DNA of 64,000 nucleotides from an uncultured Clostridia bacterium (GTDB taxonomy: Bacteria > Bacillota > Clostridia > Christensenellales > UBA1242): positions 92,977 to 156,976 of the forward strand of contig CAKVNM010000001.1 in assembly GCA_934777505.1 (NCBI GenBank), written 5' to 3'. A program made the position numbers and the translations under genes. Position 1 is the first letter of the stretch. The number at the start of each line of letters is the position of its first letter. The notes under the pieces were generated by a model. The model searched no databases. It had not been told where the DNA came from and worked only from the letters and a program-made list of their open reading frames with translations. This document shows positions 1-64,000 of the stretch, piece by piece.

Positions 1-854
1 GAATTGATGTTCCAGTTTTTGAAAAAGGCACTCAAAATCCAGCGGTAACCAGCAAAGAAGCAGTTGAATATGCAAAAAAATATTCGCTCGACACGGTGAT
101 TATCGACACAGCGGGCAGACTTCAAATTGACGAAAACTTGATGCAAGAATTAAAAAACATCAAACAAAGCGTTAATCCAACCGAAATTTTGCTTGTTGTT
201 GACTCCATGACGGGTCAAGAAGCCGTGAATGTGGCTCAATCGTTCAACGAAAGTTTGGACATCACTGGCGTTATCTTAACAAAACTAGACGGTGACACTC
301 GTGGTGGTGCAGCACTTTCAATCAAGGCAGTAACAGGAAAGCCAATCAAGTTTTGCGGTATTGGCGAAAAAATGAACGACCTTGAACCGTTCTACCCAGA
401 CCGAATGGCGTCAAGAATACTTGGCATGGGCGATGTGCTAACGCTTATTGAAAAGGCTCAACAAGCGGTTGACGAAAAGCAGATGAAGGAAATGGAAAAA
501 AAGTTTAGGGAAAACTCCTTTACTTTTGACGATTTCTTGATGCAATATGAAAATGTTAAAAAAATGGGAGATTTGAAAGGACTTCTTGGAATGATTCCGG
601 GGGTTGGAAGCAAAATCAAAAATTTGGAGATTGACGAAAAACAGATTGCCAAAAACAAGGCGATAATTCAATCAATGACTCCAAAGGAAAGACAAAATCC
701 AGAAATCATCAAATCATCTCATCGTCAAAGAATTGCAAAAGGCAGTGGAACAACCATTCAGGAAGTTAACCAACTGATGAAGCAATTTGAACAAACCAAA
801 GAAATGATGAAACAAATGAGAAACGGAAAAGGCTTTGGAAAATTTAAATTTTAA
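1..854 (+). CDS. ffh: Signal recognition particle protein Ffh, C-terminal part (5' end lies outside the window; frame is open from base 3)
   Basis: The translation carries SRP54 G-domain motifs (IIDTAGRLQ, TKLDGDTRGGAALS) followed by a Met-rich M domain. The frame stays open back to the window edge. Confidence 0.95.
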   Translation, partial: IDVPVFEKGTQNPAVTSKEAVEYAKKYSLDTVIIDTAGRLQIDENLMQELKNIKQSVNPTEILLVVDSMTGQEAVNVAQSFNESLDITGVILTKLDGDTRGGAALSIKAVTGKPIKFCGIGEKMNDLEPFYPDRMASRILGMGDVLTLIEKAQQAVDEKQMKEMEKKFRENSFTFDDFLMQYENVKKMGDLKGLLGMIPGVGSKIKNLEIDEKQIAKNKAIIQSMTPKERQNPEIIKSSHRQRIAKGSGTTIQEVNQLMKQFEQTKEMMKQMRNGKGFGKFKF

Positions 855-910
855 TCGTTGTCACACATAGAAACATGTTTGATATATAAAAAAACAAAAG
901 GAGAAAAATC

Positions 911-1159
911 ATGGTAAAAATTAGAATGACCAGACTTGGTGACAAAAAGACTCCATTTTATAGAGTAGTTGTTGCAGACCAAAGAAGAGCAAGAGATGGT
1001 AAGTTTATCGAAATTCTTGGTACTTACAATCCTTTGACAAGCCCAGAACAAATCAATATTGATATGGAAAGAGCAAACTACTGGATTAAAAACGGTGCTA
1101 AGCCAAGCGACACAGTTAGAGTTTTACTACAAAAGGCTGCTTCAAAAGATGCTGAGTAA
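911..1159 (+). CDS. rpsP: 30S ribosomal protein S16
   Basis: The N-terminus [23 protein letters not shown] is typical of S16. An AAAGGAG SD precedes the start, and the gene follows ffh as in most bacteria. Confidence 0.95.
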
Positions 1160-1171
1160 TGGAGGCATTTT

Positions 1172-1411
1172 ATGGAAAGTTTAGTAAAATATATTGTGGA
1201 AAACTTAGTTAGCAACAAAGAAGCAGTTAATGTTTCGGTTGAACCAGACGGCGAAAACACTTTCGTAATCAAAGTTGTTGTTGCAAAGGAAGATATGGGA
1301 AAAGTTATTGGCAAAAACGGAAAGATTGCTCAAAGCATTCGTGCCATTGTTAAAACTGCTTCCATGTTGGACGAAACAAGAGCAAGATACTTTGTTAAGT
1401 TTGAAGAATAG
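1172..1411 (+). CDS. KH-domain RNA-binding protein (YlqC family)
   Basis: 79 aa with the KH motif VIGKNGKIAQSIR. It sits in the conserved position between rpsP and rimM. Confidence 0.8.
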   Translation: MESLVKYIVENLVSNKEAVNVSVEPDGENTFVIKVVVAKEDMGKVIGKNGKIAQSIRAIVKTASMLDETRARYFVKFEE

Positions 1412-1426
1412 GCTAAAAACAATTAA

Positions 1427-1451
1427 GGACTTGATTTTCAAGTCTTTTTTT
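1427..1451 (+). terminator. Rho-independent terminator after the KH-protein gene
   Basis: Stem GGACTTGA/TCAAGTCT, then a run of T7 followed by GTA. Confidence 0.7.
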
Positions 1452-1462
1452 GTAAAATAAAA

Positions 1463-1497
1463 TTGCTATAATCGTGATTTTTTGTTAAAATAAAACT
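1463..1497 (+). promoter_or_regulatory. Sigma-A-type promoter giving a leaderless rimM mRNA
   Basis: TTGCTA (1463-1468), 17 nt, TGtTAAAAT (-10 at 1486-1491), 6 nt, then ATG at 1498. No SD is present. Confidence 0.55.
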
Positions 1498-1995
1498 ATG
1501 GAACAAAAAATGTGTATTGGAAAAATAGTAAAACCTGTTGGAATTAAGGGCGAAGTTAAAATTCTGCCCCTAACGGACAATGTTTCAAGGTTTAAAAATC
1601 TAAAATATTTGTTTGTTGAAAACAATCTTGTGAGTATTGAAAAAATGAGCATAAGAACAGATTTTGCAGTTGCAAAAATCGAAGGTGTTGACACTCCACA
1701 ACAAGCCGAAATGCTTAGAGAAAAGTTGGTGTATGTTGACCGCAAAGACGCCGTAAAACTCAAACAAAATCAGTATTTTATCATTGACCTTATTGGCTGT
1801 GACCTTGTTAAACAAGACGGAACTTTGTTTGGAAAAATCACCGATACCGAAAATTTTGGTGCGGGCGATATTATTGTTTTTGAACATGAAAACAAGGAGT
1901 TTAGAGCGCCTTTTGTTAGTCAATTTTTTGGCGAAGTTGACACCGAAAACAAAAAGGTAATCGTGCTAGACGATTTGATGGGAGTTATGGTATGA
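1498..1995 (+). CDS. rimM: 16S rRNA processing protein RimM
   Basis: N-terminal IGKIVKPVGIKGEVKI (PRC-barrel family signature). It lies upstream of trmD and overlaps it. Confidence 0.85.
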   Translation: MEQKMCIGKIVKPVGIKGEVKILPLTDNVSRFKNLKYLFVENNLVSIEKMSIRTDFAVAKIEGVDTPQQAEMLREKLVYVDRKDAVKLKQNQYFIIDLIGCDLVKQDGTLFGKITDTENFGAGDIIVFEHENKEFRAPFVSQFFGEVDTENKKVIVLDDLMGVMV

Positions 1996-2660
1996 AAATT
2001 GATATTTTGTCAACATTTCCAGAAATGTTTGAGCCACTAAAATGCAGTATTCTTGGTAAAGCCACCGAAAAAAATTTGCTCCAAATTAACCTTGTAAATA
2101 TTCGTGATTTTAGCAAAGACAAACACCACAAAACAGACGACACGCCTTTTGGTGGTGGTGCTGGAATGGTCATGACTTGCCAGCCATTATACGATGCAAT
2201 AATGAGTGTAAAAACAGACAATTCGCAGATTATTTATATGTCACCAAAGGGCGAAACCTTGTGTCAAAAAATGGTCGTTGACCTAGCCAAAAAAGAGCAT
2301 CTAATCATAATATGTGGACATTATGAAGGTATTGACGAACGAATTTTGCAACTGTTTGATGTTAAAGAAATCAGCATTGGCGATTATGTCCTAACGGGCG
2401 GGGAAATTCCAGCAATGGCACTTGTTGATGCGGTTAGTAGATATGTTGATGGCGTTATCGCTAGCGAAAGTACCAAGGAAGAAAGTTTTTCAAACGGCTT
2501 GCTTGAATATCCACAGTACACCAAGCCACAAGAATTTATGGGGCTAAAAGTGCCAGATGTTTTGGTGTCTGGCAATCACAAAGAGATTGAAAAGTGGCGA
2601 AAAAATCAGTCGCTTGAAATAACCAAGGCAAGACGACCAGATTTGCTTGATGAAAAATAG
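1992..2660 (+). CDS. trmD: tRNA (guanine37-N1)-methyltransferase TrmD
   Basis: MKIDILSTFPEMF..., DDTPFGGGAGMVM and GHYEGIDERI motifs. ATGA overlap with rimM. Confidence 0.95.
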   Translation: MKIDILSTFPEMFEPLKCSILGKATEKNLLQINLVNIRDFSKDKHHKTDDTPFGGGAGMVMTCQPLYDAIMSVKTDNSQIIYMSPKGETLCQKMVVDLAKKEHLIIICGHYEGIDERILQLFDVKEISIGDYVLTGGEIPAMALVDAVSRYVDGVIASESTKEESFSNGLLEYPQYTKPQEFMGLKVPDVLVSGNHKEIEKWRKNQSLEITKARRPDLLDEK

Positions 2661-2669
2661 GAGTATTAT

Positions 2670-3566
2670 ATGATAATTAATTGGTATCCGGGTCACATGG
2701 ACAAGGCTCTACGAATGATGGAAACAGAACTTGACCTAATTGATGTTGCGGTGTATGTGCTTGATAGTAGAGCACCTTTTTCGTGCGTTAATCCAAAATT
2801 TCAAGAACTTTTGAAATCAAAACCAATCGTGTTTGTATTGAACAAAGCCGATTTGGTTGATAGCACCAATTTAGTCAAGTGGCAAAAATATTTTACGGGC
2901 GAAAACAAGGTTTGCATAACATTAAATTCCACCGAAAGCAACTCGTCAAAAAAATTGCTTGATGCGGTTAAAAATTTGCATATAAAAAAATTGCTTAAAA
3001 ACGAAAAGCGTGGAGTAAATATTCCCCTTAGAATGATGATTTTGGGCGTGCCGAACTGCGGAAAAAGCACTCTTATAAACAATCTTTGCGGAAAAGGCAA
3101 AACAATCACTGGCGACAGGGCGGGTGTTACCCGTGGCAAGCAGTGGGTTACAGTTGCCGACAACCTAGAAGTTTTGGACACCCCTGGAACACTTTGGCCC
3201 AATCTTGACAACACAAAAGTTGCTCACAATTTGGCATACATTGGCTCGATAAAAGACGAAGTTTTAGATGTTTCTTCGCTCGCTCTTGACTTTTTGATTG
3301 ATATTTTAAAAAAAGACGCAAGTTTGATTGAAAACCGCTATAATATTTCGATTGACACATCAAGCATAGAACATATTTTTAAAGATGAAAGCGTACAGTT
3401 GTATGACGATGATGAACTCAAAATGTTCGCTCTTGATGTCTACGAAAAAATCTGTTCTCGCCGTGGCTTCATACTCAAAAACAAAGAATTTGATTATGAG
3501 CGTTGTGCAAGGGCAATTTTGGATGATTTTAAAAAGGGAAGACTAGGAAAAATTATTTTAGATTAG
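2670..3566 (+). CDS. rbgA: Ribosome biogenesis GTPase A (YlqF/RbgA)
   Basis: WYPGHM start and circularly permuted GTPase motifs (NKADL ... GVPNCGKSTLIN ... DTPG). Confidence 0.9.
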   Translation: MIINWYPGHMDKALRMMETELDLIDVAVYVLDSRAPFSCVNPKFQELLKSKPIVFVLNKADLVDSTNLVKWQKYFTGENKVCITLNSTESNSSKKLLDAVKNLHIKKLLKNEKRGVNIPLRMMILGVPNCGKSTLINNLCGKGKTITGDRAGVTRGKQWVTVADNLEVLDTPGTLWPNLDNTKVAHNLAYIGSIKDEVLDVSSLALDFLIDILKKDASLIENRYNISIDTSSIEHIFKDESVQLYDDDELKMFALDVYEKICSRRGFILKNKEFDYERCARAILDDFKKGRLGKIILD

Positions 3567-3567
3567 T

Positions 3568-3906
3568 ATGAATACACATATTATTGGAACAAAAGGCGAA
3601 GAAGTAGCCAAGCAGTTTTTAATTGCACAAAAATATCAAATTTTGCAGACAAATTATAAAAATATGATTGGCGAAATTGATATCGTAGCAAAAGATATCG
3701 ACACCATTGTGTTTGTTGAAGTTAAGGCACGAAATACAGCAAGATTTGGCTTGCCACGGGAAGCAATCACTCCGCAAAAGCAATACAAAATCAGGCAGGT
3801 TGCAACCGCTTATTTAAAACATAACAAACTTATGAACGCAAAAGTTAGATTTGACTGTATAGACATTTTGGGTGACCAAATAACGCACATCAAAAACTGT
3901 TTTTAA
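3568..3906 (+). CDS. YraN family (UPF0102) endonuclease-like protein
   Basis: 112 aa with GEIDIVA...VFVEVKAR, typical of YraN. Confidence 0.8.
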   Translation: MNTHIIGTKGEEVAKQFLIAQKYQILQTNYKNMIGEIDIVAKDIDTIVFVEVKARNTARFGLPREAITPQKQYKIRQVATAYLKHNKLMNAKVRFDCIDILGDQITHIKNCF

Positions 3907-4000
3907 AGCAAGGATAATCCAAATTTTTAGCAAAAATATTGCCAGTAAAAAACAATGTTGTTATATTATGAATATAAAATAATTTTTTTTAGAAAAACAC

Positions 4001-4029
4001 TTGCATTGATTTGTTAATTATGATAAAAT
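4001..4029 (+). promoter_or_regulatory. Sigma-A-type promoter of rplS
   Basis: TTGCAT, 17 nt, TGaTAAAAT (extended -10). Confidence 0.6.
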
Positions 4030-4035
4030 CAATCC

Positions 4036-4106
4036 GTGCAGTATGAGTGGTCCTCTGCAAACGGTGCAAGAACATTTACTGGCAAATAGTTTTTAAGGAG
4101 GAAAAT
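4036..4106 (+). promoter_or_regulatory. Structured 5' leader of rplS (possible L19 autoregulatory leader)
   Basis: About 70 nt of UTR with a CCGTGCAG...CTGCAAACGG helix ahead of the AGGAGG SD. An L19 leader RNA is known upstream of rplS in low-GC Gram-positives. The match to that family was not verified. Confidence 0.3.
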
Positions 4107-4448
4107 ATGAACTTAATCCAAGTTATCGAACAAGAAAACCTTAAAAAAGAAGTTCCACAATTTAATGTTGGCGATACCGTTAAAGTTTTCGTAAAAGTTG
4201 TTGAAGGCGACAAAGAAAGACTTCAAGCATACGAAGGCATTGTTATTGCAAAGAGAAACGGAAGCATTAGAGAAACATTTACAGTTCGTAGAATTTCTTA
4301 TGGAATTGGCGTAGAAAGAACATTCCCACTTCATAGTCCAAGAATTGACAGAATTGAAGTTGTTAGAAAAGGTAAAGTTAATAGAGCAAAGCTCTACTAT
4401 CTTAGAGAAAGAACTGGCAAATCTGCTCGTGTTAAAGAAGATAGATAA
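4107..4448 (+). CDS. rplS: 50S ribosomal protein L19
   Basis: [27 protein letters not shown] is typical of L19. An AGGAGG SD lies 7 nt upstream, so the ORF-track start at 4047 is rejected. Confidence 0.95.
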
Positions 4449-4453
4449 TTTTA

Positions 4454-4484
4454 AAAGCAGTTTTTATGACTGCTTTTTTTGTGC
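4454..4484 (+). terminator. Rho-independent terminator after rplS
   Basis: Stem AAAGCAGT/ACTGCTTT, then T7 and GTGC. Confidence 0.85.
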
Positions 4485-4567
4485 AAAAAATTAATTTAAA
4501 GCAAATTGGTTGTGTTTTTAAAAATTTTATAGTACCATTTTGTTAGTACAAACAGGAAGAAAAATTT

Positions 4568-4795
4568 ATGAGTAGCAAAAGTAAAAAGTTTAGCGAAAAA
4601 TATCTTAAACAAAACGGAGTTGACGCCGAAGCGGTCAAGGAAGAATATGTTGACAAAATTAGCCACTATGATATCTACAACGGCGAAACAATTACTATTG
4701 AAAGTAAAGACGGTCGTGATATTATCGACACCAAACTAACCAAAGACGAGTTTTTTGCAATTTATGGCAATCAAGAGGAGGAGTGTGATGAATAA
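4568..4795 (+). CDS. Hypothetical small acidic protein (75 aa)
   Basis: ORF with an AGGAAG SD. It overlaps the next ORF by 8 nt. I recognise no family. Confidence 0.5.
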   Translation: MSSKSKKFSEKYLKQNGVDAEAVKEEYVDKISHYDIYNGETITIESKDGRDIIDTKLTKDEFFAIYGNQEEECDE

Positions 4796-5180
4796 TCTGT
4801 ACACATATCATTTTAGCCTTCATTTATCATTCAAAAAGGATGTTGATGTTAAGCAACTTGAAAAATTGTTTGGCGTAAAAGCACACAAACTAACTTTTCT
4901 AAAAGACTCAAAGGGCGATGACGAGCATAAGAGTGCAAAGATTTGGTACAAGTCGCCTGACTATAACGAAGTTTTTGTTGACGAAAAAATCGAACAGTTC
5001 ACAACCGAAATGTTTGATAACTTTAAAGATTTAAAAAGCGTGCTAGACGAGTTTGACGGCAGGTGCAGTTTTAGTTTGATTTTTACGCAAACAAAAGAAC
5101 GACCAGTCATTGCATTGACTCGCAAAACTATCGAAATGTTTGCTAAATTGGGACTATATTTTGATGTTGATTTTGTTTAA
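4788..5180 (+). CDS. Hypothetical protein, DUF4279-like (130 aa)
   Basis: AGGAGG SD before the ATG at 4788. Size and the C-terminal pattern (...LGLYFDVDFV) recall DUF4279. This is from memory only. Confidence 0.5.
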   Translation: MNNLYTYHFSLHLSFKKDVDVKQLEKLFGVKAHKLTFLKDSKGDDEHKSAKIWYKSPDYNEVFVDEKIEQFTTEMFDNFKDLKSVLDEFDGRCSFSLIFTQTKERPVIALTRKTIEMFAKLGLYFDVDFV

Positions 5181-5185
5181 AAACT

Positions 5186-5213
5186 GACTCCTTGGTGGAG
5201 TCTTTTTTTGTGC
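5186..5213 (+). terminator. Rho-independent terminator
   Basis: Stem GACTCC/GGAGTC, then T7 and GTGC. Confidence 0.85.
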
Positions 5214-5312
5214 AAGAATTTAGTAAAATAAAAAGTTAGCACATTTGATAGTTAATTCATTTTTAAAATATTGCTTTTTATGATAAAATTAAATGTTTTA
5301 TAGGAGTGCTTT

Positions 5313-6845
5313 ATGCTTTCAAAAGTTAAAAGTTATGGCTTGATTGGATTAGAAGGTTATTTGGTGGAAGTCGAGATTGATATCAACAACGGACTGCCAG
5401 CGTTTGATATAGTGGGACTTCCAGATGCGTCCGTAAAGGAGAGTAAAGAAAGGGTTAGGAGTGCCATAAAAAACAGTGGACTTGATTATCCTATCTACAA
5501 AATCATTGCAAATCTTGCACCAGCAAACACCAAAAAAGAAGGCTCAATTTATGATTTGGCACTCGCTCTTGGCTTGCTTTCTGCAACAAGTCAAATTCCA
5601 GTTCATAGCGTTGACGATTATATTTTGCTTGGCGAACTTTCGCTTGACGGCTCGCTTAGAAAAATTGACGGACTTTTACCAATGCTCATTTCTGCACGAA
5701 ATCAAGGCTATAAAAAGTATATCATTCCAAAAGATAATGCTATGGAAGCAAGTTTTATTGACGGAATAGAAATTTACGCTTGTTCGTCATTAATCGAAGT
5801 TGTAAAATTTTTGAAAGGCGAAGAAGTAATCCAAAAATTGCAAACAAATAGTTACGAAACAATCAAGCAACAAACATCTTCTAGCAACGATTTTTGTTAT
5901 GTAAAAGGTCAAAAACAAGCAAAGCGTGCATTGGAAATTGCTGCCGCTGGCGGACATAATGTTATCATGATGGGTCCACCGGGAAGCGGAAAAAGTATGC
6001 TTGCAAAAGCGTTTCCAAGCATTTTGCCAGACATGACTTTTGACGAAGCATTGGAAGTTACAAAAATTCATAGTGTGGCAGGAAAACTTGACCACAAACA
6101 AGGCATTATTGTTAACAGACCATTCAGGTCGCCACATCACACAACAACATCAATTGCACTCACTGGTGGCGGAAACAAAGCCAAACCGGGAGAAATTAGT
6201 TTGGCTCACAATGGCGTGCTATTTTTGGACGAATTACCAGAATATCCAAGGCAGACGGTCGAAGTTTTGCGTCAACCACTCGAAGACGGAAAAATCACAG
6301 TTTCAAGGCTTAATCAAAGCATTGAATACCCAGCATCTTTCACTTTGATTGCAAGTATGAACCCATGCCCATGTGGCTATTATGGCTCAAAAACTCATCA
6401 ATGCAAGTGTTCGGCAAATCAAATTCATTCATACTTAAACAAACTTTCTGGACCCCTTATGGACAGAATTGACCTTCATGTTGAAGTTGACGGTGTGGAG
6501 TATAAGGACTTAAAAAGCGAAACGATTGAAGAGTCCAGCGAAGAAATTAAAAAAAGAGTTAACAAAGCAAGGCAAATTCAAACCGAGCGATTTAAAGGCA
6601 CAAGTATTCACAACAACGCCGAAATGACTCCTGCAATGTGTAGAAGGTATTGTGCAGTGAACAAGGAATGCGATAACTTGCTAAAAAATGCGTTTGAAAA
6701 ACTAAACTTAACGGCTCGTGCGCACGACAGAATTTTGAAAGTTGCGCGAACAATAGCCGACCTTGACGGCAGTCCAGACATCAAAACCGACCACATTATC
6801 GAAGCCATAAATTATCGAAGTCTAGACAGCAAATTTTGGATTTAA
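5313..6845 (+). CDS. comM: Mg-chelatase-like AAA+ protein ComM/YifB
   Basis: Lon-like N-terminal domain, Walker A GPPGSGKSM and LFLDELPE. 510 aa. Lies upstream of dprA. Confidence 0.9.
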   Translation: MLSKVKSYGLIGLEGYLVEVEIDINNGLPAFDIVGLPDASVKESKERVRSAIKNSGLDYPIYKIIANLAPANTKKEGSIYDLALALGLLSATSQIPVHSVDDYILLGELSLDGSLRKIDGLLPMLISARNQGYKKYIIPKDNAMEASFIDGIEIYACSSLIEVVKFLKGEEVIQKLQTNSYETIKQQTSSSNDFCYVKGQKQAKRALEIAAAGGHNVIMMGPPGSGKSMLAKAFPSILPDMTFDEALEVTKIHSVAGKLDHKQGIIVNRPFRSPHHTTTSIALTGGGNKAKPGEISLAHNGVLFLDELPEYPRQTVEVLRQPLEDGKITVSRLNQSIEYPASFTLIASMNPCPCGYYGSKTHQCKCSANQIHSYLNKLSGPLMDRIDLHVEVDGVEYKDLKSETIEESSEEIKKRVNKARQIQTERFKGTSIHNNAEMTPAMCRRYCAVNKECDNLLKNAFEKLNLTARAHDRILKVARTIADLDGSPDIKTDHIIEAINYRSLDSKFWI

Positions 6846-6857
6846 TTAGGAGAAATA

Positions 6858-7958
6858 ATGGATTATACGCTCAGCGAAAAAGCACTCGTGTGGCTAAATT
6901 TCTTTCAGTTTATGACCATAGACAAAAAGCACAATCTTTTGAGTTATTATGACGACCCAAAAGATATTTTTGACACATTCAAAAACGACTACGAGTTCTT
7001 GAAAAAGATAATCACAAAACAGCAGTTTGACGAAATGCTTGCTTGCCTTGACGAGAAGTATATCGACCACCAAATTGTTAGTTATGATGTTGAAGGAATT
7101 AGAGTTTTAACCTATTTAAGCAAGGATTATCCACAAGAATTTTTGAACTACGACAGTTATCCAATTTGTTTGTATTGCAAAGGCGATATAAGTTTGATAA
7201 AGTCGTTTTCTATCGCAGTTGTTGGAACACGAAAAATCAGTAAATATGGCAAATTTGTAACCGAAAAAATCACACGAGAATTGACTCAAAGTGGCGTGAC
7301 GATAATCAGTGGTATGGCAACGGGAGTTGACACAGTGGCTCACACCACTTGCCTTGATAACGGCGGAAAAACCATTGCGGTTTTGGGTAGTGGATTTCAT
7401 CACATTTTTCCAAAGACAAATTTTGAACTATTCAAACGAATATGCGAAAACGGACTTGTTATCACAGAATACAATCCAGAAACATTGCCACTAGCATACA
7501 ACTTTCCTGTTAGAAACAGAATTATTGCACTGATAAGCAGTGGAGTATTAATGACGGAAGCAGGACTAAAAAGTGGAGCAATTTATACAATCAACTATGG
7601 CATTGAATATGGCAAAGAAATATTTGCAGTTCCGGGGAATATTGATAGTTTTTCTTCGCAAGGATGCAATCAAGTTTTAAAAAATTGTCAGTCGGCAATA
7701 ACTACTTGTGCGGATGATATTTTGCGTGTATTTAATATTGATAACAAATCTCAAAAAGTTTACAAACAAGTACAATTTTCGGTTGATGAGCAGATTGTAA
7801 TCAATGCGATTAGTAACGATGAACTATCGTTTGACGAAATACAAGCCAAAACAAAATACGACACAAAAATCCTTGTTAGATTGTTGACAACTTTGGAACT
7901 TAGTGGAATAATAAAGAAATCTGCGGGAAATTTTTACTCAGTGATTTTTAATGATTAA
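6858..7958 (+). CDS. dprA: DNA processing protein DprA
   Basis: Rossmann core VVGTRKIS...SGMATGVD...AVLGSG. Lies upstream of topA, as in Firmicutes. Confidence 0.9.
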   Translation: MDYTLSEKALVWLNFFQFMTIDKKHNLLSYYDDPKDIFDTFKNDYEFLKKIITKQQFDEMLACLDEKYIDHQIVSYDVEGIRVLTYLSKDYPQEFLNYDSYPICLYCKGDISLIKSFSIAVVGTRKISKYGKFVTEKITRELTQSGVTIISGMATGVDTVAHTTCLDNGGKTIAVLGSGFHHIFPKTNFELFKRICENGLVITEYNPETLPLAYNFPVRNRIIALISSGVLMTEAGLKSGAIYTINYGIEYGKEIFAVPGNIDSFSSQGCNQVLKNCQSAITTCADDILRVFNIDNKSQKVYKQVQFSVDEQIVINAISNDELSFDEIQAKTKYDTKILVRLLTTLELSGIIKKSAGNFYSVIFND

Positions 7959-7972
7959 ATTTAGGAGTTAGA

Positions 7973-10102
7973 ATGAATTTATTAGTTATAGAAAGTACAG
8001 GTAAGGAAGATTCAATCAAAAGATATTTGGGCAAAGATTGGGAAGTTTTTGCAACAAAAGGTCATGTTAGGGATTTGCCAGAAAAATCCTTTGGACTTGA
8101 TGCAAAAAACAATTTTGAACCAAATTATATAATCATGCCCGACAAAGAGCAGGTTGTAAAAAAACTTAGAGAAAAGGCTAAAAAGTCAAACAAAGTTTAT
8201 CTTGCAACCGACCCTGATAGAGAAGGCGAAGCAATCTCGTGGCACTTGGCATATTTGCTTGGCTACGACAAAGACGCAGTGTGCAGAGTTGAGTTTAACG
8301 AAATCACACGAGATGTCATTTTAAAAGCACTCGAAAAACCACGAACAATCAATCAAGACCTTGTTAACGCTCAGCAAGCAAGGCGTGTGCTAGACAGAAT
8401 TGTGGGTTATAAAATTTCTCCAATACTATGCAAAAAAATAACAAAAAATCTTAGTGCAGGTAGAGTTCAAAGTGTTGCCCTAAAACTTGTTGTAGACAGG
8501 GAAAGAGAAATCTTGAACTTTAAGCCAGAAGAATATTGGACAATCAAGGCAGAACTTGAAAAACCAAACGAAAAGCCAACATTCAAAGCACTTTTGCACT
8601 CTTGCAAAGGCAAGAAAGTCAAGATTGCCAACGCCAGTCAAAAAGACGAAATCGTTGCTAAACTTGGCGAAAATCCTTTTGTTGTAAAATCGGTAAAAAA
8701 ACAAATTAGCAAGTCGCACGCACCAGCACCTTTCATTACAAGTACTATGCAACAAGATGCGTCCAATAAACTCAATTTTACTTCTAGCATGACCACAAAA
8801 GTGGCTCAGGAACTATACGAAGGTGTTAACCTTGGCGAAGAAGGAAAAGTGGCTCTTGTAACATATATCCGTACTGACTCGGTTAGAGTTAGCGAAGTTG
8901 CACAAGCATCAGCAAAAAAATATATTACAGAAAAATATGGCAAGGAATACTTCCCAAGCAAGCCAAATATTTATAAAACCAAAGGCAACGCACAAGACGC
9001 CCACGAAGCAATCCGTCCAACACACATTGAACGCACCCCAGAAAGCATCAAGCCTTTTGTAAAGCCAGAATGTTACAAACTTTACAAATTGATTTATGAA
9101 AGATTTTTGGCAAGCCAAATGAGCGAAGCATTGTATGACCAAGTTACTTGCGAAGTTCAAAATGGCGACTATGTTTTCAAAGTTACAGGAAAAACAAGCA
9201 AATTTTTGGGCTTTACAGCAGTATATCAAACATATAAAGAAAAAGACGAAAACGAAGACACTGCAAAACTTCCAAACCTTGAACAAAACGATGTTTTGAA
9301 CCTTTTAAATCTAATTCCAGAGCAAAAATACACAAAACCAACTCCAAGATACACCGAAGCTACACTCAACGCCGAAATGGAACAAAACGGAATTGGCAGA
9401 CCAGCAACATATAGTGCAATTTTTAGCGTGTTATATTTTAGAAAGTATGTTGAACGAGAAGGTAAGTCCTTAAAGCCAACCGAACTTGGATTTAAGGTTA
9501 ACGATATGCTTCAAAAGTACTTTGCAGATATCATGAATGTTGATTTTACTTCCAATATGGAAAGCAAACTTGACGAAATTGCCGAAGGACAAAAAGAATG
9601 GCATCAAGTTGTAAGCGGATTTTATCAAGATTTGCTTCCCGAACTTAGAAACGCCAATTTGGACAGAGAGCCAAAAGAACAAAAGATTTATGAAGTGAGC
9701 AATGTTCAGTGCTCAAAATGTGGAGCAATGATGGTCTACAAGGAAGGTAGATATGGAAAATTCCTTGCTTGTCCAAACTATCCAAAATGCAAAAATATTC
9801 AAAGCATTAATCCTTTAAAAGTTGTTGGAAAATGTCCAAAATGTGGCAAAAATCTTTATGAACGCAAAACCAAAAAAGGCACAAACTACTATGCTTGCGA
9901 AGACTCAAAAGAGTGCAAGTTTATGTCGTGGGATTTGCCTTTGAACGAAGAATGTCCAAAGTGCGGTTGCTATCTTTTGGACCGCAAAACCAAGTTTAGT
10001 GAGTTCAAAAAATGTTCAAACCCAGATTGTGACTACTTTGAAAAATTGCCATTAGCAAAAACGACTGAGCAAACGCAAGACGATGCAACTCAGCAAGATT
10101 AG
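7973..10102 (+). CDS. topA: DNA topoisomerase I
   Basis: TOPRIM domain (LVIESTGK, ATDPDREGEAISWH), active-site region YIRTDS, and C-terminal Cys4 zinc ribbons. Confidence 0.97.
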   Translation: MNLLVIESTGKEDSIKRYLGKDWEVFATKGHVRDLPEKSFGLDAKNNFEPNYIIMPDKEQVVKKLREKAKKSNKVYLATDPDREGEAISWHLAYLLGYDKDAVCRVEFNEITRDVILKALEKPRTINQDLVNAQQARRVLDRIVGYKISPILCKKITKNLSAGRVQSVALKLVVDREREILNFKPEEYWTIKAELEKPNEKPTFKALLHSCKGKKVKIANASQKDEIVAKLGENPFVVKSVKKQISKSHAPAPFITSTMQQDASNKLNFTSSMTTKVAQELYEGVNLGEEGKVALVTYIRTDSVRVSEVAQASAKKYITEKYGKEYFPSKPNIYKTKGNAQDAHEAIRPTHIERTPESIKPFVKPECYKLYKLIYERFLASQMSEALYDQVTCEVQNGDYVFKVTGKTSKFLGFTAVYQTYKEKDENEDTAKLPNLEQNDVLNLLNLIPEQKYTKPTPRYTEATLNAEMEQNGIGRPATYSAIFSVLYFRKYVEREGKSLKPTELGFKVNDMLQKYFADIMNVDFTSNMESKLDEIAEGQKEWHQVVSGFYQDLLPELRNANLDREPKEQKIYEVSNVQCSKCGAMMVYKEGRYGKFLACPNYPKCKNIQSINPLKVVGKCPKCGKNLYERKTKKGTNYYACEDSKECKFMSWDLPLNEECPKCGCYLLDRKTKFSEFKKCSNPDCDYFEKLPLAKTTEQTQDDATQQD

Positions 10103-10114
10103 TAAAATAAAAAA

Positions 10115-10138
10115 AGATGGAAAAACACCATCTTTTTT
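10115..10138 (+). terminator. Rho-independent terminator after topA
   Basis: Stem AGATGG/CCATCT, then T6. Confidence 0.85.
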
Positions 10139-10158
10139 GTTTGTTTTTAAACTTTTTT

Positions 10159-10173
10159 TGATATAATCAAAGC
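10159..10173 (+). promoter_or_regulatory. Extended -10 promoter giving a leaderless trmFO mRNA
   Basis: TGaTATAAT (-10 at 10162-10167), 6 nt, then ATG at 10174. No SD. The -35 is weak. Confidence 0.5.
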
Positions 10174-11478
10174 ATGGAAAAAATAGTAAATGTTATCGGT
10201 GCAGGATTGGCGGGAAGCGAGTGTGCATATCAACTTGCCAAGGCGGGAATAAAAGTTAGGCTCTACGAGCAAAAGCCTGTCAAATTTTCGCCTGCACACA
10301 CCAACAAAAATTTTGCTGAACTTGTGTGTTCAAACTCACTTAAAAGCAACGAACTCACAAATGCTTGCGGTCTTTTAAAACAAGAAATGCGACTTCTTGA
10401 CAGTTTGATTATAAAGGTTGCAGACAGAACCAGTGTGCCAGCGGGTTCGGCTCTTTCGGTCGATAGGGAACTGTTTGCGGAGCAAATAACAAACGAGTTA
10501 AAGGCAAATCCAAACATACAAATCATTAACGAATGCGTGACGGAACTTAACCCTGACGAAATCACAGTTGTTGCAACAGGTCCGCTCACAGACGAAGTTT
10601 TGGCAAAAAATCTTGCAAAAATGATTGGCGAAGAAAGTTTGTATTTTTTTGATGCGGCAGCACCAATTGTTAGTTTGAAAAGTCTTGATGAAAATCGTTA
10701 TTTTGTTGGAAACAGATACGACAAAACAGACTCTCCTGATAATAGTGGCGATTATGTTAATTGCACCATGACAAAAGAAGAATATGATGTGTTTTATCAA
10801 GAACTTATCAACGCAAAGACGGTGGAACTCAAAGACTTTGAAAACAAAAAGGTTTTTGAAAGTTGTATGCCAGTTGAAGTTATGGCAAAGCGTGGCTATA
10901 AAACCTTGCTTTTTGGAATGTTAAAACCAGTTGGCTTGTTTGACAAAAAGCATAACATGAAGTCTTACGCTGTGTTGCAACTACGAAAAGAAAGCAATTT
11001 TAGCGACCTATACAACATGGTGGGCTTTCAAACAAATCTGCTATTTGGCGAGCAAAAGCGAATATTTTCACTAATCCCAGCACTCAAAAATGCTGAGTTT
11101 GTTAAGTATGGCGTCATGCACAAAAACACATACCTAAACGCACCAAAAGTCATCAACGACCTTTATCAACTAAAATGCAACAAAAACATATATATTGCAG
11201 GACAGTTGTCGGGCGTGGAAGGCTATGTTGAAAGTGTGGCAAGCGGACTCAATGTTGCACTCAACATTATTCAAAGACTAAACGGAAAGTTGGAGCAAAA
11301 ATTTTCATCGCAAACGGCCATTGGCTCGCTCATAAACTATATCGCTAACGCTAGTCCAGTTTATTTTCAGCCAATGAACTCAAATTGGGGAATTATCACA
11401 AAACAAGCAGGAGATAGCAAGGAAGATATGGCAAAAACGGCACTAAATGAGATTGAGTCTTACAAGCAAAATTTGTAG
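10174..11478 (+). CDS. trmFO: Methylenetetrahydrofolate--tRNA-(uracil54-C5)-methyltransferase TrmFO (Gid)
   Basis: VIGAGLAGSECAYQ FAD-binding motif. 434 aa. Follows topA. Confidence 0.95.
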   Translation: MEKIVNVIGAGLAGSECAYQLAKAGIKVRLYEQKPVKFSPAHTNKNFAELVCSNSLKSNELTNACGLLKQEMRLLDSLIIKVADRTSVPAGSALSVDRELFAEQITNELKANPNIQIINECVTELNPDEITVVATGPLTDEVLAKNLAKMIGEESLYFFDAAAPIVSLKSLDENRYFVGNRYDKTDSPDNSGDYVNCTMTKEEYDVFYQELINAKTVELKDFENKKVFESCMPVEVMAKRGYKTLLFGMLKPVGLFDKKHNMKSYAVLQLRKESNFSDLYNMVGFQTNLLFGEQKRIFSLIPALKNAEFVKYGVMHKNTYLNAPKVINDLYQLKCNKNIYIAGQLSGVEGYVESVASGLNVALNIIQRLNGKLEQKFSSQTAIGSLINYIANASPVYFQPMNSNWGIITKQAGDSKEDMAKTALNEIESYKQNL

Positions 11479-11584
11479 AAACTTTAAAAAAAATTAGCAA
11501 TTAAACGCTTAAAGTGCTAAAAATTAATATACAAATTTGATTTATGTGATATAATTAGTTTGTATTTCAAAAATAGGAGAGATT

Positions 11585-12121
11585 ATGGAACAATTTAGAG
11601 GAACAACAATATGTGCAGTCAAAAAAGATGGAGTTACTGCTATTGCTGGCGATGGTCAGGTTACAATGGGTCAAAACTCAATCATGAAAAATGACGCAGT
11701 AAAAGTTAGAAGAATATATAACGACAAAGTGGTTGTTGGATTTGCAGGCGGAGTTGCTGATGCATTTTCATTATCCAGCAGATTTGAAGAACTACTTAAC
11801 AAATTTTCGGGTAATTTGATGCGTAGTGCAGTCGAACTTGCAATTCAGTTTAGAACAGACGAAATCGCAAGAAAACTTGAAGCATTAATGATTGTTGCCG
11901 ACCACGACAATTTGTTTGTTATCAGCGGTAACGGCGAAGTTTTAGCACCAGAGAATGGTGTTGTTGCAATCGGCAGTGGCGGTAACTATGCTTTTGCTAG
12001 TGCCAAGGCATTAAAGGAAAACACAGACTTGTCTGCAAGAGAAATTGCTTATAAGTCACTAAAAATCGCAAGTGAAATTTGTATTTTCACAAACGACCAT
12101 ATAACAGTTGAGGAGGTTTAA
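11585..12121 (+). CDS. hslV: ATP-dependent protease subunit HslV
   Basis: GTTICAVKKDG at the N-terminus and the GSGGNYA motif. Confidence 0.95.
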   Translation: MEQFRGTTICAVKKDGVTAIAGDGQVTMGQNSIMKNDAVKVRRIYNDKVVVGFAGGVADAFSLSSRFEELLNKFSGNLMRSAVELAIQFRTDEIARKLEALMIVADHDNLFVISGNGEVLAPENGVVAIGSGGNYAFASAKALKENTDLSAREIAYKSLKIASEICIFTNDHITVEEV

Positions 12122-12122
12122 T

Positions 12123-13430
12123 ATGGATTTAACACCAAGACAAATAGTTGACGAACTTGACAAGTATATTATCGGTCAAAGTCAAGCAAAAAAGGCAGTT
12201 GCTGTTGCATTAAGAAACAGATATAGAAGAAGCAAGTTGCCACAAGAACTCATGGACGACATCACTCCAAAAAATATCATCATGCGTGGACCAACAGGTG
12301 TTGGTAAAACAGAAATTGCAAGAAGACTTGCAAAACTTGTAAAAGCCCCATTTGTAAAAGTAGAAGCCACAAAATTCACCGAAGTTGGTTATGTTGGCAG
12401 AGATTGCGAAAGCATGATTCGTGACCTTGTTGAAGTATCGGTTAGAATGGTCAAGGAAGAAAAGCGTCACGAAGTTGAAAAGAAAGCCGAGCAAATCGCT
12501 TTTGACAGAATTTTCAAAGAAATCTATCTTCAAAAGAAGCAAGAAAATGTTGAAGATGTAGCCAAAGAAAAAGAGCGTATCATGACCGCCCTAAAAAACG
12601 GCGAATACGACAACGACATGATAGAAATAGATGTGCTAGATGCTCCAAAAAATGTTGAAATGATTGCTGGAATTGGCGGAGATTTGAGCATTGGCAACAT
12701 TTTTGAAGGTATTTTCCCACAAAAGAAAAAGCGTAGAAAAATTGCCATAAAAGAAGCAAAAAATCTTATCATAACCGAAGAAAGTGACAAGTTGATTGAT
12801 AATGACGGAGTTAACAGCGAAGCAATCAAAAGAGCCGAGCAAGAAGGTATTATTTTTATTGACGAAATCGACAAAATTGCTGCCAAAGGAAATTCTAGCA
12901 ACCAAGATGTGTCAAGAGAAGGCGTGCAAAGAGATATCTTGCCATTTGTTGAAGGAACAAGCGTTCAAACCAAGTATGGAATTATCAAAACAGACTATAT
13001 TTTGTTTATCGCAGCGGGTGCATTCCATGTTGCAAAAATGGAAGACTTAATCCCAGAACTGCAAGGCAGATTTCCAATTATCGTGGAACTTGACAACTTG
13101 ACTCATGAAGAATTTTTTAGAATTTTGAAAGAGCCAAAAAACGCAATAATCAAGCAGTACACCGAACTACTTAAAGTTGATAACATCGACCTAGAATTTA
13201 CGGACGATGCTCTTGAAGAAATCGCATATGTTGCCGAGCAAGAAAACGACACAAGCGAAAATATTGGAGCAAGACGACTCCACACAATCATGGAAAAGAT
13301 TTTGCAAGAACTTTCGTTTGATGCAAGTGGAGATTATCCAGAAACAAAGGTTAAAATCGACAAGGCGTATGTTGACAAAATTCTCAAACTAGAAAACAAA
13401 AAATATGACCTTAAAAAGTATATTTTGTAG
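12123..13430 (+). CDS. hslU: ATP-dependent protease ATPase subunit HslU
   Basis: LTPRQIVDELDKYIIGQ and Walker A GPTGVGKTEIARRLA. GAGGAGG SD before the ATG at 12123. Confidence 0.95.
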   Translation: MDLTPRQIVDELDKYIIGQSQAKKAVAVALRNRYRRSKLPQELMDDITPKNIIMRGPTGVGKTEIARRLAKLVKAPFVKVEATKFTEVGYVGRDCESMIRDLVEVSVRMVKEEKRHEVEKKAEQIAFDRIFKEIYLQKKQENVEDVAKEKERIMTALKNGEYDNDMIEIDVLDAPKNVEMIAGIGGDLSIGNIFEGIFPQKKKRRKIAIKEAKNLIITEESDKLIDNDGVNSEAIKRAEQEGIIFIDEIDKIAAKGNSSNQDVSREGVQRDILPFVEGTSVQTKYGIIKTDYILFIAAGAFHVAKMEDLIPELQGRFPIIVELDNLTHEEFFRILKEPKNAIIKQYTELLKVDNIDLEFTDDALEEIAYVAEQENDTSENIGARRLHTIMEKILQELSFDASGDYPETKVKIDKAYVDKILKLENKKYDLKKYIL

Positions 13431-13439
13431 GGGTTAAAG

Positions 13440-14114
13440 ATGGGAATGTTAGACAGAGCCGAAATCATTTTAAAGCAAGACGGAATAAGCAAACTAAAAA
13501 ACTCAAAAGTCATCGTGTTTGGCGTTGGCGGAGTGGGTGGATATGTTTGCGAAATGCTCGTTAGAACTGGCGTTGGAAGCATAACGCTTGTTGACTTTGA
13601 TGTTGTTAGCGACAGCAATCTAAACAGACAAATTATTGCCCTAAATTCCACACTTGGCAAGCCAAAAGTTGAGTGCATGAAAGATAGAATTTTGGATATC
13701 AATCCAAATTGCAATGTAACAATTTTTAACAGCAAACTTTTGCCTGAAAATTTGGAAAGTTTTAATCTTAATGGTTACGATTATGTTGTTGATTGCATTG
13801 ATATGGTCACAAGCAAAATTGCGCTCATAAAATACTGCTTTGATAACAATGTGAACATTATTTCTAGCATGGGAACAGGCAATAAAAGCGGGATTCCAAA
13901 CTTTAAGGTCTGTGATTTATTCCAAACAAAATATGACAAACTCGCAAAAGTTTTAAGGCACGAACTTAAAAAAAGGGGAGTTACGCATCACACGGTGGTG
14001 TGCAGTGACGAACAGCCACTAAAAAGCACGGGAACGGTTGGCTCGCTGGTTTATTATCCAGCCATGAGTGGTTGCGTTTTGTCCGCCTATGTTATCAAAG
14101 AACTTACAAAATAG
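13440..14114 (+). CDS. tcdA: ThiF/MoeB-family protein, probably tRNA ct6A dehydratase TcdA
   Basis: VFGVGGVGGY nucleotide-binding loop and DFDVVSDSNLNRQ. Confidence 0.8.
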   Translation: MGMLDRAEIILKQDGISKLKNSKVIVFGVGGVGGYVCEMLVRTGVGSITLVDFDVVSDSNLNRQIIALNSTLGKPKVECMKDRILDINPNCNVTIFNSKLLPENLESFNLNGYDYVVDCIDMVTSKIALIKYCFDNNVNIISSMGTGNKSGIPNFKVCDLFQTKYDKLAKVLRHELKKRGVTHHTVVCSDEQPLKSTGTVGSLVYYPAMSGCVLSAYVIKELTK

Positions 14115-14171
14115 ATTTTTATAGCAAATAATTTGAAAAATATTTGGCAAAATAAATTTAAGGAGAAAAAT

Positions 14172-14486
14172 ATGGAAGTAATTAATTTTAACCAAGAAAG
14201 TTTTAAAGACGCTCTTGCAAGCAAAAAAAGAGTGTTAGTTGACTTTTATGCAAAGTGGTGCGGACCATGCAAAATGCTTTCACCAATCATTGAAGAAATT
14301 GCAAGCGAATCCACCGATGAAAACTTGATTATTGGCAAACTTGATGTTGACGATTGCTTTGATATCGCAAGAAGTTACGGCGTTTTGAGCGTTCCAACGC
14401 TCATTTTGTTCGACCATAGCGGAGAAGAATCAAAACGAAGCATTGGATTAAAGCCAAAACAAGCAATTATTGATATGTTAAAATAA
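14172..14486 (+). CDS. trxA: Thioredoxin
   Basis: WCGPC active site. AAGGAG SD before the ATG at 14172. Confidence 0.9.
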   Translation: MEVINFNQESFKDALASKKRVLVDFYAKWCGPCKMLSPIIEEIASESTDENLIIGKLDVDDCFDIARSYGVLSVPTLILFDHSGEESKRSIGLKPKQAIIDMLK

Positions 14487-14494
14487 AAACAAAA

Positions 14495-14523
14495 AGGACA
14501 TGAAAAATGTTCTTTTTTTGTGC
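14495..14523 (+). terminator. Rho-independent terminator after trxA
   Basis: Stem GGACAT/ATGTTC, then T7 and GTGC. Confidence 0.8.
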
Positions 14524-14543
14524 TACTATTTTTTATATTAATA

Positions 14544-14572
14544 TTGACAAAGCGGTTTTATAATGTTAAAAT
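14544..14572 (+). promoter_or_regulatory. Sigma-A-type promoter of the NifS/NifU-like pair
   Basis: TTGACA, 17 nt, TGtTAAAAT. Confidence 0.6.
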
Positions 14573-14605
14573 TTATGTGAAATTTTTAGTGCAAGGAGAT
14601 AGTTA

Positions 14606-15760
14606 ATGGACAAAAAAATATACTTAGACAGTGCTTCAACAACATATATTAACAGTGAAGTACTCGCCGAAATGATGCCTGTTTTAACATCACAAATGGG
14701 CGCTCTTGACGGAATAAACAGTTTTTCAAGAGAGTCTAACGAACTTGTTTCAAAGGCAAGAAGAAGACTAGCCAAAGCCATTGGTGCTAGGTCGAGCGAA
14801 ATTCACTTTACTTCAAGTGCATCTCAGGCAAACAAAATGGCAATCATAGGACTTGCTCACGCAAATCAAGACAAAGGCAAACACATTATCACATCAAAAG
14901 TGGAAGATTTGTCGATTCTAAGTGCGTGCAAGCAACTCGAAAGCGAAGGCTTTAAGGTTACATACATTCCAGTTGATGACAAGGGTGTTATCAAACTTAG
15001 CAGTTTGATGCATGAAATCAAAAAAGATACAATTTTGGTTAGTATGCAAATTGCAAACGGCGATGTTGGAACAATCCAAAACTTGAATGCAATCGCAAGA
15101 ACTGTTAAGGAAAGAGATATCATTTTCCACTGCGATGCAACTTTTGCTTTTGGAAATATTAATCTTGATGTTAGAGATTTGAACATTGATGCAATGACAA
15201 TTTCTTCAAATCAAATCTACGGACCAAACGCTGGTGCTTTGTATGTTAAGAAAGAAGTAAAATTTGAAAACGAACTTGGTGACGAATCTCAAAGTGTTGC
15301 AAACATTGTTGGATTTGGCAAAGCAGTTGAACTTGCTTCTCAAAACATCACAATCAACGCTCAAAAAACTAGAAGTTTGAGAGAATACTTTAACAAAAAG
15401 GTTATGGAAAGCATAGAAGATGTACATATTATCGGTCATGCTCATCAAAGACTTCCAAATATTTCAACATTAAGTTTTGAATTTGTCAACGCAGAACCAC
15501 TTGCTTATATGCTTGATATGGAAGGAATTGCAGTAAAAGCATACAGTGCTTGTCTTGACAAAAACTTGAAAGCAAATCATGTTTTGACAGCAATGGACTT
15601 AAACCCACAACTTTTGAATACAGTTATTAGATTTTCTTTTGCGAAAAATATCACAAGAGAAGAAATTGACTATGTTGTGGAAAAATTAGTAAAGATTGTT
15701 AAAAAATTAAGGGAAATATCACCACTTCACATTTCAGTGGTAGAAAAGGAGAGTAAATAA
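14606..15760 (+). CDS. Cysteine desulfurase (NifS/IscS)-like protein with degenerate active site
   Basis: Class-V aminotransferase fold is alignable throughout. The SxHK PLP-lysine motif reads SSNQIYGP, DAVQ reads DATF, and the IEH histidine reads VED. The SAC cysteine loop is retained. Confidence 0.8.
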   Translation: MDKKIYLDSASTTYINSEVLAEMMPVLTSQMGALDGINSFSRESNELVSKARRRLAKAIGARSSEIHFTSSASQANKMAIIGLAHANQDKGKHIITSKVEDLSILSACKQLESEGFKVTYIPVDDKGVIKLSSLMHEIKKDTILVSMQIANGDVGTIQNLNAIARTVKERDIIFHCDATFAFGNINLDVRDLNIDAMTISSNQIYGPNAGALYVKKEVKFENELGDESQSVANIVGFGKAVELASQNITINAQKTRSLREYFNKKVMESIEDVHIIGHAHQRLPNISTLSFEFVNAEPLAYMLDMEGIAVKAYSACLDKNLKANHVLTAMDLNPQLLNTVIRFSFAKNITREEIDYVVEKLVKIVKKLREISPLHISVVEKESK

Positions 15761-16215
15761 TGTATAACGCAAAATTTTTGGATATTTTTCAACAAGTTTC
15801 TAACTATGGTCTTTTAAGAGGTGCAAACGCTATTGGTGTTGCCACAGACGAAAACACTGGCGATATTGTAAAACTTTACTTAAAAATCGAAAACGGCATG
15901 ATTTTGGATTCCAAATTCAAAGCATTTGGCTCAATCAACACAATCGTTTTGGTAGACAAAGTTAGTTCAATTTTGGCTAACAATTCAGTTGGTGATGCAA
16001 GAAAAATCACTCCAACTCAAATTGGTTCATATTTTGACGATATTCAAGTTAGCAGTGACTATGCAAAAAATTTGGTTTATTGTGCAATTAATCTTGCTCT
16101 TGATGACTACGAAGAAACTTTAAGAAAAGAACAAATCAAACAACTCAAAGCCGAAGGAAAAGAAATTCCAGAAGACTTGAAAAAGCCAAGAAATAACAAA
16201 ACTTATGTGCTATAA
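15760..16215 (+). CDS. IscU/NifU-like scaffold homologue lacking two of three cluster cysteines
   Basis: Alignable to IscU. CGD reads TGD, FGC reads FGS, and only the third Cys (LVYCA) is kept. Translationally coupled (TAATG) to the NifS-like gene. Confidence 0.75.
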   Translation: MYNAKFLDIFQQVSNYGLLRGANAIGVATDENTGDIVKLYLKIENGMILDSKFKAFGSINTIVLVDKVSSILANNSVGDARKITPTQIGSYFDDIQVSSDYAKNLVYCAINLALDDYEETLRKEQIKQLKAEGKEIPEDLKKPRNNKTYVL

Positions 16216-16294
16216 TTTCTAATTTTTTCCAATTTTTATCGTCATAGACTTAGGATTAATGACGCAAACTAATATTGAATTAGGGAGGGTTATT

Positions 16295-16432
16295 ATGTTA
16301 GATGATAAATTGTTAATTGGAATGGCTCTTGGCTTTATTGTTGGAGCAATCGTTGTTCATAGTAGCAAAAAGATGCAACAAGCCATCGACCAAGGCAAAG
16401 AAATTATAAAAGACAAAATCGAACAAATGTAA
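16295..16432 (+). CDS. Small membrane protein (45 aa), not in the ORF track
   Basis: GGGAGGG SD 7 nt before the ATG. One TM helix (LLIGMALGFIVGAIVV) plus a charged tail. A terminator follows immediately. Confidence 0.45.
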   Translation: MLDDKLLIGMALGFIVGAIVVHSSKKMQQAIDQGKEIIKDKIEQM

Positions 16433-16439
16433 GAAAAAA

Positions 16440-16466
16440 GTGCATATAGTTGCACTTTTTTTGTGC
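16440..16466 (+). terminator. Rho-independent terminator
   Basis: Stem GTGCA/TGCAC, then T7 and GTGC. Confidence 0.85.
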
Positions 16467-16577
16467 AAAGAACACAGCCATAACAGATTTTGACGAAAAC
16501 GAAAAATAATTATTTGTTTTGCTTAAAAATAGGTTGCAAATTTGCCAAATTATGCTAAAATGATATTGGAGATTTGC

Positions 16578-16988
16578 ATGAAGAAAATAGGACTGGATTT
16601 GGGAAAGGCAAGAGTCGGTGTTGCCATGAGCGATATTTTGGGAATACTCGCTAGTCCCTTTGAAACTTGGCAGTCAAAAGGCCTAGAAAGAGATGCCGAG
16701 CATATCGCACAACTCGTCAAAGATTATAATGCAGATGTTGTTGTGTGCGGATTGCCACTAAATATGGACAATACTGAAAGTTTTATGACTCAGTATGCCA
16801 AAGATTTTGTCCAGTGCTTACAGCAAAAAGTTGATGTCAAAATTGTTTTGCAAGACGAAAGATTAACATCAGTCGAAGCAGAAGAATATTTGAATCAAAC
16901 AAACACTCGTGGAAAAAAACGCAAGGCAGTCTTGGACCAAGTTTCCGCTTGTATTATTTTGCAAACATATCTTGATGCAAACAATTAG
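16578..16988 (+). CDS. ruvX: Putative pre-16S rRNA nuclease / Holliday junction resolvase-like RuvX (YqgF)
   Basis: MKKIGLDLGKARVGVAMSD N-terminus. GGAG SD. Confidence 0.9.
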   Translation: MKKIGLDLGKARVGVAMSDILGILASPFETWQSKGLERDAEHIAQLVKDYNADVVVCGLPLNMDNTESFMTQYAKDFVQCLQQKVDVKIVLQDERLTSVEAEEYLNQTNTRGKKRKAVLDQVSACIILQTYLDANN

Positions 16989-17003
16989 GAGGTTATTATT
17001 AAC

Positions 17004-17321
17004 ATGGAAGAAAAAGACCCAATCGAGGCATTATTAGACCCTCAAAACACAGAAAATATTATTTTGTATGATGAAAACGATAAGGCAGTTGAATTTGAGC
17101 AAATCGCTCTTATTCCACTTAACAATTCAGTTTATTGCATTTTAAAACCAGTTGAAAAAATGGAAGATGTTGCCGAAGACGAAGCCGTTGTTTTTGAACT
17201 TGTTGACGATGCAGAAAATGGCGATGTTTTGAATATCGTTATGGAAGAAGAAGTTGCTCAACAAGTATTCGATGAATACAAAAAAATGATTGAAGCCGAA
17301 GACGAAGGAAAAGACAAGTAA
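17004..17321 (+). CDS. DUF1292 family protein (YrzB-like)
   Basis: Acidic 105-aa protein with ILYDENDKAVEFEQIALIPL. Conserved partner downstream of ruvX. Confidence 0.8.
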   Translation: MEEKDPIEALLDPQNTENIILYDENDKAVEFEQIALIPLNNSVYCILKPVEKMEDVAEDEAVVFELVDDAENGDVLNIVMEEEVAQQVFDEYKKMIEAEDEGKDK

Positions 17322-17332
17322 GAAAATTTTAA

Positions 17333-17360
17333 GCATCACAAGTGTGATGCTTTTTTTGTG
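17333..17360 (+). terminator. Rho-independent terminator
   Basis: Stem GCATCAC/GTGATGC, then T7 and GTGA. Confidence 0.85.
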
Positions 17361-17405
17361 AAGAAAAAAATATTTTTACATTGTAAAGAAAGTTTAAAAA
17401 AATTA

Positions 17406-17434
17406 TTGCTTTAAATCAAAATATATGATATTAT
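17406..17434 (+). promoter_or_regulatory. Sigma-A-type promoter of rpsB-tsf
   Basis: TTGCTT, 17 nt, TGaTATTAT. Confidence 0.6.
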
Positions 17435-17553
17435 TTATTGTTTCAAAATACACACTTAGGGTATATTTACTAGCCGTTGCCTTGAAATCAAGGTTGTTAG
17501 TAGAGTTTTAAAACGCCTAAGGAGGCTTAAAAACAAGGAGGATAAAATTTTTT

Positions 17554-18465
17554 ATGTCAGTTATTTCAATGAAACAATTATTAGAAGCAGGTGTTCACTT
17601 TGGACACCAAACAAGAAAATGGAACCCAAAAATGAGCAAGTACATTTTCACAGCAAGAAATGATATCCATGTTATCAATCTTGAACAAACTGTTGAACTT
17701 ATCGACAGTGCCTATGCTTATGTTAAGGAACAAGCAGCACAAGGCAAAACTTTCCTATTTGTAGGAACAAAAAAACAAGCACAAGACGCAATCAAAGAAG
17801 AAGCAGAAAGATGCGGAATGTACTACATCAACTCTCGTTGGCTTGGTGGTACACTAACAAACTTCAAGACAATTCGTTCTAGAATCGACAGACTTAACAA
17901 ACTAAGTCAAATGGAAAAAACAGGCGAATTCGACCTTCTTCCAAAGAAAGAAGTTGCAGAACTTAAAAAAGAACAAGCAAAACTTGAAAAGTTCCTTGGC
18001 GGAATTAAGGATATGACAAAACTTCCACAAGTTATCATCGTTGTTGACTCAAAGAAGGAACATATCTGTATTCAAGAAGCAAAAAAACTTGGTATTCCAG
18101 TTGTTGGTCTTATTGATACAAACTGCGACCCAGACGATGTTGATGTTGTTATTCCAGGTAATGATGACGCAATTCGTTCAGTAAAACTTATCGTTGGCGC
18201 ACTTGCTGATGCTATTATCGAAGCAAGAGAAGGTGAAGAAGCAGTTAAGGCTTCAAAACCAGCAGAAGAAGACAATGTTGATATGAACGCTGTTATGGAA
18301 GAAATCAAACAAGAAGAAGTTGTTGAAGCAGAACCAGTAGTAGAACAAAAACCAGCAAAGAAAGCAAAAAAAGCAGTTGCAGAAGTTAAGGAAGAAGCAA
18401 AAGCAGAAGAAGCACCTGCAAAAAAGACAACAAGAAGAACAAAAAAGGCTGACAAGGCTGAATAG
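17554..18465 (+). CDS. rpsB: 30S ribosomal protein S2 with a K/E/A-rich C-terminal extension
   Basis: [19 protein letters not shown]. The last roughly 65 aa are a low-complexity extension. Confidence 0.97.
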
Positions 18466-18494
18466 TTTTTAGAAAAATATAAAGGAGAATATTT

Positions 18495-19142
18495 ATGTTT
18501 ACAGCACAAGATATTGTTAAACTAAGAGAAAAAACAGGTGCAGGTATGATGGACTGCAAAAATGCTCTTAAAGAATGCGATGGCAACATGGACAAGGCTA
18601 TCGACTACCTAAGAGAAAAGGGCATTGCAAAGGCTGCCAAGAAAGCAGACAGAATTGCAGCAGAAGGACTTGTTGAAAGTTACATTCACATGGGCGGAAA
18701 AATCGGCGTATTGGTAGAAGTTAACTGTGAAACAGACTTCGTTGCTCGTTCAGACAACTTTAAAGCACTTGTAAAAGACATTGCTATGCAAATTGCAGCG
18801 CAAAGTCCAAAATGTGTTCGTAGAGAAGAAGCAAACATGGCTGATGTTGACAAAGAAAGAGAAATTTTGCGTGCAGAAGTTCTCAACGAAGGCAAACCAG
18901 CAGCAGTTGTTGATAGAATTGTTGAAGGCAAAATCAACAAATATTACAGCGAAATTTGCTTGATGGAACAACCATTCATTAAAGACCCATCAAAGACAAT
19001 TACAGATGTTATCAACGAAGCAATTTTAAGCATTGGTGAAAAAATCACTGTTAGAAGATTTGTTCGTTATGAAATGGGCGAAGGTCTTGAAAAAAGACAA
19101 GATAACTTTGCAGAAGAAGTTATGAGTCAAATGAAAAAGTAA
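18495..19142 (+). CDS. tsf: Elongation factor Ts
   Basis: VKLREKTGAGMMDCKNAL UBA-like N-terminus. Follows rpsB. Confidence 0.97.
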   Translation: MFTAQDIVKLREKTGAGMMDCKNALKECDGNMDKAIDYLREKGIAKAAKKADRIAAEGLVESYIHMGGKIGVLVEVNCETDFVARSDNFKALVKDIAMQIAAQSPKCVRREEANMADVDKEREILRAEVLNEGKPAAVVDRIVEGKINKYYSEICLMEQPFIKDPSKTITDVINEAILSIGEKITVRRFVRYEMGEGLEKRQDNFAEEVMSQMKK

Positions 19143-19182
19143 TAACAATTTTGTGAAATAAAAGACTTTATAATATCAAAAA

Positions 19183-19211
19183 ATCCACCAAAAATTTAGG
19201 TGGATTTTTTT
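19183..19211 (+). terminator. Rho-independent terminator after tsf
   Basis: Stem ATCCACC/GGTGGAT, then T7. Confidence 0.85.
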
Positions 19212-19247
19212 CGCCAAAATTCGCAAATTATTTTTTTAAAAAGGGTC

Positions 19248-19275
19248 TTGACAAATCTTTTTTATATGGTACAAT
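19248..19275 (+). promoter_or_regulatory. Sigma-A-type promoter of the 179-aa unknown gene
   Basis: TTGACA, 16 nt, TGgTACAAT. Confidence 0.6.
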
Positions 19276-19301
19276 TTAGAGAATTTAAGGAGAAATACAA
19301 G

Positions 19302-19841
19302 ATGTTTGTTAATGATAAAAGATTTTCTAACGAGATATTATTTAGAGCGTTAAACCCACTACTCACAAGAGTTAAGGAAAGAATAATTGTTGAAAGACTC
19401 AACGAAAACGGCAAGAAAATTAGGTGCGATATCAAATTCGCTATCACAGATTGCAGTCCAGTAAAAGAAATTGGTCACAATTTTGGTGGCGTAACAAAAA
19501 TTGATAGCCAACTAAAAAGAGTTACTCTAACAATGATAGTTTGTTCAAATCAACCGTTTAAACACGGCGTTGAAGTGGCTAGTCAAGACGATTTGAGGAA
19601 TGCAGAAGCAGAAAAGTGCGTTCTAATTATGGACGACTCACAACTAAAAATCGTTGGAACTCCACACCTTATGTACAGCGTTATTGAGCCAAAGGAAACT
19701 TCCAACTTTAAGCCACTCAATGTGAACAAACTTTATCGTCAGGGAATGTACAAAGTGTTTGGAATTATGTATAAACAACACCTAATTCAAAACCTAGAAA
19801 ATCAACTTGACGACAACGAACAAGCAGAAAACTTGTTCTAA
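19302..19841 (+). CDS. Hypothetical protein (179 aa) occupying the usual pyrH position
   Basis: AAGGAG SD before the ATG at 19302. It has its own promoter and terminator. I recognise no family. Confidence 0.6.
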   Translation: MFVNDKRFSNEILFRALNPLLTRVKERIIVERLNENGKKIRCDIKFAITDCSPVKEIGHNFGGVTKIDSQLKRVTLTMIVCSNQPFKHGVEVASQDDLRNAEAEKCVLIMDDSQLKIVGTPHLMYSVIEPKETSNFKPLNVNKLYRQGMYKVFGIMYKQHLIQNLENQLDDNEQAENLF

Positions 19842-19844
19842 AAG

Positions 19845-19870
19845 CAAGCCATTTGGCTTGTTTTTTTGTG
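19845..19870 (+). terminator. Rho-independent terminator
   Basis: Stem CAAGCC/GGCTTG, then T7 and GTGA. Confidence 0.85.
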
Positions 19871-19872
19871 AT

Positions 19873-19887
19873 TTGCATACTATGCAA
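19873..19887. repeat. TTGCATA-C-TATGCAA palindrome (TACTATGCA motif, site D)
   Basis: A 7-1-7 palindrome containing one perfect TACTATGCA 9-mer. Confidence 0.7.
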
Positions 19888-19915
19888 AGTCTTAGAACGC
19901 AAATTTGATACGATT

Positions 19916-20026
19916 ATGCTTGAAATCAAAGCGTTTAACCTATCACTTTTTATTGTTTGGGTGCTAAGCATAGCATTCAAAATATTTAGTAAAGCAGGGC
20001 TAAAAGTCTTAATTCTACTTTTTTAG
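19916..20026 (+). CDS. Possible 36-aa hydrophobic peptide (MLEIKAFNLSLFIVWVLSIAFKIFSKAGLKVLILLF)
   Basis: Open frame ending inside the 20025-20063 terminator. No SD. Very speculative. Confidence 0.2.
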   Translation: MLEIKAFNLSLFIVWVLSIAFKIFSKAGLKVLILLF

Positions 20027-20063
20027 CAAATAACATTGTTAATATTATTTGCTTTTTTTGTGA
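20025..20063 (+). terminator. Rho-independent terminator in the tsf-frr spacer
   Basis: Stem AGCAAATAA/TTATTTGCT, then T7 and GTGA. Confidence 0.8.
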
Positions 20064-20107
20064 TAGTTTTGTAAAATACTTAGTGATAATAAAATAGGAG
20101 AAAATTT

Positions 20108-20677
20108 ATGAAATATCAAACAAAACAAGAAACATTTGACGCTTTTAAAATGGGACTTGAAAAAGTTATCGAGCATTTTCAAAGCGAACTAGCAGTAGTA
20201 AGAGCAGGCAGAGCAAATCCAAAGATTTTGGACAGAGTTATGGTTGACTACTACGGAAGCATGACACCACTAAACCAAATGAGCAACATCACAGTTCCAG
20301 AACCAAGAAGTTTGTATGTTAATGTTTGGGACCAAAGTATGCTAAAAGAAGTTATCAAGGCACTCAACGAAGCAAATCTTGGTGTTAATGTTAGTGACGA
20401 TGGTAAAAATGTTAGATTAACATTCCCACAACTAACACAAGACAGAAGAATTGAACTTGTAAAAGGCATCAAAAAAACTGCCGAAGAAAACAGAATTTCG
20501 CTTCGTAACGAAAGACGAGAAGCCATGGACGAACTAAAAGACCAAAAGAAAAACAACATTATCACAGAAGACGAACTTGCACAAGCAGAAAAAGAAGTTC
20601 AAAAAATTCTTGATGGTTACAACGAAAAAATCGACCAACTTCTTGCTGTAAAAGAAAAAGAAATCATGGAAGTTTAG
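20108..20677 (+). CDS. frr: Ribosome recycling factor
   Basis: VRAGRANPKILDRVMVDYYG. 189 aa. Confidence 0.97.
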   Translation: MKYQTKQETFDAFKMGLEKVIEHFQSELAVVRAGRANPKILDRVMVDYYGSMTPLNQMSNITVPEPRSLYVNVWDQSMLKEVIKALNEANLGVNVSDDGKNVRLTFPQLTQDRRIELVKGIKKTAEENRISLRNERREAMDELKDQKKNNIITEDELAQAEKEVQKILDGYNEKIDQLLAVKEKEIMEV

Positions 20678-20760
20678 AAAATTACTAAGACTTATAACAA
20701 AAAATTAGCCAAAATTCATAAGTATTTAGTAAAGGGAATTTTTTGTTGATAAGGAGTAAT

Positions 20761-21489
20761 ATGGGATTGTTTTCGAAAAAGAAAAAGACTAATCTAGATT
20801 TAGCAAAAATGCCAGTTCACATGGCATTTATTATTGATGGCAACGGCAGGTGGGCAAAAAAAAGGGGACTGCCTAGAACGGTAGGTCACAAACAGGGCGT
20901 TGTGGCAGTTAAAAACACGATTGATAATTGCTACAATCTTGGCATAAAAGAAATTTCGTTTTTTTGCTTTTCAACTGAAAATTGGAACAGACCAAAGGAA
21001 GAAATTGACGCTCTTTTTGATATGCTAAGAAAGTTTACTAGTGATGACCTTTTGCCATACAAAGAAAAGGGTGTTAAAATTGTGCATAGCGGAGATATTT
21101 CAAGGCTTCCACAAGATTTGCAACAAACGCTACTTGACGCCGTTAAGCAAACCGAAAACAATAACAAAATGATAGTTAATCTTTGCATAAATTATGGTGG
21201 AAGGGACGACATTTTGCACGCAGTAAATTTGGCGTTAAAAAGCGGAAAAACAACCATTTCGCAAGCCGAGTTTGAGCAAAATTTGTACAGTCACACTTTG
21301 CACGACCTTGACCTTGTTGTTAGAACAAGCGGGGAGCAAAGAATTAGCAATTTTATGCTATATCAAATGGCGTATGCAGAACTATATTTTACGCCAACAT
21401 ATTGGCCAGATTTTGACAAAAAAGCACTTGAAGACGCTTTGATTAATTTTCAAGCAAGGTCAAGAAGATTTGGCGCAATAAAAGAATAA
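20761..21489 (+). CDS. uppS: Undecaprenyl diphosphate synthase
   Basis: HMAFIIDGNGRWA and RTSGEQRISNFMLYQ. AAGGAG SD before the ATG at 20761. Confidence 0.95.
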   Translation: MGLFSKKKKTNLDLAKMPVHMAFIIDGNGRWAKKRGLPRTVGHKQGVVAVKNTIDNCYNLGIKEISFFCFSTENWNRPKEEIDALFDMLRKFTSDDLLPYKEKGVKIVHSGDISRLPQDLQQTLLDAVKQTENNNKMIVNLCINYGGRDDILHAVNLALKSGKTTISQAEFEQNLYSHTLHDLDLVVRTSGEQRISNFMLYQMAYAELYFTPTYWPDFDKKALEDALINFQARSRRFGAIKE

Positions 21490-21501
21490 TTAGGAGTTAT
21501 T

Positions 21502-22431
21502 ATGAAGACAAGAATAATTACAGGTAGCATTATTGGACTAGTTGTCATCGCATTTTTTGCATTAAGACAACTTGTTAGCCCATACTTTTTTGATGCTATG
21601 ATTGGAATTATCATGATTTGCGGTGCGGGAGAAGTTTCAAAAGTGTTCAATCGTAGCGGAAAATACAACAACATTTTTCTTGCAACAATTTTTCCAGTTG
21701 CTGTATTTTTGGCGATAATTCTTGGTGCATACTTTAAGTTATCATTTTTGTATGTTGCCTTGATTGAATTAGGACTATTTTTACTTTTTGTTTTGATTGC
21801 TTTTGTTTGGACAATCCTTGACAAAAAGGCAGAAAAAGAAGAACTAAAAGCAGGTGTTCAAAAGTCAAAATATGTTATGAACAAAACACTCATGACAACC
21901 GTTGTTTTGGCTTATCCAACACTTTTGCTAAGTTTTTTGTGTTACATTAACCACATGAGCGAACTAGGGCTTACTAGCACGCAAAATTTGAGTTTAGGCT
22001 TTTTTGCACTCGTAATTTTGTTTACAACAACAATGCTAACCGATGTGTGTGCTTACTTTGTTGGCTCAACCATTAAAGGCAAAAAACTTTGCCCATACAT
22101 CAGTCCAAACAAGACGATTTCTGGGGCTATTGGTGGAGTTTTAGGTGCAGTTGTTGGAGCAATTTGTTGCTACTACATTTTTGTTAATGTTGGCGATTTT
22201 TCGACAATTTTCCACAACACAAACTTTACAATTTGGCTATGCTTAATTTATAGCGTGGTTGCGTCAGTTTTGAGTCAAGCAGGAGATATTTTTGCTTCTT
22301 GGCTAAAAAGAACCGCTAGAACCAAAGATTTTAGTACAATTTTCCCTGGTCACGGCGGATTTATGGATAGATGTGACGGAATTGCATTCAACGCAGTGCT
22401 AACATTTATCTTCTTTGCAATCATTTTCTAG
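21502..22431 (+). CDS. cdsA: Phosphatidate cytidylyltransferase
   Basis: Polytopic membrane protein with the C-terminal SWLKR...KDFS...PGHGGFMDRCD signature. Confidence 0.9.
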   Translation: MKTRIITGSIIGLVVIAFFALRQLVSPYFFDAMIGIIMICGAGEVSKVFNRSGKYNNIFLATIFPVAVFLAIILGAYFKLSFLYVALIELGLFLLFVLIAFVWTILDKKAEKEELKAGVQKSKYVMNKTLMTTVVLAYPTLLLSFLCYINHMSELGLTSTQNLSLGFFALVILFTTTMLTDVCAYFVGSTIKGKKLCPYISPNKTISGAIGGVLGAVVGAICCYYIFVNVGDFSTIFHNTNFTIWLCLIYSVVASVLSQAGDIFASWLKRTARTKDFSTIFPGHGGFMDRCDGIAFNAVLTFIFFAIIF

Positions 22432-22520
22432 ACAAGCACTATTTAGACGAATTTTATGATATTTTGATTATAAAAAGTCATAAACTTGATTATAATTAAT
22501 TGAAAGTTTAGGAGTTTATA

Positions 22521-23834
22521 TTGATAGTTTTATACATTCTGCTTGCACTCTTTGTTCTGCTTATGATGGTTACAATTCACGAGTTTGGACATTATGTTGC
22601 TGGCAAAATTTTAGGGTTTAAAATCAACGAATTTTCGATTGGCTTTGGTCCAAGTTTGTATTCAAGAAAGTGCAAGAGTGGCGAAATTTTTTCCATTCGT
22701 CTTTGTCCGCTTGGCGGATATTGTGCGTTTGAAGGTGAAGAAGGTGGCAGTGAGTCATCGGGTGCGTTTTTAAAGCAAAAACCTTGGAAAAGAATAATCG
22801 TTTTGTTCAACGGTGCGTTTTTTAACTTTATCAGTGCGATAATTTTTAGTTTTATCATGCTAGTTAGCGTTGGCTATGATATTCCACAAGTATACACTGT
22901 TGACCCAGTTGTTAGGGTTGATAGTGCGGTGTATGTTGACGCAACAGACGGTTACACAACCAAAGATTTTGTGTTTGAACAAGGCGATTTGATTGTGAAA
23001 ATCGGCGAAAAAAGTTACGATAACGGCTTGTCGCTCAGTCAAGTTGGCTCGGCTCTTGTTGATGTTACAAACACTTTGCCAAACGGCTCTGGTTATCAAT
23101 ACACAATCGAAGTAAAGCGTGATAACAAAGTTTTGGGAATAAAGCCAATAATTTACTGCACAAAACAAAGTAATCTTTTGACTGGCGATGACGCACTTCA
23201 AAAGGGCGATGTTATTTGGAAAGTTAACGGAACAAATGTTGACTTTATAAAGGACAATTTTTTTAATTTACTCGTTGGTAGAGTGGCAGAATCTAGCGAC
23301 AGTATCGAACTTACTATCACACGAAACGGCGAAGAAAAAGTCATAACCATGGATTTGCTTCAAAGTGGAATAAAGGATAGCGAAGGAAACTATGCAAAAC
23401 AAATGGGAGTCAAGAGCAGTGCTTACAAATTCTCGTTTGGAGAGTCGCTTGCTAGATGCGTTCCATACACCTTTGGCTTTTCGTGGCAGGTGCTAAAATC
23501 ACTTGGAACACTAGTTACTGGCGGACTTGGAATTAATGATGTTGGTGGTCCAATCTATACAATCGGCACAATCGCAAACTTGTCGAGTCAAAGTTGGGGC
23601 TATTTCTTAACATTGCTCCCACTAATTGCAGCAAATTTGGCGGTCTTTAACTGGCTTCCAATTCCAGCACTAGACGGAAGTAAAATTTTACTTACCACGA
23701 TTGAGTGGATTATTGGCAGACCATTATTCAAGCAAAAAACGGAAAACTTAATCCATTCGATAGGATTTTTCTTGCTACTAGCACTTGTGTTCTTTGCAGA
23801 TTTCTATCACATATTTGTGGCAATTTTTAGATAA
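22521..23834 (+). CDS. rseP: RIP metalloprotease RseP/RasP (M50, PDZ-containing)
   Basis: HEFGHY zinc motif, FNWLPIPALDG motif, TTG start after an AGGAG SD. Confidence 0.9.
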   Translation: MIVLYILLALFVLLMMVTIHEFGHYVAGKILGFKINEFSIGFGPSLYSRKCKSGEIFSIRLCPLGGYCAFEGEEGGSESSGAFLKQKPWKRIIVLFNGAFFNFISAIIFSFIMLVSVGYDIPQVYTVDPVVRVDSAVYVDATDGYTTKDFVFEQGDLIVKIGEKSYDNGLSLSQVGSALVDVTNTLPNGSGYQYTIEVKRDNKVLGIKPIIYCTKQSNLLTGDDALQKGDVIWKVNGTNVDFIKDNFFNLLVGRVAESSDSIELTITRNGEEKVITMDLLQSGIKDSEGNYAKQMGVKSSAYKFSFGESLARCVPYTFGFSWQVLKSLGTLVTGGLGINDVGGPIYTIGTIANLSSQSWGYFLTLLPLIAANLAVFNWLPIPALDGSKILLTTIEWIIGRPLFKQKTENLIHSIGFFLLLALVFFADFYHIFVAIFR

Positions 23835-23846
23835 TAAAGTTAGCGT

Positions 23847-23870
23847 AAACCTATGGAATAACATAGGTTT
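23847..23870 (+). terminator. Hairpin, weak terminator after rseP
   Basis: AAACCTATG/CATAGGTTT stem. The T-tract is short (TTTATTGC). Confidence 0.5.
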
Positions 23871-23895
23871 ATTGCTTTGTAACAAAGGAGAAGTT

Positions 23896-25422
23896 TTGGA
23901 AAAGATTATTGAATATATTAAAAGGCAAAGAAATTGTAATTTTGACGACTTGCAGTTTTTTAGTGCGAAATATGAAAAAGACGCTAATTTGTTGAGAGTG
24001 GTTTTTTCCAGTTTGATTAGCGAAAGTTATGATGACGAAAAGTTGGAAAAACTAAGAAAAATCGTTTGTGATTTTGTTGAAAACAGATGTGAAGTTTTTG
24101 TAAAAGTCAAACAAAAAGTGTTCTCGCAAGATTTTTGTGAAAGCAAGTTACAAGAAATCATTGCACTTAATCCGTTTTATCAAACAATTTTTGATAAAGA
24201 CAGCATAAAAGTCGAAATTCAGGGCGAAAAGGTGTTTGTAAAAATATCGGCAGACAAAGACGGATTAACCGACTTTGAAAAACGTAAGTTTGAAAATGCT
24301 TTTTGCTCTGGCGTGCAACTAGAACCCGAAAAAGTCGATTTTGAATATGGCATAAAAAAAGCCATCACAAAAAATGTTATTCAAGACAGAATGATGGAAC
24401 TTGAAGATGACGACTATGAAGAGCCTGTCAACATAAAACTCTCGTTTGATAAGGTTTATCTTGGCAAAATGGAGAGTACCGACACGGCCCTTTTGCCAGA
24501 ACAAATTGTCGAGCCACTTAAAAATGCGTATGTTTGTGGCGAAATTTCGGGCATTACAGAACATACTAAAACAAGCGAAGACGGCAAGGAAAGCAAGTAT
24601 TACAAATTTAACATATCAAGTTTGGAGAGCAAGATTGACGCTGTTTGCTTTTTGAAACTGGCTAGCGACTTGATGAACCTTAAAGACGGTCAAAAAGTTG
24701 TGGTTTTGGGAGATATCGACAACTTCCGTGGTACATATTCAATTAGAGTTAGGGGACTTAGCCTATGCTCGTTTGACTTTCCAGAAAAGAAAGAAAAAAA
24801 GGTTAGCAAGTTCTACAAGTTTGTAAAACCAGAACCTTATGTTCAAATGGAGCAAATCAATTTTTTGAACGAAGATAAGGGAATACACTCAAAGTATCTT
24901 TTAAACAACACTTTTGTTGTGTTCGACCTTGAAACCACTGGACTAAATTATTCCACTTGTAAAATCATTGAGATTGGTGCAGTAAAGATTGTTAAAGGGC
25001 AGATTACGGAAGTGTTCTCAACTTTCGTTAACCCACAAGGACACATTGACGATGATGCTACGCTAACAAACAACATTACGGACGACATGGTTAAAGATGC
25101 TCCCGTTTTCAATCAAGTGTTCCCAGATTTCTACAAGTTTATTGACGGAGCAATTTTGGTTGCACATAACATATCGTTCGACTTGCCATTTATCAGCCAC
25201 CACGCAAAGCCACTTGGCTACACAATTTCTAACAAAACCGAAGATACTCTTTTGATTGCACAAAAATATTTGTGGCAACTAAAACACTACAAACTATCAA
25301 ATTTGTGTGATTTTCTTGGAGTTAGTTTGGTGGGTGCACATAGGGCGGTTAACGATACCGTTGCAACTGCAAAATGTTTTATAAAACTAATCGAGAATTA
25401 TCAAGACAAAGAAAATAACTAA
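23896..25422 (+). CDS. PolC-N-terminal-like protein: N-terminal domain, OB fold and DEDDh 3'-5' exonuclease, with no polymerase or PHP domains
   Basis: TTG start 5 nt after an AAAGGAG SD. OB-like segment YVCGEISG...VVVLGDIDNFRGTYSIRV. Exonuclease motifs FDLETTG, AHNISFD and HRAVNDTVA. Confidence 0.75.
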   Translation: MEKIIEYIKRQRNCNFDDLQFFSAKYEKDANLLRVVFSSLISESYDDEKLEKLRKIVCDFVENRCEVFVKVKQKVFSQDFCESKLQEIIALNPFYQTIFDKDSIKVEIQGEKVFVKISADKDGLTDFEKRKFENAFCSGVQLEPEKVDFEYGIKKAITKNVIQDRMMELEDDDYEEPVNIKLSFDKVYLGKMESTDTALLPEQIVEPLKNAYVCGEISGITEHTKTSEDGKESKYYKFNISSLESKIDAVCFLKLASDLMNLKDGQKVVVLGDIDNFRGTYSIRVRGLSLCSFDFPEKKEKKVSKFYKFVKPEPYVQMEQINFLNEDKGIHSKYLLNNTFVVFDLETTGLNYSTCKIIEIGAVKIVKGQITEVFSTFVNPQGHIDDDATLTNNITDDMVKDAPVFNQVFPDFYKFIDGAILVAHNISFDLPFISHHAKPLGYTISNKTEDTLLIAQKYLWQLKHYKLSNLCDFLGVSLVGAHRAVNDTVATAKCFIKLIENYQDKENN

Positions 25423-25437
25423 ACTTATAAAAAATAC

Positions 25438-25466
25438 TTGATATATGTTGAAATTTATGTTATTAT
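25438..25466 (+). promoter_or_regulatory. Sigma-A-type promoter of the nusA operon
   Basis: TTGATA, 17 nt, TATTAT. Confidence 0.5.
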
Positions 25467-25481
25467 ACTATTGACTAGTTA

Positions 25482-25510
25482 TTTGAGCACGGGTTCAGCC
25501 CGTGCTCAAA
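25482..25510 (+). promoter_or_regulatory. 12-bp perfect GC-rich hairpin in the nusA leader
   Basis: TTTGAGCACGGG ttcag CCCGTGCTCAAA. It is followed by GTTTGATT, not a clean U-tract. Confidence 0.6.
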
Positions 25511-25543
25511 GTTTGATTAGCAAATTTAAAGGAGTTTTATATA

Positions 25544-26668
25544 ATGATTAGTAAAGATTTTTTTCAAGCATTGGAAGACTTTGAAACAGAAAGAAAAATA
25601 AAAAAAGAAGTATTTATCGAAGCACTCGAAACAGCACTCACAAGTGCCTATAAAAAGAATTATGGCGAAGCTAAAAGTGCAGTGGTAAAACTCAACCCAG
25701 AAAAACATACAATCAAAATATATAGTTACAAAACTGTTGTTGACGAAGTTGTTGACCCAGACAAAGAAATTTCACTAGAAGACGCAAAGCAAATCAAGTC
25801 AACTTACAAAATCGGTTCTTTGGTTGAAACCGAAGAAATCCCAAAGGATTTTGGTAGAATTGCAGCACAGACAGCAAAACAAGTTGTTATGCAAAAACTA
25901 AGAGAAGCCGAAAAAGAAGTAACAATGAGCGAGATTGCTGAAAAGGAAGACCAACTCATCACAACAATCGTTAAGAGAATTGACGGCAAAAATGTGTTTG
26001 TTGAAATTGGCGCAACCGAAGCAGTGCTTAGCGAAAGAGACCAAATTCCCGGTGAAAAATATCATATTGGCGACAGAATTAAGGTGTATGTAAAGCCAAT
26101 TCCAGAAGATTTCCAAGGCTCACTTGTACAAGTTTCAAGAGCCCATGTGAACTTTGTAAAACGCCTTTTTGAACTTGAAGTTCCAGAAATCGAAAATGGC
26201 GAAATCGAAATCAAATCAATTTCGAGAGAAGCTGGTTCAAGAACAAAAATCGCTGTTGCAAGCGACAATCCAAACCTTGATGTTATCGGTGCGTGCGTTG
26301 GTAACAAGGGCATGAGAATTAATAGCATTGTTAACGAACTTAACGGCGAAAAAATCGATATCATTGAATACAGCGAAGACCCACTTGTATTTATTGAAAG
26401 AGCGCTTAGCCCAGCAAAAGTTATCAAAGTTGAAATGATTGAAGAAGGTCAAGCAAGAGCAATCGTTCCAGACGATGTTCTATCTCTTGCAATTGGCAAG
26501 CAAGGACAAAATGTTAAACTTGCAGCAAGATTGACTCACATCAAGATTGATGTTAAGCCACTTTCAAAAGTAGAAAACGAACAAGTTGAAAACAAGCCAG
26601 TTCACACTGACGAGTTCCAAATTGACGAAAATCTTAGTCTTGACGATTTGTTTAAGGACGAAGAATAA
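25544..26668 (+). CDS. nusA: Transcription termination/antitermination factor NusA
   Basis: S1 and two KH domains (GACVGNKGMRINSI). 374 aa. Confidence 0.97.
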   Translation: MISKDFFQALEDFETERKIKKEVFIEALETALTSAYKKNYGEAKSAVVKLNPEKHTIKIYSYKTVVDEVVDPDKEISLEDAKQIKSTYKIGSLVETEEIPKDFGRIAAQTAKQVVMQKLREAEKEVTMSEIAEKEDQLITTIVKRIDGKNVFVEIGATEAVLSERDQIPGEKYHIGDRIKVYVKPIPEDFQGSLVQVSRAHVNFVKRLFELEVPEIENGEIEIKSISREAGSRTKIAVASDNPNLDVIGACVGNKGMRINSIVNELNGEKIDIIEYSEDPLVFIERALSPAKVIKVEMIEEGQARAIVPDDVLSLAIGKQGQNVKLAARLTHIKIDVKPLSKVENEQVENKPVHTDEFQIDENLSLDDLFKDEE

Positions 26669-26913
26669 TGGCAGAAAGAACTTGCATAGTATGCAAAAAA
26701 AAGTTTGAGCAACCAGATTTGATCAGAATTGTTTTTAATAACGGTCAAATCTCAGTTCAAAATGGCAAGAAAATAGACGGCAGGGGTGCTTATGTTTGCA
26801 AGAACACCGCTTGCCATGAAAATTTGCTAAAACAAAGAGCATTAAACAGAACTTTTAAATGTAACATAAGTTTAGAAGAATATGAAAAATTGTTAAATAT
26901 TTTGAAAAATTAG
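26668..26913 (+). CDS. ylxR: YlxR/RnpM (DUF448) RNA-binding protein
   Basis: RTCIVCKKK...DGRGAYVC motif. Overlaps the nusA stop (TAATG). Confidence 0.85.
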   Translation: MAERTCIVCKKKFEQPDLIRIVFNNGQISVQNGKKIDGRGAYVCKNTACHENLLKQRALNRTFKCNISLEEYEKLLNILKN

Positions 26914-26939
26914 TCATAGGCTAATAAAAGGAGAAGTTT

Positions 26940-29405
26940 GTGGTAGAAAAAACTGAACAAAAAGAAAATAAACAATCAAGTTTGGAAAATTTGAAAAAAC
27001 TAGCATCACTTTGCTCGTCAAATAGTGTGTCGGTTTATGTTGGACAAATTCACAAAGCCAAGCAAATTTTGTCAAACCTTAGCAAGCAAGTAGACACAAA
27101 ACTTGGTGTTTTTGCAAAGAAAGTTGAACCCGCTACAACAACTGTTCAACCTTCGCCAGTTGTAGAACCAAAAGTTAGTGCCAGCGTGCCAGCGAATAAT
27201 AATGTTAGTCACAAGTCAGGTGATGGTTTTTCTACGACTCGACCTTCTAGTTTTAGCCACAGTGGCAAGACTTTTGACAAGTCAAAGCAACCATTTGATA
27301 GAAATAAAAAACCATTTGACAGAAACGGCAAGCCACAATTTAATGGCACAAGACCTTTTGGTCAAAAACCATTTGGTGCTAACGGACAAAAGCCTTTTAA
27401 CAAGCCTTTTGTAAAGAAAAACACAGAGCCAGAAATTGATTTGAACTCTATTGCAAGAGAGCAAAATCGTAACTTTGGCAATAAAAAGAAAACTCACGAT
27501 GCACCACAAGAACACAAAACCATGAACAAAAAGGCACAAATGAGATTTAATGTTGCCGACATGGAAGACGATGACGAAGAAAAACTTGCTAGAAGATACA
27601 AGTCAAGAAGAAAAGCAGAAGTTCAAGTTGAACAACAAATCGCAAAAATCGACCACGCAGTTATCACAAGTGAAAACATGACTGTTAAAGATTTTAGCGA
27701 AAAGATTGGAAAACCAGTTGCCGAAATTGTTAAAAAACTTTTCATTTTGGGTATTATGGCAACAATCAACAGCAAACTTGACTATGATACTGCCGAACTT
27801 ATCGCTAGCGAATTTGGAATTACTCTTGAAAACAACATTCAACAATCGCAAGAGCAATTACTTGCTGAGTCTTTAAAAGCGACCGAACAAGAAGACGAAA
27901 AATTCTTGGTAAAACGCCCACCAGTTGTTACTGTTATGGGTCATGTTGACCACGGAAAAACATCACTTCTTGACGCTATTAGAAAAACAAATGTTGTTGG
28001 CGGAGAAGCAGGTGGAATCACTCAAAGTATCGGTGCTTACACTGTTAAATTCAACAACGAAAACATCACATTTATTGATACACCGGGACACGCTGCCTTC
28101 ACAGCAATGCGTGCTCGTGGTGCGCAAATCACAGATATTGCAATCTTGGTAGTTGCAGCGGACGATGGCGTTATGCCTCAAACTGTTGAAGCAATCAACC
28201 ATATCAAAGCCGCAAATGTTCCAATGATTGTTGCAATCAACAAAATGGATAAGCCAGAAGCAAACCCACAAAGAGTTATGCAAGAACTTGCTGACCATGA
28301 TGTATTGGCAGAAGATTGGGGCGGAGATACTATCTGCGTGCCAATTGCAGCAAAGAAGGGCGAAGGAATTGACAAACTTCTTGAAATGGTTATTCTTCTT
28401 GCCGAAATGCTTGACTTAAAGGCAAATCCACATCGTAGTGCAGTTGGTACTATTATCGAAGCAAAACTTGACAAAGGCAAAGGACCAGTTGCTTCCGTTC
28501 TTGTTCAAAACGGAACACTCAAAATTGGTGATACAGTTGTTTCGGGTACTGCTTTTGGTAGAATTAGAGCAATGCTTGATGAACACGGCAACAATGTTAA
28601 AAAAGCCGAACCATCAACACCTGTTTCAATCTTAGGTCTTGACGAAGTTCCAAGTGCTGGCGACAAATTGACTGTTGTTGACGAGAAAACATCAAAACTT
28701 CTAATTCAGGAAAGAAAGAACAAAATCAAGCAAGACAAAGTTAACGCAACAAGTGCTGTTAGTCTTGAAGAATTTATGAACAAGGCAAAAGAAGGCACAC
28801 TCAAAAACCTTAATGTTATCATCAAAGCCGATGTTCAAGGTTCTGCCGAAGCCTTAAAACAAAGCATTTCCAAAATCAAGAACGAAGAAGTCAAAATTAC
28901 TTGCGTTCATGTTGGAGTCGGTGCAATCAGCGAAAGCGATGTTGTTCTAGCAAAAGCATCAAAGGCAATTATTATTGGCTTTAACACACGACCAGAACCA
29001 AAGGCAAAACAAATTGCCGAACACGACAAAATTGAAATCAAGACATACAATGTTATCTACGAATGCATTGAAGAACTTGAAGCCACAATCAACGGTATGA
29101 TGGCTCCAAAATACAGAGAAATTATCTCTGGCCATGCAGAAGTTAGAAAAGTGTTTAACTTGTCATCACAAGGTGTTATTGCTGGTTCTTATGTTCAAGA
29201 CGGCAAGATTGCAAGAAATAACTTTGCAAGAGTTATTAGAAACGGCAAGGTTGTGGTAGACACTCAAATTATCGGTCTAAAAATCCAAAAAGACGAAGTT
29301 AAGGAAGTTAACAAAACATTTGAGTGCGGTATCAAACTTGCAAACTTTGATGATGTTAAGGAACTTGATATTATTGAAGCCTACACAAAGGAAAGAATTA
29401 ATTAA
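26940..29405 (+). CDS. infB: Translation initiation factor IF-2
   Basis: GTG start after an AAAGGAG SD. G domain [25 protein letters not shown]. The N-terminal region is low-complexity with repeated KPF(D/G) units. Confidence 0.97.
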
Positions 29406-29453
29406 CTTTACATTCTCGCTTTTTGGCGGGAATGTTTAATATAGGAGATATTT

Positions 29454-29804
29454 ATGGCAAAAAACAGAATGGATTTGATTAATGCAGAAATCCAAAAGTC
29501 ACTTTCTAAAACTTTAACTTACGATATGCACAACGAAGACCTAAAAAACTGCTTTATTACAATCACAAAAGTTGACACCACCCCAGATTTAAAATATGCT
29601 AGGGTGTATGTTAGCATTTTTCCAGATGTGCACAAGGAAAAAGTGTTCAATAGTTTAAAGTCCTCGCTAACTTTCCTAAGACGAGAAGTTGCAAAGAATG
29701 TAAAACTTAGAATAACACCAGAACTCCATCTTTATATGGACGACAGTTTGGAATACTCTCAAAAAATCGACACTTTGCTCAATAAAATTCACAAAGATAA
29801 TTAG
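29454..29804 (+). CDS. rbfA: Ribosome-binding factor A
   Basis: 116 aa with ITITKVDTTPDLKYARVYVS. Confidence 0.9.
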   Translation: MAKNRMDLINAEIQKSLSKTLTYDMHNEDLKNCFITITKVDTTPDLKYARVYVSIFPDVHKEKVFNSLKSSLTFLRREVAKNVKLRITPELHLYMDDSLEYSQKIDTLLNKIHKDN

Positions 29805-29812
29805 GAGAACAC

Positions 29813-30769
29813 ATGATTTTTGACGAAATCTACGACCAACTTTCCAAAATTAATAGCGTAGCCATTTTTACTCATCAAAATAGTGACGCAGACGCTCTTG
29901 GAAGCAGTATTGCTTTCAAACTTTTTCTTGAAAAAATGGGCAAAAATGTGGCAATCTTTGTTCAAAAGCCTATTCACAGAAATTACAACTTTCTAGGTGT
30001 GGACAAGCACATAAACCAGTCAAAACAAAAGTATTTTGACTTGGCACTCTGTTTGGATTGCCCAAATAGTTCAAGGTTTGGAATATATCAAAAAAAGTTT
30101 CAAAACATAAAAAACTCGATTGCGATTGACCACCACGCAGATTTTGAAAATTTTGCTAGTATTAACTACTGTGACAGTGCATCTGCGTCAACTTGCTTGC
30201 TTTTGTACAGATTTTTTAGGCACATAAAAGCAGAAATAACTAGCGAAATGGCACTTTGTCTATATAGTGGAATGTCGACTGACACGGGCAGATTTTGCTA
30301 CTCAAACCTAACGCCAGAACTATTTGAAGCGGTGGCAGAACTATACAGAGTTGGCTTTGACTATCTTAAAGCAAACTACAACTTGTTTCAACAGCAAACA
30401 AGGAGTGAAGTTGAACTTTTTAAGTGCGGAATTAATAAAATCAACTACTTTGAAAACGGCAAAATTGCAATCGTCAAGATTGACGCACAAGACCTTATTA
30501 AAACAGGCACAAGACCTAATGATACATACAAAATTATTGACTTTTTGCTAAATATCGAAGGTGTGGAGATTGCTTGTTTGCTCACGGAGTATGACGAAAA
30601 CGAGTATTTGGTTTCGATTAGGACACGAAACAAAAACGCTCAAAATATTGCCAAAGAATTTGGCGGTGGCGGACACCTTAAAGCGTCAGGTTGCAGAATT
30701 TTTACAGACGGCAACACTGCTTTTAAGCAACTAAAACAGGCTTGCGAAAAGGAACTAAAAAGGGAGTAA
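29813..30769 (+). CDS. nrnA: DHH/DHHA1 phosphoesterase (NrnA-like oligoribonuclease / pAp phosphatase)
   Basis: HQNSDADALGS, AIDHH and GGGGH motifs. Confidence 0.85.
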   Translation: MIFDEIYDQLSKINSVAIFTHQNSDADALGSSIAFKLFLEKMGKNVAIFVQKPIHRNYNFLGVDKHINQSKQKYFDLALCLDCPNSSRFGIYQKKFQNIKNSIAIDHHADFENFASINYCDSASASTCLLLYRFFRHIKAEITSEMALCLYSGMSTDTGRFCYSNLTPELFEAVAELYRVGFDYLKANYNLFQQQTRSEVELFKCGINKINYFENGKIAIVKIDAQDLIKTGTRPNDTYKIIDFLLNIEGVEIACLLTEYDENEYLVSIRTRNKNAQNIAKEFGGGGHLKASGCRIFTDGNTAFKQLKQACEKELKRE

Positions 30770-30770
30770 T

Positions 30771-31619
30771 ATGAACGGAATAATTGTTGTTAACAAACCA
30801 CTAAATGTTTCGTCCAGCAAGGTTGTTAGCATAGTAAAAAAGGCGTTAAATCAGTCCAAAGTTGGACACCTTGGCACGCTCGACCCGCTTGCAACTGGCG
30901 TTTTGCCAATCTGCGTTGGCAGAGCAACCAAACTTTTTGACTACTACCTAAACAAAACCAAAACTTATGTGGCACAGTTCACTTTTGGAAAAACCACCGA
31001 CACTTTGGATAGCGAAGGTGTTATAACCGATACTTGTTCAAAAATTCCAACGATTGACGAAATTAATTCAGCACTCGCTTCGCTCACTGGTGAAATCGAC
31101 CAAATGCCACCAAAGTACTCAGCAAAGAGTGTTGGTGGAGTTAGGGCATACGAACTATCTCGAAAAGGCATAGAGTTTGAATTGAAACCAAAAAGAGTTC
31201 AGGTGTTCAAATTCGAACTCACAAAACAGATTTCTAGCGACACTTTTGAATTTTTGATTGATTGTTCAAGCGGGACATATATCAGGAGTCTTGCTCGTGA
31301 TTTGGGTTTAAAAACTGGCTCGCTGGCATATATGAGTGCGTTAAATCGAACACGAAGCGGAGAATTTACTCTTGCTCAGGCAGTTGATATTGACAATATC
31401 AGCGAAAAAAGTGTTATCAGTTTGGACGAAGTGTTGAAAGACTTAGACAAGGTGGAAGTTGGACAAGAATATTTTGACAAACTTGCCAACGGCAACGAAA
31501 TCAAGTACAATACGGACGACAAAACGGGCTTTTTGCTATATTCAAAAAACACTCTTTTTGGAATTTCAGATTGCAAAAATAATAGGATAAAGGTTAGGGT
31601 TAATTTGTATGATAGATGA
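30771..31619 (+). CDS. truB: tRNA pseudouridine55 synthase TruB
   Basis: GHLGTLDPLATGVLPI catalytic motif. Confidence 0.95.
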   Translation: MNGIIVVNKPLNVSSSKVVSIVKKALNQSKVGHLGTLDPLATGVLPICVGRATKLFDYYLNKTKTYVAQFTFGKTTDTLDSEGVITDTCSKIPTIDEINSALASLTGEIDQMPPKYSAKSVGGVRAYELSRKGIEFELKPKRVQVFKFELTKQISSDTFEFLIDCSSGTYIRSLARDLGLKTGSLAYMSALNRTRSGEFTLAQAVDIDNISEKSVISLDEVLKDLDKVEVGQEYFDKLANGNEIKYNTDDKTGFLLYSKNTLFGISDCKNNRIKVRVNLYDR

Positions 31620-32475
31620 AATAAGATTTGGTCCATCGGGCAATAGTCAAATTTTTTATGACGCGGGTCATAAAAGTTCTATTGAAGCCCCAAAGTTTTT
31701 GAAAGAACATGGACTCGGTTGCTATGAATACTCGTTTGGCAGGGGATTTGTCCTTGGGACAGAAACCGCCAAAAAACTTGGCGAAGAAGCCGTAAAAAAT
31801 GATATATTAATGAGCGTTCATGCTCCATATTACATTAATTTGGCTAACGGAAACGATGCCACGATAGACAAAAACATAAATTATATTTTAAAAAGTTTGG
31901 ATTATCTTAAACTTTTTAACGGCAAAAAATGCGTTGTTCACACTGGAAGTCAAAACAAACTTTCAAGACCTGATGCATTAAACAATCTTTATAGGCAACT
32001 CGACTTTGTTTTGCAAGCATATCATGATGGCGACTACTTAGGCACATATATATGTCCAGAAACCATGGGAAAGTCGCAACAAATTGGCTCTGTTGACGAG
32101 ATTTTGGAAATCTGCAAGCGAGATGACTGCTTGATTCCAACATTTGATTTTGGACACATTAACGCCGTTACTGGTGGAACTTTAAAAGGCATTGACGACT
32201 ATCGAAAAATAATCGACAAGTGCTTTGATACTCTCGGCGAGTTTAAAACCAAAAATATGCATATTCATTTTTCAAAGATTGAATACACAAGCAAGGGCGA
32301 AGTCAAGCACCTAACACTTGATGACGATATTTATGGTCCAGAGTTTGAGCCACTTGCAGTATTGCTTCATGAATACAACTTGACTCCAACCGTAATTAGC
32401 GAAAGCAAGGCAAAAATGATGGAAGACGCAATGACTTTGCATAAGATTTATGAAAGCATTAGCAAAAATTCTTGA
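31609..32475 (+). CDS. Endonuclease IV-like TIM-barrel protein (AP_endonuc_2 / xylose isomerase-like fold)
   Basis: Metal-ligand pattern HAPYY...VVHTG...PETMG...FDFGH...HIHFS...ISE. Occupies the position where ribF usually follows truB. Confidence 0.7.
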   Translation: MIDEIRFGPSGNSQIFYDAGHKSSIEAPKFLKEHGLGCYEYSFGRGFVLGTETAKKLGEEAVKNDILMSVHAPYYINLANGNDATIDKNINYILKSLDYLKLFNGKKCVVHTGSQNKLSRPDALNNLYRQLDFVLQAYHDGDYLGTYICPETMGKSQQIGSVDEILEICKRDDCLIPTFDFGHINAVTGGTLKGIDDYRKIIDKCFDTLGEFKTKNMHIHFSKIEYTSKGEVKHLTLDDDIYGPEFEPLAVLLHEYNLTPTVISESKAKMMEDAMTLHKIYESISKNS

Positions 32476-32551
32476 CAAATTTGTCTATATAACTTATACT
32501 AGTAAAGTTTAGACATATCTAAAAGTTTTTTATTGAGAAAAGGAGAAAATT

Positions 32552-33106
32552 ATGACAACTGGTGATTTAAAAATTGGTAGCACATTTATTATGGATAACA
32601 ATATTTATGTTGTAGTTGAATGGCAACATGTTTGTCAACCAAGACTTGCAGCATTTATTCGTGGAAGAATTAAGAATGTGGAAACTGGCGCTGTTTTGGA
32701 AAGAAACTTCAAAACAAACGAAAAAGTAGACGAAGCAGTTATCGAAAAAAGAGAAATGCAATATCTCTACAACGATGGCGACCTTTACTACTTTATGGAC
32801 AAAGAAAACTTTGAACAAATCCCACTTAACAAGGCAGATTGCGAATCAGCATTGAAGTACATTGTTGAAAATATGGATGTTACAATCAACTCATGCAACG
32901 GCAGAGTTATTTCTGTAACACCACCACTATTTGTTGAACTTAACATTGTAAAATGCGACCCAGCAGTTCAAGGCGACACAAGCAAATCCGCTATGAAACC
33001 AGCAACTTTGGAAACTGGTCTTGAAATCAAAGTTCCACTATTCGTTAACCAAGATGACAGAGTTAGAATCGACACAAGAACTGGCGAATACATGGAAAGA
33101 GTGTAG
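32552..33106 (+). CDS. efp: Elongation factor P
   Basis: 184 aa with the typical EF-P N-terminus and KPA loop (MKPATLETG). Confidence 0.97.
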   Translation: MTTGDLKIGSTFIMDNNIYVVVEWQHVCQPRLAAFIRGRIKNVETGAVLERNFKTNEKVDEAVIEKREMQYLYNDGDLYYFMDKENFEQIPLNKADCESALKYIVENMDVTINSCNGRVISVTPPLFVELNIVKCDPAVQGDTSKSAMKPATLETGLEIKVPLFVNQDDRVRIDTRTGEYMERV

Positions 33107-33136
33107 TATAACCACAAATATTTATTAAAAATTAAA

Positions 33137-33163
33137 GTGCAAATTGTTGCACTTTTTTTGTGC
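33137..33163 (+). terminator. Rho-independent terminator after efp
   Basis: Stem GTGCAA/TTGCAC, then T7 and GTGC. Confidence 0.85.
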
Positions 33164-33225
33164 TAAAAATTCTATATTTTACGCCCTTTGCATATTAATA
33201 GTAAACGGAAAAAAGGGGACAGGCT

Positions 33226-34134
33226 ATGCTTGATATATTTCCAAATTTTGTAGAAAGTGCGTTGTCTTGCTTGGACTATAAAGGCTTGCAGGAATTAAGA
33301 CTAAGAGTGGGAAAACCCGCAACAGTGTGTTATTTTAGCAAGTACTATTATCTTGGCGAAAACGGGCTTATGCAACACAAAAAACAAGCATTAATTTTGG
33401 ACGCTGGCGATTTGGAAAACATAATCTTTAAAGCCTCAAACTTTTCTGTTTATGCAGTAAACGAAGACATAAAAAAGGGCTTTATTTCACTCAGCAGTGG
33501 CATTAGAATTGGCATTGTTGGACAAGTAGTCAGCGAAAACGATAAAGTTTTGACAATTAAAAATTTTAGTTCTTTAAATATTCGTTTCCCGCACGAAATC
33601 AAGGGGTCAAGTGAAAAAATAATTGACAAACTTATCGAAAACGGCGAGTTTTTGAACACCTTGATTTTATCCAAGCCGTCTGCTGGAAAAACCACGCTCG
33701 CACGAGATATTATAAGACAGATTTCGGGCATAAAACTAACAAAAAATGTGCTTGTTGTTGACGAAAGAAACGAACTCAGCGGATTTCATAACGGCGAATG
33801 TGGGCTTGATGTTGGTGATTTTAGTGATGTTATCGTTGATTGTAACAAATCCTATGCGTTTTCAAACGGCATTCGTTCAATGAGTCCAGATGTGATTGTG
33901 ACTGACGAAATCGGTTCAAAGCAGGATTGTGACGGCATTTTTCATGCCACGAGTTGCGGTGTAAAGCTTCTGGCGACTATTCATTCAAACGATTTAAAAC
34001 AACTGTTTTTAAAACCCGATTTTGCCACGATTTTGCAAAAAAAGGTGTTTGAACGATATGTTGTGCTGTCAAATCGGCTGGGAAAAGGCACGATAGAAGG
34101 AGTGTATGATGAAAATCTTAACCCAATTTTGTAG
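33226..34134 (+). CDS. spoIIIAA: Stage III sporulation protein AA (ATPase)
   Basis: Walker A SKPSAGKTTLARD, Walker B VIVTDEIG. First gene of an eight-gene spoIIIA cluster. Confidence 0.9.
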   Translation: MLDIFPNFVESALSCLDYKGLQELRLRVGKPATVCYFSKYYYLGENGLMQHKKQALILDAGDLENIIFKASNFSVYAVNEDIKKGFISLSSGIRIGIVGQVVSENDKVLTIKNFSSLNIRFPHEIKGSSEKIIDKLIENGEFLNTLILSKPSAGKTTLARDIIRQISGIKLTKNVLVVDERNELSGFHNGECGLDVGDFSDVIVDCNKSYAFSNGIRSMSPDVIVTDEIGSKQDCDGIFHATSCGVKLLATIHSNDLKQLFLKPDFATILQKKVFERYVVLSNRLGKGTIEGVYDENLNPIL

Positions 34135-34143
34135 AGAGATGGT

Positions 34144-34641
34144 ATGTTAAAAGTTGCGTTGATATTGATTGTTTGTGGTTTGGTAGTGTTTTTGGCGTAC
34201 AAATTTTATGTCTACTACAAGGCTAGGCAATGTTACTATCAAAATTTATGCGATTTTTGTACATATTTGCAGTCGCAGATAGGATTTTTAAAGACCGATA
34301 TATATAACCTTGTTGAACAGCGAAAAAACACCTATAAAAAGGAGTTTTTAAAGACGCTTGAATGTTATCAAAAAGCATTAAAAAGCACGAATTTTCGGGA
34401 AGATATGCAAAAAACAATGATGACTAATCTGTTGCTCGACCCAGAAAAAGCAAAGATTATTGATTTTTTTGATATGTTAGGGAAAACCAATCAAATGGAC
34501 CAGTTGTCACAAATATCTGCGTGTAAAGCAGAATTTGAAAGTAAACTTTCGTCCGTCAGTCAAGAAACGCAAAAAAAGGGGACAACATCGTTTAAATTAG
34601 GAATATTGTTGGCAATAGCAATATTTGTGATATTTATTTGA
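34144..34641 (+). CDS. spoIIIAB: Stage III sporulation protein AB
   Basis: 165 aa with TM helices at both ends. Position within the operon. Confidence 0.85.
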   Translation: MLKVALILIVCGLVVFLAYKFYVYYKARQCYYQNLCDFCTYLQSQIGFLKTDIYNLVEQRKNTYKKEFLKTLECYQKALKSTNFREDMQKTMMTNLLLDPEKAKIIDFFDMLGKTNQMDQLSQISACKAEFESKLSSVSQETQKKGTTSFKLGILLAIAIFVIFI

Positions 34642-34672
34642 TAAAAAAGGTGAGATATTAGTCGATTTTTCG

Positions 34673-34714
34673 TTGCATAGTACTATGCAACATACTATGC
34701 ATAATACTATGCAA
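34673..34714. repeat. 18-bp perfect palindrome TTGCATAGTACTATGCAA, then two more 12-bp-spaced TACTATGCA units (site A)
   Basis: Read directly from the sequence. TACTATGCA starts at 34681, 34693 and 34705, with TGCATAGTA at 34674. It lies in an unusual 83-bp gap between spoIIIAB and spoIIIAC. Confidence 0.9.
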
Positions 34715-34724
34715 AGGGGAAAAT

Positions 34725-34928
34725 ATGGGTGTTGATATAATTTTTAAGATAGCAGGAATAGGAATTTTGACCGCAATAGTCAATCAAGTGCTTAAATATT
34801 CTGGAAAAGACGAGATTGCAACCTTAACAACGCTTGCTTCGGTCATTGTGGTGTTGCTAATGATTGTAAATCTTATAAGTGACCTGTTTAACACTGTAAA
34901 AGGGCTATTTTCGCTGAATATATTTTAG
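34725..34928 (+). CDS. spoIIIAC: Stage III sporulation protein AC
   Basis: 67 aa, two TM helices, IFKIAGIGILTAIVNQVLK. Confidence 0.9.
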   Translation: MGVDIIFKIAGIGILTAIVNQVLKYSGKDEIATLTTLASVIVVLLMIVNLISDLFNTVKGLFSLNIF

Positions 34929-34937
34929 GAGTGGAAC

Positions 34938-35324
34938 ATGGATATATTCAAAATCATAATTGTTGGATTAATAACCGTCATAACTACGATAATTTTAAAG
35001 CAAATCAAGCCAGAAATGGCGGTTTTTATATCTATTGCGGGCGGACTAGTTATTATTTTTATGATAATCAACAGTGTTACGACTGTTTTTGCGGGTTTTA
35101 ATAGTCTTGTTAGCAAAACGGGCATAAATTCTAGCCTTTTTAAGAGTATTTTAAAGGTGGTGGGGATTGGTTATTGCACCGAATTTGCTTCTAGTCTTTG
35201 CATTGATAGCGGGAATAGTTCCATTGCAGACAAAATCATGTTTTCTGGCAAGGTTACAATTTTGGTTTTGTCAATGCCAGTGATAAATAATCTTATAGAA
35301 ATGATAATTGGACTTATGCCATGA
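34938..35324 (+). CDS. spoIIIAD: Stage III sporulation protein AD
   Basis: 128-aa polytopic membrane protein. Operon position. Confidence 0.9.
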   Translation: MDIFKIIIVGLITVITTIILKQIKPEMAVFISIAGGLVIIFMIINSVTTVFAGFNSLVSKTGINSSLFKSILKVVGIGYCTEFASSLCIDSGNSSIADKIMFSGKVTILVLSMPVINNLIEMIIGLMP

Positions 35325-36559
35325 AAAACACAAAGTTTGGACAAGTTTTGAGTGAAAGAAAACGCAAAGCAAGATGGTTGATACTCTTGCTTTATTTGAT
35401 ACTTGTTTTGCTGAGTGTTTTTTGTAGTAGTTTTCGTTCAAAAATGGTGCTGGCAGACACTGAAAATAGCACCATAACCGACCTTGAAGATAATGTGAAC
35501 GACCAGTTAAAAAACCTTGATTTTTCGGGCTTTGACGAGATTCTAAAACAACTTTCCAGTGGTGAAAAAGACATTTTTAGTAGCGATAGTTTTTTAGATA
35601 AGGTAAAAGCCATTTTATCGGGTCAAACGAGCATTGATTTTAGGTCAATTAGTAGTGCAATTTTTAGCCTTTTTTCTAACGATATTCTTCAAATTTTGCC
35701 TGTTATGTGTTTGATTATCGGCATTGGAATACTGTCGAGTATTATTTCTAACACGGGCTATTCAAAAGACAAATCTGTGGCGGATATTGTGCATTTTGTG
35801 TGTTATGGAACGATTGTTATGATAGTGTTTGCGAGCGTAAAAAATGTTATCACGCTATCATCAAACTCGCTTCTTAGTTTAAAGTCGCAAATGGAGATTA
35901 GTTTTCCAATTCTGCTTACTTTGATGACTTCTGTTGGTTCGGTTGTGTCGGTGGGAGTTTATCAGCCAACTGTGGCGATTTTATCGGGTACAATGATGAC
36001 AATATTTTCAAATTTTGTCATGCCACTATTTATTTTTTGTTTAGTGTTCAATGTGGCGGGCAACTTGTCCGACAATGTAAAACTCGGCAAATTTTCTAAC
36101 TTGTTTTTGTCCATTTACAAGTGGACGATAGGGCTGATATTTACTCTTTTTTCGGCGTTTTTAACCATTCAAGGCATAACTGCTGGAAGTTATGACGGAC
36201 TGTCGATTAGGACGACAAAGTACGCCATGAAAAGTTATATTCCTTTTGTTGGGTCGTATCTGTCGGATGGGTTAAACCTGATTTTAACAAGTAGTATTTT
36301 GATAAAAAACTCGGTGGGACTTGCGGGACTATTGCTGTTAGTTGCAACGGTCATAACGCCGATATCAAAAATACTTATTCTCAAACTTGCACTCAGTCTT
36401 TCGGCTAGTATTTTAGAGCCGATTTGTGATAAGAAAATTCCTAATTTTTTAACCAATATTTCAAAATGCCTATCAATGCTTATTGCAACAATTTGCGTGG
36501 CTGGATTTGCATATTTGATAACGATTGGACTTGTTATGTGCACAGGTAATATTATCTAA
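35321..36559 (+). CDS. spoIIIAE: Stage III sporulation protein AE
   Basis: 412-aa polytopic membrane protein. Operon position. Confidence 0.9.
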   Translation: MKNTKFGQVLSERKRKARWLILLLYLILVLLSVFCSSFRSKMVLADTENSTITDLEDNVNDQLKNLDFSGFDEILKQLSSGEKDIFSSDSFLDKVKAILSGQTSIDFRSISSAIFSLFSNDILQILPVMCLIIGIGILSSIISNTGYSKDKSVADIVHFVCYGTIVMIVFASVKNVITLSSNSLLSLKSQMEISFPILLTLMTSVGSVVSVGVYQPTVAILSGTMMTIFSNFVMPLFIFCLVFNVAGNLSDNVKLGKFSNLFLSIYKWTIGLIFTLFSAFLTIQGITAGSYDGLSIRTTKYAMKSYIPFVGSYLSDGLNLILTSSILIKNSVGLAGLLLLVATVITPISKILILKLALSLSASILEPICDKKIPNFLTNISKCLSMLIATICVAGFAYLITIGLVMCTGNII

Positions 36560-36571
36560 GGGAGAACGGCT

Positions 36572-37054
36572 ATGAACGAATATTTGCTTTCGATTATTGG
36601 AGTAGTGGTGCTGGGAGTGCTGGTTAGCATGGTGCTTCCGCAAGGACAAATGAGCAAGTATATCAAATCGTTTTTTGGACTGTTTACAATCCTTGTGATA
36701 ATTTCGCCAGTGCCAAAACTATTAAATTCCAACTTTGATTTTTCTTCGCTATTCTACAACAGCGTTAGCACAACAATCGACCAAGATTATCTGGAAGTAA
36801 CAAACAAAAAAATCGTAAAAGAACTTGAAAATCTAGTTGTCAAAAACTGCGAAAAATCGGGATATATGGGTGTTGTATGCGAAATAGAAAGTGTTTTGGA
36901 ATATAATGTTATGAGTATAAAAAAAGTTAGAATAAATTTGAAAAATTTAGTTATTAGCCAAAATATGGTGCATATAAATAAGTATACAGAAATTGTACAG
37001 GCTGTCAGGCAAGTTGTAAATGTTGACAAGGAGCAAATAGTATTCGATGAGTGA
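36572..37054 (+). CDS. spoIIIAF: Stage III sporulation protein AF
   Basis: 160 aa with two N-terminal TM helices. Operon position. Confidence 0.85.
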   Translation: MNEYLLSIIGVVVLGVLVSMVLPQGQMSKYIKSFFGLFTILVIISPVPKLLNSNFDFSSLFYNSVSTTIDQDYLEVTNKKIVKELENLVVKNCEKSGYMGVVCEIESVLEYNVMSIKKVRINLKNLVISQNMVHINKYTEIVQAVRQVVNVDKEQIVFDE

Positions 37055-37607
37055 CGAAAAAAAGCAAAAGGGACTGCTGAAATCTCTGGCGGATTTGCCG
37101 TTTATCAAAAAGTTAAAAAATGTTAAGCACATAGAGATTATTGTTCTTGTAATTTTCTTTTTGATAATGCTTTTGATTTGTTTTGGAAGCGGGGGATTAA
37201 CTTCGTCCACATCAAAGGTAGAATCAATTAGTTCTAGCAACTCAACAACTTACATCACAACAAAAGAGTATGTCAACTTTTTGGAAAACAAACTAACCGA
37301 CACTTTGTCTAATATGAAAGATGTTGGAAATGTCAGGGTTATGATTTCGGTTAACGGAAGCACGGAAATCGTGTTTGCAACCAATCAAACAACAACATCG
37401 TCTGGACAAAGTACTGAAACGGAAAATAAGATTGTGTTAGTTGACTCAAAGCCACTAATCGTTAGCGAAAAATTGCCCGAAATCAATGGAGTAGTTATCG
37501 TTAGTAGCGGAGCAAAAGATACGAAAGTCAGGCTTGATATAATTTCAGCCGTACAAACACTGCTAAATATAGAAGCAAACAAAATCCAAGTATTCGTTGG
37601 AAATTAA
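37047..37607 (+). CDS. spoIIIAG: Stage III sporulation protein AG
   Basis: 186 aa with an N-terminal TM helix and a ring-building-like C-terminal domain (VRVMISVNGS...VVIVSSG). Confidence 0.85.
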   Translation: MSDEKKQKGLLKSLADLPFIKKLKNVKHIEIIVLVIFFLIMLLICFGSGGLTSSTSKVESISSSNSTTYITTKEYVNFLENKLTDTLSNMKDVGNVRVMISVNGSTEIVFATNQTTTSSGQSTETENKIVLVDSKPLIVSEKLPEINGVVIVSSGAKDTKVRLDIISAVQTLLNIEANKIQVFVGN

Positions 37608-37622
37608 AAGGAGATATGATTT

Positions 37623-38096
37623 ATGTTATCAAAAAAGAAAAAGATTATCATTTTGTCTGTTATGGCAGTCCTTCTTGTTGTAACAGGTGTGCTTAATGTG
37701 GCACTAAACAAAGGAGTAGTTGAAACTGGCGGAAGCAATATCACATCGGCAAACTTTTTTGCAACATACAGAAGCGATAGGCAATCGGTTAGAAACGAAG
37801 AAATTAGTTATTATGACGCAATTATTGCAAGTGCAGAATCTAGTGCCGAAGCAAAGGCAAGTGCAGAAGCCAAAAAGCAGGAACTAATCAAGTGTATGGA
37901 AACAGAACTTGTAACCGAAGGATTAATCAAGGCAAAAGGATTTGAAGATGTTATTGTAACAAGCACTTCGTCAAATGTTAAAGTCGTTGTGAAGGCGGGA
38001 GAGTTAACCGCAAATCAGGTGGCTCAAATTGTCGATATTGTTATGGAACAAACAGGAATGGCGATAGATTACATCAAAATTCTTCCAGTTGAATAA
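37623..38096 (+). CDS. spoIIIAH: Stage III sporulation protein AH
   Basis: 157 aa with an N-terminal TM helix and a typical SpoIIIAH C-terminal domain. Confidence 0.85.
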   Translation: MLSKKKKIIILSVMAVLLVVTGVLNVALNKGVVETGGSNITSANFFATYRSDRQSVRNEEISYYDAIIASAESSAEAKASAEAKKQELIKCMETELVTEGLIKAKGFEDVIVTSTSSNVKVVVKAGELTANQVAQIVDIVMEQTGMAIDYIKILPVE

Positions 38097-38105
38097 AAAT
38101 TTTGT

Positions 38106-38135
38106 AAAAACTCATTGAGATAAAATGAGTTTTTT
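38106..38135 (+). terminator. Rho-independent terminator after spoIIIAH
   Basis: Stem AAACTCATT/AATGAGTTT, then T6 and ATTGC. Confidence 0.85.
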
Positions 38136-38188
38136 ATTGCTTAAATTTGTTTTAATGTGATATAATCTCTAAGTATAGGAGATTTTTC

Positions 38189-38572
38189 ATGGGATTAGAA
38201 CTAAATCAAGTGGCTTCCAAAAACAACAAGGGCAAAGTTTCTTGCAACAGAGATATTTTGCTTTCTATTGTTAGTCTTGCAACAAAAGAGATTACAGGTG
38301 TTTCTTGTCTTTGTGCAAATTTTGGAAACGGACTAAAGAAATTATTTTCAAACAACTATACTCAGGGAGTAAAAATAACAGAATCTGGCGACTCTATCAT
38401 GGTTGATATCTACATCAACATTTTGTTTGGCTATTCTGTTAGCGATGTTGCTTTTAGGGTTCAAGAAAATGTAAAAAATGGACTATCTGCCATGGTTGAC
38501 ATAAAGATTGATAGCATCAATGTTCATGTGCTTGGCGTGGACTTTAACAAAGAAGGAGAATCAGCAATCTAA
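38189..38572 (+). CDS. Asp23/Gls24 family envelope stress protein (YqhY-like)
   Basis: 127 aa of Asp23 family pattern. Lies upstream of nusB, as in Bacillus. Confidence 0.85.
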
Positions 38573-38967
38573 TGAGCCGTATTAAAGCAAGAGAAAGTTG
38601 TTTTAAACTCATATTTGAATATGAGTTTTTAAAACAAAAAAATGAACTAACGCTTGATGAATTTTTGTCGAGCAAAGATATTGAACAAGAAGACGCGAAG
38701 TTCATTAACGAAGTCTATGACGGAATTTTGTCAAAGGAAGACGAGTTAAACGAACTTATCGCAAGCAAACTAAAAGGCTACACTTTGGAAAGAATTTTCA
38801 AGGTTGACCTTGCCATACTAAAACTTGCAATTTATGAAATCAAGTATTTGAACGAAAATCCTGCTGTGGTGATTAACGAAGCAGTGGAACTTGCTAAAAA
38901 GTACTCGACAGACAATAGTTACAAGTTTATCAACGGCGTTTTGGCAAATATTGTAAAGGGAGAATAA
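38572..38967 (+). CDS. nusB: Transcription antitermination factor NusB
   Basis: [18 protein letters not shown]-terminus. 131 aa. Confidence 0.9.
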
Positions 38968-40086
38968 ATGGACGCACTTTCGGTTACAACAATTAGTTCG
39001 TACTTAAAGCAAATTTTGGATAACGACCAGTTGCTTTATAGAGTTAAAGTGTTTGGCGAAGTGTCCAGTTTTAATATCTCAAACAGAGTGGTATACTTTG
39101 GTCTTAAAGACGAAAATGCTCTATTAAATTGCGTTTCGTTTTATCCACAAGATTATGACAGCATAAAGATTGGCGACAAAGTTGTTGTTCAAGGCACGCC
39201 AAACTACTACATTAAGGGCGGAAGGCTATCTTTTAATGCTGATAAAATCGAACTTTTTGGAGAAGGCGAACTCTACAAAAACTTTTTGCTTTTAAAGCAA
39301 AAGTTGGAGAAAGAAGGGTTATTTGACCTTGAACGAAAAAAACCGTTTCCAGCAAAGATTAGCAAAATAGGAATTGTTACAAGCGAAACTGGCGCAGTTA
39401 TTCAAGATATTATCAATGTTTCAACAAGGCGAGATAGTCAAATAAACTTGGTGCTATTTCCAGTGAAAGTGCAAGGTGCACTTGCCGAAAACTCTATTGT
39501 TAGGGGCGTTAATTACTTTAATAACAGTGATGTTGATGCCATAATTGTTGCTCGTGGCGGTGGAAGTGAAGAAGATTTGATGCCGTTTAACACCGAAGCG
39601 GTGGCTAGAAGTGTTGCAGACTGCTCAAAGTTTGTTGTGAGTGCAGTAGGTCATGAAACAAACTATACTTTGGTTGATTTTGTTGCAGACCTTAGAGCCC
39701 CAACGCCGTCAGCGGCTGCGGAATTGCTTGTAAAAGAAAAAAAGTCATATATTCAAGATTTTGACAGACTATTTTCCAAACTTAATTACTTGATTGAGTC
39801 CAAACTAGTCAAGGTAGAAAACAGCGTGTTATCATACAAAAATATGCTAGATAATTTAACTCAATCAAGACTGATGAAAGAGCAGAGCAAACTACAACTA
39901 CTTGCTCAGGCGTTAAATCACAAAAACCCCTTGGAAATTTTAAGCCAAGGCTATTCCAAACTTGAAAAACAGGGCAAAAGAGTGGAGTCAATTAAAGATG
40001 TTATGATTGGGGACGAGATTGTTTGCAACCTAAAAGACGGGCAACTTGTATCGAGTGTTAAGGAGATAATAAAACATGAACTATGA
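38968..40086 (+). CDS. xseA: Exodeoxyribonuclease VII large subunit
   Basis: N-terminal OB fold and the ARGGGSEEDL motif. Confidence 0.95.
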   Translation: MDALSVTTISSYLKQILDNDQLLYRVKVFGEVSSFNISNRVVYFGLKDENALLNCVSFYPQDYDSIKIGDKVVVQGTPNYYIKGGRLSFNADKIELFGEGELYKNFLLLKQKLEKEGLFDLERKKPFPAKISKIGIVTSETGAVIQDIINVSTRRDSQINLVLFPVKVQGALAENSIVRGVNYFNNSDVDAIIVARGGGSEEDLMPFNTEAVARSVADCSKFVVSAVGHETNYTLVDFVADLRAPTPSAAAELLVKEKKSYIQDFDRLFSKLNYLIESKLVKVENSVLSYKNMLDNLTQSRLMKEQSKLQLLAQALNHKNPLEILSQGYSKLEKQGKRVESIKDVMIGDEIVCNLKDGQLVSSVKEIIKHEL

Positions 40087-40279
40087 TGAAAAAATAAAAC
40101 AGTTAGAGCAAATAGCAAGCGAACTTGAAAAAGATATTCCGCTAACCGAAGCACTCGAAAAATATAACAAAGGCGTTGCTTTGATTAAGGAATGTGTTGA
40201 AAGTTTGGACAGTGTTAAAGGCTCTATTACAAAGGTTAAACAAGACCTAGACAGTTACATAGAAGAAAAAATGAGATAA
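40076..40279 (+). CDS. xseB: Exodeoxyribonuclease VII small subunit
   Basis: 67-aa helical protein overlapping xseA. Confidence 0.9.
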   Translation: MNYDEKIKQLEQIASELEKDIPLTEALEKYNKGVALIKECVESLDSVKGSITKVKQDLDSYIEEKMR

Positions 40280-40291
40280 GGAAGACATAAA

Positions 40292-41728
40292 ATGGAAAAG
40301 AAAAATTTTGTAGAACAAATTGCAGATATCCACACAGATTTGCCACAGTGGTATACTGATGTTATTTTAAAAGCAGACCTTTGCGACTATGGTCCAGTAA
40401 AGGGAACAATGGTTATCAAACCTTATGGTTTTGCAATTTGGGAAAATATTAGAAATACGATGGATAGCGAGTTTAAAAAAGTAGGCGTCAAAAATGCTTA
40501 CTTCCCAATGCTTATTCCAGAAAGTTTCTTGAAAAAAGAAGCCGACCATGTTGAAGGCTTTGCACCAGAAGTTGCTGTTGTAACCTATGCCGGCGGACAA
40601 GAACTAGCCGAAAAACTTATCGTTCGTCCAACAAGCGAAACAATCATTTGCGAAATGTATGCAAAGTGGATTAAGTCATACAGGGATTTGCCAATGGTTA
40701 TGAATCAATGGTGTAATGTTGTTCGTTGGGAAAAAACAACAAGACCATTCCTTAGAACCAGCGAATTTTTGTGGCAGGAAGGTCACACTGTTCAAGCATC
40801 AGCATTGGACGCAAAAAACGATGCTTTCAAAATGCTTGAAATCTACAAAAAAGTGTGCAGAGAATTGCTTGCAATTCCAATGCTAAGTGGCAAAAAGAGT
40901 GACAGAGAAAAGTTTGCAGGTGCAAATTCAACTTATGGTATAGAAGCCGTTATGAAAGATGGAAAATGCTTGCAAAGTGGCACAACTCACGACCTTGGAC
41001 AAAACTTTGCCAAGGCTGCTGGAATAAAATTCCTTAACAAAAACGGCGAATGGGAATATGGTTATTCAACATCTTGGGGAATATCAACAAGACTTATTGG
41101 TGCGCTTATTATGACCCACGGAGATGAAAGGGGAATTAAACTCCCACCACGAGTTGCTCCAATTCAAGTTATCATTATTCCAGTTGCTCAACACAAAGAT
41201 GGCGTTTTGGAAAACGCTAACAAAATCAAAGAAAGATTGCTTGGTGCAAACATTAGGGTGGAACTTGACGACACAGATAGTTCTGCTGGCTGGAAATTTA
41301 GCGAATATGAAATGAAAGGTGTTCCACTTCGTTTGGAAGTTGGTCCAAGAGATATTGAAAACAAGGTTGTTACTTTGGTTAGACGAGATACTCATGAAAA
41401 AATTACTGTTAACATGGATGAACTCGAAACAAAAATTCCACAGTTACTTGAAGATATACAAGAAAATATGTACAATCAAGCAAAGGATTATGTTGACCAC
41501 TGCTCAGTTGATGTTAACAATATGCAAGAACTTGTTGACGCAATCAATAACCAAAAGGTTGCTATGGGCTATCACTGCTCAAACATTGAATGTGAAGAAC
41601 AAATAAAAGCAGAAACTGGAATTCAAACCAGAGTTATTATCAGCGAATGTGACGAAAACGATGACCATAAGTGTATTCACTGTGGCAAAAAAGCAAAGTA
41701 CAAAATCTATTTTGCTAAACAATATTAA
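40292..41728 (+). CDS. proS: Prolyl-tRNA synthetase, archaeal/eukaryote-like short type
   Basis: 478 aa with class II motifs, no bacterial INS editing domain, and a Cys-rich C-terminal domain. Confidence 0.95.
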   Translation: MEKKNFVEQIADIHTDLPQWYTDVILKADLCDYGPVKGTMVIKPYGFAIWENIRNTMDSEFKKVGVKNAYFPMLIPESFLKKEADHVEGFAPEVAVVTYAGGQELAEKLIVRPTSETIICEMYAKWIKSYRDLPMVMNQWCNVVRWEKTTRPFLRTSEFLWQEGHTVQASALDAKNDAFKMLEIYKKVCRELLAIPMLSGKKSDREKFAGANSTYGIEAVMKDGKCLQSGTTHDLGQNFAKAAGIKFLNKNGEWEYGYSTSWGISTRLIGALIMTHGDERGIKLPPRVAPIQVIIIPVAQHKDGVLENANKIKERLLGANIRVELDDTDSSAGWKFSEYEMKGVPLRLEVGPRDIENKVVTLVRRDTHEKITVNMDELETKIPQLLEDIQENMYNQAKDYVDHCSVDVNNMQELVDAINNQKVAMGYHCSNIECEEQIKAETGIQTRVIISECDENDDHKCIHCGKKAKYKIYFAKQY

Positions 41729-41788
41729 TATAAGAAGAGTGGGGAACTTATCTCACTTTTTTTGAATATTTTGATAAAAATAATTCTA

Positions 41789-41817
41789 TTGATTTTTGTA
41801 AAATAATATGATATAAT
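41789..41817 (+). promoter_or_regulatory. Sigma-A-type promoter upstream of the large RNA
   Basis: TTGATT, 17 nt, TGaTATAAT. Confidence 0.6.
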
Positions 41818-41823
41818 GTAAGC

Positions 41824-42400
41824 ACACTAAAAAAAGGAGCAGTATTCTAGTCGAAAAACTATGCTAGACGGTGATGAAACAAAGCACCATCGGGCACATC
41901 TGTGAAGTTTCTTGTGTTTGCCTTGGTTGCCCAAATCGGGGTTTATGCTGGAAGTTAAGATTCATGGGCTAGTTATAACGGCATATAGCGTTTAGACCCA
42001 TCTATCGTGGAGACCTAAAAGGTTGTTTAGTACAAGATTGTTGTAGCAGACAACTAATTAGGCGTGAACCTGCATTGCGGATTACAAAATGTCTGTGTGC
42101 AGAGTAGCCTGCTTTGAGTGAAACAAGCGGATTAAACATCAAAACCTACAAGTTTGTGGCCACAAATTTAAGGTTATCGGTTTATGAAACTTCTATTGCA
42201 AAAAAAGATAATATCATAGTAATTCGCCAAGGAAATCTTCTAGACTGTTTAATTTTAGGGATTATAGTGCAATCTAAGTGGCGATCTAGTGCTTTACATA
42301 TAGGCTTGGCTTTGAACGGAAACGGCTCGTTCGGTGACGGCGAGTAGTCAAGCGGGAAATCCTACTAGACCTAAGTTGCAAGGTTTATCTAAAATTTTTC
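41824..42400 (+). ncRNA. ole: Large structured non-coding RNA, candidate OLE RNA
   Basis: About 580 nt with no credible ORF. Visibly more GC-rich than its flanks, with many local helices (GTTGT..ACAAC, TTTGTGGCCACAAA, CTCG..CGAG, ATGGGCTA..TAGACCCAT). It has its own promoter and is followed by a 4-TM protein in the xseB...argR-recN neighbourhood described for OLE. The ends are approximate. Confidence 0.6.
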
Positions 42401-42444
42401 CTTTGAATAGGTGTGTTTTTTAAACTAAAAAATTTGAGGAGATT

Positions 42445-43071
42445 ATGAAAGACCCATTACCGAGTAACGAACTCGAAACAGAAGAATTAGAAAAAGAGCA
42501 GACTGCTCAGCAAAAGAAAAAACAAAAACCAAAGAAAAAGCAAAAGATTAGTTTTAAGTGGCCACTAGTTGTGTTAGTGCTAACTTTTACACTTAGTTTT
42601 GCATTTGGATTTGGTTCGCAATTTATTTTGAGCGGGGCGGGCATAGTGCTTTCCGTTGTGCTACTTGTTTTCTTTTTGCTTCTTGCAATGATAACCGATA
42701 TGATTGGTGTGGCTGCCACTTCGGTGGAGATTGAACCATTTAATGCAATGAGCGCAAAAAAGGTCAAGGGTGCAAAGGAGTGTATTTCGCTCATCAAAAA
42801 CGCAGACAAGGTTTCTAGTATATTTAATGATATCATTGGCGATATTTGTGGAATTTTGTCAGGTACAATCGGTGCAACGCTCAGTGTGCAAATTGTAAAT
42901 GGTCAGTTTTCTGGCATAAAAGAAGTTTTAATTGCATCACTAGTGAGTGCAGGGATTGCAGCGTTAACGGTGTTTTTGAAAGCAGTAGGCAAAAAGATTG
43001 CAATTAGCAAAGCACATAGCATTATATTTGCGTTTGGAAAATTTATAAGTTTCTTTAAGTTTGGAAAATAG
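42445..43071 (+). CDS. oapA: Four-TM membrane protein, candidate OLE-associated protein OapA
   Basis: 208 aa with a K/E-rich N-terminus and 4 predicted TM helices that carry Asp residues (ITDMIGVAA, IGDICGI). Lies immediately downstream of the RNA. Confidence 0.55.
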   Translation: MKDPLPSNELETEELEKEQTAQQKKKQKPKKKQKISFKWPLVVLVLTFTLSFAFGFGSQFILSGAGIVLSVVLLVFFLLLAMITDMIGVAATSVEIEPFNAMSAKKVKGAKECISLIKNADKVSSIFNDIIGDICGILSGTIGATLSVQIVNGQFSGIKEVLIASLVSAGIAALTVFLKAVGKKIAISKAHSIIFAFGKFISFFKFGK

Positions 43072-43076
43072 ATTTT

Positions 43077-43103
43077 AAGCCACTTAATTTGAGTGGCTTT
43101 TTT
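43077..43103 (+). terminator. Rho-independent terminator after the oapA-like gene
   Basis: Stem AGCCACT/AGTGGCT, then T6. Confidence 0.85.
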
Positions 43104-43140
43104 GTTGCTTTAAAATGGAGTGGTGTGCGGAGTGGTTTTA

Positions 43141-43179
43141 AAAAAATGGGTGACTTTTAAACTGAGTAACCCATTTTTT
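43141..43179. terminator. Second, bidirectional-type terminator hairpin
   Basis: A6-AATGGGT...ACCCATT-T6. Confidence 0.65.
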
Positions 43180-43295
43180 CATGCTTGCATAATATTATTT
43201 TATGGGGCATTTGATTGCCTTTTTGTATGCAATGCATATAAATTCAAGCCAAAATAAATATAAATTCATAACTATTTATATTTATGAAAAATTTG

Positions 43296-43311
43296 TTGCA
43301 TAAATATGCAA
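43296..43311. promoter_or_regulatory. ARG-box-like operator TTGCATAAATATGCAA
   Basis: TGCAT-N4-ATGCA has the same 5-4-5 geometry as the ARG box TGAAT-N4-ATTCA. It abuts the -35 of the argR promoter. Confidence 0.55.
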
Positions 43312-43318
43312 AAAGTCC

Positions 43319-43347
43319 TTGCATAATTATAAAATGTATTGTATAAT
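43319..43347 (+). promoter_or_regulatory. Sigma-A-type promoter of argR
   Basis: TTGCAT, 17 nt, TATAAT. Confidence 0.6.
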
Positions 43348-43361
43348 TATTTCGCAATCGA

Positions 43362-43389
43362 TGAATAAATATGAATGCATATTTATGCA
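43362..43389. promoter_or_regulatory. Tandem ARG boxes TGAATAAATATGAA + TGCATATTTATGCA in the argR leader
   Basis: Two contiguous 14-bp boxes downstream of the -10. The arrangement is typical of ArgR/AhrC operators. Confidence 0.55.
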
Positions 43390-43432
43390 AAGTGGCTACA
43401 ATGCCCGAAAATACGGAGGATTTTAAGATTTT

Positions 43433-43882
43433 ATGGCAAGGACAGCAAGACAAAATAAGATACTAGAAATCATTAAAAGTCAAGAAATTGAAACACAAGA
43501 CGAACTTGTTAATGCCTTGCGTGCTTTGAATTTTGATATCACCCAAGCAACAATTTCAAGAGATATCAAAGAACTTGGACTCATCAAAATCATGAGCGAC
43601 AGCAAAAAATACAAATATGCCTATGTCGACTCGTCCGAACAACAGATGTCCACAAAATATCTTGGAATTTTCAAAGAAAGCATTATCAGTATCAAGCCAA
43701 TACTCAATCAAGTTATTATCAAGACTCTAAAAGGCGTTTCAAGTGCAATCAGCAGTTTGATTGATAAAATGGGAATCAAACAAGTTCTTGGTTCGGTTTA
43801 TGGGGACGAAACTGTTTTGGTTATTTGCGAAAACGGTGACGATGCAAACTTTGTTAGCGAAAAAATTGGAGAGATGATTTAA
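43433..43882 (+). CDS. argR: Arginine repressor ArgR/AhrC
   Basis: RQNKILEIIKSQEIETQDELV...TQATISRDIKELGL wHTH and a C-terminal oligomerisation domain. Confidence 0.93.
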   Translation: MARTARQNKILEIIKSQEIETQDELVNALRALNFDITQATISRDIKELGLIKIMSDSKKYKYAYVDSSEQQMSTKYLGIFKESIISIKPILNQVIIKTLKGVSSAISSLIDKMGIKQVLGSVYGDETVLVICENGDDANFVSEKIGEMI

Positions 43883-43884
43883 TT

Positions 43885-43908
43885 AAAACAACCTATGGTT
43901 GTTTTTTT
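43885..43908 (+). terminator. Rho-independent terminator after argR
   Basis: Stem AACAACC/GGTTGTT, then T7 and ATTGC. Confidence 0.85.
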
Positions 43909-43920
43909 ATTGCTAATTGT

Positions 43921-43955
43921 TTGATTTTAGAACAGTTGTTTGATATAATAAAATT
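43921..43955 (+). promoter_or_regulatory. recN promoter (leaderless) with an embedded LexA box
   Basis: TTGATT, 17 nt, TGaTATAAT, 6 nt, then ATG at 43956. AGAACAGTTGTTTG (43929-43942) fills the spacer. Confidence 0.6.
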
Positions 43956-45641
43956 ATGTTAAACACTTTAAAGATAAAAAACATTGCATTAATCGAAAAT
44001 TTAACTATTGAGTTTGATAAAGGACTCAATGTTTTGACGGGCGAAACTGGTGCAGGTAAATCAATTATTATTGATTCGCTTAACTTTGTTTTGGGTGCTA
44101 GAACCGATAGAACGCTAATTCGCAGTGGCGAGAGCAACGCCCGAGTTGACGCAGTTTTCACAGTTGACAACAACACTGCGGTTGAAGAATTTTTTAAGGC
44201 TAACGATTTTGATTATGATGGTGAAATTTTGATTTCAAGAAGTATGAACACAGACGGAAAATCAAACATCTGGCTCAACGGCAACCCTATAACCGCTGGA
44301 ATGTTGAAAGAATTAACTTCCAACTTGGTTGATATCTATGGTCAACAAGAGCAAGTTAGTCTGCTTTCAAACAGCAAGCAACTGCAATTATTAGACAACT
44401 TTTGCGGTAAGGATTTAAAGAAACTTCAAGCAGAGTATTTGGAAAAATATAGCCAAATCAAAAAAATCAACAAGTCACTTCAAGAACTTGGTGGAGATAG
44501 CCAAATGGTGGAGCGAGAAAAAGACTATCTTTCTTTTGTTATTAACGAAATCGAAAGCCAAAATCTTAGCGAAGACGAAGAAAACGATTTAAAAGAGAAA
44601 GTCCATTTATTTTCCAATATTGAAAAAATTATGAGCGGAGCAAATATGACTGCAAACGCACTAAGCAGTGCCGAGCAGTATATAAATCAGGCAATTCCCA
44701 GCATTTCAACAATCACTGCGTTTGATAATAGTATGGAAAACTTATATGAACGATTAAAGTCGCAAAAAATTGAACTTGACGACATAACAGAAACAATCAA
44801 CGAATATCTCGAAAATTTGGATTTTAGCGAAACAGAGTTTGACAAGTTGGACGCAAGGCTCGATACTTACAAGAGTCTTCAAAAGAAATATGGCGGAACA
44901 ACCGAGAATGTACTACAATTCCTTAATGAATCCAAGACTAAACTTGATAGGTTAGTCAACAGCGAGCAGTATATTTTAAAGTTGCAGGACGAAAAAGTCA
45001 GCGCTCTAAAATCTGCACTTGATTTAGCAAAACAAATCAATAATATAAGACAAAAAACAGCGCAAGAATTGCAAGAAAAACTAAAACAAAATTTGGTATG
45101 TCTTGGTATGCCAAGTGCAACAATATATTTTGATTTTAACAACATGGACTACACTGAAGACAATCTAGCTTCAACTGGTGTTGGTGGTGTTCAAATAATG
45201 TTTAGCGCCAACTTGGGACAGCAGGCAAAATTGCTCAGCAAGGTTGCCAGTGGCGGAGAAATGTCTAGAGTTATGCTAGCTATCAAGTCGGTTTTGGCGG
45301 AAAGCGACAACATATCAACCATGATTTTTGATGAAATCGACAGCGGAATTAGCGGTCAAATTGCACAAGCAGTCAGTGAAAAAATTGCTCAAATTTCAAG
45401 ACATCATCAGGTGCTTGTAATAACCCACACAATTCAAATTGCTTCCATGGCAGACACTCACTTTAAAGTTAGAAAATTTGAACAAGACGGAAAAACCGTC
45501 AGCTATGTTGAGCAACTCGACGAAAATAGTAGAGTTGACGAAATTGCTAGATTTATCTCAGCGGACGCAAGTTCAACACTTGCAAAACAAAGTGCAGTAG
45601 AGATAATTAAAAAACAAGACTTGTTCAAGCAAAAACTTTAA
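43956..45641 (+). CDS. recN: DNA repair protein RecN
   Basis: MLNTLKIKNIALIE..., Walker A GETGAGKS and the SMC-like signature SGGEMSR. Confidence 0.95.
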   Translation: MLNTLKIKNIALIENLTIEFDKGLNVLTGETGAGKSIIIDSLNFVLGARTDRTLIRSGESNARVDAVFTVDNNTAVEEFFKANDFDYDGEILISRSMNTDGKSNIWLNGNPITAGMLKELTSNLVDIYGQQEQVSLLSNSKQLQLLDNFCGKDLKKLQAEYLEKYSQIKKINKSLQELGGDSQMVEREKDYLSFVINEIESQNLSEDEENDLKEKVHLFSNIEKIMSGANMTANALSSAEQYINQAIPSISTITAFDNSMENLYERLKSQKIELDDITETINEYLENLDFSETEFDKLDARLDTYKSLQKKYGGTTENVLQFLNESKTKLDRLVNSEQYILKLQDEKVSALKSALDLAKQINNIRQKTAQELQEKLKQNLVCLGMPSATIYFDFNNMDYTEDNLASTGVGGVQIMFSANLGQQAKLLSKVASGGEMSRVMLAIKSVLAESDNISTMIFDEIDSGISGQIAQAVSEKIAQISRHHQVLVITHTIQIASMADTHFKVRKFEQDGKTVSYVEQLDENSRVDEIARFISADASSTLAKQSAVEIIKKQDLFKQKL

Positions 45642-45687
45642 TTGTCAATTTTTACTAGCAAATTTATGAATATTAATTTTATAGAGT

Positions 45688-45721
45688 AAAAAACTACATT
45701 CAAAGGACGGTGTAGTTTTTT
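45688..45721 (+). terminator. Terminator-like hairpin ending 1 nt before the spoIVB ATG
   Basis: Stem AAACTACA/TGTAGTTT, then a T-run. Confidence 0.6.
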
Positions 45722-46954
45722 ATGCGAAAAAGAGCGGGAAAAATTATAATCTTTGTGTTAATTGTTGGCGGACTTTTCGCTCTTTTTGGCGTTAGCCTAA
45801 CACCAATCAAGCAAGTTCTTGCTTTGCCAGATAATATCAATCTTGAATACGAGAGTTTGGAAAATTTAGAAAAAGATAAACCTTTTGGCAAACTAATCAA
45901 TCTTTCGTTTTCAAAAGCAATTCAAACAGACAGTCAAAGTGATAGCAGTCTATCAGTAAACTTTAAGTTGTTTAACTTGTTTTCAATAAGAACAATAACC
46001 GTTAACACTGAGTGTACAAAAATATATGCAGGTGGCAATATTGTTGGATTTTCACTCAATAGCAGTGGAATTATCGTGGTTGGAAACAGTGCTGTTACCA
46101 CCGAAAATGGTCCAGTCGACACACTTCAAAATTCCGATATTAAAAATGGCGATATAATACTAGAAATAGAAAACGACAAAGTTAACCGAATTTCCGACCT
46201 TTCGAGCATCATCAACAAAGACGAAAATCAAGGCAAGGAACTCACAATTTTAATCAAGCGAAAAGGCGAAACTTTGGAAAGAAAAATCACGCCTGCAAAA
46301 GATAGTCAATCTGGAAAATACAAACTAGGGCTTTGGGTAAAAGACGATGCGTCAGGCGTTGGCACTTTAACTTATGTTAGGGAAGACAATGCAAGGTTCG
46401 GCGCACTTGGTCATGCAATAAGCGACCCAGACACCAAGCAAGCGTTTGAGTTAAACAGCGGAGATATGTACAAAAGCACAGTTATTGGAATAAACAAGGG
46501 GCAAAAAGGCAAGCCGGGGGAACTGAAAGCCTTGTTTATTCAAGGAAGCAATAACATAGGAACGGTCGACAAAAACACAAGATTTGGAGTGTTTGGTTCA
46601 TACAAGCAATCGTATTTGGAGAAGTTAAGCAAAGACGACTTGATTAGCATTGGCGGAAGATTTACAGCCAAACCTGGAAAAGCCAAGATAAGAACAAGCC
46701 TTGACGGTGAAGTAACAAAAGAGTATGACATTGAAATTATTAAAACCAACTATCAAAACGCCAGCAGTGACAAAAGCATGGTTTTTAGAGTAACCGACAA
46801 AGAGTTGCTACGAAAAACAGGTGGAATTGTTCAAGGAATGAGCGGAAGTCCAATCATTCAAAACGGCAAAATGGTTGGAGCAGTAACCCATGTTTTCGTT
46901 AGTGACCCAACAAAAGGCTTTGGAATTTATCTTGATTGGATGATAAATGAATAG
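45722..46954 (+). CDS. spoIVB: SpoIVB signalling serine peptidase (S55)
   Basis: N-terminal TM helix, PDZ domain, and the GIVQGMSGSPII catalytic serine motif. Confidence 0.9.
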   Translation: MRKRAGKIIIFVLIVGGLFALFGVSLTPIKQVLALPDNINLEYESLENLEKDKPFGKLINLSFSKAIQTDSQSDSSLSVNFKLFNLFSIRTITVNTECTKIYAGGNIVGFSLNSSGIIVVGNSAVTTENGPVDTLQNSDIKNGDIILEIENDKVNRISDLSSIINKDENQGKELTILIKRKGETLERKITPAKDSQSGKYKLGLWVKDDASGVGTLTYVREDNARFGALGHAISDPDTKQAFELNSGDMYKSTVIGINKGQKGKPGELKALFIQGSNNIGTVDKNTRFGVFGSYKQSYLEKLSKDDLISIGGRFTAKPGKAKIRTSLDGEVTKEYDIEIIKTNYQNASSDKSMVFRVTDKELLRKTGGIVQGMSGSPIIQNGKMVGAVTHVFVSDPTKGFGIYLDWMINE

Positions 46955-46962
46955 TAAAAAAT

Positions 46963-47006
46963 CGACAAAATATCTAATGATTTTACAGGTATTTTGTCGT
47001 TTTTTG
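46963..47006 (+). terminator. Rho-independent terminator after spoIVB
   Basis: Stem CGACAAAATA/TATTTTGTCG, then T6. Confidence 0.8.
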
Positions 47007-47057
47007 TCATAATCATATTTTGCAAAATTATTTTTGTAAAAAATATTGTAAAAATGA

Positions 47058-47086
47058 TTGTTTTTTCCAAAATCAAGTGATATACT
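47058..47086 (+). promoter_or_regulatory. Candidate sigma-A-type promoter of spo0A
   Basis: TTGTTT, 17 nt, TGaTATACT. Confidence 0.45.
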
Positions 47087-47112
47087 ATCAATACATTGCG
47101 GAGGAATCACTA

Positions 47113-47886
47113 ATGATAAAAAGGGAATTAACTGCGTTTTTATATTCAAATAAAAACATTGATTTGATGTGTAGACTTAACAAAAGTTGCCATAAATTAA
47201 GCATGAATATGGTCACTTGCATCAACTTTGTTGAACTAACCATCAAAGTGCACAAACTAAAACCACAGGTTATTTTTGTGGACCTAGAAACTATAGACTT
47301 CAACAGTCATAGACTACAACTTGCACTTGAAAGTAAGGAGTTTAAAAATATTAAAATTATCGTTATCGGCACGGAAGCACAACGAGCATACATTGAAGCA
47401 TTAGGTTATAGCCAAGTTGGGTTTACAACCATAGCACAAGTCGAAAACTATGTTTTAAGTTGCAAGGAAGTTATCGACATTAATATACTCAACACTTTAA
47501 ACAATCAAGCACAGCAAGACGATATGAAGAATACCGTTTCTAACTTACTGTTTGAACTTGGATTTTCGCCAAAGCATTCTGGATTTAGTTATCTTAAAGA
47601 TATCATTAACAACATTTTGCAAAATGGGGGAGTTGTGTCGTCACTTGTCAACGAGCAATACCCATATATTGCAGTCAAATTCAAAACTTCGCCAAGCAAT
47701 ATCGAAAGAAATATTAGAAACGCAATCAGCCTAGCATACAAAACCTACAACCATAAAAATTGGGGCGAGATTTTTCCAAGCAATAGCATTTACAAGGACA
47801 TGAAAAGACCTTCTAACAGAGAATTTATTTGTATGTGCGTAGAAGCCCTTTTGAAAACAAAGCAGTCATTTTCCGCTAACGGTTAA
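47113..47886 (+). CDS. spo0A: Spo0A-like sporulation regulator with an atypical receiver domain
   Basis: The C-terminal domain aligns with Spo0A_C (PKHSGFSYLKDII...SNIERNIRNAISLAY...PSNREFICMC). GGAGGA SD before the ATG at 47113. Synteny is argR-recN-spoIVB-spo0A. Confidence 0.8.
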   Translation: MIKRELTAFLYSNKNIDLMCRLNKSCHKLSMNMVTCINFVELTIKVHKLKPQVIFVDLETIDFNSHRLQLALESKEFKNIKIIVIGTEAQRAYIEALGYSQVGFTTIAQVENYVLSCKEVIDINILNTLNNQAQQDDMKNTVSNLLFELGFSPKHSGFSYLKDIINNILQNGGVVSSLVNEQYPYIAVKFKTSPSNIERNIRNAISLAYKTYNHKNWGEIFPSNSIYKDMKRPSNREFICMCVEALLKTKQSFSANG

Positions 47887-47933
47887 CTTAAAAAAATTGT
47901 CAAATTTTTGCTATTTGTCAAATATAATATTTT

Positions 47934-48548
47934 ATGATAAATAGTAAAGTATATCGAAAATATTATCAAAACAAAAGTTACATAAGCGAAGTTTTTTCGC
48001 TTCACAAAAAAAGATTAGTCATTATGATTTTAATGGCTATTTTTTGTGCAGTTTTGGCAATTTCTAGCATTATTCAAAAAAGAGAACAACTGGATTTTTG
48101 TAATCTTTTAGACAAAAATTTGTTTTGCTTTCTTAGTGGAGAAATTTCTGGTTATTCGTTATTTTTTAAACATTTAATTGGTTATATATTTATAACCTTA
48201 ATAATATTTACAACTTGTTATTTTAAGCCATGCTTGATTGCCAGTTACATTCTTATTTTATACTCATTTTTCAAACTAATTTTCAATTTTTCACTCTTAA
48301 TCTGTCTTTGCGGAATAAAGGGACTACTGTGCTATTTGGCTTCGTTCATTTTAAATCTTGCAATATTGATAATCCTTTTTTTTCTCGTCCTTGTTTCGAT
48401 TGAACAGTCGCAAAGTTGCAAAAAACACGGAACAAACGGTGGAACGCTCAAATATTTTCTACTTGCATTGCTCGTGATTTTAATACTTCTTGCATTAGAC
48501 ACGATTGTAATAAAAATAATTTCTCCAATATTGATAATAATTATTTAG
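47934..48548 (+). CDS. Polytopic membrane protein, possibly SpoIIM-like
   Basis: 204 aa with about 5 TM helices and a C-terminal ISPIL motif reminiscent of SpoIIM. The neighbourhood (deoB-punA-dacF) matches the B. subtilis spoIIM region. The start codon is uncertain. Confidence 0.35.
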   Translation: MINSKVYRKYYQNKSYISEVFSLHKKRLVIMILMAIFCAVLAISSIIQKREQLDFCNLLDKNLFCFLSGEISGYSLFFKHLIGYIFITLIIFTTCYFKPCLIASYILILYSFFKLIFNFSLLICLCGIKGLLCYLASFILNLAILIILFFLVLVSIEQSQSCKKHGTNGGTLKYFLLALLVILILLALDTIVIKIISPILIIII

Positions 48549-48579
48549 AATTTTAAAAAATTTGGTATATACTAATAGC
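48545..48579 (+). promoter_or_regulatory. Promoter giving a leaderless deoB mRNA
   Basis: TTAGAA, 17 nt, TATACT (48568-48573), 6 nt, then ATG at 48580. No SD. Confidence 0.45.
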
Positions 48580-49755
48580 ATGAAAAGAAGAATTTTTTTA
48601 GTAGTATTAGACGGCTTTGGTGTTGGAGAAGCACCAGACGCCTACAAGTATGGCGATGAAGGAAGCAATACTTTTCTAAACTTGTACAAGGTTAGGGAAA
48701 TGCAAATTCCAACCCTAACAAAACTTGGACTTAAAAACATAGACGGCATTAATCTTCAAACCAGCACCGACAATTTGATTGGAAGTTTCGGCAAACTTGA
48801 AGAACTTTCGGCTGGAAAAGACACCACAACTGGACACTTTGAAATGATGGACATAATTTCAAAAGACCCAATGCCAACATATCCAAACGGCTTTTCGAGC
48901 GAAGTGGTCGAAAAACTGGTCAAAGCATGGGGTGTTAGCGGAGTGCTAGCAAATTGTGCAGGTAGTGGAACAGAACTTGTCAAAAAATATGGAGATGAGC
49001 ATCTAAAAACCCATAAGCCAATTTTGTATACTTCCGCAGACAGTGTTTTGCAAGTTGCCACTCACACAAGCATTTTTCCACTAGAAAAACTGTATGAAAT
49101 GTGCGAGCAAGCAAGACAAATCATGCAAGGCAAAGATGTTGTGGATAGAATTATTGCAAGACCATTTTTCACAAACGAAAAAGGCGAGTACGAAAGACTT
49201 AATACCGGTAGGCGTGACTATTCTTTGATGCCACCAACTCCAAACACCATGGAAAGAATGATAAAACATAATCTTGATGTTATCGCAGTTGGTAAAATCG
49301 AAGACATATTCAATCATCAAAACATCACAAAATCGTATGTTAACCACACAAATTCAGAGTCGTTAGAAGTGTTAAAACAACTTTCAAAAGAAGAATTTAA
49401 CGGACTATGCTTTGTTAATCTTGTTGACACCGATATGTTATATGGTCATCGCAATGATATTGAAGGATATGCAAGGGCTATCGAAAAAGTGGACGAAGCC
49501 TTACCAGTTGTTATCGACAATATGAACAATCAGGATTATTTGATAATCACAGGTGACCATGGCTGTGACCCAACCACAATTTCCAGCGACCATTCAAGAG
49601 AATACACGCCACTTTTAGTTTTTTCAAAAGAGCAAAACAATGTGCATAATTTTGGGACTTTAAAAGGCTTTAACAATATTGGAAAATTTATCGAAAAACT
49701 ATTTGGAATAACCGAAAATTCGGCGGTTTATGATATTTTAAACAAAGGAGAATAG
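48580..49755 (+). CDS. deoB: Phosphopentomutase
   Basis: MKRRIFLVVLDGFGVGE and GDHGCDPT motifs. Confidence 0.93.
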   Translation: MKRRIFLVVLDGFGVGEAPDAYKYGDEGSNTFLNLYKVREMQIPTLTKLGLKNIDGINLQTSTDNLIGSFGKLEELSAGKDTTTGHFEMMDIISKDPMPTYPNGFSSEVVEKLVKAWGVSGVLANCAGSGTELVKKYGDEHLKTHKPILYTSADSVLQVATHTSIFPLEKLYEMCEQARQIMQGKDVVDRIIARPFFTNEKGEYERLNTGRRDYSLMPPTPNTMERMIKHNLDVIAVGKIEDIFNHQNITKSYVNHTNSESLEVLKQLSKEEFNGLCFVNLVDTDMLYGHRNDIEGYARAIEKVDEALPVVIDNMNNQDYLIITGDHGCDPTTISSDHSREYTPLLVFSKEQNNVHNFGTLKGFNNIGKFIEKLFGITENSAVYDILNKGE

Positions 49756-49757
49756 CC

Positions 49758-50582
49758 ATGAAAGTTGATAGCGTTTTAGTTCAAAGTTTAGCCAGTCAAA
49801 TCAGCCAAAAAATTAACGAAAAGCCAACGGTTGCAATCATTTTAGGCTCAGGACTAGCCAACATTGCAGACAATTTGGAAAACAAAGTTATCATAAAATA
49901 TGAAGAACTTTCTGGAATGCCAATTCCACATGTGAAAGGTCATAAAAATCAGTTTGTTATTGGAAAAATGCAAGGAAAGCAAGTGATTGCAATGCAAGGT
50001 AGATTTCACCCTTATGACGGATTTTCAGCAAAAGAGTGCGCTTTGCCAATTTATATTTTTAAGTTATTAGGCGTTCAAACTTGCATTATTACAAACTCAG
50101 CGGGCGGAGTTAACCTAAACTACAACGCAGGCGATGTTATGGTGATCAAAAATCACATCAATTTAACAGGACTTAACCCATTAATAGGTGGAGCGATTAT
50201 TGATTATGGCGTAGAATTTGTCGACTTAAAAGATGTTTACTACAAGCCATACCGAGAAATTGCAAAACAGATTTCTAACAAGTATAATTTAAACCTAAAA
50301 GAAGGCACTTTCTTGCAAGACCTTGGTCCAAGTTATGAAACTTCGGCAGAAGTAGTGTTTTTTAGGACGATTGGGGCGGACGCAGTGTCCATGAGTACTG
50401 TTCTTGAAGTTATTGCAGCAGGACAATGTGGCTTAAAGGTGTTAGGACTCAGTTGTATTGCAAACAAAGCAATCAGTGATGATAACGAAGAAGTTTTAAC
50501 GCACGAAGAAGTGCTTGAAAATGCAAAGATTGCATCAAACAAACTTAAAATCGTTATTGAACACTTTTTAAAAGAAATATAG
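49758..50582 (+). CDS. punA: Purine nucleoside phosphorylase (trimeric PunA type)
   Basis: GRFHPYDG and ITNSAGGVN motifs. Confidence 0.9.
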   Translation: MKVDSVLVQSLASQISQKINEKPTVAIILGSGLANIADNLENKVIIKYEELSGMPIPHVKGHKNQFVIGKMQGKQVIAMQGRFHPYDGFSAKECALPIYIFKLLGVQTCIITNSAGGVNLNYNAGDVMVIKNHINLTGLNPLIGGAIIDYGVEFVDLKDVYYKPYREIAKQISNKYNLNLKEGTFLQDLGPSYETSAEVVFFRTIGADAVSMSTVLEVIAAGQCGLKVLGLSCIANKAISDDNEEVLTHEEVLENAKIASNKLKIVIEHFLKEI

Positions 50583-50616
50583 AAAAAAGGGAATATGAAA
50601 TCTTATTCCTTTTTTT
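50583..50616 (+). terminator. Rho-independent terminator after punA
   Basis: Stem GGAATA/TATTCC, then T7 and ATTGC. Confidence 0.8.
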
Positions 50617-50632
50617 ATTGCAAAACCCAATA

Positions 50633-50692
50633 GCATAGTACTATGCAATAGCGAAAATATAGTTTGCATAATACTATGCATAGTAATATGCG
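50633..50692. repeat. Cluster of TACTATGCA/TGCATAGTA palindromic units (site B)
   Basis: GCATAGTACTATGC (50633-50646), TGCATAATACTATGCA (50665-50680) and an overlapping TGCATAGTAATATGCG (50677-50692). Confidence 0.9.
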
Positions 50693-50775
50693 AGTAAAAC
50701 ATCGTTAAAATTTGGTATTTTTTACATAAGTTTTCCTTTTTGACAAATAATAATTTTGAAAACGGAGGAGAATTT

Positions 50776-51954
50776 ATGAAAAAAGTTAGCATTTGTTTGA
50801 TGACACTTGTTTTAATGGTCACATCGCTATTAACACTATATAAACCGCAGGAAAATGTGGTGTTTGCGGACGAAAATCAACTAAATTTGCCAGTCAAAGC
50901 CTACTATTTAATGGATTATAACACCGAAAAACCACTCATTTCGTGCAACGAAACCGAAAGATTAGAAGTGGCTAGCATGGTTAAACTTATGACTGCATTA
51001 CTCACCATGGAGAAGATTGAAAAAGGCGAATGGACGCTGGACACCAAACTTTTAACCAGTGATTATGCTGCTAGTATGGAAGGTTCGCAAGCATTTTTGG
51101 ACGCTGGAAGCGAATACACTATTGACGAATTATTAAAAAGTGTAATCGTGGCATCAGCAAACGACTCTTGTGTTGTTTTAGCCGAAAATATGGCAGGTAG
51201 CGAGCAAAATTTCGTTAATATGATGAACGAAAAAGCCGAAAAATTAGGCATGACAAACACTTTGTATGCAAATTCCACTGGACTTCCTGCAACGATGCAA
51301 TATTCGTGCGCAAAAGATATCGCACATATCTTGGCGGAAGTTCACAAACATGACATTTATCACAAATATTCAACAATTTGGATGGATAAATTGATTCACC
51401 CAAGCGGTAGAGAAACCGAACTTGTAAACACCAACAGATTGATTAGATACTACCCTGGTTGTGACAGTGGAAAAACAGGCTTTACAGACGAAGCAGGCTA
51501 TTGTTTGAGTGCAAGTGCAAGCAAAAACAATATGAGATTGATTTCGGTTGTTATCGGCGCAAAAAGTAGCAGTGCAAGGTTTGAAAATTCAACAACATTA
51601 CTAAATTATGGCTTTAATAACTACGAAAACAAAAAGATTGTTTCTATGGACGAAAACTTTGCTGAAACCTTTAAGGTTAAAGGCGTGAAGGACAATATCG
51701 AAGTCAAAAGCGAAAAAGATATGTTCGTGCTTTCAAAAAGGGGCGAGCAAACGCAAGATGTTCAAACAAAAGTCGTGCTTGATGACGGCATAAAAGCACC
51801 AATCAAAGCAGGTGATAAAGTTGGAACAGTATACTTGATTGAAAACGGAATTGTAACGCAAGAATGTAATTTGATTAGTGCTAACGACTACAAAAAACTT
51901 GGCTACAAAGACGCTATTCACGAAGCATTGGAACACTTTTCCATTGCAGGTTAA
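50776..51954 (+). CDS. D-alanyl-D-alanine carboxypeptidase (S11), DacF-like by position
   Basis: Signal peptide plus SMVK, SAND and KTGFT motifs. GGAGGAG SD. Confidence 0.85.
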   Translation: MKKVSICLMTLVLMVTSLLTLYKPQENVVFADENQLNLPVKAYYLMDYNTEKPLISCNETERLEVASMVKLMTALLTMEKIEKGEWTLDTKLLTSDYAASMEGSQAFLDAGSEYTIDELLKSVIVASANDSCVVLAENMAGSEQNFVNMMNEKAEKLGMTNTLYANSTGLPATMQYSCAKDIAHILAEVHKHDIYHKYSTIWMDKLIHPSGRETELVNTNRLIRYYPGCDSGKTGFTDEAGYCLSASASKNNMRLISVVIGAKSSSARFENSTTLLNYGFNNYENKKIVSMDENFAETFKVKGVKDNIEVKSEKDMFVLSKRGEQTQDVQTKVVLDDGIKAPIKAGDKVGTVYLIENGIVTQECNLISANDYKKLGYKDAIHEALEHFSIAG

Positions 51955-51970
51955 AAATAACAAAATTCAC

Positions 51971-52006
51971 AAAAAATTGGCAATATAAGATGTTGTCAAT
52001 TTTTTA
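51971..52006 (+). terminator. Rho-independent terminator
   Basis: Stem AATTGGCAA/TTGTCAATT, then T6. Confidence 0.75.
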
Positions 52007-52013
52007 TTTTTAC

Positions 52014-52042
52014 TTGCAAAAGCCGTGCAATTATTATATACT
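52014..52042 (+). promoter_or_regulatory. Sigma-A-type promoter of the M50-scpAB operon
   Basis: TTGCAA, 17 nt, TATACT. Confidence 0.5.
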
Positions 52043-52099
52043 ATAATAAGTATTTTGGATTTTTAATGCAAAATAGTTTTATTGCTAGGAGAATTTGAC

Positions 52100-52792
52100 T
52101 TGTTAGACCTAATTTTAAATTATAGAGATATGGACAACTTGTGGATGTATATCGTGGGGTTTATTGTCGCAATCGTTGTGGGAATGTGCTGTCACGAATA
52201 CGCTCACGCAAGAGTGGCATACAACTGCGGGGACGACACTGCAAAACTCAGCGGAAGAATGACGCTTAATCCAATGGCTCATCTTGACCCACTAGGTTTT
52301 CTAGCGTTGGTCGTTGTGGGATTTGGCTGGGCAAAACCCGTTCCAATCAATCCCGTAAGATTTAAAGAGTACCGAAAGGGAATGTTTTTAACCAGCATTG
52401 CAGGAATACTCACAAACTTTACAATCTGCTTTTTTGCTAGCGGAATAAGTATGCTATTTACTTACTTAGGAGTGGCGTGCAGTGCTTCCAGCAGTTCTGT
52501 TGTTGGGTTACTAATGTTTTTGCAAATCTTGTTTTTGTATATTGCTATCGTCAACTTTTCGCTTGCAGTTTTCAACCTTATTCCAATTTATCCGCTTGAC
52601 GGCTTTAACATTATGCTTTCCTTAACAAAAGGCACAAACAAATTTGTCGAGTTTTTAAGAAAATACGGCACAATAATCTTGCTTGTTTTAATGCTTTCAA
52701 CTGGTCTTGAATTTTTGATGAATTTTTTGGTTGACAATGTTTTTGGACAAATCACTTCTTTTTGGTTTAGAATAATTTTTGGAGTTTATTAA
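52100..52792 (+). CDS. Site-2 protease family (M50) membrane metalloprotease without PDZ
   Basis: HEYAHA and NLIPIYPLDG motifs. TTG at 52100 lies 8 nt after an AGGAG SD. The start is uncertain (alternatives 52082 and 52130). Confidence 0.8.
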   Translation: MLDLILNYRDMDNLWMYIVGFIVAIVVGMCCHEYAHARVAYNCGDDTAKLSGRMTLNPMAHLDPLGFLALVVVGFGWAKPVPINPVRFKEYRKGMFLTSIAGILTNFTICFFASGISMLFTYLGVACSASSSSVVGLLMFLQILFLYIAIVNFSLAVFNLIPIYPLDGFNIMLSLTKGTNKFVEFLRKYGTIILLVLMLSTGLEFLMNFLVDNVFGQITSFWFRIIFGVY

Positions 52793-53676
52793 TGGACAAC
52801 ACACAAGAAACAAACAAGTTAGAAACAATCACTTTGCCTAACGATAGTCAAGAAAATCAAGTAACTGCAACTGTTAAACCAGAAGCAGAAAGCGAAGCAA
52901 AGCCTGAAATTCAAAAGATTGTTGTTAGTAAAAACGACCTTTTGAAATTTGAAAACAGCAACGCATACAAAGTTTCGTTAGAAAACTTTGAAGGACCGCT
53001 TGATTTACTACTTTACCTAATCAAAGATAGCAAGGTGGAAATTGAAGATATCAAACTTGCCGAAGTAACCGACCAATATCTTGTTTATATGCAAGATTTG
53101 GACGCTATCGACATGGAAAAAGCGGCGGAATTTATCGACATTGCTGCTACTTTAATTGAAATCAAATCAAAGCATCTTTTGCCACAAGAAAACGAACAGA
53201 CAGAAGAAGTTGTTGACGATGAAAAACTACTTCTTATGCGTCTAAAAGAATACAAACTTTTCAAGGAAGCGAGCGAAAAACTCAAACTTCAAGAAAATGT
53301 TAACAGACTATACAAAAACCCAGACGAAAAAGTTAACGATTTTAGGATTGTCCTAAAACAAATGAATGTTGAAAACTTGATAAGTGCATTCACAAAACTG
53401 CTATCCAAAGAAAGTTTGGAAACGGCAATCGAAGAAACAAAAACTATCGAGCGTGACCGTTGGACAGTTGAAGAAAAAGAGTTTGAAATTAGAACACTCG
53501 TAAAGCAAAACGGCGAGTTAAAATTTAGCGATATTGTTGGCAACGACTTTACTCGTGGCGAAATTATAACCACATTTATGGCACTACTTGAAATGCTAAA
53601 AAGACAAGAAATTACTGTACTTCAAAACGAACAATTTGGAGAAATCAGTATCGGTCAAGGAGAATGTTTAGAATGA
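52792..53676 (+). CDS. scpA: Segregation and condensation protein A (with a roughly 45-aa N-terminal extension)
   Basis: FEGPLDLLLYLIK motif. Confidence 0.9.
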   Translation: MDNTQETNKLETITLPNDSQENQVTATVKPEAESEAKPEIQKIVVSKNDLLKFENSNAYKVSLENFEGPLDLLLYLIKDSKVEIEDIKLAEVTDQYLVYMQDLDAIDMEKAAEFIDIAATLIEIKSKHLLPQENEQTEEVVDDEKLLLMRLKEYKLFKEASEKLKLQENVNRLYKNPDEKVNDFRIVLKQMNVENLISAFTKLLSKESLETAIEETKTIERDRWTVEEKEFEIRTLVKQNGELKFSDIVGNDFTRGEIITTFMALLEMLKRQEITVLQNEQFGEISIGQGECLE

Positions 53677-54551
53677 AAAATTTAGATAAAATTTTGGAAG
53701 GACTACTATTTGTTTCTGGCGATGGGCTAGACAAAGGCTACATAATGGAAAAACTTTCAGTTACGGACAAGGAACTTGAAAAAGCGGTCGAAGTTTTAAA
53801 GGAAAAATATTCTGGCGAAAGTGGCATTCATTTGCTTCAATACAGAGATAAAATTCAACTTTGTTCCAACCCAGAATATGCGGACGATATTTCGGTAGTT
53901 CTAAATCCAATTAGGGAACGAAATTTGAGCCGTAGCACCTTGGAAGTTATCGCAATTATTTGCTACAAGCAACCAATCACAAGGCTAGAAATTGAAGAAA
54001 TAAGAAGGGTTAACAGCGACTACGCTATTCAAACACTTTTAAATCACAAGTTAATCGAAGTTGTTGGACGAAAAGACGCTGTTGGAAAACCACTACTTTT
54101 TGGCACAACCGATGAATTTTTAAAGAGATTTCAAATTTCAAATCTTAACGAATTGCCTGACTATGAAGATATCTTAAAACAAGTTGAAACAATCGAAAGC
54201 GACAAGAGTTTGTATAACGAATTTGAAATCAAAGACGATGACGAAGAAGAAGTTGTTATCAATGGTCAAGTTGTTAAAAACAAATCCAAAACATTGCAAG
54301 AACTCAACGGCGAACTCATCAAGGAAAGACGAGAACAAGCCAAAAAAGACGATATGCTTCTTGAAGACCTTGCTAGTAGTCAAAAGGCACTCGAATCTCT
54401 CAACAAAAAGATTACAGAAACCGTGCTAAATCCAAAGAAAGAAGAGCCTGAACAAACACTTTCAACTAGTCAAGTTGACAAGTTATTGAAGGAAAGTGAC
54501 GATATTCCAGACTTTTTAAAGACTGAGAAAAACATTGAAGTTATAAAGTAA
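53673..54551 (+). CDS. scpB: Segregation and condensation protein B (with a roughly 110-aa acidic/Lys-rich C-terminal extension)
   Basis: LEGLLFVSGDGL and LEVIAIICYKQPITRLEIEEIR motifs. ATGA overlap with scpA. Confidence 0.9.
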   Translation: MKNLDKILEGLLFVSGDGLDKGYIMEKLSVTDKELEKAVEVLKEKYSGESGIHLLQYRDKIQLCSNPEYADDISVVLNPIRERNLSRSTLEVIAIICYKQPITRLEIEEIRRVNSDYAIQTLLNHKLIEVVGRKDAVGKPLLFGTTDEFLKRFQISNLNELPDYEDILKQVETIESDKSLYNEFEIKDDDEEEVVINGQVVKNKSKTLQELNGELIKERREQAKKDDMLLEDLASSQKALESLNKKITETVLNPKKEEPEQTLSTSQVDKLLKESDDIPDFLKTEKNIEVIK

Positions 54552-54570
54552 AAGAATCAAATATTTATAA

Positions 54571-54597
54571 AGGGGAAGTTTTATACTTCCTTTTTTT
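54571..54597 (+). terminator. Rho-independent terminator after scpB
   Basis: Stem GGAAGT/ACTTCC, then T7. Confidence 0.85.
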
Positions 54598-54631
54598 ACA
54601 TATTTTTTTAAAATTGGAAAATAATAACAAT

Positions 54632-55213
54632 ATGAACTGGGGTTTATGGCTAACGCTTGCTATTGTTTTGTTTGTTATGCTCATCATTTTTATTCCAATC
54701 AACTTAAAAGCCAAGGTGTCGTATAACATCTTAAAAAACAACGGAAGCGTGCAAATCAAACTTTTCAAACTTGCCTTGATTGACGCATATTTGGTCATTC
54801 AAAAAGGCTTTGTTGAATTAAGGCAAAAGAAAAACGGAAAAGTGTTTTTATCGCCATTTATCTTTGGAGATAGCGAATTTCAAGAAACCGATATTGTTAT
54901 GATTTTGCTCAAAAAAATCTATATTGAGCATGGCACAATCTATATCAATTTTGGGCTAAAAGATGACGCTTTTATCTCCGCCATGGCTGTTGGAGTATCT
55001 AAGACAGTTACCAGCATATTTGGCGCAATTTTGAAGTCTAAAAAGCACGAAGCCCGCATAAAAAACAAGATATATCCAAGTTTTAACAAAGACAGGTTTT
55101 TGATATGTTTGAAAGCGAGTATAAAAATCAGCATTTGGCAGGTTTTACAAAGTTTGTTACAATCAAAATTTAGGAAAATAAAGAACAACAAGGAGATTAT
55201 GAAATATGAATAA
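54632..55213 (+). CDS. Membrane protein, YtfI-like (DUF2953) sporulation protein by position
   Basis: N-terminal TM helix. Lies immediately upstream of ytfJ and overlaps it. The start is uncertain (54614 or 54632). Confidence 0.5.
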   Translation: MNWGLWLTLAIVLFVMLIIFIPINLKAKVSYNILKNNGSVQIKLFKLALIDAYLVIQKGFVELRQKKNGKVFLSPFIFGDSEFQETDIVMILLKKIYIEHGTIYINFGLKDDAFISAMAVGVSKTVTSIFGAILKSKKHEARIKNKIYPSFNKDRFLICLKASIKISIWQVLQSLLQSKFRKIKNNKEIMKYE

Positions 55214-55580
55214 CACCGAGCATCCAATCAACAAAATTTTGGAAGAATCATTAAGCAAAATCAAAACAATTATTGATGTCGACACGGTTGTTGGCTCGCC
55301 ACTAACAAGTCCTGATGGTCTCACGATTATTCCAATCACAAAAGTGAGCGTTGGATTTGTTGCGGGTGGTGGCGAATATTCGCAAAATATTCCAAAGAAA
55401 AAACAAAAGGATTCATACCCTTTTGCTGGTGGTTCTGGTGCTGGATTTAATATCAATCCAATAGGATTTTTGGTGGAAAAAAACGGGGTTTTAAAACTCA
55501 TCACTGTTGACAACAAAAGTTCGTTTGAAAACTTGATGGAAATCATGTCAAATCTAACAAAAAAGATTGCTGACAAATAA
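55206..55580 (+). CDS. ytfJ: Sporulation protein YtfJ/GerW family
   Basis: VVGSPLTSPDGLTIIPITKVSVGFVAGGGEY...AGGSGAG pattern typical of YtfJ. Confidence 0.85.
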   Translation: MNNTEHPINKILEESLSKIKTIIDVDTVVGSPLTSPDGLTIIPITKVSVGFVAGGGEYSQNIPKKKQKDSYPFAGGSGAGFNINPIGFLVEKNGVLKLITVDNKSSFENLMEIMSNLTKKIADK

Positions 55581-55594
55581 CAAAAGGAGTCGTC

Positions 55595-56761
55595 ATGAAA
55601 GATAGAAAAAATATAGTCTTTGTTTTGCTTACTTTACTGCTTGCATTGATTATGCTTTCAAGCATATTTTTGCCAAAAAAATCGGTTACTGTTAATGCTA
55701 CGCAAGAGTTCAACTGCACTGCAAAAAGTATGTGCGTTATCGAGCAGTCTAGTGGCAGAGTTTTGCTGGAAAAAGACAAGGACTTAAAACTTCCAATGGC
55801 TAGCACAACAAAGGTTATGACCGCACTTGTGGCTCTTGAAAATTGCACTAACTTGGACGAGCCTTTTTTGGTGGACGACAGAGCCGTTGGAATTGAAGGT
55901 ACAAGCATATATCTTAAAAAAGGCGAAAAACTTTCCATGCGTGAACTTTTATATGGTCTAATGCTCAACTCTGGCAACGATGCTGCCATGGCAATTGGCT
56001 ATAAAATTGGCAACGGAGATATGGACGCTTTTGTGGATTTAATGAACAAAAAAGCACAAGACTTACACCTTGAAAACACTCATTTTGACAACCCACACGG
56101 CTTGGACAGCAAAACACATTATACTTCGAGTTACGACATTGCTTTAATCACAGCAAAGGCAATGGAAAATGAAGTGTTTAGGGAAATTGTAAAAACTGAT
56201 GTTAAAGAGATTTCTTGCCCAGCAGAAATGGGTCACAGATTTGTTAGAAACAAGCACAAACTCCTTAAACAAATGGACGGTTGCGAAGGTGTCAAAACGG
56301 GCTTTACGGACAACGCCAGACGCTGTTGCGTAACCAGTTGCTATCGTGACAATATGAGATTGATTTGCGTGGTCTTAAACTGCAATGATATGTTTTTGGA
56401 AAGCCAAAAATGTATTGAAAAATGCTTTAAAGATTACAAAATGACCAAGATTGTTGAACCTTACACATACATCGACCGCATACTTGTGAATGATGGCACA
56501 AGTGAAAAAGTAAAAATATATGTTAAAAACGGTTTTTCATATCCATTACTCGATAGCGAAAAAGACGATATAACAGTGGAAACAAAGTATGAAGAAAACA
56601 TTGACGCACCCGTAAAAAAAGATAGCGAAGTTGGAAATCTTAGCGTTTATCTAAAAAACCAGTTGATTTATTGTGAAAAAATCTGTACTATTGAAGATGT
56701 TAACAAAAAAGACATTAAGGATAAAATGAAAGATATTTTTGACCAATGGTATCTTGATTAA
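55595..56761 (+). CDS. dacB: D-alanyl-D-alanine carboxypeptidase (S11), DacB-like
   Basis: Signal peptide plus STTK, SGND and KTGFT motifs. Confidence 0.85.
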   Translation: MKDRKNIVFVLLTLLLALIMLSSIFLPKKSVTVNATQEFNCTAKSMCVIEQSSGRVLLEKDKDLKLPMASTTKVMTALVALENCTNLDEPFLVDDRAVGIEGTSIYLKKGEKLSMRELLYGLMLNSGNDAAMAIGYKIGNGDMDAFVDLMNKKAQDLHLENTHFDNPHGLDSKTHYTSSYDIALITAKAMENEVFREIVKTDVKEISCPAEMGHRFVRNKHKLLKQMDGCEGVKTGFTDNARRCCVTSCYRDNMRLICVVLNCNDMFLESQKCIEKCFKDYKMTKIVEPYTYIDRILVNDGTSEKVKIYVKNGFSYPLLDSEKDDITVETKYEENIDAPVKKDSEVGNLSVYLKNQLIYCEKICTIEDVNKKDIKDKMKDIFDQWYLD

Positions 56762-56768
56762 GGAAAGT

Positions 56769-57473
56769 ATGAGAATTAACAAGTATTTAGCCATTTGCGG
56801 AGTGGCTAGCAGACGAAAAGCGGAAGAATTTGTGACTGGTGGGCTTGTAAAAGTCAACGACCAAATTTGCACAAACCTTGCAACCGATATTTTGGAAACG
56901 GACAAGGTGGAACTAAAAGGAAAAATTGTAAAACCATGCGAAAATTTTGAATACTATATGCTCAACAAACCAAAAGGCTATGTTAGTTCCGTTATGGACG
57001 ACAGGGGCAGAAAAACAGTTGTTTCGCTCATAAACACAAACGCCCGAATTTTCCCTGTTGGCAGACTGGACTACGACAGCGAAGGCTTGCTATTACTGAC
57101 CAACGATGGCGATTTAACCAACATTTTGACGCACCCAAAACACGAAATTAACAAAACATATATTGTTAAAATTGAAGGCGATATCTCGCTTGGCGAAATT
57201 GCTTTGCTTGAAAAGGGTGTTACAATTGACGGCAATGTTAAACTTAGCGGAGCAAAAGTGCAAATTCTAAGCCACGAAGACAATCAAACAAAACTCAGCG
57301 TTGTTATTCACGAAGGCAAAAATCGAGAAATTAGAAAGATGTTTGAAGTTGTCGGCAAGCAAGTAATATTTTTAAAACGCACGCAAATTGCAAACCTAAA
57401 AATGACAGGTTTAAAACGGGGCGAATATCGCAAACTAACGCAAAATGAAATTGACTATTTAAAATCGTTATAA
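56769..57473 (+). CDS. rluB: Pseudouridine synthase RluB family (S4 domain + RsuA/RluB catalytic domain)
   Basis: MRINKYLAICGVASRRKAEE and GRLDYDSEGLLLLTNDG motifs. Confidence 0.9.
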   Translation: MRINKYLAICGVASRRKAEEFVTGGLVKVNDQICTNLATDILETDKVELKGKIVKPCENFEYYMLNKPKGYVSSVMDDRGRKTVVSLINTNARIFPVGRLDYDSEGLLLLTNDGDLTNILTHPKHEINKTYIVKIEGDISLGEIALLEKGVTIDGNVKLSGAKVQILSHEDNQTKLSVVIHEGKNREIRKMFEVVGKQVIFLKRTQIANLKMTGLKRGEYRKLTQNEIDYLKSL

Positions 57474-57502
57474 AAAAACTTGGAATTGATTCCAAGTTTT
57501 TT
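57472..57502. terminator. Bidirectional terminator between convergent rluB and lexA
   Basis: A7-ACTTGGAAT...ATTCCAAGT-T6. Confidence 0.9.
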
Positions 57503-57520
57503 GTTACTAATACTTAAATT

Positions 57521-58144
57521 TTATCTCATTTTTCTAATAAGTCCAACAACTTTGCCTAGGATTATAACCGAGTTGGTGTAGATAGGACTCATGTTGTCGT
57601 TTTCTGGTTGAAGTCTAAATCTTCCAGTTTCTCTATAAAATCTCTTAACCGTTGCGTGATAGTCAATCATAGCCACAACAATCTCGCCGTTTTCGGCAGT
57701 TGCTTGCTTGTGAACAACAATATAGTCGCCCGAATTAATGCCCGCATTTATCATACTTTCGCCTTCGGCTTGAAGCATGAAAAGGTCTTGCGAATTGAAC
57801 ATATTTTCTGGAAAGGTGTAGATACTTTCATAGTTTTCGACAGCCAAAATAGGTGTACCGCAAGTTACAGTACCAACAAGTGGTATTTGAATCATACGCT
57901 GACTTTCGGCTTCCTTGGCCTTTTTTAGTTCGGTTAGTTCAAACGCTCTTGCTTTGCTGGTTTCGCCTTTTTTAATAACGCCACGCTTTTGCAAAATATC
58001 AAGGTAATAACTAATAGTCGAAGTGCTTTTTATGCCCAAAAAGTTTGCCATTTCTCTAACACTTGGAAGATAGTTGTTGTCGTTTGAATACTCGCACAAG
58101 TAATCTGTCAATCTTTCCAAATTTCTTTCAATTTTTTTCATCAA
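57521..58144 (-). CDS. lexA: LexA repressor
   Basis: wHTH N-terminus, cleavage-site region, and an S24 peptidase domain (GESM...VKRF). Confidence 0.95.
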   Translation of the reverse strand: MMKKIERNLERLTDYLCEYSNDNNYLPSVREMANFLGIKSTSTISYYLDILQKRGVIKKGETSKARAFELTELKKAKEAESQRMIQIPLVGTVTCGTPILAVENYESIYTFPENMFNSQDLFMLQAEGESMINAGINSGDYIVVHKQATAENGEIVVAMIDYHATVKRFYRETGRFRLQPENDNMSPIYTNSVIILGKVVGLIRKMR

Positions 58145-58174
58145 TCAACTCCAAAATAATGTTTTATATGTATA

Positions 58175-58214
58175 ACTATATCACACAAAAATCATCTTGT
58201 CAAACATTTGTTCT
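58175..58214 (-). promoter_or_regulatory. lexA promoter with an overlapping LexA (Cheo-type) box
   Basis: The minus strand reads AGAACAAATGTTTGACA, 17 nt, TATAGT. The box occupies 58201-58214. Confidence 0.65.
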
Positions 58215-58221
58215 AAATTTT

Positions 58222-59265
58222 TTATTTATCTCTAAGTTTAACTTTTGTTGACGCCTGTCTGCGAATATCATCACTGATTTGAGCGTAGTACTTTTTGGTC
58301 GTGTTGACATCTTTATGACCAAGAACGCTTGCAACAACATAGATATCTCCGGTTTCTCTGTAAAGATTTGTGCCATAAGTAGAACGAAGTTTATGCGGAG
58401 TAATTTTTTTGAGTGGAATCACGCCACTTGTATATTTTTTAACCAATTTTTCAACGGCCCGTGTTGTAATTCGCTTTTTTTGCATGGAAAGGAAAAAAGC
58501 AGTTTCATTTTCGCTCGCAATCGCATTTCTAACATTAAGATAGTCAAGCAAAGCGTCCTTAACTTCGTTGGAAAAATACAAAATCACACGACTTCCACCT
58601 TTGCGGGTGATAGTGAACGCATTTTGGTCAAAATCAATATCTTTCACATCAATTCCCACAAGTTCGCTAATACGAATGCCTGTGCCTAAAAATAGGCTCA
58701 TAATAGCAAAATCTCTGGCTTCGTTAACCTTGTGATATTTCTTTTCACTAGGGGAGAGATTATCGCCATTTTCGACCGCATCAAGCAGTTTTACAACTTC
58801 TTCGGGTTCAAGTTTTATGATTTCCTTTTCTCTTAGTTTTGGACTGTCTAGTTTGTCGCCAATATTTTGCTCAATTTTGCCTTTACGATAAAAATATCTT
58901 AGCATTGTTTTAACGCTGGAAAACTTACGAGCCTTGGTCTTGGTGCTGTTAACATAAATTTTATCGTTGTTTTCGTAGGAACTAAGATATGACATATATT
59001 TTTCAATGTGAGTTTCGGTCACACGATTTAAATCCGCAAAAGTAAGTTCCTGCGGAGTTTTGCTAGAAAAAGAGTAGATTTGAGTGGTCAAAAAAGTGAA
59101 AAATCGCTTCAAATCTTGGGCATATCCAAGACGAGTTAGCGGAGTTGTTCTGGACTCAATTCCAAGAAAAAACTCTTCGCAAAAAATTGGGAGTTCCTTT
59201 AAAATTTCTCTTATTTGTTGTTCGTTTTTTACATTTCGTTGTTGAAAATAATCTAATTTTTCCAT
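58222..59265 (-). CDS. Tyrosine recombinase, XerS/XerC-like
   Basis: Catalytic pattern GTGIRISEL (R), HKLRST (H-x-x-R), LGH and KYY (Tyr). The SAM-like N-terminal domain resembles single-recombinase Xer proteins. Confidence 0.85.
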   Translation of the reverse strand: MEKLDYFQQRNVKNEQQIREILKELPIFCEEFFLGIESRTTPLTRLGYAQDLKRFFTFLTTQIYSFSSKTPQELTFADLNRVTETHIEKYMSYLSSYENNDKIYVNSTKTKARKFSSVKTMLRYFYRKGKIEQNIGDKLDSPKLREKEIIKLEPEEVVKLLDAVENGDNLSPSEKKYHKVNEARDFAIMSLFLGTGIRISELVGIDVKDIDFDQNAFTITRKGGSRVILYFSNEVKDALLDYLNVRNAIASENETAFFLSMQKKRITTRAVEKLVKKYTSGVIPLKKITPHKLRSTYGTNLYRETGDIYVVASVLGHKDVNTTKKYYAQISDDIRRQASTKVKLRDK

Positions 59266-59300
59266 ACAAGTATTTTATCAAATTTTATAGTAAATTTCAA
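59266..59300 (-). promoter_or_regulatory. Promoter giving a leaderless recombinase mRNA
   Basis: The minus strand reads TTGAAA (59300-59295), 17 nt, TAAAAT (59277-59272), 6 nt, then ATG at 59265. No SD. Confidence 0.5.
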
Positions 59301-59317
59301 GTATTTTGCGAATAGTT
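59301..59317. repeat. Partial dif-like site: 17-bp copy GTATTTTGCGAATAGTT
   Basis: Identical to 60385-60401. It abuts the -35 of the recombinase promoter. Confidence 0.85.
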
Positions 59318-59343
59318 AAAAATATTTTTTAAACCCGTTTTGT

Positions 59344-59378
59344 TTGGTTATATTTGTAATATGATATATAATAAAAGT
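59344..59378 (+). promoter_or_regulatory. Promoter giving a leaderless mRNA for the 305-aa gene
   Basis: TTGGTT, 17 nt, TATAAT (59367-59372), 6 nt, then ATG at 59379. Confidence 0.5.
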
Positions 59379-60293
59379 ATGAACGAAGAAAAATTAAATC
59401 TTGTGCTAGATATTTTAAACGAAAAAACTCAGCAAAATTTTACTATTCAAAAAAACGCTTATGAGTCACTTTATGAAAACTTGCAAGCAATTATTGACAC
59501 TAATTTTGTTGATGTTCAAAACAAACTTTTTGTGTTGCCATGCGGAGATTATTTTACGCACACATTTTACGACAATTCGATTGTTGATTTTTATGTGATA
59601 TTCAAAACAAACAAAGACGAAATCGACTTTTCGATAGTTGACCAAAAAATCACAAAAAAGGGCAAAAAGGCTAATACTTATAGCCAGATTATGAACAGAC
59701 CTATGGTTTCAGGCTCTTTGCAAGCCGAAGATATCGCAAAAAGGCTTAGTGACCAAATTTTAGGTACTATAAAAACCTTGTCGATATTCCAAAAACGCAA
59801 CCAAATTATGCTAAGACTCAATGGCGATGTTATTGCCAGAATAACCGTTTGTTACGATTTTAGCGAGCCAAACGGCGAACTAACTTGCCGAAATGTTAAC
59901 ATTTGGAAGCAAATCAATCCCGTAAAATATCTTGAAAAAATCGACAAAAAACGCCTTGAAACCGACAATAATTTTGAACTTATTGCAAGACTTTTCAAAG
60001 CGCTCGAAATGGAACTTGTTTTAAACCAAGAATCGAACATTATCATTGGCAAAAATTACTTTGTTGAAAACTTGCTTTTTAATGTTCCAAGTGAACTTTT
60101 TAAAAGCGATTCTGTATACAACACGATATACAAAATTTTGGCATTTTTAAGGTTAAAAGATTACAAAACATTTAGATTGATTGACGAAACCGATTTTATG
60201 TATAAACAAGATTTTTACTCAAAGAACTATGCAAAGCAATTTATTAATAAAATTGAATATGCGTTAGAAAATCTTGACGAATTATTAAAGTAA
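59379..60293 (+). CDS. Hypothetical protein with a nucleotidyltransferase-like (SMODS/CD-NTase-like) pattern and a degenerate catalytic motif
   Basis: PCGDYFTHTFYDNSIVDFYV resembles G[GS]-x10-D-x-D with the first Asp missing. C-terminal YFVENLLFNVPSELF resembles the helical-domain motif of this fold. Family recognition is by eye only. Confidence 0.55.
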   Translation: MNEEKLNLVLDILNEKTQQNFTIQKNAYESLYENLQAIIDTNFVDVQNKLFVLPCGDYFTHTFYDNSIVDFYVIFKTNKDEIDFSIVDQKITKKGKKANTYSQIMNRPMVSGSLQAEDIAKRLSDQILGTIKTLSIFQKRNQIMLRLNGDVIARITVCYDFSEPNGELTCRNVNIWKQINPVKYLEKIDKKRLETDNNFELIARLFKALEMELVLNQESNIIIGKNYFVENLLFNVPSELFKSDSVYNTIYKILAFLRLKDYKTFRLIDETDFMYKQDFYSKNYAKQFINKIEYALENLDELLK

Positions 60294-60371
60294 AAAATCC
60301 AATTCAAATTTTATGCAAAATTATGAAAATTTATAAACATTCGACTTTTCAGGCATTTTCTGTGGGTACAA

Positions 60372-60397
60372 ATTCGTAAAATCTGTATTTTGCGAAT
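60372..60397. other. Palindromic dif-like recombinase core site ATTCGTAAAA-TCTGTA-TTTTGCGAAT
   Basis: 10-bp inverted arms (9/10 match) around a 6-bp centre. The right half plus 4 flanking bp is repeated at 59301-59317. Confidence 0.6.
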
Positions 60398-60441
60398 AGT
60401 TGTAGATACTCAAAATGCATAGTTTTTAATCTACTCCACAC

Positions 60442-60483
60442 AAAAAAAGATAGTATCAGGTTTTCCGTTGCTATCTTTTTTTT
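60442..60483. terminator. Terminator hairpin flanked by A7 and T7
   Basis: Stem AGATAG...CTATCT, extendable with wobble pairs. T7 on the 3' side. Confidence 0.7.
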
Positions 60484-60640
60484 ATTAAATTAAGTAACTG
60501 GCTGACTGGTAGGTAAGTTCACAAAAATTGGTTATAAAATTCAATCTAGTGTTCAACGGAATTAAGAACCAACTTGTTTTGTTATTATATTGATTTTATT
60601 GCGTCAACATAAGGTTTTATGCTTAAAAAGGTTAAGAGTA

Positions 60641-60723
60641 CGCCCCACGCTACTCGCTCCCAATCTCACCCGTTCCACTCGTTTCTACCCCAAATTCACT
60701 CTTTTCTGCCCCGAAAAATGGGC
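60641..60723. repeat. C-rich (G-rich on the minus strand) degenerate tandem repeat
   Basis: Units TTCCACTCGTTTCTACCCCAAA and TTCACTCTTTTCTGCCCCGAAAA plus a more degenerate unit upstream. The composition stands out in an AT-rich window. Confidence 0.7.
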
Positions 60724-61395
60724 TTAACAGTAAAGTTTTATCAAAAATCCCGAGTTTTTTATGAGTGTTTGACATTCTTTGTAGTTTGGCAAATAGCGTT
60801 CCACCAGTTTCCAAAAGTTTTTGCTATGATTTAACTCTCTTGTGTGGCAAAGTTCGTGAATTATAACATAGTCAATTAGGTCTGGCGGAAGCATTAAAAG
60901 TTTAAAATTAAATAATAAATTTTTTTTGTTATCACACATTCCCCACTTGGCTTTGCTTGAAATTATACTTATACTTTTATAACTAAAATTAAATTTGCTT
61001 GCAAGTTTCTCCACCCTTGGCACAATGATATCATCACAAGCATCATAGTAAAATTGTTTTAGTTGACTTTTCATGTTTGCTAGGCTTTTTGTGTGGTTCA
61101 AAATGATTGCTTCTTGCGTCAAATATGGCTTGTCTAAGGACTTTGTCATACAAATTGTGTAGTGTTTGCCAAGAAGTAGCATTTTTTGATAGTTAATTAA
61201 TTCATAATTTTTGGCTAGAATTGTTTTGATTTTGCTTTGGCGTTCTTCTATCCATTTTTGCTTTTTGGTAATAAAAGCAAAAATTTCGTCAAGGCTCATT
61301 TTGTTTGGTGCTTTGACTATTAGGTCGCCTTTTTCGTCTATCATGAGTGACAATGTTCGCCTGTTTGTTCGCTCAATTATTTTTGGTGTTATCAT
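60724..61395 (-). CDS. DUF45 / YgjP-like zinc metallopeptidase-fold protein
   Basis: HELCHTRELNHSKNFW motif. ATG at 61395 is preferred over TTG at 61410 because of the leaderless promoter geometry. Confidence 0.8.
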   Translation of the reverse strand: MITPKIIERTNRRTLSLMIDEKGDLIVKAPNKMSLDEIFAFITKKQKWIEERQSKIKTILAKNYELINYQKMLLLGKHYTICMTKSLDKPYLTQEAIILNHTKSLANMKSQLKQFYYDACDDIIVPRVEKLASKFNFSYKSISIISSKAKWGMCDNKKNLLFNFKLLMLPPDLIDYVIIHELCHTRELNHSKNFWKLVERYLPNYKECQTLIKNSGFLIKLYC

Positions 61396-61430
61396 ATTTT
61401 CATTGTACAACGAAGTGTCTTATTTTTCAA
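61396..61430 (-). promoter_or_regulatory. Promoter giving a leaderless DUF45 mRNA
   Basis: The minus strand reads TTGAAA (61430-61425), 17 nt, TACAAT (61407-61402), 6 nt, then ATG at 61395. Confidence 0.5.
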
Positions 61431-61453
61431 GCAAAAACTGAACAAAATTAAGT

Positions 61454-61490
61454 TTGCATAGTACTTTATTTTCAAGATTGCATAGTATTG
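61454..61490. repeat. Two TTGCATAGTA units 24 bp apart (TACTATGCA motif, site C)
   Basis: TGCATAGTA at 61455-61463 and 61479-61487, in the divergent DUF45/PadR intergenic region. Confidence 0.85.
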
Positions 61491-61491
61491 T

Positions 61492-61521
61492 TTGACATAT
61501 TGTTTAACAATATGTTAAAAT
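61492..61521 (+). promoter_or_regulatory. PadR-gene promoter with an embedded 21-bp palindrome ACATATTGTT-T-AACAATATGT
   Basis: TTGACA (61492-61497), 18 nt, TGtTAAAAT. The palindrome spans 61495-61515. Confidence 0.6.
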
Positions 61522-61546
61522 TTGTTGAATTAAAGGGGTTTTACAA

Positions 61547-63916
61547 ATGAAACAAAGCATTGGTTCTGGCAGAGGCTCAGTTTATAACATTATTCTAAAA
61601 GCCTTGCAATCGGGCGATAAATACGGCTATGAAATCTGCCAAGAAATTGAAACTAACACAAACGGTCACTATATCTTAAAACAACCAAGTTTGTATAGTG
61701 GTCTTAAAAGGCTGGAAGCACAAAAGTTGGTTAAATCATATTGGGGCGACAGCGAGATTGGTGGCAGAAGACACTACTATACCCTAACCGAAGAAGGACG
61801 CAGAAAGATTGAAAAATCTAATTTTTCGTGGGAAGACGAACGAAACGACATTATGGAAAACTTTTTTAAGAAAAGCGAATCCGACCAAGACATTGAAGAC
61901 ATAAAAAAGTCCATTCAAGAAGTCAGCGAAAATGTTGAAAGTGCTAGCAAGGAAAATCAAGCAGTCAATCAAGTGCTTTCGTCTGCTCCAACCAAAGATG
62001 ATACATATCAAGCCGAAAACAATCAATTCGACCTTTTTTCGTTTGCTAGTTTTTATGGCAAGCAACAAGATAGCGAGCCAGTAGCGGAAGACAAAACCGA
62101 AGAAAACCAACAAACAGAATTGCAACCAGCAGAAGAAAAGCAAGAAATCACACAAGAAGAAACTCCAAGTGTTTTCACTGCAAACTCCACTGCTCCGCAG
62201 TCATTTGTTGAGCCTGAAAAGAACGCTAGTTTGGAAGAAAAACCAGACGAAAAACCAACCGAGCAAACAGTCCAACAAGAGCCTAATATTGTTACTATAA
62301 GTCAAGAAAATACAACAAAAAGTGAAGAAAACAATCAAACAAAAGAAGACGCTTTGCAAGAGCCACAATCTGCACAAATGAGCATTTTTGATTTTGACTA
62401 TGCAAAAGATAACTTTAACAACGAAAAACAGGAAATTAAGCAAGAACAATCAGTAGCCGTGGAAGAAAAGCCACAAGTTAACGACACACAAGATGTTGAC
62501 ATTGACTTTGACGAACTTTTTAGTCGTAAGAAAGCCACAAGTTTTGCTAGCCATGTGGAAGAAAAACAAGCAACTCCTGTTGTGTTTAGCGACCTTGAAA
62601 AATCATCGACTTTTTATGGCTCAAACGATAGCCAGCCTAGTCAGTTGGACGACAAGTTTGACGAAAAGTACGAGAATTTTAAAAAGATGTTTGAAAATTC
62701 CTACGAAACCACAAACGAACATCAAGAAAATACTCAGCAAAAGACCCTTAACCAAGACGCAATCTTGCCTACTCAGCCAGTTAGTCAAACGAGTAGTTTT
62801 GACGAAGAAGAAAGGTTAAGACAAGAGCAAGAAAAACGCATGAGCGATGCCCTTTCTGGCAATCTTGGACAGCACAACTATGATGATTTGAAAGTTACAT
62901 CTTCAAGCGTAATCAATGAAGTTTCACAAAGTGAAAACACTGTAAATAATGAGCAAATCACTCAAAACAGCCAAGTTACAAGCAATCAAGAAATCGACAG
63001 CGATAGCCTTAAAAACATTTTTAAAGATTTTATTAAAGAAGAGCCAAAACCAGCCCAAGAAAATCCAAAAATTGACCAAAATGCGTTTTTCCGTGACGAT
63101 GAAAGATATGAAGATTATCAATCATTCAACAACACCAATTTTGGCGGAAAAGATGTTAGTCTTGATAGTCGTGACGAAACTCCAAAGCAAACTGCGCCTT
63201 TAAAAGACGATTTGCCACGATATGACTATTCAAACAATGTAAATCTTAGTCTTGAAGCCGACAGACCAACAAAAAGTACATATTATCGAAGCACAACGCA
63301 AGAAAGTTACGATAGTTATCAAAAACAAGAGCCTGTGCAAAACAACTACAATTTTAACACCAATTTTAACTCAAACAATTTGGCAAACAAGCCTTTTAAC
63401 GAAAAAGTTACAACCGCTCACACCCCAACCGCAAATTACAAGATTAGATATCTAAGAAAAAACAATGTTGAAACCGCTCCAACAAAGTTTACCGCAATTA
63501 ACAAACTAAATTTGAGTGTGTTTGCACTATTCTGCCTTATCTCTATTGGGCTAACACTTGGTTTATTCTTTGGCGTTTCTGCTCATACTAATATCACACC
63601 TGCACAGAACGCTTTTTATATCATAAACATTGTGCTTTGCGTTACAATTTTGTTCTACTATGTTGTAAACTTTATCAAAGATAAAGACTACAAGATTGAA
63701 TACGAATTTAACAAAAAATATTTAATCAAAAGCCTAGTTCTATGTGCCTTGCTTATCGTTGCAGTTGTAATTCTAAACATCGTGTGTGGAATGACTGCCG
63801 AAAATATTATGCAATATAGTGCATCACTAATCATTCCTACTGCCGACCTTGTTATGATTGGATTAATGCCAGTAATCAAACATTTATTTAACAAAATTCC
63901 ATATTATGCCAAATAA
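61547..63916 (+). CDS. Membrane-anchored PadR-family transcriptional regulator with a long low-complexity linker
   Basis: N-terminal PadR wHTH (YGYEICQEI...LKQPSLYSGLKRLEAQKLV...RRHYYTLTEEG). About 500 aa of Q/E/N/S/D-rich sequence follow, then four C-terminal TM helices. Confidence 0.8.
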   Translation: MKQSIGSGRGSVYNIILKALQSGDKYGYEICQEIETNTNGHYILKQPSLYSGLKRLEAQKLVKSYWGDSEIGGRRHYYTLTEEGRRKIEKSNFSWEDERNDIMENFFKKSESDQDIEDIKKSIQEVSENVESASKENQAVNQVLSSAPTKDDTYQAENNQFDLFSFASFYGKQQDSEPVAEDKTEENQQTELQPAEEKQEITQEETPSVFTANSTAPQSFVEPEKNASLEEKPDEKPTEQTVQQEPNIVTISQENTTKSEENNQTKEDALQEPQSAQMSIFDFDYAKDNFNNEKQEIKQEQSVAVEEKPQVNDTQDVDIDFDELFSRKKATSFASHVEEKQATPVVFSDLEKSSTFYGSNDSQPSQLDDKFDEKYENFKKMFENSYETTNEHQENTQQKTLNQDAILPTQPVSQTSSFDEEERLRQEQEKRMSDALSGNLGQHNYDDLKVTSSSVINEVSQSENTVNNEQITQNSQVTSNQEIDSDSLKNIFKDFIKEEPKPAQENPKIDQNAFFRDDERYEDYQSFNNTNFGGKDVSLDSRDETPKQTAPLKDDLPRYDYSNNVNLSLEADRPTKSTYYRSTTQESYDSYQKQEPVQNNYNFNTNFNSNNLANKPFNEKVTTAHTPTANYKIRYLRKNNVETAPTKFTAINKLNLSVFALFCLISIGLTLGLFFGVSAHTNITPAQNAFYIINIVLCVTILFYYVVNFIKDKDYKIEYEFNKKYLIKSLVLCALLIVAVVILNIVCGMTAENIMQYSASLIIPTADLVMIGLMPVIKHLFNKIPYYAK

Positions 63917-64000
63917 TTTTTGCATATTATAACTTAAAATGCTATTATTAATGTAAATAAGGAGTGCTTAACTTGACAAATATAGTTTTAGATGTTGAAA

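Follow-up and report, generated by a model that had tools for sequence, protein, structure and literature searches.

The locus described here is almost certainly an ole-oapA operon. It lies in the window, that is, the whole 64-kb stretch of DNA that was analysed. OLE hosts are Bacillota, typically anaerobic or extremophilic, and the OLE gene normally lies directly upstream of oapA. The initial annotation of this DNA had read the region as an OLE ribonucleoprotein (RNP) locus. This reading is supported, since it held in every analysis that was directed against it, namely the covariance model, covariation, OapA homology and ORF conservation. The flagged region is bounded by the stop codon of proS (41728) and a 208-codon ORF (42445-43071). 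Its features, and those of the neighbouring genes, are as follows.

38572-38967, plus strand: nusB (Pfam, NCBIfam)
38968-40086, plus strand: xseA (Pfam, NCBIfam)
40076-40279, plus strand: xseB (Pfam, NCBIfam)
40292-41728, plus strand: proS (Pfam, NCBIfam)
41731-41764, plus strand: terminator-like hairpin with a T run, closing the proS transcript (sequence scan)
41789-41817, plus strand: sigma-70-type promoter for ole-oapA (10 of 12 consensus matches)
41818-42419, plus strand: OLE RNA gene, Rfam RF01071 (covariance model, 370.6 bits, E 2.6e-105)
41840-41850, plus strand: 5' conserved strand CAGUAUUCUAG, in a long-range helix with 42240-42247 (CUAGACUG)
42114-42347, plus strand: 77-aa ORF within the RNA, a chance ORF and no gene (unconserved)
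42291-42303, plus strand: stub GCUUUACAUAUAG in place of the P13 hairpin (9 P13 model positions deleted)
42325-42345, plus strand: P14.1 hairpin, kept, with GUGA tetraloop at 42334-42337 (Rfam projection, fold)
42436-42441, plus strand: Shine-Dalgarno sequence GAGGAG for oapA (sequence)
42445-43071, plus strand: oapA, 208-aa OLE-associated membrane protein (BLASTP, AF2, motif conservation)
43077-43099, plus strand: strong hairpin resembling an intrinsic terminator, with a T run, at the end of the ole-oapA unit (terminator scan)
43433-43882, plus strand: argR (Pfam, NCBIfam)
43956-45641, plus strand: recN (Pfam, NCBIfam)

Identity and structure of the OLE RNA

The whole window was scanned with all 4,227 Rfam families at their gathering thresholds, and OLE was the only family found. 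The match is untruncated (model positions 1-616), and its score is far above the gathering score of 50. No RNase P RNA, tmRNA, SRP RNA or rRNA was detected anywhere in the 64 kb, and the earlier impression that signatures of the first three were not visible is therefore confirmed. Likewise, the claim of a non-coding stretch of about 600 nt agrees with the full-length match and with the lack of conservation of the only ORF inside it. This copy is a genuine and ordinary OLE, which any standard RNA-family scan detects.

When the Rfam structure was projected on the window RNA, both partners were present in 151 of the 159 model pairs, and 133 of these 151 (88%) were canonical. All of the near-invariant OLE blocks are found in it: GCAGUAUUCUAGUC, the GCCCA loop, GGCAU, GUGGAGACC and GUAGCC; GGAAA..CUAGACUG, GGAUUAUAGUG and CUAAGUGG; and GGGAAAUCC, ACCUAAG and GCAAGGUUUA. 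The conserved nucleotides on either side of P5, which would form the K-turn that is the OapC site, are also present (UGAAG near 41903 and GUUAAG near 41953) and are nearly invariant among the aligned homologues. The RNA of the same species was recovered in four independent metagenome contigs with 0-5 substitutions per 602 nt.

For the comparative analysis, a homologue set was collected from the DNA around relatives of the downstream protein. It comprises 86 loci, of which 2 come from species-representative genomes, 4 are contigs of the same species and 80 are metagenome loci. The OLE genes were located with nhmmer and a subset was verified by Rfam. OLE was detectable in 75 of the 86 loci and, among those with long enough flanking DNA, it is nearly always directly upstream of the OapA homologue; the Rfam check verified OLE in all six loci to which it was applied.

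Alignment A2 was made with MAFFT from 47 distinct full-length OLEs and was not fitted to the Rfam structure, so that it provides a structure-independent view of covariation. Under the Rfam structure, 82.3% of its cells pair, compared to 39-47% in slid controls; 124 of the 151 pairs change on both sides, compared to 68-90; and the covariation score is 0.47, compared to 0.10-0.16. These values were attained in none of 500 shuffles. The weak helices are 6, 11, 12 and 15, all within length-variable regions in which the MAFFT alignment is unreliable. A covariation-supported structure, which had been named as a check on the OLE reading, is thus found. The minimum free energy (MFE) of the whole RNA has a z-score of -2.9 against shuffles, while the 3' domain folded as a single sequence reaches only -0.9. 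The 3' domain would escape identification by thermodynamic stability alone.

CTAG elements, a long-range helix and base composition

Recurrent CTAG(A/T)C elements had been pointed out in this stretch, and they are indeed enriched. The plus strand of the 602-nt RNA holds 4 sites against about 0.3 expected from the density in the window (30 sites in 64 kb, both strands). Two of the copies, at 41847 and 42240, are partners in the covarying long-range helix between 41840-41850 and 42240-42247, which is left unpaired in the Rfam model. Over the 47 OLEs of A2, the pair 41846:42244 occurs as U-A in 39 sequences, C-G in 6 and U-G in 2; further covariation is seen at 41842:42245 (G-C/U-G) and 41840:42247 (C-G/U-A). 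The copy at 42365 forms the 3' side of P12.2, and the copy at 41864 is found in the window species alone.

The description of the RNA as richer in G+C than its surroundings stands in part. Its G+C content of about 0.40 exceeds that of the AT-rich intergenic flanks (0.27-0.31) and is equal to that of the proS coding sequence (0.39-0.41).

The membrane protein OapA

Judged by its sequence and its structural model, the 208-aa protein encoded downstream is OapA. When it was compared by BLASTP to the OapA of the cryo-EM paper, 175 aa aligned at 36% identity (E 8e-26), and the aligned part takes in TM1-TM4 as well as the basic loop and DxxxD. The reference sequence was taken from Supplementary Table 4 of PMC12286853 as machine-read text, in which minor errors are possible. 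A comparison with OapA had been suggested at the outset as a check. The protein also bears all the published OapA hallmarks, which are four TM helices, DxxxD, a basic loop and a sub-threshold similarity to CNNM domains with a CorB-like fold (PMC11332333).

These hallmarks can be located on the protein. Kyte-Doolittle analysis gives four hydrophobic segments, and the AF2 model (pLDDT 78) has four long TM helices at residues 38-64, 67-93, 120-154 and 158-188, preceded by a Lys-rich, disordered N-terminus (residues 1-37). Four helices with intramembrane Asp residues had been claimed, and in the model D85 lies inside TM2 and D129 and D133 inside TM3. The latter two make up the DxxxD motif (D129-I-I-G-D133), and both are also kept in the literature OapA; all three residues are invariant in an alignment of 22 homologues. 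The loop between TM2 and TM3 (residues 94-124) is basic, with K105, K106, K108, K111, K118 and K122, and its motif AM[AS][AS][RK]K[VI][RK]G[AS] is conserved. In the literature this loop is placed on the cytoplasmic face.

The fold points in the same direction. The top six Foldseek matches in the PDB are all CNNM domains of CorB/CorC (7M1T, 7M1U, 7CFF, 7CFG), with a probability of 1.00 and query TM-scores of 0.39-0.47, and 7M1U was reported as the top fold match of the OapA of H. halodurans (PMC11332333). At the level of sequence the PDB gave no match at E <= 1, and the fold search alone was informative. Pfam and NCBIfam contain no OapA model, and the protein gave just sub-threshold OPT and CNNM matches there; the CNNM model PF01595 reached E 0.0024, below the cut-off, and Fernando & Breaker described the behaviour of OapA with this model alike (PMC11332333). 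The DxxxD motif is what distinguishes OapA from CNNM domains (PMC11332333). About 2,850 public homologues of the 208-aa protein exist, nearly all of them unnamed and entered as 'hypothetical protein'. A single-protein search of species-representative genomes, a set that does not include the window species, returned two loci, of which the best OapA match is 67% identical (L001).

Loss of the P13 hairpin

The P13 hairpin of the window RNA has been replaced by a 13-nt stub that is unpaired in the MFE fold and has neither the GNRA tetraloop nor the bulge. In H. halodurans, the GNRA tetraloop of P13 together with its one-nucleotide bulge is the primary high-affinity OapB site, and P14.1 is a weak secondary one (PMC7936274). 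In the nearest other species, represented by L001, P13 is complete and has a GGCGAC loop, and the loss in the window lineage is therefore recent. A small hairpin after CUAGACUGU (model positions 424-435) is also missing from the window RNA, as it is from many relatives. Many gut OLEs in A2 have no P13 at all, and loss of the P13 tip has been published for the 'variant 1' OLEs of gut clades, which are largely without OapB and OapC (PMC11332333). P13 is thus typical of full-length OLEs but not universal among them, and since such published variants also lack it, its absence does not bar the RNA from OLE membership.

P13 is indispensable for the binding of OapB in H. halodurans, so that the particle may be of a different composition here. 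With the docking hairpin gone, the particle is predicted to be free of OapB or to use the weaker GNRA site of P14.1 only. By analogy with H. halodurans, OapB would thus be either absent from the host or bound at P14.1 alone. Within the 64-kb window, a domain scan of the ten small ORFs found no OapB-like or OapC-like domain, and tblastn with the literature OapC and RpsU sequences gave no match. We propose tentatively, as a possibility that is less likely than not, that a full-length OLE with P2-P9 at consensus length, in a host bearing sporulation genes, has lost its OapB-docking P13 since the split from L001. If the genome also proves to be without oapB, it would hold a natural and recent OapB-independent full-length OLE particle; and if the proposal is true, the window lineage and L001 form a sister pair that could reveal the actual contribution of OapB.

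The same losses could be read as the first erosion of a decaying, non-functional OLE relic. P13 is an unpaired stub here, whereas the sister lineage L001 retains it, and the score of 370.6 bits is under the 393 bits of L001. However, 88% of the model pairs that are present remain canonical, every conserved sequence block is intact, and so are the promoter, the Shine-Dalgarno sequence and the reading frame of oapA. The RNA is also nearly identical in four independent samples, and P13 loss is recurrent, both among the gut OLEs of A2 and in published gut-clade variants that look functional (PMC11332333). A decaying relic is therefore very unlikely.

The transcription unit

The promoter read by eye in the initial annotation, TTGATT-17-TGaTATAAT, turned out to be the top promoter-like site in a scan of 3.3 kb (40200-43500). 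It consists of a -35 element TTGATT (41789-41794), a 17-nt spacer and an extended -10 element TGaTATAAT (41809-41817) with the TG at -15. Transcription of ole is predicted to start near 41824, and the mature OLE RNA probably extends from about 41824 to about 42410. The Rfam match ends at 42419, 25 nt before the start of oapA at 42445. The terminator scan found no terminator-like site between the OLE RNA and the 208-aa ORF, just as had been noted, and hairpins flank the unit on either side (41731-41764 and 43077-43099); a second hairpin follows at 43141-43179.

This arrangement, in which the RNA is co-oriented with oapA at a distance of 25 nt with no terminator between them, would also suit a mere cis-acting 5' leader of the oapA mRNA, riboswitch-like, with no stable RNA acting in trans. 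Against this, the RNA is a full-length OLE, and in the species studied the class is abundant and stable and forms an RNP with OapA, OapB and OapC (PMC9723947, PMC12265935). Moreover, in related loci the RNA can be as far as 2 kb away from oapA, or can follow it, and a leader is therefore a poor fit. We regard the leader as highly improbable compared to an OLE RNA encoded in an operon with oapA.

There is next to no chance that the RNA-family match is incidental and that the region encodes a small protein by way of its 77-codon ORF, which is uninterrupted here and is annotated by some gene callers in two loci (L004, L006): it starts with TTG, has no Shine-Dalgarno sequence in the 20 nt upstream and is intact in only 2 of the 47 aligned OLEs, both from the window species, while in the other 45, the nearest relative included, stop codons interrupt its span, in most of them along with frame-shifting length changes. 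The coding hypothesis is as good as ruled out by these stops together with the covarying helices, which account for the same bases, and the early judgement that the stretch has no convincing ORF, and that this one is without a Shine-Dalgarno sequence, was correct.

Gene neighbourhood and host

The synteny claimed for the locus, nusB-xseA-xseB-proS-RNA-4TM-argR-recN, was reproduced by Pfam and NCBIfam. The full upstream order is spoIIIAA-AH, asp23, nusB, xseA, xseB, proS, ole, oapA, and downstream oapA is followed by argR, recN, spoIVB, a spo0A-like gene, a deoB-like gene and PNP. This neighbourhood is the ancestral block of the Bacillota that usually hosts ole-oapA. The window indeed has the compact form of it, without ispA and dxs, as had been stated. 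The compact order xseB-ole-oapA-argR-recN without ispA/dxs also occurs in L007, L012 and L015, and L024 and L052 show it too, though their xseB signal is weaker. Since it recurs in several gut-derived loci, it is not unusual. The gene proS is directly upstream of ole in L001 as well, and a proS-like match lies just upstream of OLE in L028, L035 and L053. The idea that the compact gene order, or proS next to ole, is unique to this locus was rejected because of this recurrence.

The host probably belongs to a low-G+C (35.7%) uncultured gut-type Clostridia lineage that is represented by metagenomes only. Its sporulation genes in the window are the spoIIIA operon, spoIVB and the spo0A-like gene.

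A putative mini-OLE and other related loci

Outside the window, the search for relatives of OapA also led to a shorter candidate RNA gene, which we call mini-OLE. It was found on seven termite-gut contigs as a gene of 230-280 nt that follows an intact oapA homologue at a distance of 60-260 nt. The product of this homologue has conserved the Asp in TM2 as well as the basic loop, and it carries a DVLGD motif. Mini-OLE retains a TATAAT box and is closed by a P1 stem of 13 bp in which compensatory changes are seen; it also has the invariant GUGCAGUAUCCUAGU strand, the GGAAAACUUCUAGGCUG element and the whole 3' domain including the GNRA-capped P13 and P14.1. It is entirely without P2-P9. RNAalifold gave 77 pairs, 23 of them with compensatory changes, and 97.8% of the cells pair compared to 35-47% when slid, where the structure was derived from the same six sequences. 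The long-range helix described above is also predicted from the mini-OLE alignment. The genes around one mini-OLE (L045) gave no informative Pfam match.

The Rfam scores of mini-OLE are 104-126 bits, which is under the cut-off of 235 bits in the published census (PMC11332333). No description of it was found in the searchable literature, and it is apparently previously undescribed. The part that it lacks is the dimer region of the cryo-EM structures, P3-P9.3, including the P3 stem that is proposed to span the membrane. If real, mini-OLE would define a minimal OLE and would bear on models with the P3 stem as the membrane-spanning element, and it may matter more than the window copy. Two further loci depart from the usual arrangement: L046 has a full-length OLE in inverted order, oapA and then ole, and L011, which has no OLE in the vicinity, encodes a fusion of an OapA-like domain with a type I phosphodiesterase/nucleotide pyrophosphatase domain.

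Proposed function and significance

We propose that the strong promoter at 41789-41817 would drive the synthesis of the OLE RNA of about 600 nt and then, with no terminator between them, of the oapA mRNA. By analogy with the work on H. halodurans and clostridia (PMC12265935, PMC12286853, PMC11332333), the OLE RNA would accumulate as a stable non-coding RNA and dimerise via its 5' domain P3-P9.3, and OapA dimers would bind palindromic CUAG-type sites near P2 and P4a. The binding of OapA would tether the RNA to the cell membrane or insert it there; OapA is, by the same analogy, a probable divalent-cation transporter under RNA regulation, and the particle would help the cell to cope with alcohols, cold, excess Mg2+ and poor carbon sources.

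Among bacterial non-coding RNAs without an established biochemical function, OLE is one of the largest and best conserved; a recent proposal is that the RNA spans the membrane. The window copy adds little to this by itself, as the standard Rfam model finds it and its partner bears every published OapA hallmark. Its value is modest: it comes from an uncultured low-G+C gut-type Clostridia lineage that is not represented in the species-representative genomes searched, and it shows that this lineage has lost the OapB site while its RNA is otherwise of full length.

Comparison with known systems

When compared to the OLE RNP of H. halodurans (Halalkalibacterium/Bacillus), the window copy belongs to the same RF01071 family, with the same overall P1-P15 architecture, the same conserved blocks and oapA immediately 3'. 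The OapA proteins share the four TM helices, DxxxD, the basic loop and the CNNM-like fold, and the nusB-xseA-xseB ... argR-recN neighbourhood is the same. The differences are in the host, which is a metagenome-only, sporulation-gene-bearing organism of Clostridia type and no alkaliphile; in the RNA, with its P13 stub and without the small hairpin after CUAGACUGU; and in the gene order, which has proS between xseB and ole and is without ispA and dxs.

The clostridial OLEs solved by cryo-EM, from C. acetobutylicum (PMC12286853) and C. botulinum (PMC12265935), have the dimer-forming 5' domain P3-P9.3, which is at consensus length here too. They differ from the window copy in species and sequence, and the 3' domain of the latter is without P13.

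With the 'variant 1' OLEs of gut clades such as TANB77 (Fernando & Breaker 2024, PMC11332333), the window RNA shares a gut-metagenome origin and the absence of the OapB nucleotides at the P13 tip. Its score falls inside the 310-390 bit band of those authors, but their cut-offs refer to a different covariance model. Unlike the variants, the window RNA has P7, P8 and P9 at consensus length and not shortened, where the stem names were assigned to Rfam positions by inference; over model positions 199-385 it has the Rfam consensus length with just small insertions. A shortened P7 is seen in many other gut loci of A2.

Finally, the membrane domain of the CNNM Mg2+ transporters MpfA/CorB/CorC is the best fold match of OapA (7M1T, 7M1U, 7CFF), and the PF01595 match to it is weak. 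OapA has four TM helices compared to three in these transporters, and it carries DxxxD and is without the CBS/CorC domains, for which the OLE RNA has been proposed as a stand-in (PMC11332333).

A long-range helix and a candidate shortened form of OLE RNA

In the window, nucleotides 41840-41850 pair with 42240-42247, forming a long-range helix in which the conserved 5' strand (CAG..UCUAG) is joined to a CUAGA.CUG element. Both strands are left unpaired in the Rfam consensus structure (RF01071). In our alignment of 47 distinct full-length OLE RNAs the helix covaries: position 41846:42244 appears as U-A, C-G or U-G, and position 41842:42245 as G-C or U-G. In OLE models published more recently, this helix probably corresponds to 'P2'.

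An equivalent helix is also kept in a much shorter candidate RNA of about 230-280 nt, which we call mini-OLE. It was found on termite-gut metagenome contigs, where an intact homologue of oapA lies 60-260 nt upstream of it, at the following loci.

Mini-OLE copies (locus and coordinates)
L036:2188-2460, mini-OLE
L039:1262-1500, mini-OLE
L045:6618-6846, mini-OLE
L050:1112-1350, mini-OLE
L054:843-1095, mini-OLE
L081:752-1032, mini-OLE
L014:1151-1290, mini-OLE, partial, cut by the contig end

The mini-OLE retains the TATAAT box, the invariant 5' strand GUGCAGUAUCCUAGU and the GGAAAACUUCUAGGCUG element, and its P1 stem of 13 bp carries compensatory changes. The 3' domain is complete (P12-P15), with a GNRA loop on each of P13 and P14.1, and none of the stems P2-P9 is present. 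The absent region is the part of OLE that forms the dimer in the cryo-EM structure, and it includes the P4a site for OapA, the P5 k-turn and the P3 stem that has been proposed to span the membrane. The Rfam scores of the mini-OLEs are 104-126 bits, below the cut-off of 235 bits used in the published census (PMC11332333). No description of such an RNA was found in the searchable literature.

Arrangement of ole and oapA

The usual order of ole followed by oapA is also reversed at L046, a termite-gut contig (Ga0131853), where the oapA homologue (5980-6606) comes first and a full-length OLE (7037-7622, 299 bits) follows it after about 430 nt. The OapA of this locus is close to the OapA homologues found beside mini-OLEs. 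At four other loci (L021, L022, L023 and L049) the OLE is about 2.1 kb from the oapA homologue, compared with the usual distance of less than 250 nt.

Neighbouring genes in the window

The spacer between oapA and argR is AT-rich (27% G+C) and, together with a spo0A-like gene and the ylxR-infB junction, contributes the following features.

26668-29405, infB directly after ylxR
43141-43179, second terminator-like hairpin, in the oapA-argR spacer
43222-43389, at least five palindromes of the TGCATAAATAT / ATATTTATGCA type, just upstream of argR
47020-47886 (+), spo0A-like gene

The palindromes resemble ARG boxes, which suggests that ArgR may regulate its own gene; a link between ArgR and OLE is mentioned in the literature as unpublished. 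At its C-terminus, the spo0A-like product clearly carries the DNA-binding domain of Spo0A (PF08769, E 3e-24; PDB 1LQ1, 1FC3). A search of its N-terminal ~170 residues detected no receiver domain, although matches up to E <= 10 were admitted, and there is no evident acidic pair of the kind usually seen close to the N-terminus. The real start codon of the gene is probably M32. In Bacillus, the gene between ylxR and infB is ylxQ, a paralogue of OapC/YbxF, and this L7Ae-like gene is absent from that position in the window.

Comparison with known OLE systems

An OLE (L002:5418-5996, 349 bits) with oapA was found on a contig whose MAG is labelled Muribaculaceae (Bacteroidota). The RNA has no P8 region and in that respect resembles the published 'variant 2'. 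This assignment probably reflects misbinning or mislabelling, and the same kind of error is suspected in the literature for its 24 non-Bacillota OLE hits (PMC11332333).

At L011, positions 4013-5791 encode a fusion protein of 592 aa, with an OapA-like four-TM domain retaining DxxxD at the N-terminus and a type I phosphodiesterase/nucleotide pyrophosphatase domain (PF01663, E 1.5e-16) at the C-terminus. OLE was detected neither in the 4 kb upstream of the fusion gene nor elsewhere on the contig. By analogy with the proposal made for MpfA, the fusion may be a protein-only counterpart.

Follow-up and report, generated by a model that had tools for sequence, protein, structure and literature searches.

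A candidate one-recombinase Xer system in Clostridia: a probable chromosomal dif site, a putative promoter half-site and a resident CD-NTase-fold gene beside a XerS-like recombinase gene

Introduction

In the 64-kb window (the whole stretch of Clostridia DNA that was analysed), a gene for a tyrosine recombinase and a palindrome lie on either side of a single gene, and part of the palindrome is repeated at the recombinase promoter. The locus raises the question of whether the two copies bound a mobile element or whether they serve the recombinase and the chromosome in another way. The first-pass annotation read the palindrome as the chromosomal dif site of a one-recombinase Xer system, and the 1.08-kb segment between the copies as a Xer-mobilised cassette or, alternatively, as an excision switch acting on the recombinase promoter. 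Both open reading frames on which this reading was built, at 58222-59265 on the minus strand and at 59379-60293 on the plus strand, were confirmed. Here, the recombinase, the two copies and the gene between them are compared with their counterparts in related genomes.

Results

The recombinase gene and its neighbours

The gene at 58222-59265 (minus strand) encodes a XerS-like tyrosine recombinase of 347 amino acids, as judged by Pfam and NCBIfam matches and by the catalytic motifs in the translation. The protein matches the Pfam family Phage_integrase (3.8e-32) and carries a SAM-like N-terminal domain. Its set of catalytic residues, R, K, HxxR, H and Y, is complete (GIRISE, TRKGGS, HKLRS, LGH and KYY), which places it among the catalytically complete tyrosine recombinases of the Xer subgroup. 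The best NCBIfam model was XerS (NF003462), matched over its full length with 191.3 bits; as the equivalog cut-off is 267 bits, the protein is XerS-like and not a XerS equivalog. Other model matches were to XerA, XerC and XerD, and the nearest solved structures were those of XerA and XerD. No second tyrosine recombinase was found within the window.

The segment 59272-59300 (minus strand) is apparently the promoter of the recombinase gene. It is comprised of a -35 box, TTGAAA (59300-59295), a 17-nt spacer and a TG-extended -10 box, TAAAAT (59277-59272), and scored 10/12 with the TG in the promoter scan. The ATG lies 6 nt past the -10 box, which implies a leaderless mRNA, and this spacing also occurs in relatives.

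Downstream of the recombinase gene is lexA (57521-58144, minus strand; Pfam LexA_DNA_bind and Peptidase_S24), which adjoins it in many relatives. It has its own promoter (TTGACA-17-TATAGT), the -35 box of which is overlapped by a Cheo-type LexA box at 58201-58214. On the far side of the palindrome, a gene encoding a YgjP-like metallopeptidase (60724-61410, minus strand; Pfam YgjP-like, 9e-54) is convergent on the site; ygjP is also found beside the site in relatives in which the gene between recombinase and palindrome is absent (L041, L072, L084). A search of 57.4-61.6 kb against Rfam identified no RNA family, save for one match well below the threshold.

A 34-bp site conserved in Clostridia

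The palindrome at 60372-60397 had been placed correctly: its arms, ATTCGTAAAA (60372-60381) and TTTTGCGAAT (60388-60397), are complementary at 9/10 positions and enclose the centre TCTGTA (60382-60387). The palindrome alone is unremarkable, as 19 inverted repeats with the same 10-6-10 layout (at least 9/10 pairing) were counted in the window, most of them terminator-like, versus approximately 5.4 in simulated sequence; it gains its significance from its conservation in other genomes. A scan for the 26-bp core pattern identified at least 119 stretches in at least 118 Clostridia assemblies. The consensus built from more than 119 loci, AACTATTCGYAAAA-N6-TTTTRCGAATAGTT, shows the palindrome to be the core of a 34-bp site at 60368-60401, to which no strand is assigned. 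The left arm (60368-60381; ACAAATTCGTAAAA) agrees with the consensus at 11/14 positions and the right arm (60388-60401; TTTTGCGAATAGTT) at 14/14. The arms of the site are almost perfectly dyad-symmetric, suggesting that a single protein species binds both.

Among the matches listed, 117 of 118 assemblies have one copy of the core site and the remaining assembly has two. A recombinase homologue lies within the same 8-kb block as the site in 71/119 of the listed cases; the remaining 48 sites have no homologue in their block, and linkage is therefore not universal. When the loci were oriented by a recombinase homologue of at least 40% identity, the gene start faced the site in every orientable case listed (67/67), that is, the site lies upstream of the gene. 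The distance from site to gene start has its mode at 30-150 bp among the listed matches, and is 1.1 kb in the window. Such linkage to the recombinase gene is shared with systems of the XerS/difSL type; the 31-bp difSL consensus itself is not matched.

Further occurrences of the site were noted. It lies at 2.27 of 2.56 Mb in LT700187.1 and at 2.10 of 2.92 Mb in NZ_CP097810.1, positions that are meaningful only relative to the origin. Contigs of tailed phages carry the same type of site. One relative (L115) has two full dif-like sites around 1.85 kb of small ORFs.

Position of the site relative to the replication terminus

Of the 64 testable loci among the matches listed, 44 show a change of the GC skew from positive to negative at the site, compared with 23/136 for the internal control, and the opposite order was present at only one locus. 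In the 5-kb flanks of the first eight loci the skew was ambiguous; the result became decisive only in the aggregate of the 64 loci and with the longer flank of strain L158. This strain is 97.2% identical to and collinear with the window, and its skew switches at the site, being positive to the left, near zero over the locus and -0.05 to -0.14 across 7 kb to the right.

In the window itself, 55 consecutive plus-strand ORFs extend up to 57 kb, the run ending at the dif locus, and the cumulative GC skew peaks at 57613, with the window reaching only 3.6 kb beyond the site. A plus-strand padR-ABC operon keeps the skew positive directly to the right of the site in the window clade (L153, L033), and within this clade the switch is visible only with the longer flank of L158. 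The single-copy counts, the flanks of the loci and L158 point to a unique site at the skew shift point, as in systems of the XerS/difSL type.

The palindrome is most likely the chromosomal dif site of a one-recombinase XerS-like system, given its single copy, the linked XerS-like gene with the site upstream, the skew switch and the best match to XerS. This part of the first-pass annotation was supported.

A half-site at the recombinase promoter

The 17-bp sequence GTATTTTGCGAATAGTT is found without mismatch at 59301-59317 and again, 1084 bp away, at 60385-60401, and its left copy directly abuts the -35 box of the recombinase gene on the minus strand, all as first described. When up to three mismatches were allowed, the 17-mer had 4 matches in the window versus 0.54 expected, and no shuffled sequence reached 4. 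Arm-like 14-mers at 59171-59184, within the recombinase gene, and at 55374-55387, within ytfJ, were considered as further sites and rejected as by-products of conserved coding sequence.

The first reading had attached weight to an identity that begins inside the centre, where strands would be exchanged. This feature is unstable. The GTA beside the arm is not shared by both copies in L001, L033 and L153: the centre of the full site is CTCGCA in L001, and the partial copy has GAA in L033 and TGA in L153. The conserved unit is the 14-bp arm TTTTGCGAATAGTT, which in the promoter-proximal half-site of the window (59301-59317, plus strand) occupies 59304-59317, preceded by GTA at 59301-59303. A GTA next to the arm recurs in the window clade and in L060, L114, L088 and L091, and may be a relic of a dif centre. 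In the nine genomes of the clade, no second arm is conserved at the partial copy with either a 6-bp or an 8-bp centre allowed. The arm of the half-site is invariant or differs by one base in these nine genomes, while the flanking intergenic DNA diverges.

The same arrangement is present in relatives without an intervening gene, in which dif lies only 60-150 bp from the promoter-side arm. In L112, L141, L058, L052 and L048, CTATTCGTAAAA abuts TTGACA-N17-TATAAT approximately 6 nt before the ATG, and the full site lies 105-242 bp from the gene start. L123 has the same promoter layout with three extra bases ahead of the -35 box, and L076, L080, L145 and L092 have promoter arms with one mismatch. 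In L117, L144 and L101 the arm substitutes for the -35 box, and in L088 it is found downstream of the -10 box. These varied positions fit repression by occlusion; the half-site of the window lies upstream of the -35 box, a position that activators also use. Of the extra arms detected over 502 kb, 20/37 were within 100 bp upstream of a recombinase start, an approximately 90-fold enrichment.

From its position and conservation, the half-site is probably a binding site of the recombinase on its own promoter, that is, an autoregulatory operator. Autoregulation through difSL at the xerS promoter has been proposed previously (Le Bourgeois et al. 2007, PMC1914069).

The gene between the half-site and the probable dif site

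The gene at 59379-60293 (plus strand) encodes a protein of 304 amino acids. A TATAAT box of its own (59367-59372) precedes the ATG by 6 nt, and the gene also has a terminator-like hairpin. The precomputed Pfam assignment is PF26305 (CD_NTase_C), and PADLOC gave an oligonucleotide-cyclase match (4e-11) confined to the C-terminal half. With the AlphaFold model (pLDDT 84), the top Foldseek matches were CdnE structures (E 1e-11, TM 0.65-0.69), which identifies a CD-NTase fold. The family alignment shows G56-D57, the triplet h-x-[D/E] in the place of the expected DxD, and C-Y-D160, which is invariant. Compared with LpCdnE, the motif GS...DxD reads GD...h-x-[D/E], in a below-threshold HMMER stretch of approximately 1 bit, the only alignment to extend into the N-terminal half. 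The first acidic residue of the CD-NTase motif thus appears to be missing and the active site appears atypical. Around the gene lie the recombinase gene, dif and ygjP, and no adjacent effector or other CBASS gene was identified.

The whole-protein fold matches that of the clade E CD-NTases of CBASS (CdnE; PDB 6e0k, 7x4t), and sequence similarity to these is found in the C-terminal helical domain. However, unlike CBASS CdnE, the gene has no adjacent effector, has an altered motif and belongs to a tiny family: a set of 1.84 billion proteins yielded 179 representatives at E ≤ 1e-3, of which 10 reached E ≤ 1e-30.

A peptide-pattern search for genomic relatives of the gene product was empty, and the homologues were obtained through the protein database. 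All homologues with an examined context (approximately 20 loci, including P0002, P0003, P0009 and P0012) lie between the recombinase gene and dif. The order lexA, recombinase gene, CD-NTase-fold gene, dif, ygjP, padR is kept in L001-L003, L033, L153, L155 and L158, and in L156 and L157 as far as the contigs extend. The carriers form essentially one clade of the recombinase. The gene evolves fast, and it diverges in step with the recombinase, LexA and YgjP (Spearman 0.88).

The gene is present in L158 (97% identical), in eight species of the clade and in approximately 12 more distant carriers. The window's own proteins had no exact match in the assembly index, and L158 was reached through the recombinase allele P0015, a variant in the same 90% cluster, which is found on five contigs; three of these besides L158 share its neighbouring genes, and L159 is only 1.3 kb long. 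The first-pass annotation had suggested a comparison for alleles lacking the 1084-bp segment; no empty site was seen in L158, the four further P0015 contigs, the eight clade species or the approximately 12 distant carriers, a small sample as regards strains. The CD-NTase-fold gene is probably a lineage-specific, long-resident and vertically inherited gene, and not a currently mobile cassette, as judged from these comparisons.

Discussion

We assign a probability of roughly 60% to the joint reading that the locus combines the terminus dif of a XerS-like system, an operator half-site at the recombinase promoter and a vertically inherited resident gene. By analogy with XerS/difSL and XerH/difH, two recombinase dimers at 60368-60401 would synapse sister copies of the site and resolve chromosome dimers. 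A recombinase monomer on the 14-bp arm against its own -35 box would most likely repress transcription, and the enzyme would thereby set its own level. The divergent promoter of the adjacent CD-NTase-fold gene might likewise respond to occupancy of the half-site; the gene itself would have been fixed between half-site and dif long ago.

The half-site could instead have an accessory or architectural role, in which a bound monomer loops to dif or pools recombinase and so times or directs recombination at dif. It always lies on the dif side and close by, at 60-100 bp in the clade of L112, L141, L058 and L052, and it directly repeats one arm of dif. A precedent is provided by cer and psi, where Xer recombination is under the control of accessory sequences. 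However, the conserved position of the half-site is relative to the promoter (-35 box, -10 box and ATG) and not to dif, its distance from dif ranges from approximately 60 bp to more than 1 kb (approximately 2.7 kb in L101), and its orientation flips between lineages. We consider this role unlikely, though with a small, real chance of being correct.

The proposal of a Xer-exploiting element that occupies the 1.08-kb segment between a good and a degenerate copy of dif recalls IMEX and dif modules (CTX-phi, VGJ-phi, TLC-phi, the gonococcal genetic island and Acinetobacter pdif modules), in which dif and a dif-related repeat also flank a short DNA segment. The arm and 3 bp are directly repeated around one gene that brings its own promoter and hairpin, and this gene has a fold of defence type, as in the cargo of such elements, and evolves fast. 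Furthermore, family members differ in what separates the recombinase gene from dif (30 bp to 5.2 kb), the two full sites of L115 flank a short segment, and the site type occurs on phage contigs. However, the proximal copy has a single arm in 9/9 genomes, where an element boundary should have two, and the half-site also accompanies the promoter in genomes that have no insert, so that it predates or is independent of the insert. The half-site has the orientation of the dif-distal arm and runs into the -35 box, whereas integration should leave the promoter-proximal arm. Unlike IMEX and dif modules, the segment shows no presence/absence polymorphism in the relatives examined, and its inheritance appears vertical rather than horizontal, with some 20 homologue loci in one shared context, co-diverging with their neighbours. 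In other lineages, the interval from the recombinase gene to dif is occupied by housekeeping genes, serS among them. The cassette proposed by the first-pass annotation is thus improbable as a present-day element; an ancient Xer-mediated origin of the segment is conceivable.

We regard as a long shot the idea that half-site and dif act jointly on the gene between them, or that the CD-NTase-fold protein is an accessory of dimer resolution. If the former were true, recombinase at both sites would loop, or occasionally excise, the gene, coupling expression of an immune-type nucleotide-signalling gene to the Xer machinery or to chromosome segregation. In the latter case, a recruited accessory role for a protein with an altered active site would explain why approximately 20 of approximately 20 loci place the gene between the recombinase gene and dif.

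A reversible excision switch, in which recombination between the direct repeats would remove the gene and rewire the recombinase promoter, is very unlikely. It would yield the deletion junction CAAGTATTTTGCGAATAGTTGTAGATAC and the circle junction AAAATCTGTATTTTGCGAATAGTTAAAAATA on a 1084-bp circle. The 17-bp direct repeat adjoins the -35 box, and tyrosine recombinases sometimes use sites with one poor arm, such as the attP of TLC-phi (reviewed in PMC5357621). However, all of the objections to a mobile cassette apply here too, the single-armed half-site is too small for the two monomers needed in both strand exchanges, and the GTA that would supply crossover homology differs between the copies in L001, L033 and L153. 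A scan of metagenome contigs with the promoter-proximal copy, CAAGTATTTTGCGAATAGTT, gave one unrelated chance match in a collection that does not cover the clade. That an AT-rich 17-mer merely recurs by chance next to an ordinary terminator-like palindrome, for which the 19 comparable inverted repeats of the window might speak, can be dismissed, as exact 17-mers are unexpected by chance and many genomes conserve the position and the sequence of both elements.

The preferred reading, that of a terminus dif with a promoter operator and a resident gene, has likenesses in two described systems. XerS/difSL of Streptococcus and Lactococcus (PMC1914069; Nolivos et al. 2010, PMC2965235) likewise has a single recombinase of approximately 350 amino acids whose gene is linked to the terminus site, A/T-rich arms of the type TTCnnAAAA / TTTTnnGAA, and the site or part of it at the recombinase promoter. 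However, the site described here spans 34 bp, its symmetric arms of 14 bp enclosing a 6-bp centre, whereas difSL has 31 bp and is asymmetric, with the arms TTTCCGAAAA and TTTTCTTGAAA (PMC5357621) and a central region given as 6-8 bp (PMC1914069) or as 11 bp (PMC5357621). Arm composition is similar between the two, while sequence and geometry differ. The hosts also differ, being Clostridia here (Christensenellales, Lachnospiraceae, Oscillospiraceae and others). Unlike in XerS/difSL, many members of the present group have a separate promoter half-site with the full dif 60 bp to several kb away, and the window carries a gene between the two.

XerH/difH of Helicobacter and Campylobacter is also comprised of a single recombinase and a nearly palindromic site at the terminus, and the inner layout of difH is ...GAAAA-N6-TTTTC.... 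However, its hosts belong to a different phylum, and no XerH structure was present among the solved structures matched by the recombinase sequence at E ≤ 1e-10. To our knowledge, descriptions of xerH do not generally include a half-site at its promoter.

In the open-access literature searched, no account was found of chromosome-dimer resolution in the large uncultured Clostridia groups of gut and rumen, nor of any clostridial XerS-like system with a dif of its own, and the module is apparently undescribed. The locus and its approximately 120 relatives define a candidate one-recombinase Xer system of uncultured gut and rumen Clostridia, and lend comparative support to the older idea of autoregulation by XerS-type recombinases through their own site. 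Half a core site, directly repeated beside a recombinase gene, need not signal a mobile cassette. The symmetric 34-bp dif could serve to mark the terminus in fragmented metagenome-assembled genomes, and its occurrence on tailed-phage contigs makes it a ready marker for elements that may exploit the recombinase.

Palindrome, repeat and neighbouring genes

The inverted repeat was comprised of 10-bp arms, ATTCGTAAAA (60372-60381) and TTTTGCGAAT (60388-60397), with 9/10 pairing around the 6-bp centre TCTGTA (60382-60387). The 17-mer GTATTTTGCGAATAGTT was present in exact copies at 59301-59317 and 60385-60401. ORF reading identified a single ORF between the repeats (59379-60293, + strand) and the recombinase ORF on the left, and the palindrome layout, the repeat and the single-gene segment were thus all as described in the first-pass annotation. 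The 17-mer had four matches in the window with up to three mismatches (0.54 expected). Inverted repeats of the 10-6-10 type numbered 19, compared to approximately five in simulated sequence; the palindrome alone is not remarkable and, being of a type common in the window, leaves the case for a site to rest on comparative evidence. A YgjP-like peptidase gene on the right is convergent on the palindrome. Within 60402-60490, a hairpin (GTAGAT...ATCTAC) directly follows the full site, and after it lies a two-way terminator-like stem with T and A runs on either side (~60451-60485). There is also a weak hairpin upstream of the full site; if it is non-terminating, transcription of the gene between the repeats would run on through the site.

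The tyrosine recombinase gene (58222-59265, - strand) encodes a protein of 347 amino acids that matched Pfam Phage_integrase (3.8e-32) and is complete, with R, K, HxxR, H and Y all found in the translation. The top NCBIfam model was XerS, with residues 13-342 aligned over the full length of the model (positions 5-356 of 360) and a score of 191 bits, under the 267-bit equivalog cut-off. The closest solved structures were XerA and XerD. By analogy, the system would work like XerS/difSL and XerH/difH; however, as the recombinase missed the equivalog threshold and the site departs from difSL in both sequence and geometry, it was filed as XerS-like and not as XerS. No description of a Clostridial XerS-like module was found in the searchable literature, the coverage of which is incomplete.

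The downstream neighbour of the recombinase gene, in the window and in many relatives, is lexA, which has its own promoter. The gap separating the recombinase stop codon from lexA contains a Cheo-type LexA box, AGAACAAATGTTTG (- strand, 58201-58214 within 58198-58214), which overlaps the -35 box of that promoter. Elsewhere in the window, four clustered AT-rich palindromes (TGCATAAATATGCA-like, 43230-43390) were noted upstream of an ORF that reads as ArgR (43433-43882); they look like ARG boxes and would represent ordinary autoregulation. The ORF at 43956-45641 was assumed to be recN from its position and size.

A probable chromosomal dif site

Among relatives of the recombinase, the true unit is a 34-bp site, AACTATTCGYAAAA-N6-TTTTRCGAATAGTT, which in the window occupies 60368-60401. 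In distant relatives such as L004 and L012, the site and the recombinase gene downstream of it are just 100-145 bp apart, with nothing in between. A scan with the 26-bp core pattern, using one genome per species, matched at least 119 stretches; the 119 matches listed came from 118 assemblies, and the site is therefore essentially single-copy. The matches listed were overwhelmingly from Clostridia (Christensenella, Lachnospiraceae, Butyrivibrio, Oscillospiraceae and many metagenome-assembled genomes), the named exceptions among them being one Bacillus and one Alicyclobacillus assembly. A recombinase homologue was present in the same 8-kb block as the site in 71 of the 119 matches listed. Where the locus could be oriented by a homologue of at least 40% identity, the site was upstream of the recombinase gene start in every case (67/67).

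At a replication terminus, the GC skew of the deposited strand changes from positive to negative, irrespective of the orientation of the record. This (+,-) pattern was observed across the site in 44 of the 64 loci flanked by 1.5 kb or more on each side, and the reverse (-,+) in one; in a control with each flank divided at its midpoint, (+,-) was found in 23/136. In the window, the run of consecutive + strand ORFs (n = 55) ends at 57 kb and the cumulative skew peaks at 57613. A strain with 97.2% identity (L158) is collinear with the window and reaches ~9 kb past the site; its skew is positive on the left, near zero over the locus and negative on the right (-0.05 to -0.14), and the strand of its genes switches beyond a padR-ABC operon. 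The stretch at 60368-60401 is thus very probably the chromosomal dif, and the proposal that it serves a one-recombinase Xer system is supported by the conservation, the recombinase linkage and the GC-skew switch. The arms have near-perfect dyad symmetry, as would fit a single recombinase species.

The 55 consecutive ORFs are all large and on the + strand, with a uniformly positive GC skew (mean +0.10) over window positions 1-57000. As a leading-strand replichore arm, this region is unusually clean; it ends at the lexA-xer locus.

The partial copy at the recombinase promoter

The layout of recombinase, partial copy (59301-59317) and CD-NTase-like gene (59379-60293) is common to nine aligned genomes of the window's clade (the window, L158, L156, L153, L155, L001, L002, L003 and L033), with the full site after the CD-NTase-like gene in 9/9. 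The 14-bp arm of the partial copy is invariant across the nine, except for one mismatch in L002, and the adjoining intergenic DNA diverges. No conserved arm-like sequence was present to the left of the partial copy in this alignment. The three bases that extend the repeat to 17 bp do not follow the dif centre: in L001 the centre is CTCGCA, yet its partial copy keeps GTA, while L033 and L153 have the centre TCTGTA, yet their partial copies carry GAA and TGA, respectively. The start of identity inside the centre thus does not hold in these three genomes, in which the three bases differ between the copies. GTA beside the arm also recurs in several unrelated lineages.

On the recombinase coding strand, the region reads AACTATTCGCAAAA-TAC-TTGAAA-N17-TGaTAAAAT-acttgt-ATG, that is, the arm, three bases, the -35 box, a TG-extended -10 box and the ATG 6 nt on, a spacing that would imply a leaderless mRNA. 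The recombinase gene and the divergent CD-NTase-like gene each have the -10 box 6 nt before the ATG (59263-59280 and 59367-59381, respectively), with no Shine-Dalgarno sequence at either; this spacing is conserved in relatives and suggests leaderless mRNAs for both.

Similar arrangements were found in other lineages. In L112, L141, L058, L052 and L048, CTATTCGTAAAA abuts TTGACA-N17-TATAAT, ~6 nt before the ATG, and the full site is 105-242 bp from the gene start with no gene between the promoter and dif. L123 shares the arm-promoter layout, with three extra bases ahead of the -35 box, and one-mismatch versions of the arm are found at the promoter in L076, L080, L145 and L092. In L117, L144 and L101, the arm has the opposite orientation and takes the place of the -35 box, a geometry shared with the proximal full-site arm of L095; its position in L088 is downstream of the -10 box. 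Across 67 loci (502 kb, at most one mismatch), 20 of the 37 extra arms were within 100 bp upstream of the recombinase start, a roughly 90-fold enrichment.

As the half-site is present in relatives without a gene in between, it is a feature of the recombinase promoter, independent of any insertion. Judged from sequence comparison, it would be a promoter element and not a junction. The varied positions of the arm, all overlapping the promoter, would fit repression by occlusion, and we infer that the recombinase may bind the half-site and regulate its own expression. The same kind of autoregulation was suggested for difSL at xerS by Le Bourgeois et al. (PMC1914069).

Two arm-like 14-mers were also identified in coding sequence, both on the - strand: TTTTGCGAAGAGTT (59171-59184), which corresponds to the FCEEF codons of the recombinase, and TTTTGCGAATATTC (55374-55387), inside ytfJ. 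Both are kept in L002, L003 and L033, probably as by-products of coding constraint. The former and the promoter half-site, ~120 bp away, form a loose inverted pair.

The CD-NTase-like gene

The ORF between the half-site and dif had no Pfam match in the local library, and its precomputed annotation was PF26305 (CD_NTase_C). Oligonucleotide-cyclase models gave weak matches to the C-terminal half. Over its whole chain, the AlphaFold model (pLDDT 84) matched CdnE structures (E 1e-11, TM 0.65-0.69). In the family alignment, GD...h-x-[D/E] (residues 56-70) replaces the usual GS...DxD, and C-Y-D160 (residues 158-160) is invariant; the motifs were placed against LpCdnE from a below-threshold stretch of alignment. 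The protein is predicted to have a CD-NTase fold and is a putative enzyme. There was no adjacent effector gene. Membership of a CBASS operon was rejected, as defining features tested for were absent.

The family is comprised of 12 clusters at 90% identity among 5.8 billion proteins, and of 179 representatives at 50% identity (E ≤ 1e-3; 10 at E ≤ 1e-30) among 1.84 billion. All homologues with examined context (~20 loci) were between the recombinase gene and dif. Those of the window's clade keep its synteny as far as the contigs extend, and more distant homologues fill the same slot in L060, L070, L091, L103, L113, L114, L139 and L150. In L073, L127, L142 and L098, the homologue comes after a gene identified by sequence reading as serS. 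A gene reading as serS also lies between the recombinase gene and dif in L101 and L117, and the interval can therefore capture core genes too. Across these six loci, the serS-like gene is ahead of the CD-NTase-like gene wherever the latter is present. In other lineages, the interval holds ordinary genes, by sequence reading, such as those for a PP-loop ATPase, a permease and a PadR-like protein; it is variable, yet it is not a cassette array.

In the recombinase tree, the carriers form essentially one clade and one neighbouring clade. The CD-NTase-like gene loses identity to the window copy in parallel with the recombinase, LexA and YgjP (Spearman 0.88); it diverges faster than these neighbours (98%, then ~55%, ~43% and ~25%) and is the fastest-evolving gene of the locus. 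A search of the relatives for alleles lacking the 1084-bp segment revealed no empty site at the strain, species or family level; the collection of metagenome contigs that was scanned as well lacks members of this clade. The gene is a resident of the interval, and an ancient Xer-mediated origin of its insertion is conceivable. The proposed Xer-mobilised cassette was unsupported, given a half-site with no second arm, co-divergence of the gene with its neighbours and a fixed context, and the alternative of an excision switch acting on the recombinase promoter was likewise unsupported, given the recurrence of the half-site in relatives without the insert.

Related sites in L115 and on viral contigs

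The window locus was rejected as an IMEX or dif module, the defining features tested being absent. An IMEX-like or dif-module-like architecture was found in one of the 67 loci (L115). In this locus, a pair of complete dif-like sites lies at +170 and +2036 from the recombinase start; the first reads ATTCGTAAAG-CAAATA-TTTTACGAAT, and the second is a strict-pattern site with the centre GGCAAC. They flank ~1.85 kb with several small ORFs of unassigned function.

The same dif-type site is present in 21 IMG/VR viral contigs (L161-L181), with the recombinase beside it in only two. In two ORF-scanned viral contigs, the site adjoins tailed-phage terminase and portal genes and a recombinase homologue was absent; the two are candidate elements exploiting this Xer system. 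In L175 (3132-3157), the site has a primase gene on one side and the terminase and portal genes on the other, and in L177 (5447-5472) it is just upstream of the terminase. For tailed phages or phage-plasmids of this type, the Xer recombinase of the host may serve to resolve dimers or to integrate at dif.
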